In this document: one piece after another, positions 1 through 4,567 of the stretch
How the letters are laid out: each line of letters starts with the position of its first letter
How positions within the stretch are numbered: position 1 is the stretch's first letter
Source: a virus
Lineage: Duplodnaviria > Heunggongvirae > Uroviricota > Caudoviricetes
IMG/VR virus record: IMGVR_UViG_2671180473_000005
Reading direction: 5' to 3' (one strand)
Length of the DNA stretch: 4,567 bases
The notes under the pieces: generated by a model
The model's database searches: none
What the model was told of the DNA's origin: nothing
Seen by the model: only the letters and a program-made list of their open reading frames with translations
Made by a program: the position numbers and the translations under genes

Positions 1-64
1 GTCACTCTCGTCTGGGGAATATCTCCCCGGCAGCCTTCAGGGAAAAATATCATCAGATGGCTGC

Positions 65-418
65 TTAAAAAAAGAACAAATGGTAGTGTCCGCTATTGCC
101 AGTACACCTCAATTGCTCTGCGGCTTCGCTCAGAGCTGGCGTATGTTCCCGGCCTACTGATTCACACAGGTAATCAACGAAACCGGACACCAGTTTTCGT
201 TCGCGAGGCGTGATCGCCCCACCGACCGGAGTCCAGTAATCGAAACCCAGTTGCAGGAGTTTGAAAAAACGCTTGTGGAATGCGTAGTTACACACACGCT
301 TAAAGTCTGCGTGTATCCACTCACCTATTTTGATTTGATGCAGAAAATCGCAACTCTCCGGCGTCGCCGGGAGAAGTAATCCGGAAGAGGTTTGTTTGAC
401 CAGTTGTATATGTGCCAT
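65..418 (-). CDS. hypothetical prophage protein, 117 aa from the ATG; probably truncated or frameshifted at its 3' end
   Basis: Minus-strand ORF. ATG at 416-418 is preceded by GGAG about 7 nt upstream; the track ORF 65..460 starts at a TTG overlapping the upstream stop. The protein ends ...GHYHLFFF then TAA at 65-67, immediately after a 7-nt homopolymer (plus A-run 67-73). A neighbouring frame stays open to the window edge. No family recognised. Confidence 0.5.
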   Translation of the reverse strand: MAHIQLVKQTSSGLLLPATPESCDFLHQIKIGEWIHADFKRVCNYAFHKRFFKLLQLGFDYWTPVGGAITPRERKLVSGFVDYLCESVGREHTPALSEAAEQLRCTGNSGHYHLFFF

Positions 419-456
419 CGGCTTTCTCCGGTGGCACGGTGTTACACAGCAGGAGT

Positions 457-744
457 TCAATCCTGCTCAAGATTGTAGATGAGTTTATTCTTCAGCAAAA
501 GCAGAAAACCAGCCTTAAAACCAATCTCTTTCAAAACCCGTAATGATGTGACAAATTCGTCCTCACGCAAAATAAAACCGTCCGTCAGAAGTCCATTACA
601 AAAATAAAATAACACAGCACCGCTCTTCCTTTGTTGAGATTGCAAACATCTAATGCGGCAATGGCTGACAATCGCTCCATTCTCAACGCGCACAGCATAG
701 AGGCCATTTTCACTAAAAATTTCACGCAATTCTTCGATTTTCAT
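457..744 (-). CDS. hypothetical small protein, 95 aa
   Basis: Minus-strand ORF with ATG at 742-744 and an AAGGA Shine-Dalgarno about 8 nt upstream (minus sequence tggaaggattctgaagATG). Coding region is AT-rich, about 40 percent GC by hand count over 481-660. No family recognised. Confidence 0.5.
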   Translation of the reverse strand: MKIEELREIFSENGLYAVRVENGAIVSHCRIRCLQSQQRKSGAVLFYFCNGLLTDGFILREDEFVTSLRVLKEIGFKAGFLLLLKNKLIYNLEQD

Positions 745-825
745 CTTCAGAATCCTTCCAGATAAATAGCTCTCCCCTGTTCGGGGTCCATCCCTCTTCT
801 CCCTGCGCGCTACTTAAGTGAGTCG

Positions 826-853
826 ATTCTATCTGCGAAGGTGCGCGAATCAA
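826..853 (-). promoter_or_regulatory. candidate sigma70 promoter for the 457-744 gene
   Basis: Minus strand reads TTGATT (853-848), a 16-nt spacer, then TAGAAT (831-826), about 80 nt upstream of the ATG at 744. Pattern match only. Confidence 0.3.
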
Positions 854-868
854 ATTCACCGGAAATAA

Positions 869-916
869 ACAACAAAAAACCCGCCGAAACGCTGAGAGAT
901 CACAGCGATGGGCGGG
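869..916 (-). terminator. intrinsic terminator downstream of hok
   Basis: On the minus-strand transcript: GC stem cccgcc(916-911) pairing with ggcggg(885-880), inner helix cgcug/cagcg, followed directly by UUUUUUGUUGUUU (879-867). It lies about 80-125 nt 3' of the hok stop. Confidence 0.5.
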
Positions 917-957
917 TTAAGTGCGGGTGCGTTGAGGATGCCTGACACATCAGAGGT

Positions 958-985
958 GGGCGGGGATGGGATCAGCTCCCCGCCC
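958..985 (-). other. GC-rich stem-loop in the hok 3' UTR
   Basis: Perfect 9-bp inverted repeat gggcgggga (958-966) / tccccgccc (977-985) with a 10-nt loop, starting 9 nt after the hok stop. No U-tract follows, so it is probably a stabilising or fold-back element rather than a terminator. Confidence 0.35.
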
Positions 986-993
986 GGTCACTC

Positions 994-1149
994 TTACTTC
1001 CTGGATTCGTAGTCTACGAAGACAGCGACCTCCGTCTGGCCGGTTCGGATTCGTACCTCACAGAGGTCTTTCCTCGTTACCAGTGCCGTCACTATGACGG
1101 TTAAACAGATGACGATCAGGGCGATTAACATCGCCTTTTGCTGCTTCAT
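994..1149 (-). CDS. hok: Hok family type I toxin (membrane-depolarising host-killing peptide), 51 aa
   Basis: ATG at 1147-1149, TAA at 994-996. Translation MKQQKAMLIALIVICLTVIVTALVTRKDLCEVRIRTGQTEVAVFVDYESRK has the Hok transmembrane helix and conserved LCE..R..G..EVA motif and closely matches HokD/HokC-type chromosomal Hok as recalled. An alternative frame is open from the gap edge to 1058, consistent with an overlapping mok-like frame. Confidence 0.9.
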   Translation of the reverse strand: MKQQKAMLIALIVICLTVIVTALVTRKDLCEVRIRTGQTEVAVFVDYESRK

Positions 1150-1159
1150 AGCCTGCTTC

Positions 1160-1389
1160 NNNNNNNNNNNNNNNNNNNNNNNNNNNNNNNNNNNNNNNNN
1201 NNNNNNNNNNNNNNNNNNNNNNNNNNNNNNNNNNNNNNNNNNNNNNNNNNNNNNNNNNNNNNNNNNNNNNNNNNNNNNNNNNNNNNNNNNNNNNNNNNNN
1301 NNNNNNNNNNNNNNNNNNNNNNNNNNNNNNNNNNNNNNNNNNNNNNNNNNNNNNNNNNNNNNNNNNNNNNNNNNNNNNNNNNNNNNNNN
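1160..1389. other. 230-nt run of N (assembly gap or masked sequence)
   Basis: Directly visible. 230 is not a multiple of 3, so any ORF drawn across it is artefactual. Confidence 1.
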
Positions 1390-2034
1390 GATAAGAGGGC
1401 GTCCCTGAGATTTGCGGTGTAGATTGGTATCGCGCAGAGAATACACACAGCCACAATATTCCTGCTGATAGAATTTTTCGCGCTTGCTGATTTCAATCAT
1501 ACGGGACGAGCCGCCCTGCTTGCGCCAGTTATAATCCCAGTACACCATGCCCGGATAATGCGCGACGGCTCGCCGCCCACAGTCGTTAACCTGCTGCATA
1601 TTTTTCCAGCGTGAAATGCCCAGTGAACTGCTGATCACACTGAAACCATTTTCAGCGGCGTACAGCGCTGTCCGCTCAAAACGCATGTCAAAACACATGG
1701 TGCAACGGATCCCTCGTTCGGGCTCCCATTCCATTCCTTTGGCTCGTTCAAACCAGTTGTCTGTGTCGTAATCAGCATCAATAAACGGCACGCCGTGTTG
1801 TTCAGCAAAGCGAATATTCTCATCCTTACGAATTAAATACTCTTTCTGAGGATGAATGTTCGGGTTGTAGAAAAAGATGGTGTAGTCGATTCCCGAGGCC
1901 TGAAGCGCCTCCATCACCTCACCGGAACATGGAGCACAGCAAGAGTGCAGTAGTAGTTTGTTTGCCCCGTTTGGGAGCTCCAATTTGGGCCGTTTGAAAT
2001 CAGCAACTGTCATAAATATGTTTATTGGGGTCAT
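1390..2034 (-). CDS. queH: QueH/DUF208 family epoxyqueuosine reductase-like protein; 3' end lost in the N gap
   Basis: 215 codons visible from ATG 2032-2034 (alternative ATG 2011-2013) to the gap edge. Carries the motifs recalled for the family: [37 protein letters not shown]. About 25 residues precede the LLLH motif, and neither ATG has a recognisable Shine-Dalgarno. Confidence 0.8.
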
Positions 2035-2181
2035 AAAAATATCAAAGAGTGTAGCATTAGAACGGGGCTATCGGAAACAGATGTGTGACTGCTCCCCGCC
2101 CTTTCGGGTGGTCTCCTGATGATTTGAGGGTGCAGAAATCCCTCCGGTTAAGGATTAAATTTTTAACAGTGCTAAATTTAA

Positions 2182-2538
2182 TTATTCAGTTCTGGATTTT
2201 GTCGCCCTGCGTATCCGCGCTTTCGCGTTACGCTCAATCTGTATCAGCTTTTCTATATTTCTCCGCCTTTCCTGTTCCTCCTGGCGCAATAGCCTTACAT
2301 CATCTGCCAGTCTGGTTTCTCTTTTTGCCACAGAGAGCATCCAGTCAAACGGCTCCACAACCGCACCGCAGATTTTACAGCGGACCTGACGCTCTTTTTC
2401 GTCAACCCGTACAGAGGCGTGATGGCAATATGGTCTTTCCGATGGCTCATAAAGAAAATTAACCTGATTACGAGGGTCATCCTCTTTTACCGGAAATAAA
2501 ACGATATTGCTTAACTCATCTTCTGGTTTTATTTCCAT
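2182..2538 (-). CDS. small Cys/His-motif (zinc-ribbon-like) protein with a basic coiled-coil-like C-terminus, 118 aa
   Basis: ATG at 2536-2538 is preceded by AAGGAGAGGAG. The longer track ORF starts at ATG 2593-2595, which directly abuts the upstream TGA (TGAATG), so that start is possible too. Motif PYCHHASVRVDEKERQVRCKICG, then an R/E/Q-rich tail. No family recognised. Confidence 0.55.
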   Translation of the reverse strand: MEIKPEDELSNIVLFPVKEDDPRNQVNFLYEPSERPYCHHASVRVDEKERQVRCKICGAVVEPFDWMLSVAKRETRLADDVRLLRQEEQERRRNIEKLIQIERNAKARIRRATKSRTE

Positions 2539-2595
2539 GCTCCTCTCCTTTGATGCGAATGCCAGCGGTAATTGAAGCCTGATAGCTAATTTCAT

Positions 2596-3018
2596 TCACA
2601 GTATCGCCTCCTGAAAATTACCCTGATAGAAAGCCAGTACACGCTGCATAGCTTCGCTCTTCCGGCACTCGCGACAGATTATATTCAGGCGCCTGTCGTA
2701 GCGGCGTATTTCTCCGTCAGGTAATGACCAGATAAGGTCCGGATCAACAACAACCGGTTTCCTCACCTTTACTCTCGAGAGTTTTTTGCGGGCGCTTTGC
2801 CAGTCCTTGCGAGCCTGTTCAGACGGGAATAAGCCGTAGCCAGAATTATATACATCACCACTTGCGACCAGTTCTATGCATAAGCGACCGACAGACGCAC
2901 GACTGATACCTGTTTCATCTGACAACTGCCGAATCGTGACCCGACCGTCCTGATGCACGAGTTCCACAATTCGCGTCTTCAGTTCTTCCCGCTGTTCGGG
3001 AGTAAAAGGTTTCGCCAT
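2596..3018 (-). CDS. winged-helix/HTH DNA-binding protein of the phage replication operon, 140 aa
   Basis: ATG at 3016-3018 with an AGGAGG Shine-Dalgarno 5-6 nt upstream, 14 nt after the DnaC-like stop. N-terminal segment ...VTIRQLSDETGISRASVGRLCIELVASGDVY looks like a helix-turn-helix. Exact family uncertain. Confidence 0.7.
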   Translation of the reverse strand: MAKPFTPEQREELKTRIVELVHQDGRVTIRQLSDETGISRASVGRLCIELVASGDVYNSGYGLFPSEQARKDWQSARKKLSRVKVRKPVVVDPDLIWSLPDGEIRRYDRRLNIICRECRKSEAMQRVLAFYQGNFQEAIL

Positions 3019-3032
3019 AAATCCTCCTGAAA

Positions 3033-3779
3033 CTACTTAACAACCCTCGAATGGCTAACATTCGGACGCCAGCTCTCCCAGTTAAAATTCACCCAGCGCC
3101 CGCCGTTCATGACCATGCGATCCATCACCCGCTCGCCGAGCAATGTTTTCATCACCTCATAGTTCAGGTTTGTCAGCATCCCCACGCTGCGCATCGACGC
3201 TGTCCGGCGATCAACAATCTGGTGCAGCACCACCTGCTCGTTTTTCGTCTCGCGCTGAATGCCAATTTCATCAAGAACCAGCAGATCCACTTCGCACAGC
3301 TCCCGCAAAAATTTTTCGCCTGACTGCCCGTCGTCATAGCTGGCGTGCAGGGCGCTCATAACATCAGCCACGGTAACCACAATCACTGTCTGACCGTCTT
3401 TCAGCAGGCGATTCCCGATAGCTGCCGCTAAGTGATTCTTCCCGGTACCAGGTTTTCCGCTGAACGCAAAATTTGTACACCCGGTCATCAGTTCATCGGC
3501 GATGGATTTCGCCTGGCTTAACGCGTATCGCTGGCCGTCGTTCTGCACCTGGTAATTCGCAAACGAGCATTTACGGTGCAACGGCTGGATGCCTGAGCGA
3601 TTCAGAATTTTTTCCACCCGCAACTGGCGATTCAGGCGGTTGATCTCCTCGCTACGTTTCTGGCCTTCAGCAAGTTGCCACTCGCGCCACTCCGCTACCG
3701 TTCTGAATGGGGCGGTTACATGTGGCGGGGTCAGTCGGCGGATGCGTTCCAGAACGCCGCCTGTCGCAATATTTTTCAT
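3033..3779 (-). CDS. DnaC-family AAA+ helicase loader (phage replication protein, IstB-like ATPase), 248 aa
   Basis: Walker A FSGKPGTGKNHLAAAIG and Walker B DLLVLDEIG are present. ATG at 3777-3779 lies 6 nt downstream of the stop of the initiator C-terminal frame, as expected for a replication operon. Confidence 0.9.
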   Translation of the reverse strand: MKNIATGGVLERIRRLTPPHVTAPFRTVAEWREWQLAEGQKRSEEINRLNRQLRVEKILNRSGIQPLHRKCSFANYQVQNDGQRYALSQAKSIADELMTGCTNFAFSGKPGTGKNHLAAAIGNRLLKDGQTVIVVTVADVMSALHASYDDGQSGEKFLRELCEVDLLVLDEIGIQRETKNEQVVLHQIVDRRTASMRSVGMLTNLNYEVMKTLLGERVMDRMVMNGGRWVNFNWESWRPNVSHSRVVK

Positions 3780-4133
3780 GGTCCGTTACCCCCTGAAGCC
3801 TGGCGGGATCGCACTGTCCGGCAACGAGACGGTGTTAACCTGTCGGAGCAACGTCTCAGGCCGAACACCTTTCGGCGCGAACAGGCCCTGGTATTCATTG
3901 GCGATGCTGTGTCGAATCACCTGCTCAGGTGTAAAACCCTGCTGACGGAATTTTTCCAGTTCCCGTATCGCCCCGTTAGCGCCCTGCTCCGTTCGAATCG
4001 GTTTTCGCAATGCCTGTCTGAACCGGACCCACTCATGCCAGAGTGTTTCCGGCAACCAATCGGGCAGCTCAATAGCCTCCGGCTCGAATTTTTTAGACGC
4101 TCGTTTTTGGCGAGGGGGAGATCAGTATTTAGA

Positions 4134-4154
4134 TCTTCCTCTTCCTCTTCCTCT
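4134..4154. repeat. hexanucleotide tandem repeat (TCTTCC) x3.5
   Basis: tcttcc tcttcc tcttcc tct on the plus strand. On the minus strand it encodes EEEEEE in the linker frame (RGRGRG and RKRKRK in the other two). Confidence 0.9.
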
Positions 4155-4246
4155 GGTAACGCTTTTTGATCCGTTTGTGTAACGCTGGCAGCGTTACCTT
4201 TTCGTTTCAGTTCGCGTATTTTTGTTACTCGCTCGTTTGTAACCGC
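4155..4246. repeat. cluster of dyad-symmetric TGTAACGC/GCGTTACA repeats, candidate replication-origin iterons
   Basis: Perfect 19-bp palindrome GTAACGCTG-G-CAGCGTTAC at 4179-4197; further half-site copies at 4155-4162 (ggtaacgc), 4224-4228 (gttac) and 4238-4246 (tgtaaccgc); motif cgtttgt(g)taac recurs at 4172-4183 and 4234-4243. Confidence 0.4.
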
Positions 4247-4386
4247 CCGTTTTTTTTAGAGCTTTTTCCGTTATGACGTTCAAAGTTAGGTAGAGAAAGC
4301 CCTCCGTCATTTTCGACCAGCCATCCAACCTGAATTAACGCATCAGCAAAACCAGACATAAAAGTGATGCGATCTATTGCACTTTT

Positions 4387-4407
4387 TGTAACGCCGCGAG
4401 CGTTACA
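4387..4407. repeat. second palindromic copy of the TGTAACGC half-site
   Basis: tgtaacgc (4387-4394), 5-nt spacer cgcga, gcgttaca (4400-4407): perfect 8-bp arms, inside the initiator N-terminal coding region. Confidence 0.4.
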
Positions 4408-4462
4408 ATCTGCATTACCGTCTATCATTTGTTGATCCGCCCATGCCCAGAAGCGAATAACC

Positions 4463-4567
4463 TGAGGTAGCCTGAGTTTAACGGACACTCCTTCCTGAAA
4501 TAGAATGGCATCAGAAGGAGCTAATAATGAGCAGAAAAACCCAACGTTACTCTAAAGAGTTCAAAGC
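4463..4567 (+). mobile_element. left end of an IS3-family insertion sequence (IS600-like), partial
   Basis: Sequence begins TGAGGTAGCCTGAGTTTAACGGACAC at about 4463 (IS3-family ends typically start TGA). About 64 nt later a GAAGGAG Shine-Dalgarno and ATG start an OrfA-like gene. The exact boundary is not established. Confidence 0.5.
4527..4567 (+). CDS. IS3-family transposase OrfA, N-terminus only (runs off the window)
   Basis: ATG 4527-4529 with AGGAG 6 nt upstream; translation MSRKTQRYSKEFKA matches the N-terminus of IS600-type OrfA as recalled. Confidence 0.6.
   Translation, partial: MSRKTQRYSKEFK

Follow-up and report, generated by a model that had tools for sequence, protein, structure and literature searches.

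A 4,567-nt stretch of phage DNA (hereafter, the window) carries reading frames that stop beside short homopolymers, which raises the question of whether its genes are broken or only misread. The initial annotation attributed three frame breaks to the loss of one base each in A/T homopolymers, and proposed systematic homopolymer under-calling in the assembly or, as a fallback, coordinated decay of a cryptic prophage by single-base events. The window is a 4.35-kb Rac-like lambdoid prophage remnant of the Shigella sonnei chromosome, and the frame breaks are real mutations fixed in this dead prophage. IS600 junctions account for two of the lesions; the others are a deletion of 10 bases and an altered A-run.

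The locus of E. coli FDAARGOS_944 (L001) serves as the intact reference. It shares the gene order of the window and differs from it by only five substitutions over ~4.1 kb aligned. The base-level alignment contains two indels, both within the initiator gene. Two IS600 copies in direct orientation flank the remnant (window 1–111 and 4463–4567). Between the flanking IS600 copies lie, besides the interrupted genes treated below, the following features.

457–744, minus strand: 95-aa gene of the Rem family (precomputed Pfam match; phrog_340), intact and identical to L001.
994–1149, minus strand: hokD, a type I toxin gene, intact (syntenic L001 annotation; PF01848).
1160–1389, unstranded: run of 230 N (mask), for which the locus L005 supplies the real S. 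sonnei sequence.
1390–2013, minus strand: queH, epoxyqueuosine reductase (PF02677), with its 3' end masked; intact in unmasked S. sonnei copies.
2182–2538, minus strand: intact hypothetical gene (phrog_1621) with an annotated length of 118 aa.
2596–3018, minus strand: DUF977 gene, intact (PF06163, E = 1e-33).
3033–3779, minus strand: ydaV, a DnaC/IstB-like helicase-loader ATPase gene, intact, immediately downstream of the initiator (PF01695, PF00308).

In L005, the masked stretch is 259 bp long and contains the sok antisense RNA (Rfam RF01794, 117 bits), the mok/hok leader and the last queH codons. The L001 copy of queH matches PF02677 with E = 1.8e-65.

The ends of the window account for one of the alleged breaks and for two of the lesions.

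1–111, plus strand: 3' end of IS600, comprising the C-terminus of the orfB transposase, its stop codon TAA at 66–68 and the right terminal repeat, which runs to ...CACCTCA at 111 (from identity to IS600 loci).
67–73, plus strand: A7 run, the alleged third break; it is native to IS600, overlaps the transposase stop codon, is also present in intact IS600 copies, and is not a lesion.
112–418, minus strand: codons 1–102, the 5' part of a DUF1367 / NinB-Orf-like gene that breaks off at the IS600 junction 111/112.
4460–4462, unstranded: ACC, duplicated on insertion of the right-hand IS600 (3-bp target-site duplication), in the Val36 codon of the initiator (from comparison with L005 and L001).
4463–4567, plus strand: 5' end of the second IS600, with the left terminal repeat TGAGGTAGCC... 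and orfA beginning at the ATG of 4527 (MSRKTQRYSKEFK...), assigned by identity with the left end of IS600 as found in L004.

All 111 bases of window 1–111 are identical to loci annotated as 'IS3-like element IS600 family transposase', with 3178 records at at least 99% identity; the segment is placed relative to the transposase CDS using L004. The terminal inverted repeats start with TG and end with CA, the left reading TGAGGTAGCC... and the right ...CACCTCA (reverse complement TGAGGTGTAC...). By sequence, this near-identity, the terminal repeats and the 3-bp duplication at the right-hand copy assign both window ends to IS600 (IS3 family).

Aligned with its intact 199-aa counterpart in L001, the DUF1367 fragment loses homology exactly at 112. 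The fragment matches phrog_319 and, over residues 1–103 only, Pfam PF07105, and its open reading frame continues for 15 codons into IS600 antisense before a stop at 65–67. The third break had been read as a frameshift at the A7 run, beyond which the protein would go on as LSSHLMIFFPEGCRGDIPQTRV. Since window 1–111 is IS600, this peptide is the antisense of the IS600 transposase gene and not DUF1367, and there is no break within the gene; the intact protein continues ...AEQYLNTVATRR. A reading of window 1–111 as a divergent DUF1367 tail was likewise rejected, because the sequence is IS600.

The two IS600 copies differ in their junctions. In L005, ACC flanks the right-hand copy on either side, and L001 has the target without an insertion, as ...AATAACCTTCCC. 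Both orfA and orfB of IS600 are called beside this junction in S. sonnei loci. The initial annotation had missed this fourth lesion, an IS600 with a 3-bp duplication in initiator codon 36. A target-site duplication was sought at the left-hand copy and none was found (AAC versus ATT). An integrase fragment lies on its far side. The left-hand copy is thus without a target duplication and joined to unrelated DNA, which points to a later IS-mediated deletion or rearrangement at that junction.

The initiator gene, directly upstream of the DnaC-like ydaV, carries the remaining lesions.

3786–4462, minus strand: body of a YdaU-family phage replication initiator pseudogene, codons 36–262 of a 262-aa protein in three reading frames.
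4250–4257, minus strand: T8 run (A8 in the sense of the gene), the true first break; by alignment, intact E. coli copies have six bases and a sister allele has an in-frame nine.
4106–4119, minus strand: the true second break, a scar left by the loss of 10 bp at 4112/4113 (from alignment with L001).

The N-terminal frame closes with ...HNGKSSKKNGRLQTSE*; the next runs KKRAVTNERV...EEEEEEDLNTDLPLAKNERLKNSS, and the last ...KKFEPEAIELPDWLPETLWHEW...GFRG*. When the T8 run is shortened to T6 and the 10 bp are put back in silico, the product is 100% identical to residues 36–262 of the intact 262-aa E. coli protein, which bears out the view that the fragments are parts of one protein. The peptide VSVKLRLPQ, taken before as the initiator N-terminus, is IS600 sequence; the real first 35 codons lie past the IS600 insertion.

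The intact 262-aa homolog matches phrog_2509 'replication initiation protein' over its full length (1–262 of 277 profile positions, E = 1.2e-89), and a close homolog is annotated by PGAP as 'phage replication initiator YdaU family protein'. In L001, L002, L003 and the S. sonnei loci, the gene is positioned between the cro/ydaT genes and the DnaC-like loader. Its C-terminal part is similar to primosomal/DnaT-like proteins. In Pfam, no family matches the intact protein at E ≤ 0.01, neither DUF1376 nor a lambda O-type domain, and the best match in Pfam and NCBIfam together is a sub-threshold 16-bit DnaT C-terminal one. The replication-initiator role is a prediction at the level of annotation. The gene order and the position of the initiator directly upstream of ydaV are those of the E. 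coli Rac-like module (cro–ydaT–ydaU–ydaV; L001), in which the initiator is whole, whereas that of the window has been hit by IS600, a 10-bp deletion and a change of run length. This initiator is of a 262-aa type that does not match Pfam DUF1376, as opposed to the 285-aa YdaU/DUF1376 type of a second S. sonnei prophage. Lambda O is alike in position and in presumed role within the lambdoid replication module, and residues 77–236 partially match phrog_678 'replication initiation O-like' (E = 7e-26), but the protein has no lambda O-type Pfam domain and its best full-length family is phrog_2509.

The N-terminal frame indeed stops 22 nt past the 4250–4257 run on the minus strand, and one added base rejoins the frames, as proposed. 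The first break is real and lies in a homopolymer. The proposed loss of one base does not hold against the intact E. coli copies checked, relative to which the run has gained two bases (6 → 8); only against the closest sister allele, a rare A9, does it lack one base. T6 is present in L001–L003 and L016; of 162 E. coli genomes matched, the 30 listed all have it as well. The in-frame A9 allele, with SSKKKR as predicted, occurs in three short contigs, from GCA_025275415.1, GCA_043803265.1 and SRR32959839, and the run is therefore polymorphic, with six, eight or nine bases. Two of the A9 contigs (L014 and L015) share two derived characters with S. sonnei, so A6 → A9 → A8 is as parsimonious as A6 → A8 followed by A9. 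As judged from these alleles, the direction of change is ambiguous: it may be a gain from six to eight relative to intact E. coli or a one-base loss from A9.

The second break had been ascribed to one base missing at 4089–4094, 4104–4108 or 4114–4118. All three runs have the length found in the intact homolog, and the lesion is a deletion of the 10 bp AGGGGGATTT, located between two AGGGGGA direct repeats. The window keeps one AGGGGGA; intact copies read AGGGGGATTTAGGGGGA, with the sense strand TCCCCCTAAATCCCCCT coding for L-N-P-P. The deletion is attributed to slippage between the two 7-bp direct repeats. In the 30 listed of 647 E. coli genomes matched, the segment has 106 bases versus 96 in the query, that is, no deletion. 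Neither T8 nor the 10-bp deletion was found among the best matches when sought in complete E. coli genomes. E. coli FDAARGOS_943 (766-bp match) likewise carries T6, and its 10-bp repeat is intact; the initiator gene there is 783 bp long, compared with 789 bp in L001, owing to an in-frame 6-bp difference outside the A-run and the 10-bp repeat. As to the runs originally named, T8 at 4250–4257, T6 at 4089–4094, T5 at 4104–4108 and A7 at 67–73 are present, but 4114–4118 is G5 and hence G/C rather than A/T.

The explanation that we hold with high confidence is that the window is a degraded remnant fixed in S. sonnei, with the initiator gene hit by three independent lesions and the DUF1367 gene by IS600. 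The three initiator lesions are the IS600 in codon 36, the change of the A-run to an out-of-frame length of eight, and the 10-bp deletion. One of them would have killed the gene first, and the others would then have accrued neutrally. Probably IS600 inserted before the other two arose, as an IS is usually what strikes first in S. sonnei.

It might instead be that loss of the initiator was selected, the firing of an origin in place being harmful to a prophage that cannot excise, hence the repeated independent hits. Both indels of 4.1 kb fall in the initiator, and ydaV, DUF977, queH, hokD and rem are intact. In addition, other homologs carry different lesions: L015 has an IS600-type end after codon 136, where the L013 and L014 contigs stop too, and the C-termini of P0119, P0127, P0109/P0131 and P0147 are frame-shifted or shortened. 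However, two indels are a tiny sample, for which the chance of both falling in the initiator is ~(678/4122)^2 = 0.03, uncorrected for the post-hoc choice of the gene, and some of the shortened homologs may be cut by a contig end or altered by a sequencing error. Once a first hit has made the gene neutral, further hits in it are moreover to be expected. We therefore regard selection as unlikely. An extended form is decidedly unlikely: across Shigella and E. coli lineages, Rac-like cryptic prophages would lose their initiator again and again in independent events, through selection against in-place origin firing and not through neutral decay, and the A-run would be a mutational hot spot. The lesions counted in that form are the differing IS600 sites, direct-repeat deletions and the A-run of six, eight or nine bases.

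Far less credible is that the genes are truly intact and that long-read homopolymer under-calling dropped one base at each of three runs. A single added base per site does join the frames arithmetically, the in-frame A9 allele is genuine, and noisy assemblies exist. Yet the second break is a 10-bp deletion next to runs of reference length, and the third lies inside IS600, where A7 is native. The 8-base run resembles a long-read indel error in being a length change in a homopolymer, but it differs in being reproducible and longer than the six bases of the intact reference, with other runs unaffected: among the homopolymer runs of at least 5 nt, 26 of 27 are the same as in L001, and the sole differing run is longer (8 versus 6). 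Five independent assemblies (L005, L007, L008, L009 and L011) show no base difference from the window. L005 and L007–L011 share with it the A8 run, the 10-bp deletion and the two IS junctions, and L012 has A8 and the two IS junctions. Judging only from contig sizes and accession types, these assemblies would be a mix of short-read and long-read ones. The noisy assembly among them, L010, has 5–6 single-base run errors elsewhere in 12 kb and still keeps A8 and the deletion. The exact 87-aa fragment protein is found on 492 contigs and the exact 117-aa DUF1367::IS600 fusion on 531 contigs, S. sonnei by source names. The window alleles are therefore not assembly artefacts. Systematic under-calling is contradicted by this recurrence and by the 26 matching runs, and a uniform set of one-base losses fails at the second and third breaks. 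The fallback is correct in substance as to the decay of a cryptic prophage; the decay is largely IS600-driven, and neither 'coordinated' nor a restriction to single bases applies.

Runs of 8–9 A or T are known from work on mxiE as transcriptional slippage sites in Shigella, but it is highly improbable that the 8-base A-run, polymorphic as it is, is a functional site at which transcriptional or translational slippage keeps low or regulated initiator expression: the IS600 insertion has removed the first 35 codons and the promoter-proximal part and the 10-bp deletion is a second frameshift, so that no single slip gives the full protein, and intact homologs have an in-frame A6 (SSKKR), so that slipperiness is not conserved at this site, A9 being in frame likewise. 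Programmed frameshifting was rejected on the same two additional lesions and the in-frame A6 of the homologs.

The preferred reading, a remnant degraded by IS600 and small indels, agrees with the published account of how the S. sonnei genome decays (Hawkey et al. 2020, PMC7373316). There, IS600 is among five expanded IS, IS-interrupted genes are later eroded by small indels, and lesions are fixed in the species; IS are the direct cause of 50% of pseudogenes, and in another 12% an IS is present together with other mutations that inactivate the gene (PMC7373316). Nothing essential differs here, the window being one locus of the described general process. IS600-led decay of prophages and genes is ordinary for Shigella and already known, and involves no new mechanism. 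The locus also calls for caution. Where a single base near a homopolymer would rejoin two frames, the break mimics a sequencing error, and here homolog alignment shows otherwise; pipelines or polishers that 'fix' such sites would make false genes. For S. sonnei, the locus is a further documented case of IS600-led decay of prophage and genome.

All genes in the window are on the minus strand. Megablast against complete E. coli genomes identifies a syntenic, almost identical region. At one such locus (L001, E. coli FDAARGOS_944), all genes of the region are intact and are arranged in the following order:

DUF1367 gene (199 aa)
95-aa gene
hokD
queH
gene for a 118-aa hypothetical protein
DUF977 gene
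ydaV (DnaC-like)
262-aa gene

The 262-aa gene is located upstream of ydaV, and ydaT and cro/cI-type regulators come after it. Positions 112–1159 and 1390–4463 of the window differ from L001 by five substitutions and two indel events only, both within the initiator gene (3786–4462, minus strand), the counterpart of the 262-aa gene. Its neighbours ydaV, DUF977, queH, hokD, and the 95-aa gene are intact. Homology to L001 ends abruptly at 111/112 and at 4463. The mask (1160–1389) puts 230 N in place of 259 bp of real sequence, and every coordinate to its right is therefore 29 bases too low. The masked stretch includes the end of queH, the mok/hok leader, and sok (Rfam RF01794, 117 bits), which is the antisense RNA in the hokD/sok type I toxin–antitoxin module.

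The intact 262-aa protein is a full-length match to phrog_2509 'replication initiation protein' (E = 1.2e-89), and a close homolog is named 'phage replication initiator YdaU family protein' by PGAP. Therefore, the label 'initiator' in the initial annotation is reasonable, while 'O-like' is warranted only by its location and a partial match in PHROG. A Pfam search with the intact protein gave no match. Three S. sonnei contigs (L006, L009, and L011) carry a second Rac-like replication module, in which another initiator type (285 aa, Pfam DUF1376) is followed by a ydaV-like gene, DUF1627, and DUF977. In some short-read assemblies this module adjoins the left-hand IS600, which may reflect joining through repeats during assembly.

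The initiator gene is interrupted by an IS600 insertion, a fourth lesion overlooked in the initial annotation. Window 4463–4567 is the 5' end of this IS600 copy, which has the same orientation as the left-hand copy and sits in the Val36 codon, flanked by a 3-bp duplication (ACC). On its far side, S. sonnei loci retain initiator codons 1–35, and 'VSVKLRLPQ', formerly taken as the initiator N-terminus, is IS600 sequence. Beyond the insertion and outside the window (L005:60–140), ydaT is frameshifted by a single-base deletion (CTGTTAGCC to CTGTTGCC), which is not in a homopolymer and leaves a called ORF of 101 aa versus 140.

At 4112/4113 the initiator gene has also lost 10 bp. One missing base in any of three nearby runs had been proposed here, but each run has the same length as in L001. 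Intact copies read GCG-AGGGGGATTT-AGGGGGAGATC, and a single AGGGGGA is left in the window, a pattern typical of slippage between direct repeats of 7 bp that lie 10 bp apart. With a 96-base probe over the deletion site, the matches in the best 30 of 647 E. coli genomes are 106 bases long. The true protein reads ...DLPLNPPRQKRASKKFEPEA, rather than the proposed join ...ERLKKFEPEA.

A further lesion in the gene is the run at 4250–4257, which is T8 in the window versus T6 in L001. Its length is also six in three further copies (L002, L003, and L016). With a 96-base probe over the run, the best 30 of 162 matching E. coli genomes all span 94 bases, and none of these listed matches scores above the six-base allele. 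Compared with intact copies, the window thus carries two bases more, not one fewer as had been suggested. Repair of both indels in silico gives 100% identity to residues 36–262 of the intact protein.

One member of the same 90% cluster, P0003, has SSKKKR, the very sequence reconstructed in the initial annotation. Its three contigs (L013–L015) have an in-frame 9-base run and an uninterrupted N-terminus. L013 and L014 are short GenBank contigs labelled S. sonnei by NCBI, and L015 is a short Logan/SRA assembly contig. In L015 another IS600-type end (one mismatch against that of the window) follows initiator codon 136, and the L013 and L014 contigs stop at that same point. The 8- and 9-base alleles are sisters with an ancestor already longer than six bases, because L014 and L015 have two derived characters in common with S. 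sonnei, a substitution and the single-base ydaT deletion. The 8-base run may have arisen from six bases by gain of two or from nine by loss of one. The upstream regulator region of L013 differs, indicating that the module is mosaic.

A hexanucleotide repeat in the gene at 4135–4155 (CTTCCT on the plus strand, GAGGAA in the gene sense) encodes the poly-Glu linker of the initiator; its copy number differs among genomes (+18 bp in L010), and the linker ranges from EE to EEEEEEEE in related proteins. The initiator gene of L003 is 6 bp shorter than that of L001, in frame and outside both the A-run and the 10-bp repeat.

The 65–418 ORF had been read as a homopolymer frameshift at 67–73. Window 1–111 is 100% identical to the IS600 3' end (3178 records at at least 99% identity), and the transposase stop codon is at 66–68; the A7 run thus belongs to IS600 itself. 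The DUF1367 gene is instead cut at the IS junction, keeping codons 1–102 followed by 15 codons of IS600 antisense. No target-site duplication flanks the left-hand copy (AAC versus ATT), and its far side in S. sonnei loci is an integrase fragment adjoining modCBA. Therefore, the left junction is an IS-mediated deletion or rearrangement, with no frameshift. For the DUF1367 protein (window 112–418; L001:1091–1690), a match to phrog_319 'NinB/Orf homologous recombination mediator' (E = 2e-68) hints at function more specifically than the Pfam DUF name does.

In exact-sequence look-ups, the 87-aa initiator fragment, which runs across the IS600 junction to the stop made by the 8-base run, is on 492 contigs, and the 117-aa DUF1367::IS600 fusion occurs on 531; the sources of both name Shigella sonnei. 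Outside the mask, five of the eight S. sonnei loci fetched (L005, L007, L008, L009, and L011) are base-identical to the window. L010 and L012 have the run length and both junctions of the window; in L012 (CP022459), extra IS copies have replaced the ydaV–DUF977 part. L006 has the left junction only, joined upstream to the different initiator type; the right junction, the A-run, and the deletion site are all absent. Over 12 kb, L010 carries real run errors, five or six single-base indels in homopolymer runs, one of them in the T7 run of IS600; even so, its run at 4250–4257 is 8 bases long and the 10 bp at 4112/4113 are missing. The frame breaks were in part correctly observed. Neither single-base homopolymer changes nor assembly errors are supported as their cause. 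Of the 27 homopolymer runs of at least 5 nt, 26 have the same length as in the E. coli reference, and the alleles recur in independent S. sonnei loci.

The lesions amount to the ordinary decay that a cryptic prophage undergoes in a genome rich in IS, which was the fallback of the initial annotation; this process is already known. Among S. sonnei pseudogenes, 50% are directly due to IS and a further 12% contain an IS together with other inactivating mutations, the latter class being read as an initial hit followed by further degradation (Hawkey et al., PMC7373316). The initiator gene fits this pattern. The 4.35-kb remnant lies between two direct-orientation IS600 copies (1–111 and 4463–4567), a substrate for further deletion.

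Judged by protein sequence only, initiator homologs from other genomes have independent lesions of their own. In P0109 and P0131 of S. flexneri the frame changes after ...RTEQG, which would fit an 11-bp deletion between GGGCG repeats; P0119 and P0127 look like one-base losses in the A6 and C5 runs matching window 4089–4094 and 4114–4118, respectively; P0147 is also among these homologs. Such different lesions leave room for a modest hypothesis, that loss of the initiator may be favoured in defective prophages.

Follow-up and report, generated by a model that had tools for sequence, protein, structure and literature searches.

The window, by which we mean the whole 4,567-nucleotide stretch that was analysed (Caudoviricetes; IMG/VR record IMGVR_UViG_2671180473_000005), carries all of its substantial open reading frames on the minus strand. 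Among them is a small toxin gene, hok, that sits between a gene for QueH and a Rem-like reading frame, giving the order QueH-hok-rem-like. The features are listed below in the direction of transcription; contents given for the masked segment are those expected from a near-identical genome.

3786 to window end, minus strand: replication-initiator-like region, from the reading-frame list and profile matches
3033-3779, minus strand: DnaC/IstB-like ATPase
2596-3018, minus strand: DUF977 protein
2182-2538, minus strand: zinc-ribbon protein
1390-2034, minus strand: visible part of QueH (PF02677, 1.6e-65; PHROG 3217)
1160-1389, masked, minus strand read 5' to 3': expected QueH stop, hok promoter, tac GGGUGCUUGAGG, leader helices, mok ATG and Sok target
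1160-1389, masked, plus strand: expected sok gene (about 71 nt) and its promoter
1150-1159, minus strand: last Shine-Dalgarno base (AAGGAG) and spacer GAAGCAGGCU, the sole readable part of the leader
994-1149, minus strand: hok toxin coding sequence, 51 aa, MKQQKAMLIALIVICLTVIVTALVTRKDLCEVRIRTGQTEVAVFVDYESRK; ATG at 1147-1149, TAA at 994-996
958-985, minus strand: GC stem-loop of 9 bp with a 10-nt loop, beginning 9 nt past the stop
925-937, minus strand: fbi (fold-back inhibition) box CCUCAACGCACCC, pairing with tac
867-918, minus strand: predicted intrinsic terminator of the primary hok transcript, an 8-bp stem AACCCGCC/GGCGGGUU followed by a U tract
457-744, minus strand: 95-aa Rem-like reading frame, 68% identical to Rem
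65-418, minus strand: DUF1367 protein

The 230 N at 1160-1389 stand in for 259 real bases and leave only 10 readable bases upstream of the hok ATG, so that a hok locus read from the window alone misses its regulatory half. Because of this N run, an Rfam search of the window itself found nothing, and the start context of hok could be judged only through near-identical genomes. We recovered the leader from E. coli FDAARGOS_944 (L002), to which the flanks of the mask (450-1159 and 1390-2100) are 100% identical; identity to FDAARGOS_943 over the same flanks is 99.9%, and the window diverges from both genomes outside about 110-4119, so that it derives from a different mosaic prophage. The L002 leader matches Rfam RF01794 end to end (117 bits, E 8.7e-28, gathering score 59). 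A promoter-like TTGATT-18-TAGAAT ends 7 nt ahead of the GGG that opens the mRNA 5' end, and a -10-like hexamer stands at an equal offset in other hok lineages. A mok ATG lies 57 nt upstream and adds an in-frame 19-codon extension, producing a 70-codon frame of which hok forms the 3' two-thirds (compare the mokW annotation in phage 933W).

On the opposite strand of L002, a predicted 71-nt Sok folds into a 15-nt single-stranded 5' tail, a long hairpin and a final UUUU (z -4.7). Its tail holds the complement of the mok AUG, and the RNA sits at the same offset as the sokW annotation of 933W. The putative sok promoter has TAACCT as its -10, 17 nt after TTGCCT. A simple promoter scan left this site unflagged, and we placed it by the position of 933W sokW together with the -10 mutated by Takada et al., whose promoter-less sokW construct (primer YO-421) replaced this same TAACCT hexamer. 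Judged from these identical genomes, then, the window should carry an Rfam-level leader, a mok frame, and a sok gene with its own promoter and fold.

The wider setting is that of a prophage. In the best-matching genome the stretch is bordered on one side by a Cro/CI-YdaT-replication module and on the other by DUF1364/DUF1133, four tRNA genes, holin and lysozyme, and from these flanking modules it belongs to the early-right operon of a lambdoid prophage, in the part equivalent to nin. The sequence-only reading of this DNA had spoken of a prophage nin-like region, correctly, and was also right that a QueH-like gene precedes hok here where K-12 has relBE (relB-relE-hokD-rem). Its interpretation is right for the most part, though not complete, and what it implied about novelty does not hold. 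Of 5426 complete E. coli genomes, 741 (about 14%; ST131 and APEC O1, for example) have the QueH-hok unit, scored as a match to 80% or more of a 731-nt probe that covers both genes, and the unit occurs in phage HannyBb as well; the hok unit (at least 80% of it) is found in 74 phage records. The identical protein in the best-matching genome is already annotated by PGAP, under the name HokD. That label describes the protein subfamily and not the type of locus, because QueH lies upstream and a full leader is present.

Several neighbouring features were recorded in passing. The prophage encodes a full-length QueH epoxyqueuosine reductase directly upstream of hok (L002 3928-4593); QueG is the usual E. 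coli enzyme for this step. The L002 prophage with QueH also holds four tRNA genes (Ile, Arg, Thr and Gly), and a phage-borne tRNA-modification gene beside tRNA genes may merit a separate look. A promoter-like TTGATT-16-TAGAAT at 826-853 (minus strand) directly follows the hok terminator and precedes the Rem-like frame (457-744); both of its hexamers are identical to those of the masked hok promoter. At the other end of the window, clustered inverted repeats GTAACGC/GCGTTAC at 4155-4198 and 4386-4408 fall inside the replication-initiator-like gene and look like iterons or origin repeats. The frame of that gene (3786-4567) is seemingly split, with reading frames at 4225-4488 and 3786-4055 in different phases and stops between them; its L002 counterpart is a single annotated coding sequence of 789 nt, and beyond 4120 the positions of the window and L002 cease to match one to one. 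Either a frameshifted pseudogene or a different mosaic module may account for the split. Small plus-strand reading frames at 841-945, 908-1012 and 966-1097 found no support and were taken as spurious.

The Hok protein itself is complete. As the sequence-only reading had stated, it is a full-length 51-aa product with its own start and stop, and it matches the full Pfam model PF01848 (HOK_GEF) with E 4.3e-23 and 81 bits against a cut-off of 22, as well as PHROG 251 ('MokW-like host killing', 1.3e-32). NCBIfam Hok models scored below their cut-offs; for a protein of only 51 aa that matches Pfam and PHROG models, this carries no information. The protein has the features of the family: a reading frame of ~50 aa, an N-terminal transmembrane helix and the motif TRK..LCE..R..EVA.F..YE. 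It shares 50 of 51 residues (98%) with HokW of 933W and Sp5, the single difference being E50R, and is 90% identical to K-12 HokD, 76% to HokC and 45% to R1 Hok. When we aligned it with these four and a Photorhabdus Hok, all 16 invariant columns were retained.

One codon of hok drew our attention for a separate reason. The hexamer TACGAA at the Tyr47 codon (1006-1011, minus strand) is invariant in 31 of 31 aligned hok mRNAs, the R1 type included, and in the window allele the flanks of this codon form the palindrome UUCGUAG-A-CUACGAA. According to a recent preprint (bioRxiv 10.1101/2025.08.07.668861), UACG is the context of TadA A-to-I editing that recodes Tyr to Cys in hokB, hokC, hokD and hokE mRNAs.

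We then considered the 3' untranslated region, where two hairpins flank a short stretch. The first, 958-985, contains a perfect 9-bp inverted repeat (958-966/977-985, GGGCGGGGA/TCCCCGCCC) closed by a 10-nt loop, with a folding energy of -20.9 kcal/mol, confirming the perfect GC stem-loop reported from the sequence. When the 125-nt 3' UTR was shuffled 20,000 times, perfect stems of 9 bp or more arose in 65 cases (0.3%), and the 134-nt 3' UTR folds better than 200 of 200 shuffles (z = -4.0). The second hairpin is a terminator whose stem arms lie at 878-885 and 911-918, around a 25-nt loop with an inner 5-bp stem (-22.8 kcal/mol); after the stem the minus strand continues with UUUUUUGUUGUUU down to 867. 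The terminator that had been proposed at 869-916 is therefore real by both repeat finding and folding, with bounds that should read 867-918, the end at 916 falling 2 nt short. A simple terminator scan found none at the hok 3' end because the 25-nt loop exceeds its 8-nt loop limit. Relative to K-12 hokD and phage HannyBb (CCCGC-UUCG-GCGGG), the terminator loop has gained a 23-nt insertion, which creates the inner 5-bp stem; among 5426 complete E. coli genomes only 2 carry the full insertion variant, which is also seen in two GTDB representatives. The loop of the first hairpin is likewise 5 nt larger in the window allele than in K-12 hokD or HannyBb, a variant found in a few more genomes than the terminator insertion. 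Together the two enlarged loops could alter processing of the mRNA and might tune its delay.

Between these hairpins lies the element that the sequence-only reading overlooked and that is the key regulatory one, the fbi box at 925-937. Paired with the L002 5' end, the window fbi forms a 12-bp duplex with tac containing one bulged C (-19.8 kcal/mol), and this end pairing is present in the minimum free energy (MFE) structure of the 447-nt RNA (-189.6 kcal/mol, z -8.5). To place it in a family context, we collected 47 hok loci from species-representative genomes and aligned the 31 distinct full-length units, which come from Escherichia, Shigella, Kluyvera, Citrobacter, Pantoea, Photorhabdus and an R1-type plasmid. 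RNAalifold includes the tac-fbi pairing in its consensus for the 31 loci, and all 31 have the 12-bp duplex, with a mean energy of -20.4 kcal/mol versus -9.9 kcal/mol for shuffled fbi. The two partners covary: 17 sequences have U-A at pair 4 where 12 have C-G, a compensatory change, and the tac/fbi variants read GAGA/UCUC in Photorhabdus, GAGG/CCUC in E. coli and GAAG/CUUC in Citrobacter. Pairing of the two mRNA ends is a defining trait of hok mRNAs in the model summarised in PMC9841398. A further helix, joining the mok start region to the 3' UTR spacer (938-951), appeared in the MFE structure only and was dropped when RNAalifold did not recover it.

One 3' layout is common to every intact locus in the set: the stop codon is followed by a GC hairpin (GGCGGGGA..UCCCCGCC) and, after ~20-25 nt of spacer, by a box with complementarity to the mRNA 5' end, beyond which comes a terminator that varies between loci. 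The hairpin is kept at a fixed stop-codon offset in the 31 loci with 93.5% of cells paired and, because it is nearly invariant, offers little covariation of its own. Could both hairpins nonetheless be generic, either a terminator pair at a gene end or chance GC palindromes with no bearing on hok regulation? The one at 867-918 is a standard intrinsic terminator, and the window contains other perfect 9-bp inverted repeats (2154-2182, 4155-4198 and 4386-4408). Yet the hairpin at 958-985 is followed by ACCUCUGAUG, with no U tract; its offset from the stop codon is the same in hok loci of Escherichia, Kluyvera, Citrobacter, Pantoea and Photorhabdus; and taken together the hairpin and tac-fbi helices have 96% of cells paired versus 46-61% when their partners are slid, with a stem of this length expected by chance at the 0.3% given above. 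We regard a generic origin as extremely improbable.

Instead, 958-985, the homologue of the R1 stem-loop, is predicted to form and protect the 3' end of the hok mRNA once this has been processed into its translatable form. [quoted passage not shown] The numbering of the R1 substitutions G345A and C358A does not map exactly onto the IncFII hok copy that we retrieved; with a numbering offset of 275-277 they fall in its GC stem, which is consistent with this role. The suggestion that the two hairpins together resemble the stable 3' end of hok mRNAs thus stands for 958-985, on conservation and on R1 function; 867-918 would be the terminator of the primary transcript, located past fbi and lost on processing.

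Comparison with characterized systems identifies the closest relative as hokW-sokW, with mokW, of phages 933W and Sp5/VT2-Sakai, at ~92% DNA identity over the transcription unit (87% of a 491-nt query). The 933W locus shares the tac, the in-frame mok, the position of sok and its -10, the position of the GC hairpin, and fbi. It differs in lying outside the nin-equivalent region, at 58.4-58.7 kb of the 61.7-kb deposited genome and among other neighbours, in lacking the CCCGC...GCGGG terminator after fbi, and in having a hairpin loop of 4-5 nt. hokW-sokW is an experimentally shown type I toxin-antitoxin system: HokW is toxic and resides in the inner membrane, and sokW counteracts it, partly via RNase III and Hfq (PMC8621323).

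R1 hok/sok (parB), a plasmid-borne system with a proven role in post-segregational killing and the source of the regulatory model, has a 5' tac GGCGCUUGAGG, an RF01794 leader (87 bits) and a GC hairpin just past the stop; in the R1-type copy, fbi CUGAAGCGCC lies about 30 nt beyond the hairpin and runs directly into UUUAU, whereas the window has a spacer and a separate terminator in that place. The same elements in the same order, with TACGAA at Tyr47, recur in hokC (gef)/sokC, in other Escherichia chromosomal loci and in Photorhabdus hok, and the hairpin of these loci is common to the window. In this group the Sok-target hairpin is shorter, the fbi of hokC passes directly into a U run, other loci have other terminators, and Photorhabdus has compensated tac/fbi sequences of the form GGGCGC../..GCGCCC.

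The K-12 Qin hokD (relF) locus shares the 3' half, namely the downstream rem, the GC hairpin, fbi and the terminator core, but there hokD comes after relB-relE and, with relE sequence in place of the leader, lacks its own promoter, tac, mok and sok. With QueH upstream and a full leader expected, the window does not carry a K-12-type hokD locus. It is syntenic with Qin on the rem side and, as judged from the recovered sequence, has retained the ancestral leader on the other. The K-12 relBE-hokD arrangement would accordingly be the derived, leaderless form, and QueH-hok-rem the one that keeps all controls.

Broken loci of this kind raise the question of whether the window, too, holds a decayed, non-functional relic like the K-12 hok genes, its 3' UTR hairpins mere leftovers. 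Besides K-12-type hokD, a Kluyvera copy in our comparison has relE for a leader and no tac, and one hokC copy has lost its 3' UTR inside the hairpin; in addition, chromosomal hok loci tested by others gave no post-segregational killing, according to bioRxiv 10.1101/2025.08.07.668861. In the identical L002, however, promoter, tac, mok, Sok target, sok promoter, hok, hairpin, fbi and terminator are all uninterrupted, no IS element falls within the hok unit, and the encoded Hok is one residue away from the experimentally toxic HokW. We therefore think decay very unlikely. The broken hokC copy, from E. coli ECDA1023 (L017), diverges from all the other hokC copies partway through the GC hairpin (GGCGGGGAGTGATCCC|ATAAGCGC...) and lacks fbi, a break that presumably fits the insertion-sequence disruption reported for K-12 hokC.

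An intact unit is thus our reading of the locus. The hok frame, both hairpins and a tac-fbi complementarity supported by covariation are observed, and with the leader recovered from L002 the whole is very probably a hokW/hokD-type type I toxin-antitoxin unit in the early-right (nin-equivalent) region of a lambdoid E. coli prophage. The locus is real, intact and ordinary, and its kind has already been described.

For its working we draw on R1 and HokW, by homology with which transcript ends, processing, toxicity and biological role are assigned here. A constitutive promoter under the N mask would produce a primary hok mRNA of ~445 nt ending at the terminator (867-918). In this full-length RNA the 3' fbi (925-937) would pair with the 5' tac and close the mok start to ribosomes and to Sok alike. 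Slow 3'-to-5' exonucleolytic trimming would then strip away the terminator and fbi and stall at the hairpin (958-985), leaving a stable truncated mRNA of ~365-370 nt that refolds and can be translated through mok. As long as the short-lived antisense Sok (~71 nt) is supplied, it would pair with the mok start of the truncated mRNA, block mok and hok translation and trigger cleavage of the duplex; should that supply fail, Hok would be made and inserted into the inner membrane, resulting in depolarisation or lysis. Sequence, structure and covariation support the locked RNA, the hairpin-stopped trimming and Sok repression via mok, with the processing step itself modelled on R1 and HokW. The MFE structure of the truncated RNA has a local hairpin at its 5' end; since the tac stem that the Rfam model has there, and with it the refolding, is missing from this fold, we do not use it as evidence for that step.

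What such a unit does for the prophage is most likely what HokW does for Sp5, namely to accelerate lysis and phage release upon induction. Deletion of hokW-sokW halves Sp5 release, and mitomycin C removes sokW RNA in a RecA-dependent manner; the published role is that of an aid to lysis and phage release on induction (PMC8621323). A different main role, along the lines suggested by the sequence-only reading, either abortive infection and superinfection defence or post-segregational retention of the prophage, would operate through the same molecular mechanism but differ in trigger and payoff. The evidence for T4 exclusion comes only from R1 hok/sok on a high-copy plasmid, which lowered the plating efficiency of T4 by 42% and its plaque size by ~85%, as cited in PMC8621323, and hok genes are ~fourfold enriched in prophages according to bioRxiv 10.1101/2025.08.07.668861. 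The survey in that preprint, however, reports that hok is not enriched near defence systems; PADLOC matched no defence model to Hok, QueH or the Rem-like protein at E <= 0.01; and what has been measured for HokW, the nearest homologue, is a doubling of phage release upon induction. We consider defence or retention unlikely as the main function, and favour lysis, with prophage retention possibly an additional role.

How induction might silence Sok is suggested by the layout of the operon. The cro/cI side, the replication genes and QueH are all co-oriented with hok, the QueH stop lies ~20 nt from the hok -35, and a simple scan (loop limit 8 nt) detected no terminator between QueH and the hok promoter. 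Given this co-orientation and the lack of a detected terminator, early-right transcripts would collide head-on with sok transcription. We tentatively suggest, as a possibility that we would not yet call probable, that read-through from QueH on induction shuts off Sok by transcriptional interference at the sok promoter while making 5'-extended hok RNAs, in which the tac box would no longer lie at a free 5' end. If true, such read-through would explain the RecA-dependent loss of sokW RNA in Sp5.

For annotation, the locus is best entered as a complete hokW-type module, comprising hok, mok, sok, tac, fbi, hairpin and terminator, and not as a lone 'HokD' reading frame; past its correct annotation the individual locus matters little. 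It does offer a clean natural prophage example of the 3' layout of hok mRNAs, with hairpin, fbi and terminator in succession. More generally, if read-through holds, it would explain how prophage induction triggers Hok, and prophage hok genes would then be induction-timed lysis helpers and not addiction modules.

What the first reader, a model, noticed from the sequence alone, without database searches (positions are those of the whole stretch)
1160..1389. N gap sits exactly over the expected hok control region and the QueH 3' end
In hok/sok loci the mok start, the sok antisense RNA gene with its promoter, and the 5' translational-activator elements all lie upstream of hok, which here is entirely inside the 230 N. 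It therefore cannot be decided whether this hok is an intact toxin-antitoxin module, an antitoxin-less orphan, or disrupted. The track ORF 994..2034 is a false fusion of QueH and hok across the gap. A frame open from the gap edge to 1058, overlapping hok, is consistent with a mok-like frame.
Basis: partly seen in the sequence, partly recalled or inferred. Interest (0 to 1): 0.5.

Follow-up and report, generated by a model that had tools for sequence, protein, structure and literature searches.

The report
Assembly gap hiding ordinary hok/sok control region
The run of 230 unknown bases is a sequencing or masking gap, not biology, and near-identical genomes show it almost certainly hides the standard control region of a well-known prophage toxin-antitoxin module (hokW-sokW type) plus the last 13 codons of the neighbouring QueH gene.

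Summary
Window 1160-1389 is exactly 230 N, with an intact 51-aa hok on the minus strand to its left (994-1149) and QueH to its right. ORF 994-2034 is a false QueH-hok fusion that exists only because 230 N happens to keep the two frames in register.

What the gap hides can be inferred. Five independent records share the window's exact flanks and carry one identical 259-nt fill. It holds the QueH tail and stop, a hok promoter, the hok mRNA leader (Rfam sok, 117 bits), a mokC-like start and an antisense Sok gene. The leader is 92% identical to the tested hokW-sokW of prophage Sp5, and the window's Hok differs from HokW by one residue.

- The frame ending at 1058 is not the mok. In 99 of 99 flank-matched relatives it is closed by a stop and has no start. 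The real mok is in frame with hok, as in K-12 mokC.
- The N count is not the true distance. No natural locus has 215-245 nt between these flanks, while 99 viral loci have 259-273.

A private deletion or insertion in this decaying, IS-bearing prophage cannot be excluded. Ordinary and already known; low interest.

The parts
1160..1389 (.). Run of 230 N (assembly or masking gap). It is not a biological feature. The real interval in relatives is 259-273 nt.
   Evidence: Searches give the N count. Searches give the real interval.
994..1149 (-). hok toxin CDS, 51 aa (MKQQKAML...VDYESRK). It is 50/51 identical to Sp5-type HokW and 46/51 to K-12 HokD.
   Evidence: ORF; Pfam PF01848, 81 bits; identities; PGAP names the identical gene hokD.
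1146..1159 (-). Last visible bases before the gap: the hok ATG, the 9-nt spacer and the final G of the AAGGAG Shine-Dalgarno. On the + strand, TCATAGCCTGCTTC is the first 14 nt of the fragment that supplied functional sokW in Takada et al. 2021 (primer YO-406).
925..937 (-). fbi-like element in the hok 3' UTR (RNA CCUCAACGCACCC). It is complementary to the 5' end of the hok mRNA (GGGUGCUUGAGG), which lies in the gap.
   Evidence: in the MFE fold of the L001 mRNA the 5' end pairs with this element (z = -8.4). One search gives the coordinates; primer YO-350 of hokW matches here exactly.
874..916 (-). Hairpin plus U-run at the 3' end of the hok mRNA (intrinsic terminator).
   Evidence: terminal hairpin followed by U6; coordinates.
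1390..2013 (-). Visible part of QueH (epoxyqueuosine reductase). The PGAP-equivalent start is at 2013 and the longest ORF starts at 2034. Only the last 13 codons and the stop are missing.
   Evidence: PF02677, 221 bits, profile 1-174/175; QueH ends ...GRPLI-KIGQLHYGKEEKE* in L001.
1348..1389 (-). Inferred by homology and not readable here: the QueH C-terminal 13 codons plus TGA (L001 4078-4119, anchored to the right gap edge).
1297..1326 (-). Inferred by homology, nominal position anchored to the right edge: hok promoter TTGATT-18-TAGAAT (L001 4056-4027). It is followed by the hok mRNA 5' end/tac motif GGGTGCTTGAGG (L001 4020-4009).
   Evidence: promoter scan; the -10 column is conserved as TAGAAT/TAAAAT/TATAAT in hokW, L002 and K-12 hokC; the Rfam model starts at 4020.
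1163..1274 (+). Inferred by homology, nominal position anchored to the left edge: antisense sok gene. It has -35 TTGCCT (L001 3864-3869), -10 TAACCT (3887-3892), a start near 3899, a long hairpin and a U-run ending near 3975 (about 77 nt).
   Evidence: hairpin -32.5 kcal/mol, z = -4.95. (K-12 sokC coordinates relative to mokC); primers YO-421/422 mutate this -10 in sokW; hexamers conserved in 95 of 99 loci.
1204..1206 (-). Inferred by homology, nominal position anchored to the left edge: ATG of the in-frame mok-like ORF (70 codons, MLCTCRLASYMPKGKEKQA + Hok; L001 3907-3695).

Best explanation
The 230 N is a gap left by assembly, scaffolding or masking. It lies in the nin-like region of a decaying lambdoid prophage in a Shigella/E. 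coli-type genome.

By homology it hides about 259 nt, read here on the hok strand:
- the last 13 codons and the stop of QueH;
- a sigma-70 hok promoter;
- the first 160 nt of a roughly 446-nt hok mRNA;
- on the opposite strand, a roughly 77-nt Sok antisense RNA gene with its own promoter.

The module is of the hokW-sokW type (type I toxin-antitoxin).

Mechanism (established for R1 hok/sok and hokW-sokW, inferred here): full-length hok mRNA is kept inert because its 5' end pairs with the fbi element in the 3' UTR. Translation of hok depends on translation of the overlapping mok frame, which in this lineage is an in-frame N-terminal extension as in mokC. Unstable Sok RNA pairs with the mok start region, which blocks translation and triggers RNase III cleavage. 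When Sok is lost, Hok is made and depolarises the inner membrane. For Sp5, Sok was lost after RecA-dependent prophage induction.

The gap probably arose because this cassette is a dispersed repeat that short reads cannot resolve. Its N count is an estimate, not a length.
For: Shown directly:
- There are exactly 230 N.
- Window 112-4463 is 99.5-99.9% identical to E. coli FDAARGOS_944, where the flanks are 259 nt apart.
- Five records with the exact 20-nt flanks have identical 259-nt fills.
- That fill gives Rfam RF01794 sok at 117 bits, E 1e-27, over the full model length. The orphan K-12 hokD locus gives nothing, and neither does the window itself.
- A hok promoter is found at L001 4056-4027.
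- The mRNA fold pairs the 5' end with the fbi that is visible in the window (z = -8.4).
- The antisense strand folds into a hairpin followed by a U-run (z = -4.95).
- Of 99 flank-matched viral loci, 95 keep TTGCCT, TAACCT and the in-frame ATG at -57, and 99 keep the tac motif.
- The leader is 157/170 identical to an Sp5-type hokW-sokW allele that matches all 13 published primer cores. Hok is 50/51 identical to HokW.
- hokW-sokW was shown to act as a type I TA, with the sokW -10 mutated at this same hexamer (PMC8621323).

Repeat nature: the 259-nt fill has matches in 4320 of 5426 E. coli genomes, with a median of 2 and up to 8 places per genome. There are 3 places in the genome that carries the identical locus. 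K-12-type hokD copies diverge 16 nt upstream of the ATG, within 5 nt of the left gap edge.
Against: The gap itself is unread, so everything inside it is inference from relatives. The N count is 29 short of the fill. If the N replaced real bases one for one, the source would carry a 29-nt deletion seen nowhere else. The surrounding prophage is visibly decaying: a 10-nt deletion and a T8-versus-T6 run break a neighbouring gene, an IS end lies at 4459-4567, and DUF1367 is truncated. A private lesion in the gap is therefore not far-fetched. The repeat explanation fits the left gap edge well. It fits the right edge less well, because that edge lies 45-80 nt beyond the usual cassette boundary. The predicted sok -10 (TAACCT) has only 3 of 6 consensus bases and was not flagged by the promoter scan. 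Its assignment rests on the hokW mutagenesis primers and on the K-12 sokC annotation.
Confidence: 0.85

Rival explanations
1. The gap hides a damaged control region. This could be a deletion of about 29 nt (if the N count is literal), another small lesion, or an insertion-sequence insertion. In that case this hok copy would be deregulated or dead, as several K-12 chromosomal hok loci are.
For: The N run is 29 nt shorter than every natural interval found. The same prophage carries a 10-nt deletion, a homopolymer change, a truncated DUF1367 gene and an IS600-like end. In K-12, IS186 sits next to hokC. Four of the 99 flank-matched viral loci (a 268-nt fill) have lost the in-frame ATG and the TTGCCT hexamer at the expected offsets, so decayed copies do exist.
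Against: N-run lengths in scaffolds are usually estimates. An IS insertion alone would leave the two contig ends adjacent in the reference, not 259 nt apart. The visible parts (hok CDS, fbi, terminator) are intact and identical to L001. The 259-nt fill is invariant in all five records with these flanks.
Confidence: 0.1
2. This is an antitoxin-less orphan hok like K-12 hokD (relF), with no leader, mok or sok upstream.
For: PGAP names the identical gene hokD. The visible window sequence upstream of the ATG (10 nt) is also shared with K-12 hokD, so the window alone cannot separate the two.
Against: In K-12 the gene upstream of hokD is relE, and homology ends 16 nt before the ATG. Here the upstream gene is QueH. 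All 99 viral loci, plus the chromosomal loci with a QueH-hok junction, carry the tac motif and leader. The window's Hok C-terminus (VDYESRK) is of the hokW type (VDYESEK), not the HokD type (TAYEPEE).
Confidence: 0.03
3. The mok of this locus is the out-of-frame, R1-type frame that the first reader noted (ending at window 1058).
For: The frame is positionally homologous to the R1 mok frame (my recollection of the R1 sequence, not tested here). It is open from the gap edge to 1058. In two viral loci (L034, L040) an ATG at -46 opens it.
Against: In 59 of 61 distinct loci and 99 of 99 flank-matched loci, that ATG is followed at once by TAG, and no start codon follows. The in-frame 70-codon ORF is conserved (95 of 99) and its N-terminus (MLCTCR...KEKQA) is homologous to the annotated K-12 MokC (MLNTCR...KEKRA). 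Phage records annotate the in-frame ORF as MokW-like.
Confidence: 0.03

Closest known systems
hokW-sokW of Stx2 prophage Sp5 (E. coli O157:H7 Sakai), Takada et al. 2021, PMC8621323
   Same: Hok is 50/51 identical. The fbi region and the hok start match primers YO-350 and YO-357 exactly in the window. In relatives with the window's flanks, the leader is 157/170 identical, with the same sok -35/-10 hexamers, tac motif and in-frame mok. Both are in lambdoid prophages.
   Different: The upstream neighbour is QueH, not the Sp5 context. The sequence downstream of the fbi, including the terminator, differs. There are 13 leader substitutions, clustered in the Sok 5' segment. The function of this allele has not been tested, and in the window the region is unread.
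hokC/mokC/sokC (gef) of E. coli K-12
   Same: The Rfam family and score are the same (118 against 117 bits). mok is in frame with hok and has a homologous N-terminal extension. sokC starts 9 nt inside mokC, which gives the predicted Sok start here.
   Different: HokC is 50 aa. The Sok hairpin is 18 nt shorter. The locus is chromosomal rather than in a prophage, with IS186 next to it.
hokD (relF) of the Qin prophage, E. coli K-12
   Same: The toxin is 46/51 identical, and this is the name PGAP gives the window's gene. It is also in a lambdoid prophage remnant.
   Different: hokD has no hok leader, mok or sok. It lies downstream of relBE, homology starts only 16 nt before the ATG, and it gives no Rfam sok hit.
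hok/sok of plasmid R1 (the archetype)
   Same: The logic is the same: Hok/Gef toxin, overlapping mok, antisense Sok, and pairing of the mRNA 5' end with its 3' fbi (mechanism from Thisted and Gerdes 1992 as cited in PMC8621323).
   Different: HokW is only 44% identical to R1 Hok (PMC8621323). R1 mok is out of frame with hok (my knowledge, not tested here). R1 hok/sok is on a plasmid and acts in post-segregational killing, whereas hokW-sokW aids phage release.

Membership tests
hok/sok type I toxin-antitoxin | Small hydrophobic Hok/Gef-family toxin ORF | tested here: met
   Window 994-1149 (-), 51 aa, Pfam PF01848 at 81 bits against a cut-off of 22. NCBIfam Hok-family hit at 54 bits, below its cut-off of 73, obtained on the 70-aa form.
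hok/sok type I toxin-antitoxin | Antisense Sok RNA gene with its own promoter, overlapping the hok leader | not testable with these tools
   The region is N in the window, and an Rfam scan of the window finds nothing. The feature is met in all five records with identical flanks (Rfam RF01794, 117 bits; hairpin).
hok/sok type I toxin-antitoxin | Overlapping mok reading frame that starts in the Sok target region | not testable with these tools
The start lies in the gap. In relatives an in-frame 70-codon ORF homologous to K-12 mokC is present (95 of 99 loci).
hok/sok type I toxin-antitoxin | Long-range pairing of the mRNA 5' end (tac) with the 3' fbi element | tested here: inconclusive
   The fbi half is present in the window at 925-937. 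The 5' half is in the gap. In L001, which is identical in the visible part, the minimum-energy fold pairs the two (z = -8.4).
hokW-sokW subtype (Sp5/933W-like prophage allele) | Near-identity to the experimentally tested locus | tested here: met
   This holds for the visible part. Hok is 50/51 identical and primers YO-350 and YO-357 match exactly. For the hidden part it holds only by proxy: the L001 leader is 92.4% identical to the allele that matches all 13 primer cores.
Orphan hokD (relF) type | relBE upstream and no hok leader or sok | tested here: not met
   The upstream gene is QueH, not relE. No flank-matched relative lacks the leader.
QueH (epoxyqueuosine reductase, PF02677) | Full-length QueH domain | tested here: met
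   Profile positions 1-174 of 175 are matched within window 1390-2034 (221 bits). Only a 13-residue tail is hidden.

The most novel reading that the evidence does not exclude
The N count is literal. In that case this strain carries a private deletion of about 29 nt, or some other lesion, inside the hok/sok control region of a decaying Shigella-type prophage. That would leave an intact hok CDS, fbi and terminator with a crippled Sok, mok or tac element: a natural intermediate in the conversion of a type I TA module into an orphan like K-12 hokD.
Probability: 0.07. Interest if true: 0.25.

Novelty: already known. Interest (0 to 1): 0.08.

Why it matters
It matters little for biology. The hidden element is a common and well-studied prophage hok/sok module, and one close allele has been tested experimentally.

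It has some practical value for annotation:
- An N run whose length happens to be in frame produced a spurious 346-aa QueH-Hok fusion ORF.
- The N count (230) misstates the true interval (259 or more), so features cannot be placed by counting N.
- Pipelines label this gene hokD and do not annotate its sok or mok, which invites the wrong conclusion that it is an orphan.
- The mok of this lineage is in frame with hok, so looking for an R1-style out-of-frame mok is misleading.

Tried and rejected
- Natural 230-nt variant. I scanned for the exact flanks with a 215-245 nt spacing in viral contigs and metagenome contigs, and with 230-260 nt in genome contigs. There were 0, 0 and only two 259-nt hits. 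None of the scans returned a record with the 230-N gap, so the window's source was not identified.
- Phage 933W. I fetched bases 10-30 kb of the record to locate hokW. Nothing there is annotated as hok, and tblastn and blastn found nothing. I anchored hokW through the published primer sequences instead.
- NCBIfam gave no family for QueH. Pfam settled it.
- An Rfam scan of the window itself returned nothing, as expected with the leader masked.
- The consensus promoter scan did not flag the sok promoter, because its -10 has only 3 of 6 consensus bases. I assigned it from the hokW mutagenesis primers and the K-12 sokC coordinates.
- An R1-type out-of-frame mok was considered and rejected.
- An IS insertion as the cause of the gap was considered unlikely, because 259 nt of reference sequence are missing between the contig ends, which would otherwise be adjacent.
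- I did not run a covariation analysis of the leader. The family is already curated in Rfam and the relatives are too similar to add information.
- A literature search on mokC/hokC/sokC returned no paper on mok frames. The K-12 annotation served instead.

Full report
**1. The observation**

The window holds a single run of exactly 230 N at 1160-1389.

On the minus strand, immediately left of it, is an intact 51-codon hok gene at 994-1149. It matches Pfam HOK_GEF at 81 bits. Only 10 nt of its leader (1150-1159) are readable.

On the minus strand to the right is QueH. Pfam PF02677 positions 1-174 of 175 are matched inside 1390-2034.

The mechanical ORF 994..2034 reads QueH, then 77 X, then Hok. 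It is a false fusion. In the near-identical E. coli FDAARGOS_944 locus (L001), QueH stops 227 nt upstream of the hok ATG and the two genes are in different frames. They share a frame in the window only because of the particular number of N.

**2. What lies in the gap, by comparison**

Window 112-4463 is 99.5-99.9% identical to L001. In L001 the two gap edges are 259 nt apart, not 230.

A pattern scan with the window's exact 20-nt flanks found E. coli ECMA0423 and Shigella flexneri SFBU1023, both with 259 nt. Two IMG/VR contigs have the same interval. All five fills are identical base for base.

Read on the hok strand, the fill contains the following (L001 coordinates):

| Element | L001 position | Evidence |
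|---|---|---|
| Last 13 QueH codons and TGA | 4119-4078 | |
| Sigma-70-like promoter TTGATT-18-TAGAAT | 4056-4027 |; the -10 column is conserved in hokW, a 269-nt variant and K-12 hokC |
| hok mRNA leader from GGGTGCTTGAGG | from 4020 | Rfam RF01794 (sok), model 1-157 of 157, 117 bits, gathering 59, E 1e-27 |
| ATG opening a 70-codon ORF in frame with hok | 3907 | |
| Antisense -35 TTGCCT | 3864-3869 | reading; conserved |
| Antisense -10 TAACCT | 3887-3892 | reading; conserved |
| Antisense long hairpin plus U-run | ends about 3975 |, -32.5 kcal/mol, z = -4.95 |

As a control, the same Rfam scan finds sok at K-12 hokC, at an Sp5-type hokW allele and at the 259-nt loci. It finds nothing at K-12 hokD, the known orphan downstream of relBE. 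The window itself gives nothing.

**3. Link to a tested system**

Takada et al. 2021 (PMC8621323) showed that hokW-sokW of prophage Sp5 is a type I TA. They also found that sokW RNA disappears after mitomycin C, that HokW is then made in a RecA-dependent way, and that the locus doubles phage release.

Their primer table lets the locus be anchored:
- YO-350 (over the fbi region) and YO-357 (the hok start) match the window exactly.
- YO-406 is the boundary of the fragment that supplied sokW from its own promoter. It matches L001, and its first 14 nt are the last bases before the N.
- YO-421 changes TAGGTTAG to CCGGCTCG, which alters the TAACCT hexamer I assign as the sok -10. This is my reading of the primer; the figure is not held.

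Locus L018 matches all 13 primer cores. Its leader is 157/170 identical to the L001 fill. Its Hok differs from the window's by one residue, giving 50/51 identity. The window's Hok is 46/51 identical to K-12 HokD.

**4. The visible half fits an intact module**

The window keeps the 3' UTR element CCUCAACGCACCC (925-937) and the terminal hairpin plus U-run (874-916). In the fold of the L001 mRNA, which is identical to the window in the visible part, the 5' GGGUGCUUGAGG pairs with that element (z = -8.4). This is the fbi/tac arrangement known for hok mRNAs. The first 160 of about 446 mRNA nucleotides are hidden.

**5. The mok question**

In relatives, that frame has an ATG followed at once by TAG 43 nt upstream of the hok ATG, and no ATG, GTG or TTG after it. 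This holds for 59 of 61 distinct loci found through the protein. It also holds for 99 of 99 loci found only through the DNA flanks, a set that carries no bias towards either frame. Two loci (L034, L040) do open the frame.

By contrast, the in-frame ATG at -57 is kept in 95 of 99 loci. The encoded extension (MLCTCRLASYMPKGKEKQA) is homologous to K-12 MokC (MLNTCRVPLTDRKVKEKRA), whose annotated CDS shares its stop with hokC. Phage HannyBb annotates the same 70-aa ORF as MokW-like.

K-12 sokC begins 9 nt inside mokC, which places the Sok start here near L001 3899.

**6. The N count**

No locus with these flanks has 215-245 nt between them in 2.9 million viral contigs or 241 million metagenome records. 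In contrast, 99 viral loci have 259 (18 loci), 268 (12), 269 (67) or 273 (2) nt.

So 230 is either a scaffolder's estimate or reflects a private 29-nt difference. I cannot tell which.

**7. Why a gap here**

This part is inference. The 259-nt fill is a dispersed repeat. It has matches in 4320 of 5426 complete E. coli genomes, with a median of 2 and up to 8 places per genome, and 3 places in the genome with the identical locus.

K-12-type hokD copies share the CDS and diverge 16 nt upstream of the ATG, within 5 nt of the left gap edge. That is where a short-read assembly graph would fork. The right edge is explained less well.

**8. Context and caveat**

The surrounding prophage is degrading:
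- A 10-nt deletion between GGGGGA repeats at 4119/4120 and a T8-versus-T6 run at 4250-4257 break a 262-aa gene.
- An IS3-family end (orfA MSRKTQRYSKEFK) starts near 4459.
- DUF1367 is truncated at about 112.

A private lesion inside the gap is therefore possible, and I give it about 0.1.

**9. Verdict**

The hidden feature is an ordinary, already known hokW-sokW-type module next to QueH. The gap is an artefact. Interest is low.

Noticed in passing
window 4459-4567: This is the left end of an IS3-family element, with orfA starting at 4527 (MSRKTQRYSKEFK). From memory it looks like IS600, which I did not test. It replaces the rest of the prophage gene found in L001. The same 109 nt occur elsewhere, to the left of the hok region, in E. 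coli ECMA0423 and S. flexneri SFBU1023. This suggests an IS-rich, Shigella-like source.
   Followed up: partly
window 4119/4120 and 4250-4257: Relative to FDAARGOS_944 the window has a 10-nt deletion between GGGGGA direct repeats and a T8 run in place of T6. Together they split a 262-aa hypothetical (replication-region) gene into ORFs 3786-4055 and 4225-4488. This is either a pseudogene or, for the T run, a homopolymer sequencing error.
   Followed up: partly
window 1-112: The sequence diverges from L001 at about 112, so the DUF1367 gene is cut to 131 aa (Pfam positions 1-102 of 198). In L003 and L004 the same 112 nt are present but lie 61 nt further away.
   Followed up: no
L001 3894-3889 (minus strand), equivalent to the masked part of the window: At the position where R1-type loci have the mok start, nearly all relatives have ATG followed at once by TAG, a start-stop mini-ORF. 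Two viral loci (L034, L040) lack the stop and so have an R1-style out-of-frame mok. I did not examine whether the start-stop has a role.
   Followed up: partly
L001 3695-4120, and RefSeq records: PGAP names the toxin hokD and annotates neither sok nor mok at these loci. The only feature listed under the 259-nt control region is the QueH tail, so intact type I TA modules look like orphans in RefSeq.
   Followed up: no
L002 and the other 269-nt variants (alignment A1, columns 121-133): The commonest variant of the QueH-hok interval (269 nt, 67 of 99 viral loci) carries about 10 extra nt between the hok -35 and -10 regions, compared with the 259-nt type. This should change the hok promoter spacing.
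   Followed up: no
four viral loci with a 268-nt fill: These copies lack the in-frame ATG at -57 and the TTGCCT hexamer at the expected offsets. They may be decayed hok/sok copies, or a 1-nt indel may have shifted my fixed-offset checks.
   Followed up: no
L088 (phage HannyBb), 588-1144: In this phage, about 550 nt with two small annotated ORFs lie between the MokW-like gene and the QueH homologue. The QueH-hok junction is therefore a site where cassettes are swapped.
   Followed up: no

What the first reader, a model, noticed from the sequence alone, without database searches (positions are those of the whole stretch)
1390..2034. QueH (DUF208) epoxyqueuosine-reductase homolog carried as prophage cargo next to hok
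The Cys motifs recalled for QueH (CCAPC, RCxxCF, YCGC) are all present, so the protein looks catalytically intact. Escherichia-type hosts are understood to make queuosine with QueG rather than QueH, so a phage-borne QueH between the replication module and a Hok toxin is unexpected. It could alter host tRNA queuosine status or act in a phage 7-deazaguanine pathway. It also has a roughly 25-residue N-terminal extension and no Shine-Dalgarno at either candidate ATG, so a leaderless or otherwise unusual start is possible.
Basis: partly seen in the sequence, partly recalled or inferred. Interest (0 to 1): 0.65.

Follow-up and report, generated by a model that had tools for sequence, protein, structure and literature searches.

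The report
Prophage-borne B12-independent queuosine reductase QueH
A defective lambda-like prophage carries an intact, strongly conserved copy of QueH, the vitamin-B12-independent enzyme for the last step of queuosine tRNA modification; the gene is already named in databases and sits in about 18% of complete E. coli genomes, so it is real but ordinary.

Summary
Window 1390-2013 (minus strand) encodes 208 of the 221 residues of a true QueH. It matches Pfam PF02677 at E=1.6e-65 over the full model. All seven family-invariant cysteines are present. The AlphaFold model superposes on T. maritima QueH 7LC5 at 1.2 A.

- The real start is the ATG at 2013, not 2034.
- The N-terminal extension and the lack of a Shine-Dalgarno are shared with chromosomal orthologues that are 80-88% identical (Erwinia, Pantoea, Providencia).
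- CCAPC is the family consensus; the CCAPD of T. maritima is the exception.

RefSeq already names this protein QueH. It occurs in 995 of 5426 complete E. coli genomes, and all 5426 also carry queG. It always sits just after the DUF977 gene of Rac/Qin-type prophages and is usually followed by hok. It is under strong purifying selection (dN/dS about 0.03) and moves as a one-gene cassette with promoter-like extended -10 motifs.

The related prophage has no dpdA, tgt or queC/D/E, so a DNA 7-deazaguanine role is unsupported. The most likely role is a cobalamin-independent backup for QueG in lysogens. This is inferred, not shown.

The parts
1390..2013 (-). queH coding sequence, visible part (codons 1-208 of 221). 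The start ATG is at 2011-2013. The last 13 codons and the stop lie under the N-mask.
   Evidence: Pfam PF02677 E=1.6e-65. PGAP start and 221-aa product in the 99.9%-identical record NZ_CP065613.1. dN/dS 0.02-0.05 between alleles. AlphaFold pLDDT 96.3; Foldseek to 7LC5 gives TM 0.92 and rmsd 1.2 A.
1927..1941 (-). CCAPC motif (Cys25, Cys26, Cys29). It corresponds to Cys9, Cys10 and Asp13 of T. maritima QueH.
   Evidence: Pairwise alignment to 7LC5. These columns are invariant in 39 diverse QueH sequences. CCAPC occurs in 94 and CCAPD in 3 of the 107 motif-bearing family representatives.
1693..1704 (-). CTMC motif (Cys104, Cys107). It corresponds to Cys87 and Cys90 of T. maritima QueH.
   Evidence: invariant columns.
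1447..1455 (-). CGC motif (Cys187, Gly188, Cys189). It corresponds to Cys169 and Cys171 of T. maritima QueH.
   Evidence: invariant columns.
2032..2034 (-). Upstream in-frame ATG, probably not the start codon.
   Evidence: Found only in E. coli and E. albertii alleles. Orthologues start at the position equivalent to 2013.
2036..2056 (-). Two tandem extended -10-like motifs: TGCTACACT (2056..2048) and TGATATTTT (2044..2036). This is the predicted promoter of queH itself.
   Evidence: TGCTACA(C/A)T is conserved upstream of the mobile copies in Escherichia, Scandinavium, Enterobacter and Kluyvera, and of the chromosomal copies in Erwinia and Symbiopectobacterium. A TGnTAnnnT motif lies 23-51 nt upstream of the ATG (22 of them at 31-40 nt) in 24 of 80 non-E. 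coli orthologues, against 0 of 80 in an in-gene control. This is a prediction only. The simple two-hexamer scan found no minus-strand promoter.
2014..2084 (-). Upstream part of the queH cassette: a short, A/U-rich leader without a Shine-Dalgarno, plus the promoter region.
   Evidence: Most E. coli copies match the query only up to window 2084. Between Enterobacteriaceae genera, homology is limited to the gene plus about 50 nt on each side. The start region folds weakly, at -5.5 kcal/mol with z=-0.44.
1160..1389 (.). Masked stretch. By comparison it holds the queH C-terminal tail and stop, plus the hok mRNA leader and sok antisense region.
   Evidence: In L001 the queH stop is at the position equivalent to about window 1348, and Rfam sok RF01794 matches L001 5726-5901 at 117 bits. 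The mask length does not equal any natural spacing.
994..1149 (-). hok (HokD-type) toxin gene, the usual downstream neighbour of queH.
   Evidence: Pfam HOK_GEF E=4.3e-23. Hok lies within 0.9 kb downstream in 60 of 76 informative IMG/VR loci.
2596..3018 (-). DUF977 / Ren-like gene. It marks the upstream edge of the cargo slot that holds queH.
   Evidence: Pfam DUF977 E=1.1e-33 and phrog_142. It lies upstream of queH. Either DUF977 or the Zn-ribbon gene lies upstream in 74 of 80 IMG/VR loci.

Best explanation
The gene encodes a functional QueH. QueH is the cobalamin-independent iron-sulfur enzyme that reduces epoxyqueuosine (oQ) to queuosine (Q) at position 34 of tRNA-Asp, -Asn, -His and -Tyr.

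The gene is a self-contained one-gene cassette (own extended -10 promoter, short A/U-rich leader without a Shine-Dalgarno, coding sequence). It sits in the variable cargo slot just after the replication and DUF977 genes of Rac/Qin-type lambdoid prophages.

E. coli always has QueG, which needs cobalamin, and E. coli cannot make cobalamin de novo. The most likely benefit is therefore that a lysogen can finish Q synthesis when B12 is scarce. That would make the cassette a lysogenic-conversion ('moron') gene kept by selection on the host, even in prophages that are decaying, as here.

Shown: family membership, conserved metal-ligand cysteines, the fold, purifying selection, prevalence, a conserved position, and co-occurrence with queG.

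Inferred: enzymatic activity in E. coli, expression from its own promoter in the lysogen, and the B12-independence benefit.
For: Identity:
- Pfam QueH, 220.9 bits, full-length match.
- 7LC5 at E=4.5e-22.
- All 15 invariant columns of a 39-member family alignment are present, including 7 cysteines.
- AlphaFold pLDDT 96.3. Foldseek to 7LC5 gives TM 0.92 (normalised by target length) and rmsd 1.2 A.
- 80-88% identity to chromosomal QueH in housekeeping contexts in Erwinia, Pantoea and Providencia.

Selection:
- dN/dS is 0.02-0.05 between prophage alleles, with dS up to 0.38 within E. coli.
- 79 of 79 complete IMG/VR copies have an intact 221-aa ORF.
- The gene is intact here although the prophage's replication gene is frameshifted and cut by an IS element.

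Cassette and promoter:
- Homology between genera stops about 50 nt either side of the gene.
- The TGCTACA(C/A)T motif is conserved.

Host background:
- queG is in 5426 of 5426 complete E. coli genomes and queH in 995.
- The QueG step depends on cobalamin (PMC4646009, citing Frey 1988).
- QueH is the cobalamin-independent alternative (PMC6461909).
- A precedent exists for keeping both enzymes with different cofactors: S. aureus (PMC13443448).
Against: - No activity, expression or phenotype data exist for this allele. I found no paper on prophage QueH in E. coli.
- The promoter is only a motif match. The standard two-hexamer scan found none on the minus strand, and no terminator was found.
- The gene also lies inside the early rightward operon, so it could be expressed mainly on induction.
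- The residue aligned with Asp13 of the solved enzyme is Cys. This is the family consensus, but no Cys-type QueH structure is in the PDB copy searched.
- hok/sok next door could help keep the region without any benefit from queH.
- The C-terminal 13 codons are masked in this window.
Confidence: 0.6

Rival explanations
1. QueH serves the phage rather than the lysogen. It would be transcribed with the early rightward operon after induction and would complete Q34 on host tRNAs, so that phage NAU/NAC codons are decoded well during lytic growth. It would work alongside the tRNA genes the same prophages carry.
For: The gene lies in the early-right (nin-like) region, between the replication genes and the Q-like antiterminator. 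The related prophage also carries tRNA-Ile, -Arg, -Thr and -Gly genes upstream of the lysis genes. One isolated phage, HannyBb, carries the gene.
Against: The gene stays intact in this clearly defective prophage. It travels with its own promoter-like motif, including into non-phage sites in Enterobacter and Kluyvera. tRNA turnover is slow compared with a lytic cycle (general knowledge). No codon-usage test was done.
Confidence: 0.15
2. queH is a neutral passenger. It would be kept only because it sits next to the hok/sok addiction module in a recombination-prone cargo slot, and would no longer matter to host or phage.
For: Hok is the downstream neighbour in 60 of 76 loci. The host already has queG. 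A queG deletion has no growth phenotype in one tested laboratory condition (PMC11841063).
Against: dN/dS is about 0.03 with many synonymous differences. All 79 complete copies are intact. The gene also occurs without hok, next to an NgoMIV-type restriction-modification system or a DUF1971 gene.
Confidence: 0.1
3. The enzyme works in a phage 7-deazaguanine DNA-modification pathway, or on some substrate other than oQ-tRNA.
For: Phages are known to modify their DNA with 7-deazaguanines made from preQ0 (mentioned in PMC5372724). The N- and C-terminal tails differ from those of the solved T. maritima enzyme.
Against: The whole related prophage (49 kb) has no DpdA/TGT-like transglycosylase and no queC, queD, queE or folE. 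PADLOC gives no hit. The protein is 80-88% identical to chromosomal housekeeping QueH, tails included. oQ is made only on tRNA, by QueA (established pathway knowledge).
Confidence: 0.03

Closest known systems
Chromosomal QueH of other Enterobacterales (for example Erwinia sp. P7711 P0004, Pantoea P0117, Providencia P0041)
   Same: 80-88% amino-acid identity and the same length (214-222 aa). They share the N-terminal F-K/x-R-P-x-L-x-L-P extension, the basic C-terminal tail and the leader without a Shine-Dalgarno. Several share the TGCTACA(C/A)T motif upstream.
   Different: Those copies sit in stable housekeeping neighbourhoods: purL-glrK in Erwinia, smpB/mgtA in Pantoea, tmcA/purC in Providencia. 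This copy sits in a lambdoid prophage cargo slot. Synonymous sites are saturated between the two groups, so the capture was not recent.
Thermotoga maritima QueH (PDB 7LC5, 7LC7, 9DEU), the structurally characterised epoxyqueuosine reductase
   Same: Same fold (TM 0.92, rmsd 1.2 A). The six cysteines C9, C10, C87, C90, C169 and C171 are all conserved.
   Different: Only 31% identical. Asp13 (CCAPD) is Cys29 here (CCAPC), which is the family majority. This protein has about 16 extra N-terminal residues and about 25 extra C-terminal residues.
QueG (E. coli YjeS), the cobalamin-dependent epoxyqueuosine reductase
   Same: It catalyses the same reaction, oQ-tRNA to Q-tRNA. It is present in every E. 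coli genome that carries this queH.
   Different: It is an unrelated protein family that needs cobalamin plus two [4Fe-4S] clusters (PMC4646009, PMC5175355). QueH needs no cobalamin.
Lambdoid prophage 'morons' / lysogenic-conversion cargo in the nin-region slot (for example hok/sok, restriction-modification systems)
   Same: It is a single gene inserted between conserved phage genes. The same slot holds other cargo in sister prophages. A promoter-like motif travels with the gene.
   Different: No terminator was found and expression in the lysogen has not been shown. The cargo is a tRNA-modification enzyme rather than a surface, toxin or defence protein.
Phage 7-deazaguanine DNA-modification clusters (DpdA with FolE, QueD, QueE, QueC)
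   Same: They draw on the same queuosine/7-deazaguanine metabolism.
   Different: None of the defining genes is present in the related prophage. QueH acts after tRNA insertion, not on preQ0.

Membership tests
QueH (Pfam PF02677 / DUF208) epoxyqueuosine reductase | Significant full-length match to the family profile | tested here: met
   E=1.6e-65, 220.9 bits against a 23.5 cut-off, model positions 1-174 of 175.
QueH (Pfam PF02677 / DUF208) epoxyqueuosine reductase | The six cysteines conserved with the solved enzyme (T. maritima C9, C10, C87, C90, C169, C171) plus the seventh position (Asp13 or Cys). I recall these as the metal ligands; the primary paper could not be read. | tested here: met
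   C25, C26, C104, C107, C187 and C189 are aligned and invariant. Position 29 is Cys, as in 94 of 107 family representatives. T. maritima has Asp there. The ligand roles of individual residues are recalled from Li et al. 2021, which was not readable here.
QueH (Pfam PF02677 / DUF208) epoxyqueuosine reductase | Same three-dimensional fold as the solved QueH | tested here: met
   AlphaFold model with pLDDT 96.3 and pTM 0.91. Foldseek to 7LC5: E=4.1e-15, TM 0.79/0.92 (normalised by query / by target length), rmsd 1.2 A over 179 columns.
QueH (Pfam PF02677 / DUF208) epoxyqueuosine reductase | Converts oQ-tRNA to Q-tRNA without cobalamin | not testable with these tools
   This needs complementation of a queG deletion mutant and LC-MS of tRNA nucleosides.
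Prophage moron / lysogenic-conversion gene | An insertion between conserved phage genes that is absent from otherwise similar phages | tested here: met
   The position after DUF977 is the same in every locus examined. Downstream cargo varies: hok, an NgoMIV-type restriction-modification system, or DUF1971. The flanking 85-nt element occurs in many phages that lack queH.
Prophage moron / lysogenic-conversion gene | Own promoter and terminator, with expression in the lysogen | tested here: inconclusive
   Conserved extended -10-like motifs travel with the gene. No canonical two-hexamer promoter or intrinsic terminator was detected. There are no expression data.
Phage 7-deazaguanine DNA-modification system (Dpd-like) | A DpdA/TGT-family transglycosylase together with preQ0 synthesis genes (folE, queD, queE, queC) | tested here: not met
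   None is annotated in the 49-kb region that covers the near-identical prophage up to its head genes. None is in the window.
Known anti-phage defence systems (PADLOC) | Match to a defence-system protein model | tested here: not met
   No PADLOC family matches QueH at E<=0.01.

The most novel reading that the evidence does not exclude
Lambdoid prophages spread a promoter-equipped queH cassette as a true lysogenic-conversion trait. This would make queuosine completion independent of vitamin B12 in roughly one E. coli strain in five, including ST131, APEC and EAEC 042 lineages. It would shift decoding of Asp, Asn, His and Tyr codons, and hence fitness or virulence, in B12-poor niches. It would also mean that queG-knockout phenotypes established in K-12 do not carry over to these strains.
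Probability: 0.45. Interest if true: 0.5.

Novelty: already known. Interest (0 to 1): 0.28.

Why it matters
Queuosine status affects translation accuracy, stress responses and virulence. In E. coli its last step has been treated as strictly B12-dependent, on the basis of K-12, which is not known to carry queH (EcoCyc lists none; not checked here).

If the prophage copy is active, about 18% of sequenced E. coli have a B12-independent bypass carried by a mobile element. That would be a small but concrete example of a phage-borne tRNA-modification gene acting as host-beneficial cargo.

There is also a practical annotation point. PHROGs lists this family (phrog_3217) as 'unknown function', and its model starts at an internal methionine, which drops the CCAPC motif.

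The finding itself is not new biology. RefSeq already names the protein, and it is a close relative of ordinary chromosomal QueH.

Tried and rejected
- **Primary QueH papers.** I tried to read Zallot 2017 (PMC5495094), Li 2021 (PMC8884141) and Frey 1988 (PMC211089). None is held. The assignment of ligand roles to individual residues therefore rests on my recollection plus the mutant names in the PDB (C9S, D13N).
- **Literature on prophage or phage QueH/DUF208.** Searches found nothing relevant. Most 'DUF208' hits were prefix matches to DUF2080 and the like.
- **First prevalence count.** The count of 2314 of 5426 genomes was inflated by a conserved 85-nt intergenic element. I redid the search with the coding sequence alone and got 995 of 5426.
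- **Closing the masked gap.** No fetched locus has the 230-nt spacing; natural spacings are 259-273 nt. No E. coli complete genome matches the window's right-hand part exactly. The C-terminus is therefore inferred from relatives only.
- **RNA element between queH and the upstream gene.** Rfam found nothing at gathering or E<=1 thresholds. Folding gave z=-1.36, which is not significant.
- **Leaderless mRNA idea.** Rejected. The predicted -10 motifs place the transcript start 16-28 nt before the ATG at 2013.
- **Recent capture from Erwinia-like bacteria.** Rejected. Synonymous sites are saturated.
- **Phage-database hits other than HannyBb.** These are unannotated faecal 'Bacteriophage sp.' fragments or mislabelled records of several hundred kb. 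I did not count them as phages.

Full report
**What is in the window.** All genes lie on the minus strand and form the early-right arm of a lambdoid (Rac/Qin-type) prophage:
- An O/YdaU-like replication initiator, about 3786-4463, with broken reading frames.
- A DnaC-like YdaV ATPase, 3033-3779 (NCBIfam PRK12377, 510 bits).
- A DUF977/Ren-like protein, 2596-3018.
- A small zinc-ribbon protein, 2182-2538.
- The ORF in question, from 2013 or 2034 down into an N-mask at 1160-1389.
- hok, 994-1149.
- A 95-aa protein, 457-744.
- A DUF1367/NinB-like gene, 65-418.

**Checking the observation.** The ORF is a true QueH.
- It matches Pfam PF02677 at E=1.6e-65 and 220.9 bits over model positions 1-174 of 175.
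- It matches the T. maritima QueH chains 7LC5, 9DCO and 9D86 at about E=1e-21 to 1e-22.
- I aligned 39 family members ranging from 88% down to 36% identity. There are 15 invariant columns: C25 C26 C29 N52 R62 E99 R103 C104 C107 R111 K137 Q184 C187 G188 C189, numbered from the ATG at 2013. The window protein has every one of them.
- An AlphaFold model built on that alignment has pLDDT 96.3 and pTM 0.91. Foldseek places it on 7LC5 with TM 0.92 (normalised by target length) and rmsd 1.2 A over 179 columns. The next-best folds are the distant PP-loop/adenine-nucleotide-alpha-hydrolase enzymes such as TtuA and LarE.
- The solved enzyme has CCAPD. Its Asp13 aligns with Cys29 here. Among the 107 motif-bearing sequences of the 150 best 50%-identity representatives, CCAPC occurs 94 times and CCAPD 3 times. 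So Cys is the family norm and T. maritima is the outlier.

**Start codon, N-terminal extension and missing Shine-Dalgarno.**
- In the 99.9%-identical record NZ_CP065613.1, PGAP starts the protein at the ATG equivalent to window 2013. The product (MTVADF...) is 221 aa.
- Orthologues from Scandinavium, Enterobacter, Kluyvera, Symbiopectobacterium, Erwinia, Pantoea and Providencia all start at this position. Only E. coli and E. albertii alleles have the additional in-frame ATG at 2034.
- The residues before the first beta-strand (F-K/E-R-P-K-L-x-L-P-x-G-x-x-K) are conserved across these genera. An L-x-x-P consensus persists down to about 45% identity. The extension is a subfamily trait, not a phage peculiarity.
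- No Shine-Dalgarno precedes either ATG. The same holds for all 9 distinct prophage-type upstream sequences in IMG/VR and for the chromosomal copies in Erwinia, Pantoea and Providencia.
- The leader is A/U-rich and folds weakly, at -5.5 kcal/mol with z=-0.44. This fits Shine-Dalgarno-independent initiation on an open leader, which is my inference.

**A cassette with its own promoter-like motif.**
- About 34 nt upstream of the ATG lies TGCTACACT (window 2056..2048), an extended -10-like motif. A second one, TGATATTTT, follows at 2044..2036.
- TGCTACA(C/A)T recurs at the same distance in the Escherichia, Scandinavium, Enterobacter and Kluyvera copies, and in the chromosomal Erwinia and Symbiopectobacterium copies.
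- A TGnTAnnnT motif lies 23-51 nt upstream of the ATG (22 of them at 31-40 nt) in 24 of 80 non-E. coli orthologues, against 0 of 80 in an in-gene control.
- Between Enterobacteriaceae genera, DNA homology is confined to the gene plus about 50 nt on each side, and the surroundings are unrelated. Examples are a truncated integrase in E. hormaechei and a site next to icd in another Enterobacter.
- Within E. coli, homology typically ends at window 2084.
- This is the footprint of a mobile one-gene cassette. The simple two-hexamer promoter scan and the terminator scan found nothing on this strand, so the promoter remains a prediction.

**Prevalence and context.**
- The coding sequence alone matches 995 of 5426 complete E. 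coli genomes, 985 of them at 80% coverage or more, and nearly always as a single copy. It is annotated 'epoxyqueuosine reductase QueH'. An earlier figure of 2314 genomes was inflated by an unrelated conserved intergenic element.
- Carriers include EAEC 042, APEC O1 and O18, ST131 isolates and an O157:H7 strain.
- queG is present in 5426 of 5426 genomes, so every queH carrier has both enzymes.
- In four further E. coli genomes and in 80 IMG/VR loci the gene always follows the DUF977 gene or the zinc-ribbon gene (74 of 80). It is followed by hok in 60 of 76 informative cases. Otherwise it is followed by an NgoMIV-type restriction-modification pair or a DUF1971 gene.
- At least 188 IMG/VR contigs carry a close relative.
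- Among 50,697 GenBank phage records, only one convincing isolated phage has it: Escherichia phage HannyBb. There it is labelled 'hypothetical protein'.
- PHROGs holds the family as phrog_3217, 'unknown function', with a model that starts at internal Met34.

**Is it functional?**
- Pairwise Nei-Gojobori estimates against other prophage alleles give dN/dS of 0.03-0.05 at dS 0.14-0.38. Against the Scandinavium and Enterobacter copies the values are 0.015-0.023.
- 79 of 79 complete IMG/VR copies have an intact 221-aa ORF.
- The window's prophage is itself decaying. Compared with the near-identical relative, its replication-initiator gene has a 10-nt deletion near 4112 and two extra T near 4250. 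From 4464 onward it is replaced by the end of an IS element annotated 'transposase', which occurs up to 43 times per genome.
- The visible 208 queH codons are nevertheless identical in protein sequence to the intact-prophage allele.

**Origin.** The closest non-mobile relatives are chromosomal QueH genes of Erwiniaceae, Pectobacteriaceae, Yersiniaceae and Morganellaceae, at 80-88% protein identity and in stable housekeeping neighbourhoods. Synonymous sites between these and the prophage allele are saturated. The capture is therefore old, and the high protein identity reflects strong constraint.

**Mechanism proposed.**
- QueG, the E. coli oQ reductase, depends on cobalamin (PMC4646009, citing Frey et al. 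1988; PMC5175355).
- E. coli does not make cobalamin de novo (established knowledge).
- QueH is the cobalamin-independent alternative (PMC6461909; PMC5372724, citing Zallot 2017).
- S. aureus keeps both enzymes and expresses them differently, which has been read as adaptation to cofactor supply (PMC13443448).
- The best-supported reading is therefore that the cassette lets lysogens complete Q34 when B12 is unavailable. I put about 0.85 on 'active oQ reductase' and about 0.55-0.6 on 'B12-independent backup that benefits the lysogen'.

**Alternatives.**
- A role during lytic growth cannot be excluded, because the gene lies inside the early-right operon.
- A neutral-passenger model conflicts with the selection data.
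- A 7-deazaguanine DNA-modification role is not supported. The 49-kb region covering the near-identical prophage, integrated next to ybhA in the gal-mod region, was inspected from the integrase to the head genes. It has no dpdA/tgt, queC, queD, queE or folE. PADLOC finds nothing.

**Limits.**
- The last 13 codons and the stop are under the mask.
- The mask (230 nt) is shorter than every natural spacing seen between the same flanks (259-273 nt where hok lies close by). The exact C-terminus of this particular copy is therefore unknown.
- The primary QueH papers could not be read, and no paper on prophage QueH was found.

**Verdict.** But this is a database-annotated, common and otherwise typical QueH. 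The features flagged as odd are family traits. What remains open, and modestly interesting, is the untested physiological role of a phage-spread, B12-independent bypass in about 18% of E. coli.

Noticed in passing
window 2096-2180 (hairpin CCGCCC-TTTC-GGGTGG at 2096-2111): An 85-nt intergenic element just upstream of the queH cassette is conserved at 89-94% identity in many phages that lack queH: Stx2a-converting phages, ArgO145, Rac-SA53, several vB_EcoS phages and even an Actinobacillus phage. It accounts for the 2314 E. coli genomes matched, against 995 for queH itself. In ArgO145 it lies between two unrelated small genes. Rfam gives no hit and folding is not significant. It may be a module-boundary or recombination linker, or a weak terminator.
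   Followed up: partly
window 1160-1389 (N-mask); L001 5726-5901: In the closest relative, the masked stretch corresponds to the queH tail plus the hok mRNA leader and sok antisense RNA (Rfam RF01794, 117 bits). The mask is 230 nt long, but the same flanks are 259, 268, 269 or 273 nt apart in the 62 fetched loci where hok lies close by (five others have larger insertions, 431-2287 nt).
   Followed up: partly
window 3786-4463: The O/YdaU-like replication-initiator gene is broken. Compared with the near-identical prophage in NZ_CP065613.1, there is a 10-nt deletion of one copy of an AGGGGGA-type direct repeat near 4112, and two extra T in a T-run near 4250. The prophage is therefore defective.
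   Followed up: yes
window 4464-4567: The end of an insertion sequence replaces the 5' part of the replication-initiator gene. It has a terminal repeat beginning TGAGGTAGCC... and a transposase ORF starting MSRKTQRYSKEFK at about 4528. The same 108 nt occur in 3060 of 5426 E. coli genomes, up to 43 copies per genome, and 835 times on plasmids, annotated 'transposase'.
   Followed up: partly
window 4179-4197 and 4388-4406: Two palindromic repeats of the form GTAACGC-N5-GCGTTAC, plus related half-sites near 4156 and 4240, lie inside the initiator gene. They look like origin iterons of the lambda-type 'ori inside O' arrangement.
   Followed up: no
PHROGs phrog_3217 versus window 1390-2013: The phage-protein family that contains this QueH is labelled 'unknown function', and its model begins at internal Met34. 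That start omits the CCAPC motif. Phage HannyBb annotates the gene as 'hypothetical protein'. This is an annotation gap in phage pipelines.
   Followed up: yes
L095 (E. coli O157:H7 Z1723) 1764-3774; L093 3005-3343: The slot immediately downstream of queH is variable. It holds hok/sok in most prophages, but an NgoMIV-family restriction enzyme plus a cytosine methyltransferase in one O157:H7 prophage, and a DUF1971 gene in an O7:H15 strain.
   Followed up: partly
L001 3060-3370, 11675-11863: The near-identical prophage carries a tRNA cluster (Ile, Arg, Thr, Gly) upstream of its lysis genes. It also carries the isrK and C4-antisense RNA elements next to a Rha-family regulator.
   Followed up: no
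L013 3160-3864; L016 1677-3833: In Enterobacter the same queH cassette sits outside prophages. In one case it lies beside a truncated phage-integrase fragment between chromosomal genes. In another it lies just downstream of icd and a chorismate-mutase gene. This suggests repeated independent insertions or prophage remnants.
   Followed up: partly

Follow-up and report, generated by a model that had tools for sequence, protein, structure and literature searches.

Two small genes stand between a helicase-loader gene and a gene for QueH in a prophage fragment, and the question is what they are and whether they work together. They lie in a window of 4,567 nucleotides, which is the whole stretch of DNA analysed here. 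The list of open reading frames contains two intact frames on the minus strand, 2596-3018 (140 aa) and 2182-2538 (118 aa). Each is one substitution away from its copy in the intact relative NZ_CP065615, where the products are annotated as WP_001118169.1 (DUF977 family protein) and WP_001343130.1 (hypothetical). Both families are already catalogued, and RefSeq contains near-identical entries for both proteins. The answer proposed here, which we consider rather likely as a whole, is that a gene of the Ren family is followed by an independent gene of a zinc-ribbon family, and that the two are separate modules.

The fragment between the two flanking IS600 copies comprises 4,351 bp (112-4462). The second copy has the same orientation as the first, carries the orfA ATG at 4527, and is annotated as an IS3-like IS600 transposase. 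The first copy truncates a DUF1367/NinB-like gene, whose DUF1367 match covers profile positions 1-102 of 198 only. The second truncates an O-like replication gene, which is frameshifted as well. The 3' end of the QueH gene is masked by a run of N (1160-1389). The prophage is lambdoid and Rac-like, from E. coli or Shigella, and the two genes are part of its early rightward (replication/nin) operon. Coordinates of all features are given in Table 1.

Table 1. Features of the window, with the evidence for each.
Feature	Position	Strand	Evidence
IS600 copy, 3' end	1..111	+	100% identical to IS600 in L001
QueH (DUF208) gene	1390..2034	-	Pfam QueH, E=1.6e-65
118-aa zinc-ribbon and long-helix gene	2182..2538	-	PHROG 1621
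Single 55-residue helix, residues 63-117	2188..2352	-	AF2
Basic motif IEKLIQIERNAKARIRR, residues 95-111	2206-2256	-	Alignments
Zinc-ribbon knuckles C38-x-H40 ... C54-x2-C57	2368..2427	-	Alignments A1, A2; AF2
Short motif ELSNIVLFP, residues 8-16, predicted disordered acidic tail	2491..2517	-	Alignments
Intergenic spacer, 57 nt, in frame with both genes	2539..2595	-	Shine-Dalgarno AAGGAGAGGAG
140-aa DUF977/YdaW ('LygF') gene	2596..3018	-	Pfam PF06163; PHROG 142 (also holds lambda Ren)
C-terminal 'Ren motif', residues 110-132, RLNIICRECRKSEAMQRVLAFYQ	2623..2691	-	BLASTP, hhalign
Winged helix-turn-helix domain, residues 7-65	2824..3000	-	AF2, Foldseek
Spacer 3' of DnaC/YdaV-like gene, 14 nt	3019..3032	-	Read from sequence
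DnaC/YdaV-like helicase loader	3033..3779	-	NCBIfam PRK12377, E=8e-154; PHROG 50, E=1e-82
Second IS600 copy, 5' end	4463..4567	+	100% identical to IS600 ends in L001

Both genes carry strong ribosome-binding sites. The DnaC-like gene stops at TAG (3033-3035) and the 140-aa gene starts at ATG (3016-3018), leaving a 14-nt gap in which AGGAGG at 3023-3028 (reverse complement) serves as the Shine-Dalgarno sequence. The 140-aa frame ends at TGA (2596-2598), and 57 nt later the 118-aa frame begins with the ATG at 2536-2538, immediately preceded by its ribosome-binding site AAAGGAGAGGAGC. The original prediction of two small genes tightly packed behind the DnaC-like gene was therefore confirmed. It had also allowed a gap of 0 nt, corresponding to a 137-aa frame opening at 2595, and this start was rejected: in other genera, the homologues start where the 118-aa frame does. 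In addition, the TGA is followed by ATG, GTG or GTA across 47 junctions, the last of which is no start codon, so that no start is conserved there.

For DUF977, dN/dS ranged from 0.10 to 0.23. Compared with its other-genus homologues, the zinc-ribbon gene gave dN values of 0.19-0.47 with saturated dS. Purifying selection acts on both genes and on both families. This bears on the possibility that the two genes are leftovers of a decayed prophage, silent and functionless in this genome, which we regard as a serious one, even if the balance is slightly against it. The IS600 copies that bracket the fragment, the truncated and frameshifted O-like gene and the truncated DUF1367 gene all fit such decay. 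The pR/cro region is not within the window (its location is seen in NZ_CP065615). IS600 separates the fragment from this promoter region, and expression in this genome is therefore doubtful. The minus strand showed no promoter or terminator consensus; its scan for sigma-70-like promoters covered 900-3200. On the other hand, both frames are intact and nearly unchanged from the NZ_CP065615 copies, their families are under purifying selection as judged above, and an IS-borne or internal promoter may still drive expression.

The proposed reading, a Ren-family gene beside an independent zinc-ribbon gene, rests in its first part on the 140-aa protein. This protein matches Pfam DUF977 (PF06163) over the full length of the family, with an E-value of 1.1e-33 and 116.5 bits, above the gathering threshold of 22.1 bits; residues 1-136 align to profile positions 1-134 of 134. 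It also matches PHROG 142, 'Ren-like exclusion protein' (E=2.7e-44, residues 1-139 on profile positions 1-115 of 116), and so does lambda Ren itself (NP_040633, E=1.6e-41). On sequence grounds, the 140-aa protein belongs to lambda Ren's family (DUF977/YdaW). As a full-length DUF977/YdaW gene whose product shares the PHROG of lambda Ren, the 140-aa gene is therefore the ren-position gene itself.

The similarity to lambda Ren is most evident at the C-terminus. Residues 112-131 align to Ren residues 73-92 with 60% identity in BLASTP (E=3e-7), and hhalign of the C-terminal motif with lambda Ren returned a probability of 90% (E=1.7e-6); apart from the PHROG 142 match, pairwise similarity is confined to about 23 residues. 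The motif, ECRxSxAMxRVLAxY, is nearly invariant in the alignment of the 140-aa family (A6). Lambda Ren gave no match to Pfam DUF977 at E<=1. Both proteins combine this C-terminus with an N-terminal MarR-like winged helix. They differ in length, 96 aa in Ren and 140 aa in the window protein, and the AF2 model of the latter has an extra helix (67-83) and a low-confidence beta region at about residues 90-110.

The position agrees with the family. The 140-aa gene lies directly 3' of the DnaC/YdaV-like gene, and lambda ren overlaps the end of P. Both are thus immediately 3' of a helicase-loader gene in the pR operon, although the loader upstream is of the DnaC/IstB type here and not lambda P. The 140-aa gene and the 118-aa gene both sit at the ren/nin position, as had been proposed. 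The 140-aa protein is also a full-length member of the family of YdaW of the Rac prophage, also called 'LygF' (DUF977), with the same synteny of ydaV followed by DUF977 (NZ_CP065615). It shares 72-77% identity with the copies carried by Rac-SA53, mEp460 and the Shigella Stx phages 75/02 and POCJ13. The ydaW of K-12 is a shorter, variant form according to EcoCyc-based literature (PMC9308461). In the literature, 'LygF' was found solely as an annotation label, and 'DUF977' in one unrelated paper.

The winged helix that had been predicted in the 140-aa protein is borne out by the structural model. AF2 places a winged helix-turn-helix at residues 7-65, with pLDDT of 92-95 over residues 11-70, and Foldseek matches it to GntR, IclR, MarR and ArsR proteins, the best folds being generic regulators. 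This is the variable part of the protein. In alignment A6, the region of the recognition helix (about residues 33-49) differs among alleles, which carry alternative helix-3 sequences. Identity to one phage allele is 48% over residues 1-50 and 93% over residues 51-140, and E. coli megablast matches end at window position 2878, inside the gene, which marks a mosaic break. The N-terminal allele of the window is a rarer one, present in only 87 of 5,426 E. coli genomes at >=80% coverage. A YdaV/DnaC-type gene lies 5' of it in 21 of 21 cases, and other N-terminal alleles pair with several different upstream genes. The association of an N-terminal allele with its upstream gene could be mere physical linkage. 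A reading of the domain as Z-alpha, which binds Z-DNA, was rejected. The profile matches Z-alpha of PKZ weakly (E=0.0026), and the key Asn and Tyr are missing: the positions aligned to them (VNRHLY) are S/G and R/C in DUF977.

The 118-aa protein belongs to an uncharacterised family. It matches PHROG 1621 (function unknown) with an E-value of 3e-56, residues 1-117 aligning to profile positions 1-120 of 134, and no Pfam or NCBIfam family above threshold. A set of 148 homologues was collected, all hypothetical or generically named, and a profile search with the family reached 1,586 representative clusters at 50% identity. Each of the 68 distant homologues tested also hits PHROG 1621, and no Pfam family was matched consistently among them. 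PHROGs 8538 and 4865 are related to PHROG 1621, for which neither a Pfam model nor a solved or characterised relative was found. A literature search for WP_001343130 returned nothing. Single-protein scans for more distant loci found nothing, and a search for the DNA pattern of KRxERNAKAR gave 49 loci, at only 5 of which a family member is encoded. Thus, of the original statement that neither protein falls into a recognisable family, the part on the 140-aa protein does not hold (DUF977/PHROG 142), and the part on the 118-aa protein does, its only home being the uncharacterised PHROG 1621. Assignment to a well-characterised family was accordingly achieved for one of the two proteins.

Three conserved elements are recognised along the 118-aa protein. 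The first is an N-terminal tail with the short motif listed in Table 1. Across 27 enterobacterial homologues (alignment A1), L9, N11, F15 and P16 of this motif do not vary, and E8 is kept in at least 90%; the core 'NVxxFP' is retained in the distant set A3. The tail is acidic (net charge of -5 over residues 1-35) and modelled with pLDDT of 51-59 over residues 1-40. The second element is the zinc ribbon. C38, H40, C54 and C57 are invariant in the enterobacterial set, and among the 68 distant homologues (alignment A2) the three cysteines remain invariant and H40 is at least 90% conserved. AF2 models strands 43-46 and 51-54 with a short bridge at 60-61. With four conserved ligands in two knuckles on a hairpin, the protein agrees in alignment and model with what is generally expected of a zinc site, and zinc binding is predicted. 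The third element is the long helix, which reaches pLDDT of 91-95 over residues 81-110. It has a hydrophobic seam at a/d positions and a net charge of +8 over residues 91-118. It ends in a nearly invariant basic motif (ERNAKARIR); the motif does not vary within the enterobacterial set (A1), and the distant members (A2) keep L98, N104 and R108 in at least 90%. The Cys/His motif that had been noticed in the sequence alone is thus conserved in the 27 enterobacterial and the 68 distant homologues, and the Arg/Glu-rich tail noticed with it is basic and modelled as a helix.

Foldseek with the 118-aa model returned generic zinc ribbons and generic long helices only. The best match was the TFIIB-type zinc ribbon of 1pft (E=0.17), and the likeness lies in a small three-stranded ribbon with a similar knuckle spacing (PF08271; PDB 1pft). 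The PF08271 match is sub-threshold, with 21.5 bits against a cutoff of 29 (E=1.7e-4), and only 8 of the 68 family members match this profile at E<=0.01. In contrast to the TFIIB ribbon, the first knuckle is C-x-H and not C-x2-C/H, and a single long helix follows the ribbon instead of a cyclin-like core. Some small zinc proteins of phages, DksA/TraR (lambda Orf73) and P2 Ogr among them, are known to bind RNA polymerase (PMC8614690). The 118-aa protein resembles these in being small, phage-encoded, partly helical, located in the early region and predicted here to bind zinc. It did not match the Pfam families of DksA/TraR or Ogr/Delta at E<=1. In TraR and Orf73 the zinc site is of the C4 type and the N-terminus forms an acidic DxxDxA helix, whereas the 118-aa protein has a C-H-C-C site that is N-terminal to its single long basic helix. 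The protein was also considered as the separated C-terminal domain of Ea22 (933W L0065) known from the literature. This was rejected, as tblastn found no zinc-ribbon homologue in 933W and Phi24B, and the protein does not carry the terminal basic-Gly-Glu tripeptide of Ea22.

Additional hints come from the contexts of distant family members. In five distant phage contigs (L103, L121, L098, L097 and L109), some of them from related subfamilies, the gene lies 0-4 genes upstream of the large terminase, and in L103 and L121 it overlaps the large-terminase start. This adjacency is absent in the enterobacterial members. In prophages of Serratia, Erwinia, Pantoea and Kluyvera, the gene is found directly, or one small ORF, before a gene in the position of Q, the late antiterminator; the Serratia gene matches a Q-like PHROG and the other three were read by eye. 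These placements, together with the sub-threshold TFIIB-like ribbon and the basic helix end, suggest that the zinc-ribbon protein might be a late-gene transcription factor or a terminase-linked packaging accessory whose activity the short enterobacterial form retains. We find this role unlikely. The copies in E. coli are far from the late genes, following DUF977 or lying within the Ea22 (pL) region, and the protein has no sequence similarity to the terminase small-subunit or late-activator families. Moreover, the small-terminase slot is taken by other ORFs in most distant loci, and few contexts were sampled.

Another role to be weighed is counter-defence. One or both proteins could be counter-defence or host-takeover proteins directed against host or prophage immunity, instead of regulating the DNA of the phage itself. 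Escape from Rex exclusion, by which ren is defined, gave the Ren family its name, and the category of PHROG 142 is 'moron, auxiliary metabolic gene and host takeover'. In two-hybrid assays, lambda Ren interacts with the Rex proteins, and the same preprint calls it 'likely involved in DNA replication' (bioRxiv 10.1101/2021.04.19.439022). A preprint screen recovered ydaW as a blocker of RcaT, the toxin of retron-Sen2 (bioRxiv 10.1101/2020.06.22.160242). The ydaW of that screen is the truncated K-12 allele. Both genes are part of early operons and adjoin variable cargo slots, and a surface motif that is invariant in the zinc-ribbon family across genera would fit a conserved target. Nevertheless, we consider a counter-defence role doubtful. 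PADLOC found no match for the 118-aa protein, and for the 140-aa protein it gave weak generic winged-helix matches alone (E>=0.0017) and no defence system. No anti-defence activity is reported for PHROG 1621 in the literature. Near-invariant motifs and wide conservation are equally typical of core accessory factors.

To return to the proposed reading of a Ren-family gene and an independent zinc-ribbon gene, its second part is that the two are separate, and this can be followed in the genomes. The zinc-ribbon gene was detected in 1,679 of 5,426 complete E. coli genomes (31%), DUF977 in 3,617 (67%), and the junction of the two in 968 (18%). In a set of 96 loci, the zinc-ribbon gene is preceded by DUF977 in 47 and by an Ea22-like gene in 33. 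In other genera it follows genes for RusA, NinG, Dam methylase, DUF968 or DnaC, and at none of the loci examined outside Escherichia and Shigella was it adjacent to DUF977. Of the 47 DUF977-zinc-ribbon junctions, 46 have the same 57-nt spacer. A single spacer at the junctions points to one ancestral event, and the junctions therefore give no independent support for pairing. The module shared with Stx phages starts at window position 2567, within this spacer, and the shared DNA stops 44 nt past the zinc-ribbon stop codon. The zinc-ribbon gene, which has a ribosome-binding site of its own, is thus shown to behave as a self-contained module of the mosaic. The two genes are separate mosaic modules that became neighbours through one ancestral recombination junction, and they do not form an obligate pair. 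As 18% of the E. coli genomes have the junction, a degree of functional cooperation may still exist.

A dedicated two-component unit, in which the winged-helix protein has the zinc-ribbon protein as its partner or is fused to it by read-through, is accordingly improbable. Adjacency in 968 genomes speaks for it. So do the single reading frame, in which one TGA and the open spacer separate the genes, and the rare chimeric proteins (P0040, P0042 and P0060) that join parts of both. Yet the chimeras consist of zinc-ribbon residues 1-85 joined to DUF977 from residue 24 to its end. This order is the reverse of that in the window, and the chimeras therefore reflect deletion or rearrangement and not read-through. 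A fusion by stop-codon read-through was rejected, since the in-frame relation is one inherited junction. About 42% of the E. coli genomes with the zinc-ribbon gene and about 73% of those with DUF977 are without the junction. The absence of the junction from the loci examined outside Escherichia and Shigella and the strong ribosome-binding site of the zinc-ribbon gene also argue against such a unit.

The genes further downstream raise a similar question. It had been suggested that the two genes may form an accessory function together with QueH and hok, to be checked by the co-occurrence of the pair with DUF208 or hok. This suggestion did not survive the survey of loci. The gene next after the zinc-ribbon gene is QueH in 13 of the 96 loci, all with a single arrangement, and QueH was not found beside zinc-ribbon homologues in the other-genus loci examined. 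In the remaining loci the slot is variable; it holds dATP/dGTP pyrophosphohydrolase-DUF551 in 27, HNH in 11, and other small genes. A single accessory function of all four genes is highly improbable. In its favour, the four share strand and order in the window and in NZ_CP065615, where QueH (annotated as epoxyqueuosine reductase) is followed by hokD, and DUF977 lies upstream in 13 of the 13 QueH-bearing loci. Against it stand the low frequency of QueH and its replacement by other genes, a 147-nt gap between the zinc-ribbon gene and QueH, the end of the Stx-shared module within that gap, and hokD, which is a self-contained type I toxin-antitoxin locus. The gap contains no recognisable RNA element (no Rfam match at E<=0.1; fold z-score of -0.44). 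Neither of the two genes is functionally tied to QueH or hok, and these fill a variable cargo slot.

We infer mechanisms for both families from these observations. The 140-aa protein may serve the replication module of the phage as an accessory factor and act as Ren reportedly does, helping the phage to evade exclusion or toxin systems that the host or resident prophages encode. The variable winged helix would give specificity for a DNA site or a partner, and the conserved C-terminus would carry the common activity. The 118-aa protein is predicted from its model to be a zinc-stabilised coiled-coil oligomer. Its basic helix end might dock onto nucleic acid or a DNA-handling machine, and the protein may act around the early-to-late transition. 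In a broader view, PHROG 1621 would represent an unrecognised and widespread class of phage factors, acting through their invariant basic helix end at the early-to-late or packaging step or against a conserved host system. The DUF977/Ren proteins would be anti-exclusion factors specific to the replication module, and the allelic recognition helix would determine their specificity. This broader view is speculative, and we think it unlikely to hold in full.

As a discovery, the locus carries little weight, both families being catalogued and both proteins nearly the same as their RefSeq counterparts. These are ordinary early genes of a prophage. The genetic definition of ren dates back 45 years. 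One family at the ren position goes by four names, 'DUF977', 'YdaW', 'LygF' and 'Ren-like'. The variable cargo slot, with QueH, dATP/dGTP pyrophosphohydrolase, HNH and others, may interest those who map morons and defence hotspots. The zinc-ribbon family is large, has strikingly conserved motifs, and is present in a third of complete E. coli genomes; Stx2a phages are among its carriers. With its size, its conservation and its carriage by E. coli and Stx2a phages, the family could be taken up at low cost in a first study of function.

All the recognisable genes of the window are carried on the minus strand (see table). The closest complete record is that of Escherichia coli FDAARGOS_943 (NZ_CP065615), in which the same stretch is found within a Rac-like prophage in the order cI-like repressor, cro-like gene, ydaT, O-like gene, ydaV, DUF977, a hypothetical gene, QueH, hokD and, further on, DUF1367, DUF1364, DUF1133 and lysis genes. 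Shigella sonnei and Shigella flexneri are the sources of the nearest protein clusters. No Rfam family was detected across the whole window. The 230-base N run also masks the region upstream of hok, where mok/sok elements would be expected.

Genes of the window in transcription order, flanking IS600 copies, and zinc-ribbon loci near large terminase genes in distant phage contigs
Feature	Sequence	Coordinates	Strand	Remarks
O-like replication gene, disrupted	window	3786-4462	-	first in transcription order
DnaC/YdaV-like helicase loader	window	3033-3779	-	NCBIfam PRK12377, E=8e-154
140-aa gene (DUF977)	window	2596-3018	-	after helicase loader
118-aa gene (zinc ribbon)	window	2182-2538	-	after 140-aa gene
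QueH	window	1390-2034	-	3' end under N run 1160-1389
hok	window	from 994	-	after QueH
95-aa gene	window	457-744	-	after hok
DUF1367/NinB-like gene, truncated	window		-	last in transcription order
IS600, 3' end	window	1-111		transposase stop at 66-68; 100% identical to IS600 copies in L001
IS600 second copy, 5' end	window	4463-4567		orfA ATG at 4527; 100% identical to IS600 copies in L001
Zinc-ribbon gene and terminase	L103	5001-7375		overlaps large terminase start
Zinc-ribbon gene and terminase	L121	913-4070		overlaps terminase start; between DUF5681 protein and intein-containing large terminase
Zinc-ribbon gene and terminase	L098/L099	5001-7725 (L098)		one gene between
Zinc-ribbon gene and terminase	L109	5737-9734		two genes between
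Zinc-ribbon gene and terminase	L097	5001-8724		four genes between

Two small genes of DNA-binding type had been predicted between the helicase loader and QueH, and their coordinates, strand, lengths and gaps agree with the sequence; the position and fold types proposed for them hold as well. The gap of 14 nt from the loader stop to the ATG of the 140-aa gene contains AGGAGG, and the stop TGA of the latter (2596-2598) is separated from the ATG of the 118-aa gene (2536-2538) by 57 nt with AAGGAGAGGAG. A longer ORF of 137 aa, which would leave a 0-nt gap, was rejected: the 118-aa start is shared by homologues in Klebsiella, Kluyvera, Serratia, Erwinia, Yersinia and others, and across 47 sequenced junctions the codon at the additional start reads ATG, GTG or GTA, the last of which is no start codon. 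Purifying selection acts on both genes, and both proteins are already present in public databases at 99-100% identity.

The 140-aa protein belongs to DUF977 over its full length (E=1.1e-33). It matches PHROG 142, "Ren-like exclusion protein", with E=2.7e-44, as does lambda Ren (from NC_001416) with E=1.6e-41, and both share the C-terminal motif NxxxxECRxSxAMxRVLAxY (BLASTP E=3e-7; hhalign 90% probability). Lambda Ren reached no match to Pfam DUF977, and its relationship to the window protein is therefore distant; kinship is supported by the shared PHROG, the shared two-part architecture and the fact that both genes come immediately behind the loader gene. AlphaFold modelling (mean pLDDT 78.7) yields a winged helix of high confidence, made up of helices 7-24, 29-36 and 40-53 and then the wing; a further helix spans 67-83, and confidence is low over the C-terminal third. 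Foldseek matched the model only to generic GntR, IclR, MarR and ArsR winged helices. A Z-alpha domain was rejected, as the profile match was weak (E=0.0026) and the Asn and Tyr that contact Z-DNA are absent. Neither protein could be placed in a family in the original prediction; the 140-aa protein is in fact a catalogued Ren/DUF977 member, and the 118-aa protein stays a functional orphan. Toothman and Herskowitz (1980) are reported to have defined ren as the lambda gene whose loss renders the phage sensitive to Rex exclusion. The functional literature on the Ren/YdaW family is thin: Ren has been described as interacting with Rex proteins and as "likely involved in DNA replication" (bioRxiv 10.1101/2021.04.19.439022), ydaW was listed with other prophage genes blocking the retron-Sen2 toxin (bioRxiv 10.1101/2020.06.22.160242), and a further source (PMC9308461) counts YdaW among predicted transcription factors of unknown function.

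A feature absent from the original prediction is the internal mosaicism of the DUF977 gene, with a break near 2878. Megablast matches in E. coli are limited to 2596-2878, which encodes residues ~48-140, and comparison with a phage allele gives 48% identity over the N-terminal 50 residues and ~93% over the remaining C-terminal two thirds. The allelic part comprises the first ~48 codons, with the recognition helix as its variable block. A YdaV/DnaC-type loader lies upstream of the window's allele in 21/21 cases; other DUF977 alleles pair with O-like or other genes, not one-to-one.

Genome counts, neighbouring genes, a single spacer and contexts in other genera that lack DUF977 and QueH lead us to the conclusion that the DUF977 and zinc-ribbon genes form separate mosaic modules, with QueH and hok in a variable cargo slot. 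Among 5,426 complete E. coli genomes, the zinc-ribbon gene is found in 1,679, DUF977 in 3,617, their junction in 968, and the whole 1-kb arrangement with the window's N-terminal DUF977 allele in 72. In a census of 96 loci, drawn from viral contigs and from species-representative genomes, DUF977 lies upstream of the zinc-ribbon gene at 47 loci and an Ea22-like gene at 33. The downstream gene is a dATP/dGTP pyrophosphohydrolase-DUF551 gene (27/96), QueH, a DUF208 epoxyqueuosine reductase (13/96), an HNH endonuclease (11/96) or one of many others, including small genes; the proposed link of the pair to QueH and hok is accordingly not supported. This slot, read in loci L017-L096, corresponds to window 2035-2181 and beyond. 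An identical 57-nt spacer occurs in 46 of the 47 DUF977-zinc-ribbon junctions, and the adjacency therefore arose once and then spread.

The same zinc-ribbon module, equivalent to window 2138-2567 and including its own ribosome-binding site, lies between Ea22-like genes in the leftward early region of Stx2a phages (e.g., ArgO145). In Serratia, the gene follows RusA or NinG and is one small ORF before a Q-like antiterminator. In Erwinia, Pantoea, Photorhabdus and Kluyvera it follows NinG, RusA, Dam methylase or DUF968, and the genes after it are Q-like by our reading. Providencia and Morganella phages carry it between a methylase and a Holliday-junction resolvase, and in a Methylococcaceae prophage its start overlaps the stop of the DnaC-like gene that immediately precedes it. 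Neither DUF977 nor QueH is found beside it at the loci of these genera and of Methylococcaceae. The Ea22-adjacent copies of the 96-locus census are all separate ORFs. Rare natural chimeras were also observed (P0002, P0242, P0040, P0042 and P0060) and are of two kinds: the complete zinc-ribbon protein preceded, in the same frame, by an N-terminus and coiled coil of Ea22-like type (202 and 256 aa), or residues 1-85 (or 1-72) of the zinc-ribbon protein joined to the C-terminal part of DUF977.

The locus itself is disrupted. The IS600 copies at the two ends of the window have the same orientation and so enclose the prophage fragment (112-4462; 4,351 bp) in the manner of a composite transposon. Their insertions truncate the DUF1367 and O-like genes. 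The O-like gene is in addition frameshifted relative to the single 260-aa CDS of NZ_CP065615, with a 4-nt difference at 4127-4133, within a variable stretch (4120-4139), and a T run that is longer by two T, at 4250-4251. As a result of the IS600 truncation the cro/pR region is missing, which makes the expression of both small genes in this genome uncertain.

The 118-aa protein matches PHROG 1621 (E=3e-56) and, more weakly, PHROGs 8538 and 4865; none of the three has an assigned function. Nothing in Pfam, NCBIfam or PADLOC scored above threshold. A word-indexed search returned 148 relatives, all from Enterobacterales and nearly all named hypothetical. Exhaustive HMM searching extended the family to 1,586 representative clusters at E<=0.001 (231 at E<=1e-10). 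In a set of 68 distant members, C38, C54 and C57 never vary, conservation is at least 90% at H40, R50, L98, N104 and R108, and the consensus includes DPFD and LKRxERNAKARIR. In enterobacterial members (43-72% identity), the helix segment LRxEExxRRxNIEKLIQIERNAKARIRR and the short N-terminal motif ELSNVVxFP (residues 8-16, window 2491-2517) are almost invariant. The latter looks like a docking peptide for some partner. It sits in an otherwise disordered acidic tail, and distant members retain it in the form NVxxFP.

In five distant phage contigs, the zinc-ribbon gene, mostly of a long form of ~180 aa, lies 0-4 genes upstream of the large terminase, which in L121 has LAGLIDADG/Hint (intein) signatures. 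In several enterobacterial prophages it closely precedes the Q-position gene; E. coli copies are at neither position. The proximity to terminase and the pre-Q position suggest, as a minority hypothesis drawn from a small sample uncorrected for relatedness, that the family acts around the early-to-late or packaging step. The residual value of the locus lies in this unexplained and very conserved zinc-ribbon family.

Follow-up and report, generated by a model that had tools for sequence, protein, structure and literature searches.

The dyad-symmetric repeats analysed here are best explained as the surviving part of a lambda-style replication origin, which a Rac-like lambdoid prophage carries within the very gene that encodes its initiator and which is inactive in this copy; we give this reading a probability of about 0.7. 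The repeats themselves are real and almost certainly serve as binding sites for a phage replication initiator. The analysis shows that they exist, are locally enriched and conserved, are selected as DNA, switch in concert and are linked to the N-terminal domain of the initiator; we infer the identity of the binding protein, the opening of the duplex and the activity as an origin. The DNA under study, hereafter the window, is a stretch of 4,567 nucleotides corresponding to the early-right region of such a prophage, and the minus strand holds all of its genes. These are a truncated DUF1367 gene (65–460), a Hok-type toxin gene (start at 994), QueH (end at 2034), a zinc-ribbon ORF (2182–2595), the gene of a DUF977 helix-turn-helix protein (2596–3018) and an intact ydaV (3033–3779), with a masked run of N at 1160–1389. 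The ydaV gene, which is annotated under this name in relatives and is located downstream of the initiator, encodes a DnaC-like AAA+ helicase loader according to Pfam (IstB_IS21, E 1.1e-19; Bac_DnaA, E 2.5e-8), and its product is encoded in many IS-rich NCBI assemblies. At the other end of the window, the left end of IS600 (about 105 bases, plus strand, 4463–4567) interrupts the initiator gene at codon 36, as seen from BLAST and from the alignment junction; the BLAST matches annotated as IS3-like element IS600 begin at query 760–764. Both non-masked parts of the window are matched exactly by CP146292.2.

Positions 3786–4462 (minus strand) contain the remnant of a 262-aa prophage replication initiator, which was delimited by alignment to two intact genes (L001 and L002). 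The intact relatives, at 98% and 93% DNA identity, encode a 262-aa protein annotated as "hypothetical", and their gene order is cro-like and ydaT/cII-like genes upstream, then the initiator, then directly ydaV. This intact protein is a full-length match to PHROG 2509 "replication initiation protein" (E 1e-89). No Pfam family matched it at E up to 1, and the precomputed Pfam field is "-" for nearly all of its homologues. The original prediction placed the repeats inside an initiator gene; the identity of the initiator is upheld, but the gene in the window is not intact. Alignment with the intact copies reveals three lesions, consisting of a 5' truncation that removed the first 107 nt (codons 1–36) with the IS600 junction at 4462/4463, a +2 frameshift in a T8 run at 4250–4257 (A8 on the sense strand, A6 in intact copies), and a second frameshift caused by a 10-bp deletion with its junction at 4119–4120 (TCCCCCTAAA on the sense strand, between two TCCCCCT repeats). 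The initiator gene in the window is a pseudogene, and the origin there is thus a relic.

Both palindromes of the window are described by one formula, GTAACGC-N5-GCGTTAC, a 7-N5-7 dyad of 19 bp in which only the central five bases differ. S2 (4179–4197) reads GTAACGCTG-G-CAGCGTTAC and is indeed the perfect 19-bp palindrome (9+1+9) that had been noticed from the sequence; it covers codons 122–128 of the linker (GNAASVT). S1 (4387–4407) reads TGTAACGC-CGCGA-GCGTTACA, with arms that reach 9 bp at 4386–4408 (TTGTAACGC-N5-GCGTTACAA), and covers codons 53–60 (CNARGVTK) inside the N-terminal domain. S1 was previously regarded as a palindrome with the same 8-bp arms as S2 and a different spacer, and all sites were assigned to the linker between the two domains. 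The arms are in fact shared, but there is no separate spacer geometry, and the linker is the correct location for S2 and its neighbours but not for S1. Several half-site copies are clustered with the dyads, as had also been claimed. An orphan half-site GGTAACGCT (4155–4163, plus strand; AGCGTTACC on the sense strand, encoding A-L-P) abuts the polypurine tract described below. An everted pair GTTAC-N10-GTAAC is found at 4224–4243 (GTWAC at gene nt 322 and 337) and is weaker than S1 and S2, and a degenerate half-site GCATTACC was located by alignment at 4412–4419 (plus strand). In O157 relatives GCGTTACC stands in place of GCATTACC, and a 12-nt duplication adds a direct half-site; in L002 and L004 the counterpart of the half-site at 4412–4419 is a GTWAC at gene nt 149.

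The E. coli/Shigella copies have a third dyad, S0 (TGTAACGCtgcgaGCGTTACA), which spans -32 to -12 relative to the ATG and immediately precedes the Shine-Dalgarno sequence. S0 was not found outside the E. coli/Shigella lineage, and this confinement counts against the origin reading. The distance is 192 bp between S0 and S1 and 207 bp between S1 and S2 in intact relatives, while the +2 insertion lengthens the latter to 209 bp in the window. Across the family the S1–S2 spacing ranges from 197 to 230 bp, and therefore no strict helical phasing is kept. This variation and the dispersion of the sites, roughly 200 bp apart and not in tandem as in lambda, likewise count against an origin. The same IS600 insertion occurs in two assemblies where S0 and the first 107 nt persist beyond the far side of the IS, and in the assembly identical to the window outside the masked stretch neither S0 nor the 5' end of the gene is present within 6 kb. 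With three lesions in the initiator gene and S0 lost, the element is unable to fire by itself; in the window, S1, S2 and the tract could act only with an identical initiator supplied in trans.

How far the repeats exceed chance depends on what is counted. The number of palindromes was discarded as evidence, being unremarkable: 93 of 1000 shuffled sequences have at least two sites with arms of at least 8. The improbable part is the recurrence of the same arms in two palindromes, with an analytic estimate of about 1e-5. With up to one mismatch, TGTAACGC occurs nine times in the window against 2.74 expected, a number reached in 0 of 200 shuffles, and five of these nine copies fall in 4155–4407. 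The motif count across a genome, which had been proposed as a check, shows local enrichment in phage vB_EcoS-613R10 (38.7 kb, initiator 96% identical). Eight of its 12 GTAACGC copies lie within 480 bp, the same 480 bp include all five copies of TGTAACGC, and the 19-bp dyad with up to two mismatches has three copies genome-wide, all of them in this segment.

The sites were then compared in about 130 homologous genes from E. coli, Pseudomonas, Planctomycetes and Verrucomicrobia. A search of viral contigs with an alignment of the N-terminal domain returned 95–100% identical E. coli loci only and thus offered no diversity. Diversity was supplied by a scan of genome contigs, one genome per species, with 65 loci from Shigella, Pseudomonas, Achromobacter, Ralstonia, Stieleria (Planctomycetes), Akkermansia and other Verrucomicrobia. 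Nearly all of these loci (about 60 species-level genomes) possess 7-N5-7 dyads at gene nt ~149–167 and ~346–390, and the usual dyad is GTAACGC-N5-GCGTTAC. When viral contigs were scanned for the dyad only, independently of protein similarity, the N-terminal domain was encoded at 67 of 80 loci, with the site at -31, ~149–166 or ~344–442 of the gene. Flanking genes vary by lineage, and the initiator gene is the sole constant neighbour of the sites. The 70-residue N-terminal core taken from the window retrieves 3,951 cluster representatives (50% identity) at E up to 1e-3, and judging from these matches the core is a large family that has no Pfam model.

Codon usage points to selection on the DNA itself and not on the peptide. 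Among 32 codon-aligned sequences, kept after dereplication to below 85% identity, the codons at S1 are nearly fixed (Gly GGT 97%, Asn AAC 97%, Ala GCT 84%, Ser AGC 100%, Val GTT 91%), and so are those at S2 (GGT 100%, AAC 100%, AGC 94%, GTT 96%) and at the orphan half-site (GCG 100%, TTA 94%, CCT 79%), against a top codon of 30–50% in other conserved Gly, Val and Ala columns. The median share of the top codon is 0.96 for site codons (n=12) versus 0.555 for other conserved columns (n=82; Mann-Whitney p = 1.7e-7), and GTT for Val and GGT for Gly persist at the sites even in high-G+C hosts. A codon count inside half-sites defined by their sequence was dropped because it is circular, and we relied on this column-based test and on a position-defined test of Arg codons. 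The reading frame over S2 is also variable: 43 genes read it as GNAxSVT and 16 in another frame (VTLAAL-type).

Variant half-sites give a further indication. One Planctomycetales gene (L121) carries GTTGCGCtccgaGCGCAAC (GTTGCGC..GCGCAAC) at both sites together with two more GCAAC copies, and its site peptides are GCAPSAT and RCAPSAT, where N is changed to C and V to A at both sites just as the altered half-site dictates. GTCAC/GTGAC is used throughout L146, L151 and a Vibrio phage (L011), and the epsilon15-like type has GTCCGC/GCGGAC half-sites. Whenever the half-site is a variant one (GTTGC, GTCAC or GTCCGC), all copies in one gene vary alike. The comparison is strong evidence that selection maintains the half-site as a DNA element, one that tracks the N-terminal domain of the initiator.

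The linker cluster is ordered alike throughout the family. In gene orientation, direct half-sites come first, one to three in number and spaced by about 12 bp; the S2 dyad is next, and a gap of six bases separates it from a final GCGTTACC. This GCGTTACC abuts a polypurine tract, (C)AGAGAAGAGAAGAGAAGA, and short AT-rich DNA comes after the tract. In the window the tract is located at 4134–4154 (minus strand), where the sense strand GAGGAAGAGGAAGAGGAAGA encodes EEEEEED and the plus strand is a pyrimidine run. The tract (C)AGAGAAGAGAAGAGAAGA is invariant across all half-site types. Its Arg codons are AGA or AGG in 50 out of 50 cases, compared with 72 out of 475 elsewhere in the same genes, many of which come from high-G+C hosts, and this uniformity is again a sign of selection on DNA. 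The tract is a candidate unwinding or loading element. The original prediction pointed instead to an AT-rich stretch at 4199–4235 next to S2, which is moderately AT-rich as claimed (40.5% G+C vs 50% for the window); G+C is 40% at 4199–4279 versus 55–60% in the 3' half of the gene. However, the neighbour for which conservation in the family was established is the tract at 4134–4154, and the candidate opening or loading region thus lies on the side of S2 opposite to 4199–4235. Two observations on this region count against an origin: AT-richness is modest, and 3780–4460 contains no DnaA box with up to one mismatch.

The initiator itself consists of two separable parts, amino acids 1 to ~137 and ~120–262, which tblastn against phages finds apart in other phage initiators. 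The first part recurs at 45–66% identity, fused to other C-terminal parts, in ZX5/TL-2011b, a Klebsiella phage, Xanthomonas CP2, a Vibrio phage and Pseudomonas VW-6S. The second recurs in the "gpO homologue" of Gifsy-2 and in other "O" proteins together with other N-terminal parts. ZX5 and TL-2011b combine the same N-terminal domain with a DnaT-like C-terminal domain and have GTAACGC dyads at the same two positions, while in Gifsy-2 the same C-terminal domain is joined to another N-terminal domain and the dyads are of the lambda-like ATCCCCG/TATCCCTG kind. In the sequences compared, the type of site goes with the N-terminal domain and not with the C-terminal domain.

An AlphaFold2 model of the initiator has a mean pLDDT of 68. 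Its N-terminal domain is confident, with helices at 16–25, 29–48, 61–68 and 73–80 and a beta hairpin at 84–91, and the predicted topology is winged-helix-like, which is compatible with a DNA-binding domain but is no proof of it. The linker (96–159) is modelled with low confidence, and the C-terminal domain is modelled as three helices (176–225). Residues 54–57, in the loop that holds the S1 peptide, have a pLDDT below 50, as would suit a segment able to accept the sequence imposed by the DNA. Specificity residues in a basic helix RAxTxxRV were considered and dropped, as genes of the GTAAC type also have RALGKxRQ-type helices and no consistent rule emerged, which counts against the origin reading.

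From these features the following scheme can be proposed for the intact element. A dimer of the winged-helix-like N-terminal domain would bind each 19-bp dyad GTAACGC-N5-GCGTTAC, of which intact relatives have three, namely S0 (-32), S1 (codons 53–60) and S2 (linker), and additional half-sites lie near S2. The duplex would open at the polypurine tract and the AT-rich DNA right after the last half-site, and recruitment of the DnaC-like YdaV, together with the host helicase (DnaB), would then fall to the C-terminal domain. S0 overlaps the 5' leader and may add autoregulation. In the window, IS600 has taken away the first 36 codons and separated or deleted S0, and the two frameshifts break what remains.

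Other readings of the same sites need to be weighed against this scheme. The dyads may be autoregulatory operators only, so that initiator dimers repress their own gene, perhaps by looping, while the origin is elsewhere. In many iteron plasmids the palindromes bound by initiator dimers are operators and not origins, and the binding of inverted repeats by Rep dimers for autorepression in these plasmids counts in favour of such a role; so do the position of S0 just 5' of the Shine-Dalgarno sequence in the E. coli relatives (-32 to -12) and the site spacing of about 200 bp, which fits looping. Yet S0 is specific to one lineage (E. coli/Shigella), whereas S1 and S2 are kept everywhere, and an operator needs neither direct half-sites at a 12-bp period nor an invariant polypurine/AT-rich tract selected as DNA. 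Repression also agrees with a dual role and does not exclude an origin, and we consider operators as the whole explanation unlikely. A somewhat lower chance is given to binding by another factor, a host or phage protein that serves packaging, partition, recombination at module boundaries or restriction/modification. The sites do lie at the junction where N- and C-terminal modules swap, and in Xanthomonas phage CP2 one further exact dyad is found 8 kb away from the gene. On the other hand, flanking genes change among lineages and the sites remain inside the initiator gene, the GTAAC and GTCCGC types share Enterobacteria as hosts and each has its own type of N-terminal domain, and the dyad-bearing viral loci encode this domain in the large proportion given above.

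The palindromes could also be hairpins of RNA or single-stranded DNA, acting as mRNA structure, processing sites or an antisense intrinsic terminator, although the chance of this is small. Each dyad folds stably (z-scores about -3.2 to -3.7), altered arms remain complementary, and S2 on the plus strand followed by CTTTTCGTTT gives a terminator-like pattern. Structure alone, however, predicts neither a single arm sequence per gene nor its near invariance across phyla; the orphan and direct-repeat half-sites are unable to pair; the 50 distinct one-mismatch sites comprise 2 G-T, 2 A-C and 46 non-wobble cases; and the whole window has no match among the Rfam 15 covariance models at the gathering score. 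A terminator at S2 was rejected as the main explanation, with terminator-like patterns counted once against 1.2 expected and with S1 having no T run. The last alternative is that the protein needs a repeated peptide motif, GNAxSVT, which is present twice in many members, and that the symmetry of the DNA follows from this need. Against it, the same DNA is read in the other frame at the 16 S2 sites mentioned, synonymous positions are nearly fixed, L121 has C for N and A for V at each site, S0 lies in non-coding DNA, and the model gives the S1 peptide as a loop of low confidence. With two reading frames in use, synonymous choice constrained and one dyad outside the coding sequence, we exclude this reading and leave it only a very slight chance.

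Among the closest known systems are ori-lambda with its O protein and the origins of Stx phages. The iterons of lambda are about 19 bp with dyad symmetry, and they are bound by the N-terminal domain of the O protein, the C-terminal domain of which recruits the loader. Ori-lambda is located inside the O gene near the junction of the N- and C-terminal parts, and a strand-asymmetric, AT-richer tract lies beyond the sites (PMC7466680). The present element resembles it in having site copies inside the initiator gene, dyads of about 19 bp, putative recognition by the N-terminal domain, a tract after the sites and putative recruitment of the loader by the C-terminal domain. The likeness to lambda that had been proposed is partly supported by the dyads within the initiator gene, by the strand-asymmetric tract and by the S2 cluster in the linker, with S1 and S0 lying away from the domain junction; the window copy, however, is dead. 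There are also clear differences. The dyads here are perfect and dispersed (-32, +160 and +367) and not arranged as four to six tandem iterons, one of them falls within the very segment that encodes the DNA-binding domain, a (GAAGA)n polypurine tract has been conserved, and the loader is a DnaC-like AAA+ protein and not lambda P. Since the initiator has no Pfam match of any kind, it has none to the lambda O family, and by sequence it is not a member of that family.

The Rac prophage of K-12 has the same prophage type, gene order, ydaV and C-terminal part of the initiator, and its origin oriJ has been reported to be active (PMC3945230). Matches to K-12-type ydaU show 92–95% identity and cover only query 5–344, i.e., the 3' ~340 nt with ydaV and the C-terminal part. 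YdaU of K-12 is annotated as YdaU-family/DUF1376, whereas the initiator of the window has no DUF1376, and as the N-terminal part of YdaU is unmatched at the DNA level and no Pfam match was obtained, different binding sites are expected. The "O-like" proteins of the Gifsy-2/phi80 gp15-type share a homologous C-terminal domain (~40% identity, aa 120–262), a DnaC-like gene after the initiator and repeats inside the gene, but their N-terminal domain is unrelated and their ATCCCCG/TATCCCTG dyads are at codons ~159–190. The reverse combination is seen in the Epsilon15/SPN1S/ZX5-type, where the N-terminal domain is homologous (66% identity in ZX5, about 28–33% in the epsilon15 type), the layout of a site cluster followed by an identical polypurine tract is common to both, and the C-terminal domain is DnaT-like (NCBIfam NF002770, E 2.6e-26 and 3.8e-17) and not O-like. 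Most members of the epsilon15 type have no clear dyad at the S1 position, and one of them (L159) has a dyad at gene nt 66–84. The winged-helix Rep proteins of iteron plasmids (pPS10 RepA, F RepE and R6K pi) have no detectable sequence relationship to this initiator; in contrast to them, the sites here are in coding sequence, the context is a phage and the helicase loader is a separate protein.

As an individual case the window is unremarkable: the Shigella/E. coli prophage is decaying and its origin is dead. The pattern at the level of the family is worth more. The best reading is that the element is a further case of an origin embedded in an initiator gene, with an initiator family that is unannotated. 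A literature search of incomplete coverage yielded no paper that describes these sites or the polypurine tract, and the Eru replication-unit paper on Stx phages deals with other proteins and mentions neither origins nor repeats. It is conceivable, at a little under an even chance, that the window preserves, in decayed form, one copy of a phage origin class that is very widespread and apparently undescribed. Such a class would be defined by an initiator without Pfam model (~3,950 representatives of its N-terminal core), an origin within the gene, a dyad in the segment encoding the DNA-binding domain and a half-site array in the linker; (GAAGA)n may be a new unwinding or helicase-loading element, and specificity would have been switched several times by concerted change of the sites, with the protein following the DNA. 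The signature, GTAACGC-N5-GCGTTAC twice about 200 bp apart and then GCGTTACC and the polypurine tract, marks the probable origin of thousands of prophages and phages, so far unannotated, of Enterobacteria, Pseudomonas, Planctomycetes and Verrucomicrobia, and it suggests the function "replication initiator" for a family that is mostly labelled hypothetical. The family also provides a clean natural example of overlapping codes for a protein and for a DNA site, and its natural half-site variants are material for testing how the specificity of initiators evolves.

The polypurine tract, (C)AGAGAAGAGAAGAGAAGA, is a candidate unwinding or loading element on the sense strand of the initiator gene, positioned after the last half-site (a copy of the motif that forms one arm of a dyad) at window 4134-4154 and at gene nt ~400-440 in the homologous loci L095-L159. 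Throughout these loci it is invariant in all lineages and with all half-site types, and its arginine codons are the rare AGA or AGG in 50/50 cases, high-G+C hosts included. Beside the S1 dyad, the O157 and 'phage Rac' copies (L002 and L004) carry a 12-nt duplication, GGTAACGCAGAG | TGTAACGCTCGC, at gene nt 148-171. It creates an extra direct half-site adjoining S1 and adds four residues (DCNA/ECNA) to a loop of the protein; at this site the window copy carries a degenerate form, GGTAATGC. The linker dyad S2, followed by CTTTTCGTTT (window 4179-4206, + strand), fits a terminator-like pattern for transcripts running antisense to this gene, and the count of such patterns was no higher than in shuffles.

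IS600, whose end lies at the window edge (4463-4567), interrupts the initiator gene at codon 36. Of the three loci compared, L281 and L285 keep the upstream dyad S0 and the start of the gene 1.3 kb off, across IS600, while both are missing from the window-identical assembly (L284), so another IS-mediated deletion took place there afterwards. Near the window start, the DUF1367 ORF (65-460) matches only positions 1-102 of the 198 in the profile and ends in unrelated residues, and its counterpart in related assemblies is a 199-aa gene or has another IS3-family element nearby. The DUF1367 gene was probably truncated by a second IS close to the start of the window.

A Hok-family toxin gene (994-1150) and the epoxyqueuosine reductase gene QueH (1390-2034) stand side by side in the prophage early region, a pair common to all related loci examined. 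They are separated by a run of 230 N (1160-1389), whereas CP146292.2 (L284), an assembly that is identical elsewhere, has a flank-to-flank gap of 259 bp. In the related assembly L281 the counterpart of this masked stretch lies 5' of the hok-type ORF, at the expected place of the hok/sok regulatory region.

In another Shigella copy, that of Shigella flexneri SFBU1023 (L095), S0 and the 5' end of the initiator gene are intact. There the polypurine tract encodes a shorter PVEEED in place of PEEEEEED and the reading frame stops early, at 633 nt, so decay of the gene is proceeding independently in different Shigella lineages.

Follow-up and report, generated by a model that had tools for sequence, protein, structure and literature searches.

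The window, that is, the whole stretch of 4,567 nucleotides analysed here, very probably represents 4.35 kb from the early (replication/nin) part of a decayed, Rac-like lambdoid prophage of Shigella sonnei, the species in which IS600 was first described, flanked at either end by IS600 copies that share one orientation, one of which has inserted inside a lambda-O-like replication initiator gene. This copy, designated copy A, would have arrived by ordinary IS3-family transposition into the initiator coding sequence, duplicating 3 bp (GGT/ACC). The insertion leaves the gene in two parts: a 35-codon 5' stub, still next to ydaT, cro, and the gene for a cI-like repressor, and a 3' remnant, still next to ydaV, the gene for a DnaC-like loader. 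The split would destroy the initiator protein, and the 1,264 bp of antisense IS sequence would part the early promoter region from the rest of the replication module, with a possible polar effect on the downstream genes. Two frameshifting indels in the remnant may have been picked up afterwards, or may already have been there. The features at this end of the window are as follows:

4463–4567, plus strand: left end of IS600 copy A, comprising the left inverted repeat, the leader, and the first 14 orfA codons (105/105 identical)
4460–4462, no strand: target-site duplication ACC (GGT on the gene strand), its second copy lying beyond the IS, outside the window
3786–4462, minus strand: 3' remnant, from codon 36, of the lambda-O-like replication initiator gene, a pseudogene (alignment to the uninterrupted locus L001)
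4225–4488, minus strand: chimeric 87-aa ORF starting at GTG 4488, with 8 2/3 IS600 codons followed by initiator codons 36 to about 105
4388–4406, no strand: 19-bp palindrome inside the initiator gene, second copy (motif scan)
4179–4197, no strand: perfect 19-bp palindrome GTAACGC-N5-GCGTTAC inside the initiator gene (motif scan)
3033–3779, minus strand: ydaV, intact, encoding a DnaC-like helicase loader of 248 aa (Pfam IstB_IS21/Bac_DnaA; PHROG 50; NCBIfam NF009043, 510 bits; RefSeq ydaV)

Identity of the element at the window end

Compared with complete E. coli genomes, the final 105 bases of the window (TGAGGTAGCCTGAGTTTAACGGACACTCC...ATGAGCAGAAAAACC) are identical at 105/105 positions (E = 4e-47) in 3,060 of 5,426, and the features at these matches are named "IS3-like element IS600 family transposase" in RefSeq; the name IS600 is taken here from these RefSeq/PGAP labels. 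The left inverted repeat has the terminus TGAGGTAGCC..., with its first base at 4463, and the direct reading from there is TGAGGTAGCCTGAGTTTAACGG.... The orfA ATG lies at 4527–4529, and its product begins MSRKTQRYSKEFKA, in a frame that is open past the window end. The segment corresponds to the first 105 nt of a complete IS600 of 1,264 bp, our reference copy from E. coli E2865 (locus L002, 2501–3764), which lies inside ninF with a CGC target duplication at both flanks. The sequence-only reading had proposed an IS3-family element in this segment from a TGA-initiated terminus and the start of an OrfA-like gene; the element is indeed of this family, and both positions were correct, an agreement far beyond chance.

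The complete copy A is found in the S. sonnei locus L003 (8763–10026), where it is 1,264 bp long and identical to the reference at 1261/1264 positions; apart from these 3 of 1,264 positions, there is no detectable difference between the two. Copy A ends TGAGGT...ACCTCA, and its two ends agree at 20 of the first 29 terminal positions. Its orfA encodes 100 aa (IS positions 65–367) and matches Pfam HTH_Tnp_1, and its orfB lies in the −1 frame, which is open from IS position 304 to 1221. An A7G slippery run at IS positions 316–323 falls within the orfA/orfB overlap; RefSeq carries the annotation "programmed frameshift" for the transposase, and on this annotation orfB is predicted to be made by −1 frameshifting at the run. 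The orfB product is a DDE transposase (Pfam rve, E = 8.7e-26; NCBIfam NF033516 "IS3 family transposase", 334 bits against a cutoff of 160). All these full-element features were read on the L003 and L002 copies, the window itself containing IS600 ends. In other words, the length (1.2–1.55 kb class), the TG...CA ends, the two overlapping ORFs, the rve domain, and the 3-bp duplication are those of the IS3 family, of which IS600 is described as a member with a 3-nt target sequence (PMC9397093). A promoter-like arrangement, TTAACG-17-TAGAAT, occurs at 4478–4506 of the window (L003 10011–9983) as a match to the consensus only.

Nothing was found in favour of the OrfA-like gene being instead a native, divergent gene of the phage, with no IS present; its DNA is 100% identical to IS600 across thousands of unrelated chromosomal and plasmid contexts, and the uninterrupted prophage exists without this sequence, which leaves that explanation no probability at all. 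The window also resembles a whole short-read contig, ending about 105–111 nt into a repeat on both sides, as it would if repeat k-mers had been misattached to the contig during assembly with no true IS adjacent. Such an artefact is practically without probability: identical junctions occur in megabase-scale assemblies, together with complete IS600 copies and the matching target duplication, and the junction-specific ORFs are present on 344–531 contigs.

The insertion point and what lies beyond it

When positions 3700–4567 were compared with E. coli genomes, 681 were found to have the prophage sequence uninterrupted, and all 681 of these alignments end at window position 4463. Among the complete E. 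coli genomes, none spans the IS600/initiator junction, and the best coverage ends at 4463. An exact-match scan for the 64-nt junction gave 0 matches in a genome-contig collection that we suspect holds one genome per species, with Shigella perhaps placed under E. coli. The best uninterrupted reference is E. coli FDAARGOS_944 (L001), in which the initiator gene, of 262 aa, occupies 3587–4375 on the minus strand between a YdaT-family gene and ydaV, with a Cro/CI-family gene and a divergent HTH repressor further upstream.

Base-by-base alignment to L001 places copy A after nt 107 of the initiator coding sequence, at codon 36 of 262, in the orientation opposite to that of the gene. The flanks in L003 read ...gggaaGGT-IS600-GGTtattcgc as against GGGAAGGTTATTCGC in the uninterrupted sequence, a clean 3-bp duplication. 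Both the other IS end and the second copy of the target duplication, for which the flanks beyond the window were inspected, are present in L003, and the 5' stub of the initiator on the far side, in this simple-insertion state, would read ...CCTTCCCTAATGCGGCATC.

The sequence-only reading had placed the element against the 5' end of the initiator gene, with the OrfA-like gene starting about 40 nt from the apparent initiator start and about nine IS-derived codons opening the ORF at 4225–4488. The distance and the codon count stand (38 nt between GTG 4488 and the ATG; 8 2/3 codons). The gene boundary is refuted: the insertion lies inside the coding sequence, and since the uninterrupted orthologue has another 107 nt of coding sequence upstream, GTG 4488 belongs to IS sequence and the native start lies outside the window. 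The IS600-derived part of the ORF runs from 4488 to 4463, a frameshift in a T-run ends it, and by this alignment the ORF is an artefactual frame whose GTG is not a native start.

As to the identity of the interrupted gene, the intact 262-aa orthologue matches PHROG 2509 "replication initiation protein" over its full length (E = 1.2e-89) and PHROG 678 "O-like" (E = 7e-26), and phage records with about 93% identical DNA carry the annotation "DNA replication protein O". Neither the two initiator fragments nor the intact orthologue matches any Pfam or NCBIfam family. L001 shows the gene order cro, ydaT, initiator, ydaV (DnaC-like), and L003 has it too, interrupted by the IS, with ydaV immediately after the initiator remnant. 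The earlier view of this gene as a replication-initiator homologue thus agrees with the PHROG match and the phage records, and replication initiator is a reasonable label for it by homology and synteny. The order cI-like, cro, ydaT, initiator, ydaV is that of Rac-like prophages, and recalls the Rac ydaU-ydaV and lambda O modules. On the other hand, the initiator here differs from these modules in being split by IS600 and frameshifted twice, and it is not of the DUF1376 type and has no Pfam match (DUF1376 is found in a 285-aa gene at the ydaU position of another locus, L008).

The remnant carries two lesions of its own when aligned to L001, both of them frameshifting: T8 in place of T6 at 4250–4257 (+2), and a 10-bp deletion in which one AGGGGGATTT unit was lost between 4112 and 4113. 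Judged from this alignment, the initiator is dead for further reasons beside IS600.

The far side of copy A was compared in 8 long loci returned with the identical junction. In 6 of the 8 long S. sonnei assemblies, the complete 1,264-bp IS600 is followed by the 5' 107 nt of the initiator gene, with its first 35 codons, and then by ydaT, cro, and the cI-like gene in intact order, so that the upstream genes are displaced by 1,267 bp with the GGT/ACC target duplication. L003 is laid out in this way to the left of copy A, with DUF1391 beyond the cI-like gene. In L004 (GCA_965230885.1), a deletion of 2,514 bp at 8762/8763, directly beside the right inverted repeat of copy A, extends from the end of the IS into an IS3-family element nearby, taking with it the 5' stub of the initiator together with ydaT, cro, the cI-like gene, DUF1391, and a partial IS600. 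Because the upstream genes and the target duplication lie directly beyond the IS in 6 of the 8 assemblies, the simple insertion is marked as the ancestral state and the L004 deletion as secondary. On either side of its N-run, the window is identical to L003 and to L004, and it ends 105 nt into the IS, so an L003-like and an L004-like far side fit the source strain equally.

These observations also bear on the alternative that the IS lies immediately 5' of an initiator gene that is otherwise whole, with the cro/cII-type genes and the promoter gone. The GTG-initiated ORF beginning 38 nt from orfA would agree with it, as would the L004 deletion, which removed the stub and the genes upstream; the 107 nt of coding sequence beyond the junction, the position of that GTG within the IS, and the presence of the upstream genes directly past the IS, which has a target duplication, in 6 of the 8 assemblies make it unlikely. 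The expectation in the sequence-only reading that the cro/cII-like genes and promoter were displaced or lost therefore holds for displacement in these six assemblies, and for loss in one strain (L004) only.

In L008 (GCA_001248565.1, 8738–8762), copy A is joined on its far side to the 3' end of a second ydaV, with N at the junction. This ydaV belongs to a fuller Rac-like prophage with recT, exonuclease VIII, kilR, sieB, and the DUF1376 gene at the ydaU position. The join may be either an IS600-mediated recombination of two prophages or a scaffolding join; as evidence of recombination it was set aside, the N lying exactly at the junction.

The lambda origin lies inside the O gene, and the 19-bp palindromes in and next to the initiator gene are reminiscent of it. 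The window holds two of them against 0.01 expected, and a third lies 14–32 nt upstream of the initiator ATG, beyond the IS (L001 4389–4407; L003 8624–8642). The three are spaced about 200 bp apart, with about 0 expected by chance, and are candidate initiator-binding or origin sites; copy A parts the upstream palindrome from the other two.

The second IS600 copy and the state of the prophage

At the other end of the window and in the region between the two IS600 copies, the following features are seen:

1–111, plus strand: right end of IS600 copy B, comprising the last 22 orfB codons (stop at 66–68) and the right inverted repeat (111/111 identical)
65–418, minus strand: DUF1367 gene truncated at about codon 102 of 199 by copy B (Pfam DUF1367 profile positions 1–102 of 198)
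994–1149, minus strand: hokD-like gene, intact, beside sok
1390–2013, minus strand: gene for QueH (epoxyqueuosine reductase; Pfam QueH, E = 1.6e-65)

Positions 1–111 are the tail of a complete IS600 (L003 14407–15670), whose right inverted repeat ends ...GTACACCTCA at 111, and which has the same orientation as copy A. The frame of the truncated DUF1367 gene continues into the IS sequence to a stop at 65–67, giving a fusion product of 117 aa. With IS600 ends on both sides, the window has the look of a complete short-read contig that broke at IS600 repeats. Copy B is flanked by AAT and GTT, that is, it has no target duplication, and in full assemblies an integrase fragment of 160 aa, adjacent to modCBA, lies on its far side; this junction is therefore a rearrangement and not a simple insertion.

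Two complete IS600 copies in direct orientation, each identical to the reference at 1261/1264 positions, flank the 4.35 kb with ydaV, DUF977, queH, hok/sok, and the rem-like gene, and this is the arrangement of a composite transposon that moved as a unit. On the contrary, the outer flanks are GGT to the left of A and GTT to the right of B, with no duplication, copy A owns a private target duplication, the segment without its IS aligns collinearly, at 99.6%, to an uninterrupted prophage, and the same chromosomal context recurs across assemblies. A composite transposon is thus extremely improbable, and was rejected on the flank sequences.

With the IS removed in silico, L003 and L001 are 99.6% identical across 5.9 kb. 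All four indels between them fall in ydaT and the initiator gene, that in ydaT being a 1-bp deletion (L003 8195), and none falls in ydaV, DUF977, queH, hok, or the rem-like gene. The N-run of the window (1160–1389) has 230 N in place of 259 nt in the otherwise identical L003 (13100–13358), where the corresponding sequence covers the 3' end of queH and the hok leader/sok region; Rfam sok (RF01794) matches at L003 13199–13374 with 117 bits. The QueH gene is a prophage cargo gene between the replication genes and hok/sok.

Within 6 kb there are a third (partial) IS600, another IS3-family element, an IS110-family element, and an IS that interrupts the lysis cassette. The locus has at least 5 IS copies or fragments in 15 kb. 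In L003 600–16200, the early region (DUF1391 through the truncated DUF1367) has the opposite orientation to both the integrase fragment and the lysis genes; a Q antiterminator gene was not seen in the interval. The prophage remnant is scrambled. Given the split initiator and its indels, the ydaT deletion, the truncated integrase and DUF1367 genes, and the other IS elements, it should be unable to replicate or excise as a phage, and the judgement of the sequence-only reading that the prophage is defective is well supported. That reading had also argued that the replication module is transcriptionally orphaned, which is plausible for this putative effect and largely moot, the remnant carrying two frameshifting indels of its own. 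A scan of copy A and its flanks for promoter and terminator consensus sequences gave counts at the chance level (2 against 3.2 expected, and 5 against 4.0 expected) and is therefore uninformative on polarity.

The four indels and the IS600 insertion all lie in ydaT and the initiator gene, and ydaV, queH, hok/sok, and their neighbours are intact. It may be supposed from this pattern that the damage is non-random, selection having grounded the prophage by killing its replication and toxin functions and keeping useful cargo, which the two IS600 copies in direct orientation might render, through recombination, excisable or mobilisable; we consider this very unlikely.

IS-driven decay in Shigella sonnei

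Five IS have expanded in all Shigella, and IS600 is among them (Hawkey et al. 2020, PMC7373316). In S. sonnei, the chromosome has a median of 286 IS insertions, and these hundreds of insertions per chromosome create pseudogenes (PMC7373316). The word "prophage" has 0 occurrences in the text of that study of IS decay in Shigella, and the present locus adds one more instance of the process. It is routine Shigella decay driven by IS, with nothing novel in it, and public S. sonnei assemblies that have it already number in the hundreds.

The importance of the locus lies mainly in correct annotation, as textbook IS-driven prophage decay combined with short-read contigs that break at IS copies. The chimeric 87-aa product is found in 481 index blocks, in 397 of which the longest contig is only 2–5 kb, and its source naming is that of a Shigella sonnei protein present on 492 contigs. 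The 41-aa ORF of the stub and the 117-aa DUF1367 fusion, present on 344 and 531 contigs, respectively, are likewise named as S. sonnei proteins. These three "bacteriophage proteins" of S. sonnei are IS600-junction artefacts of two broken genes, and they warn against placing the start of a gene by an ORF that extends into the end of an IS.
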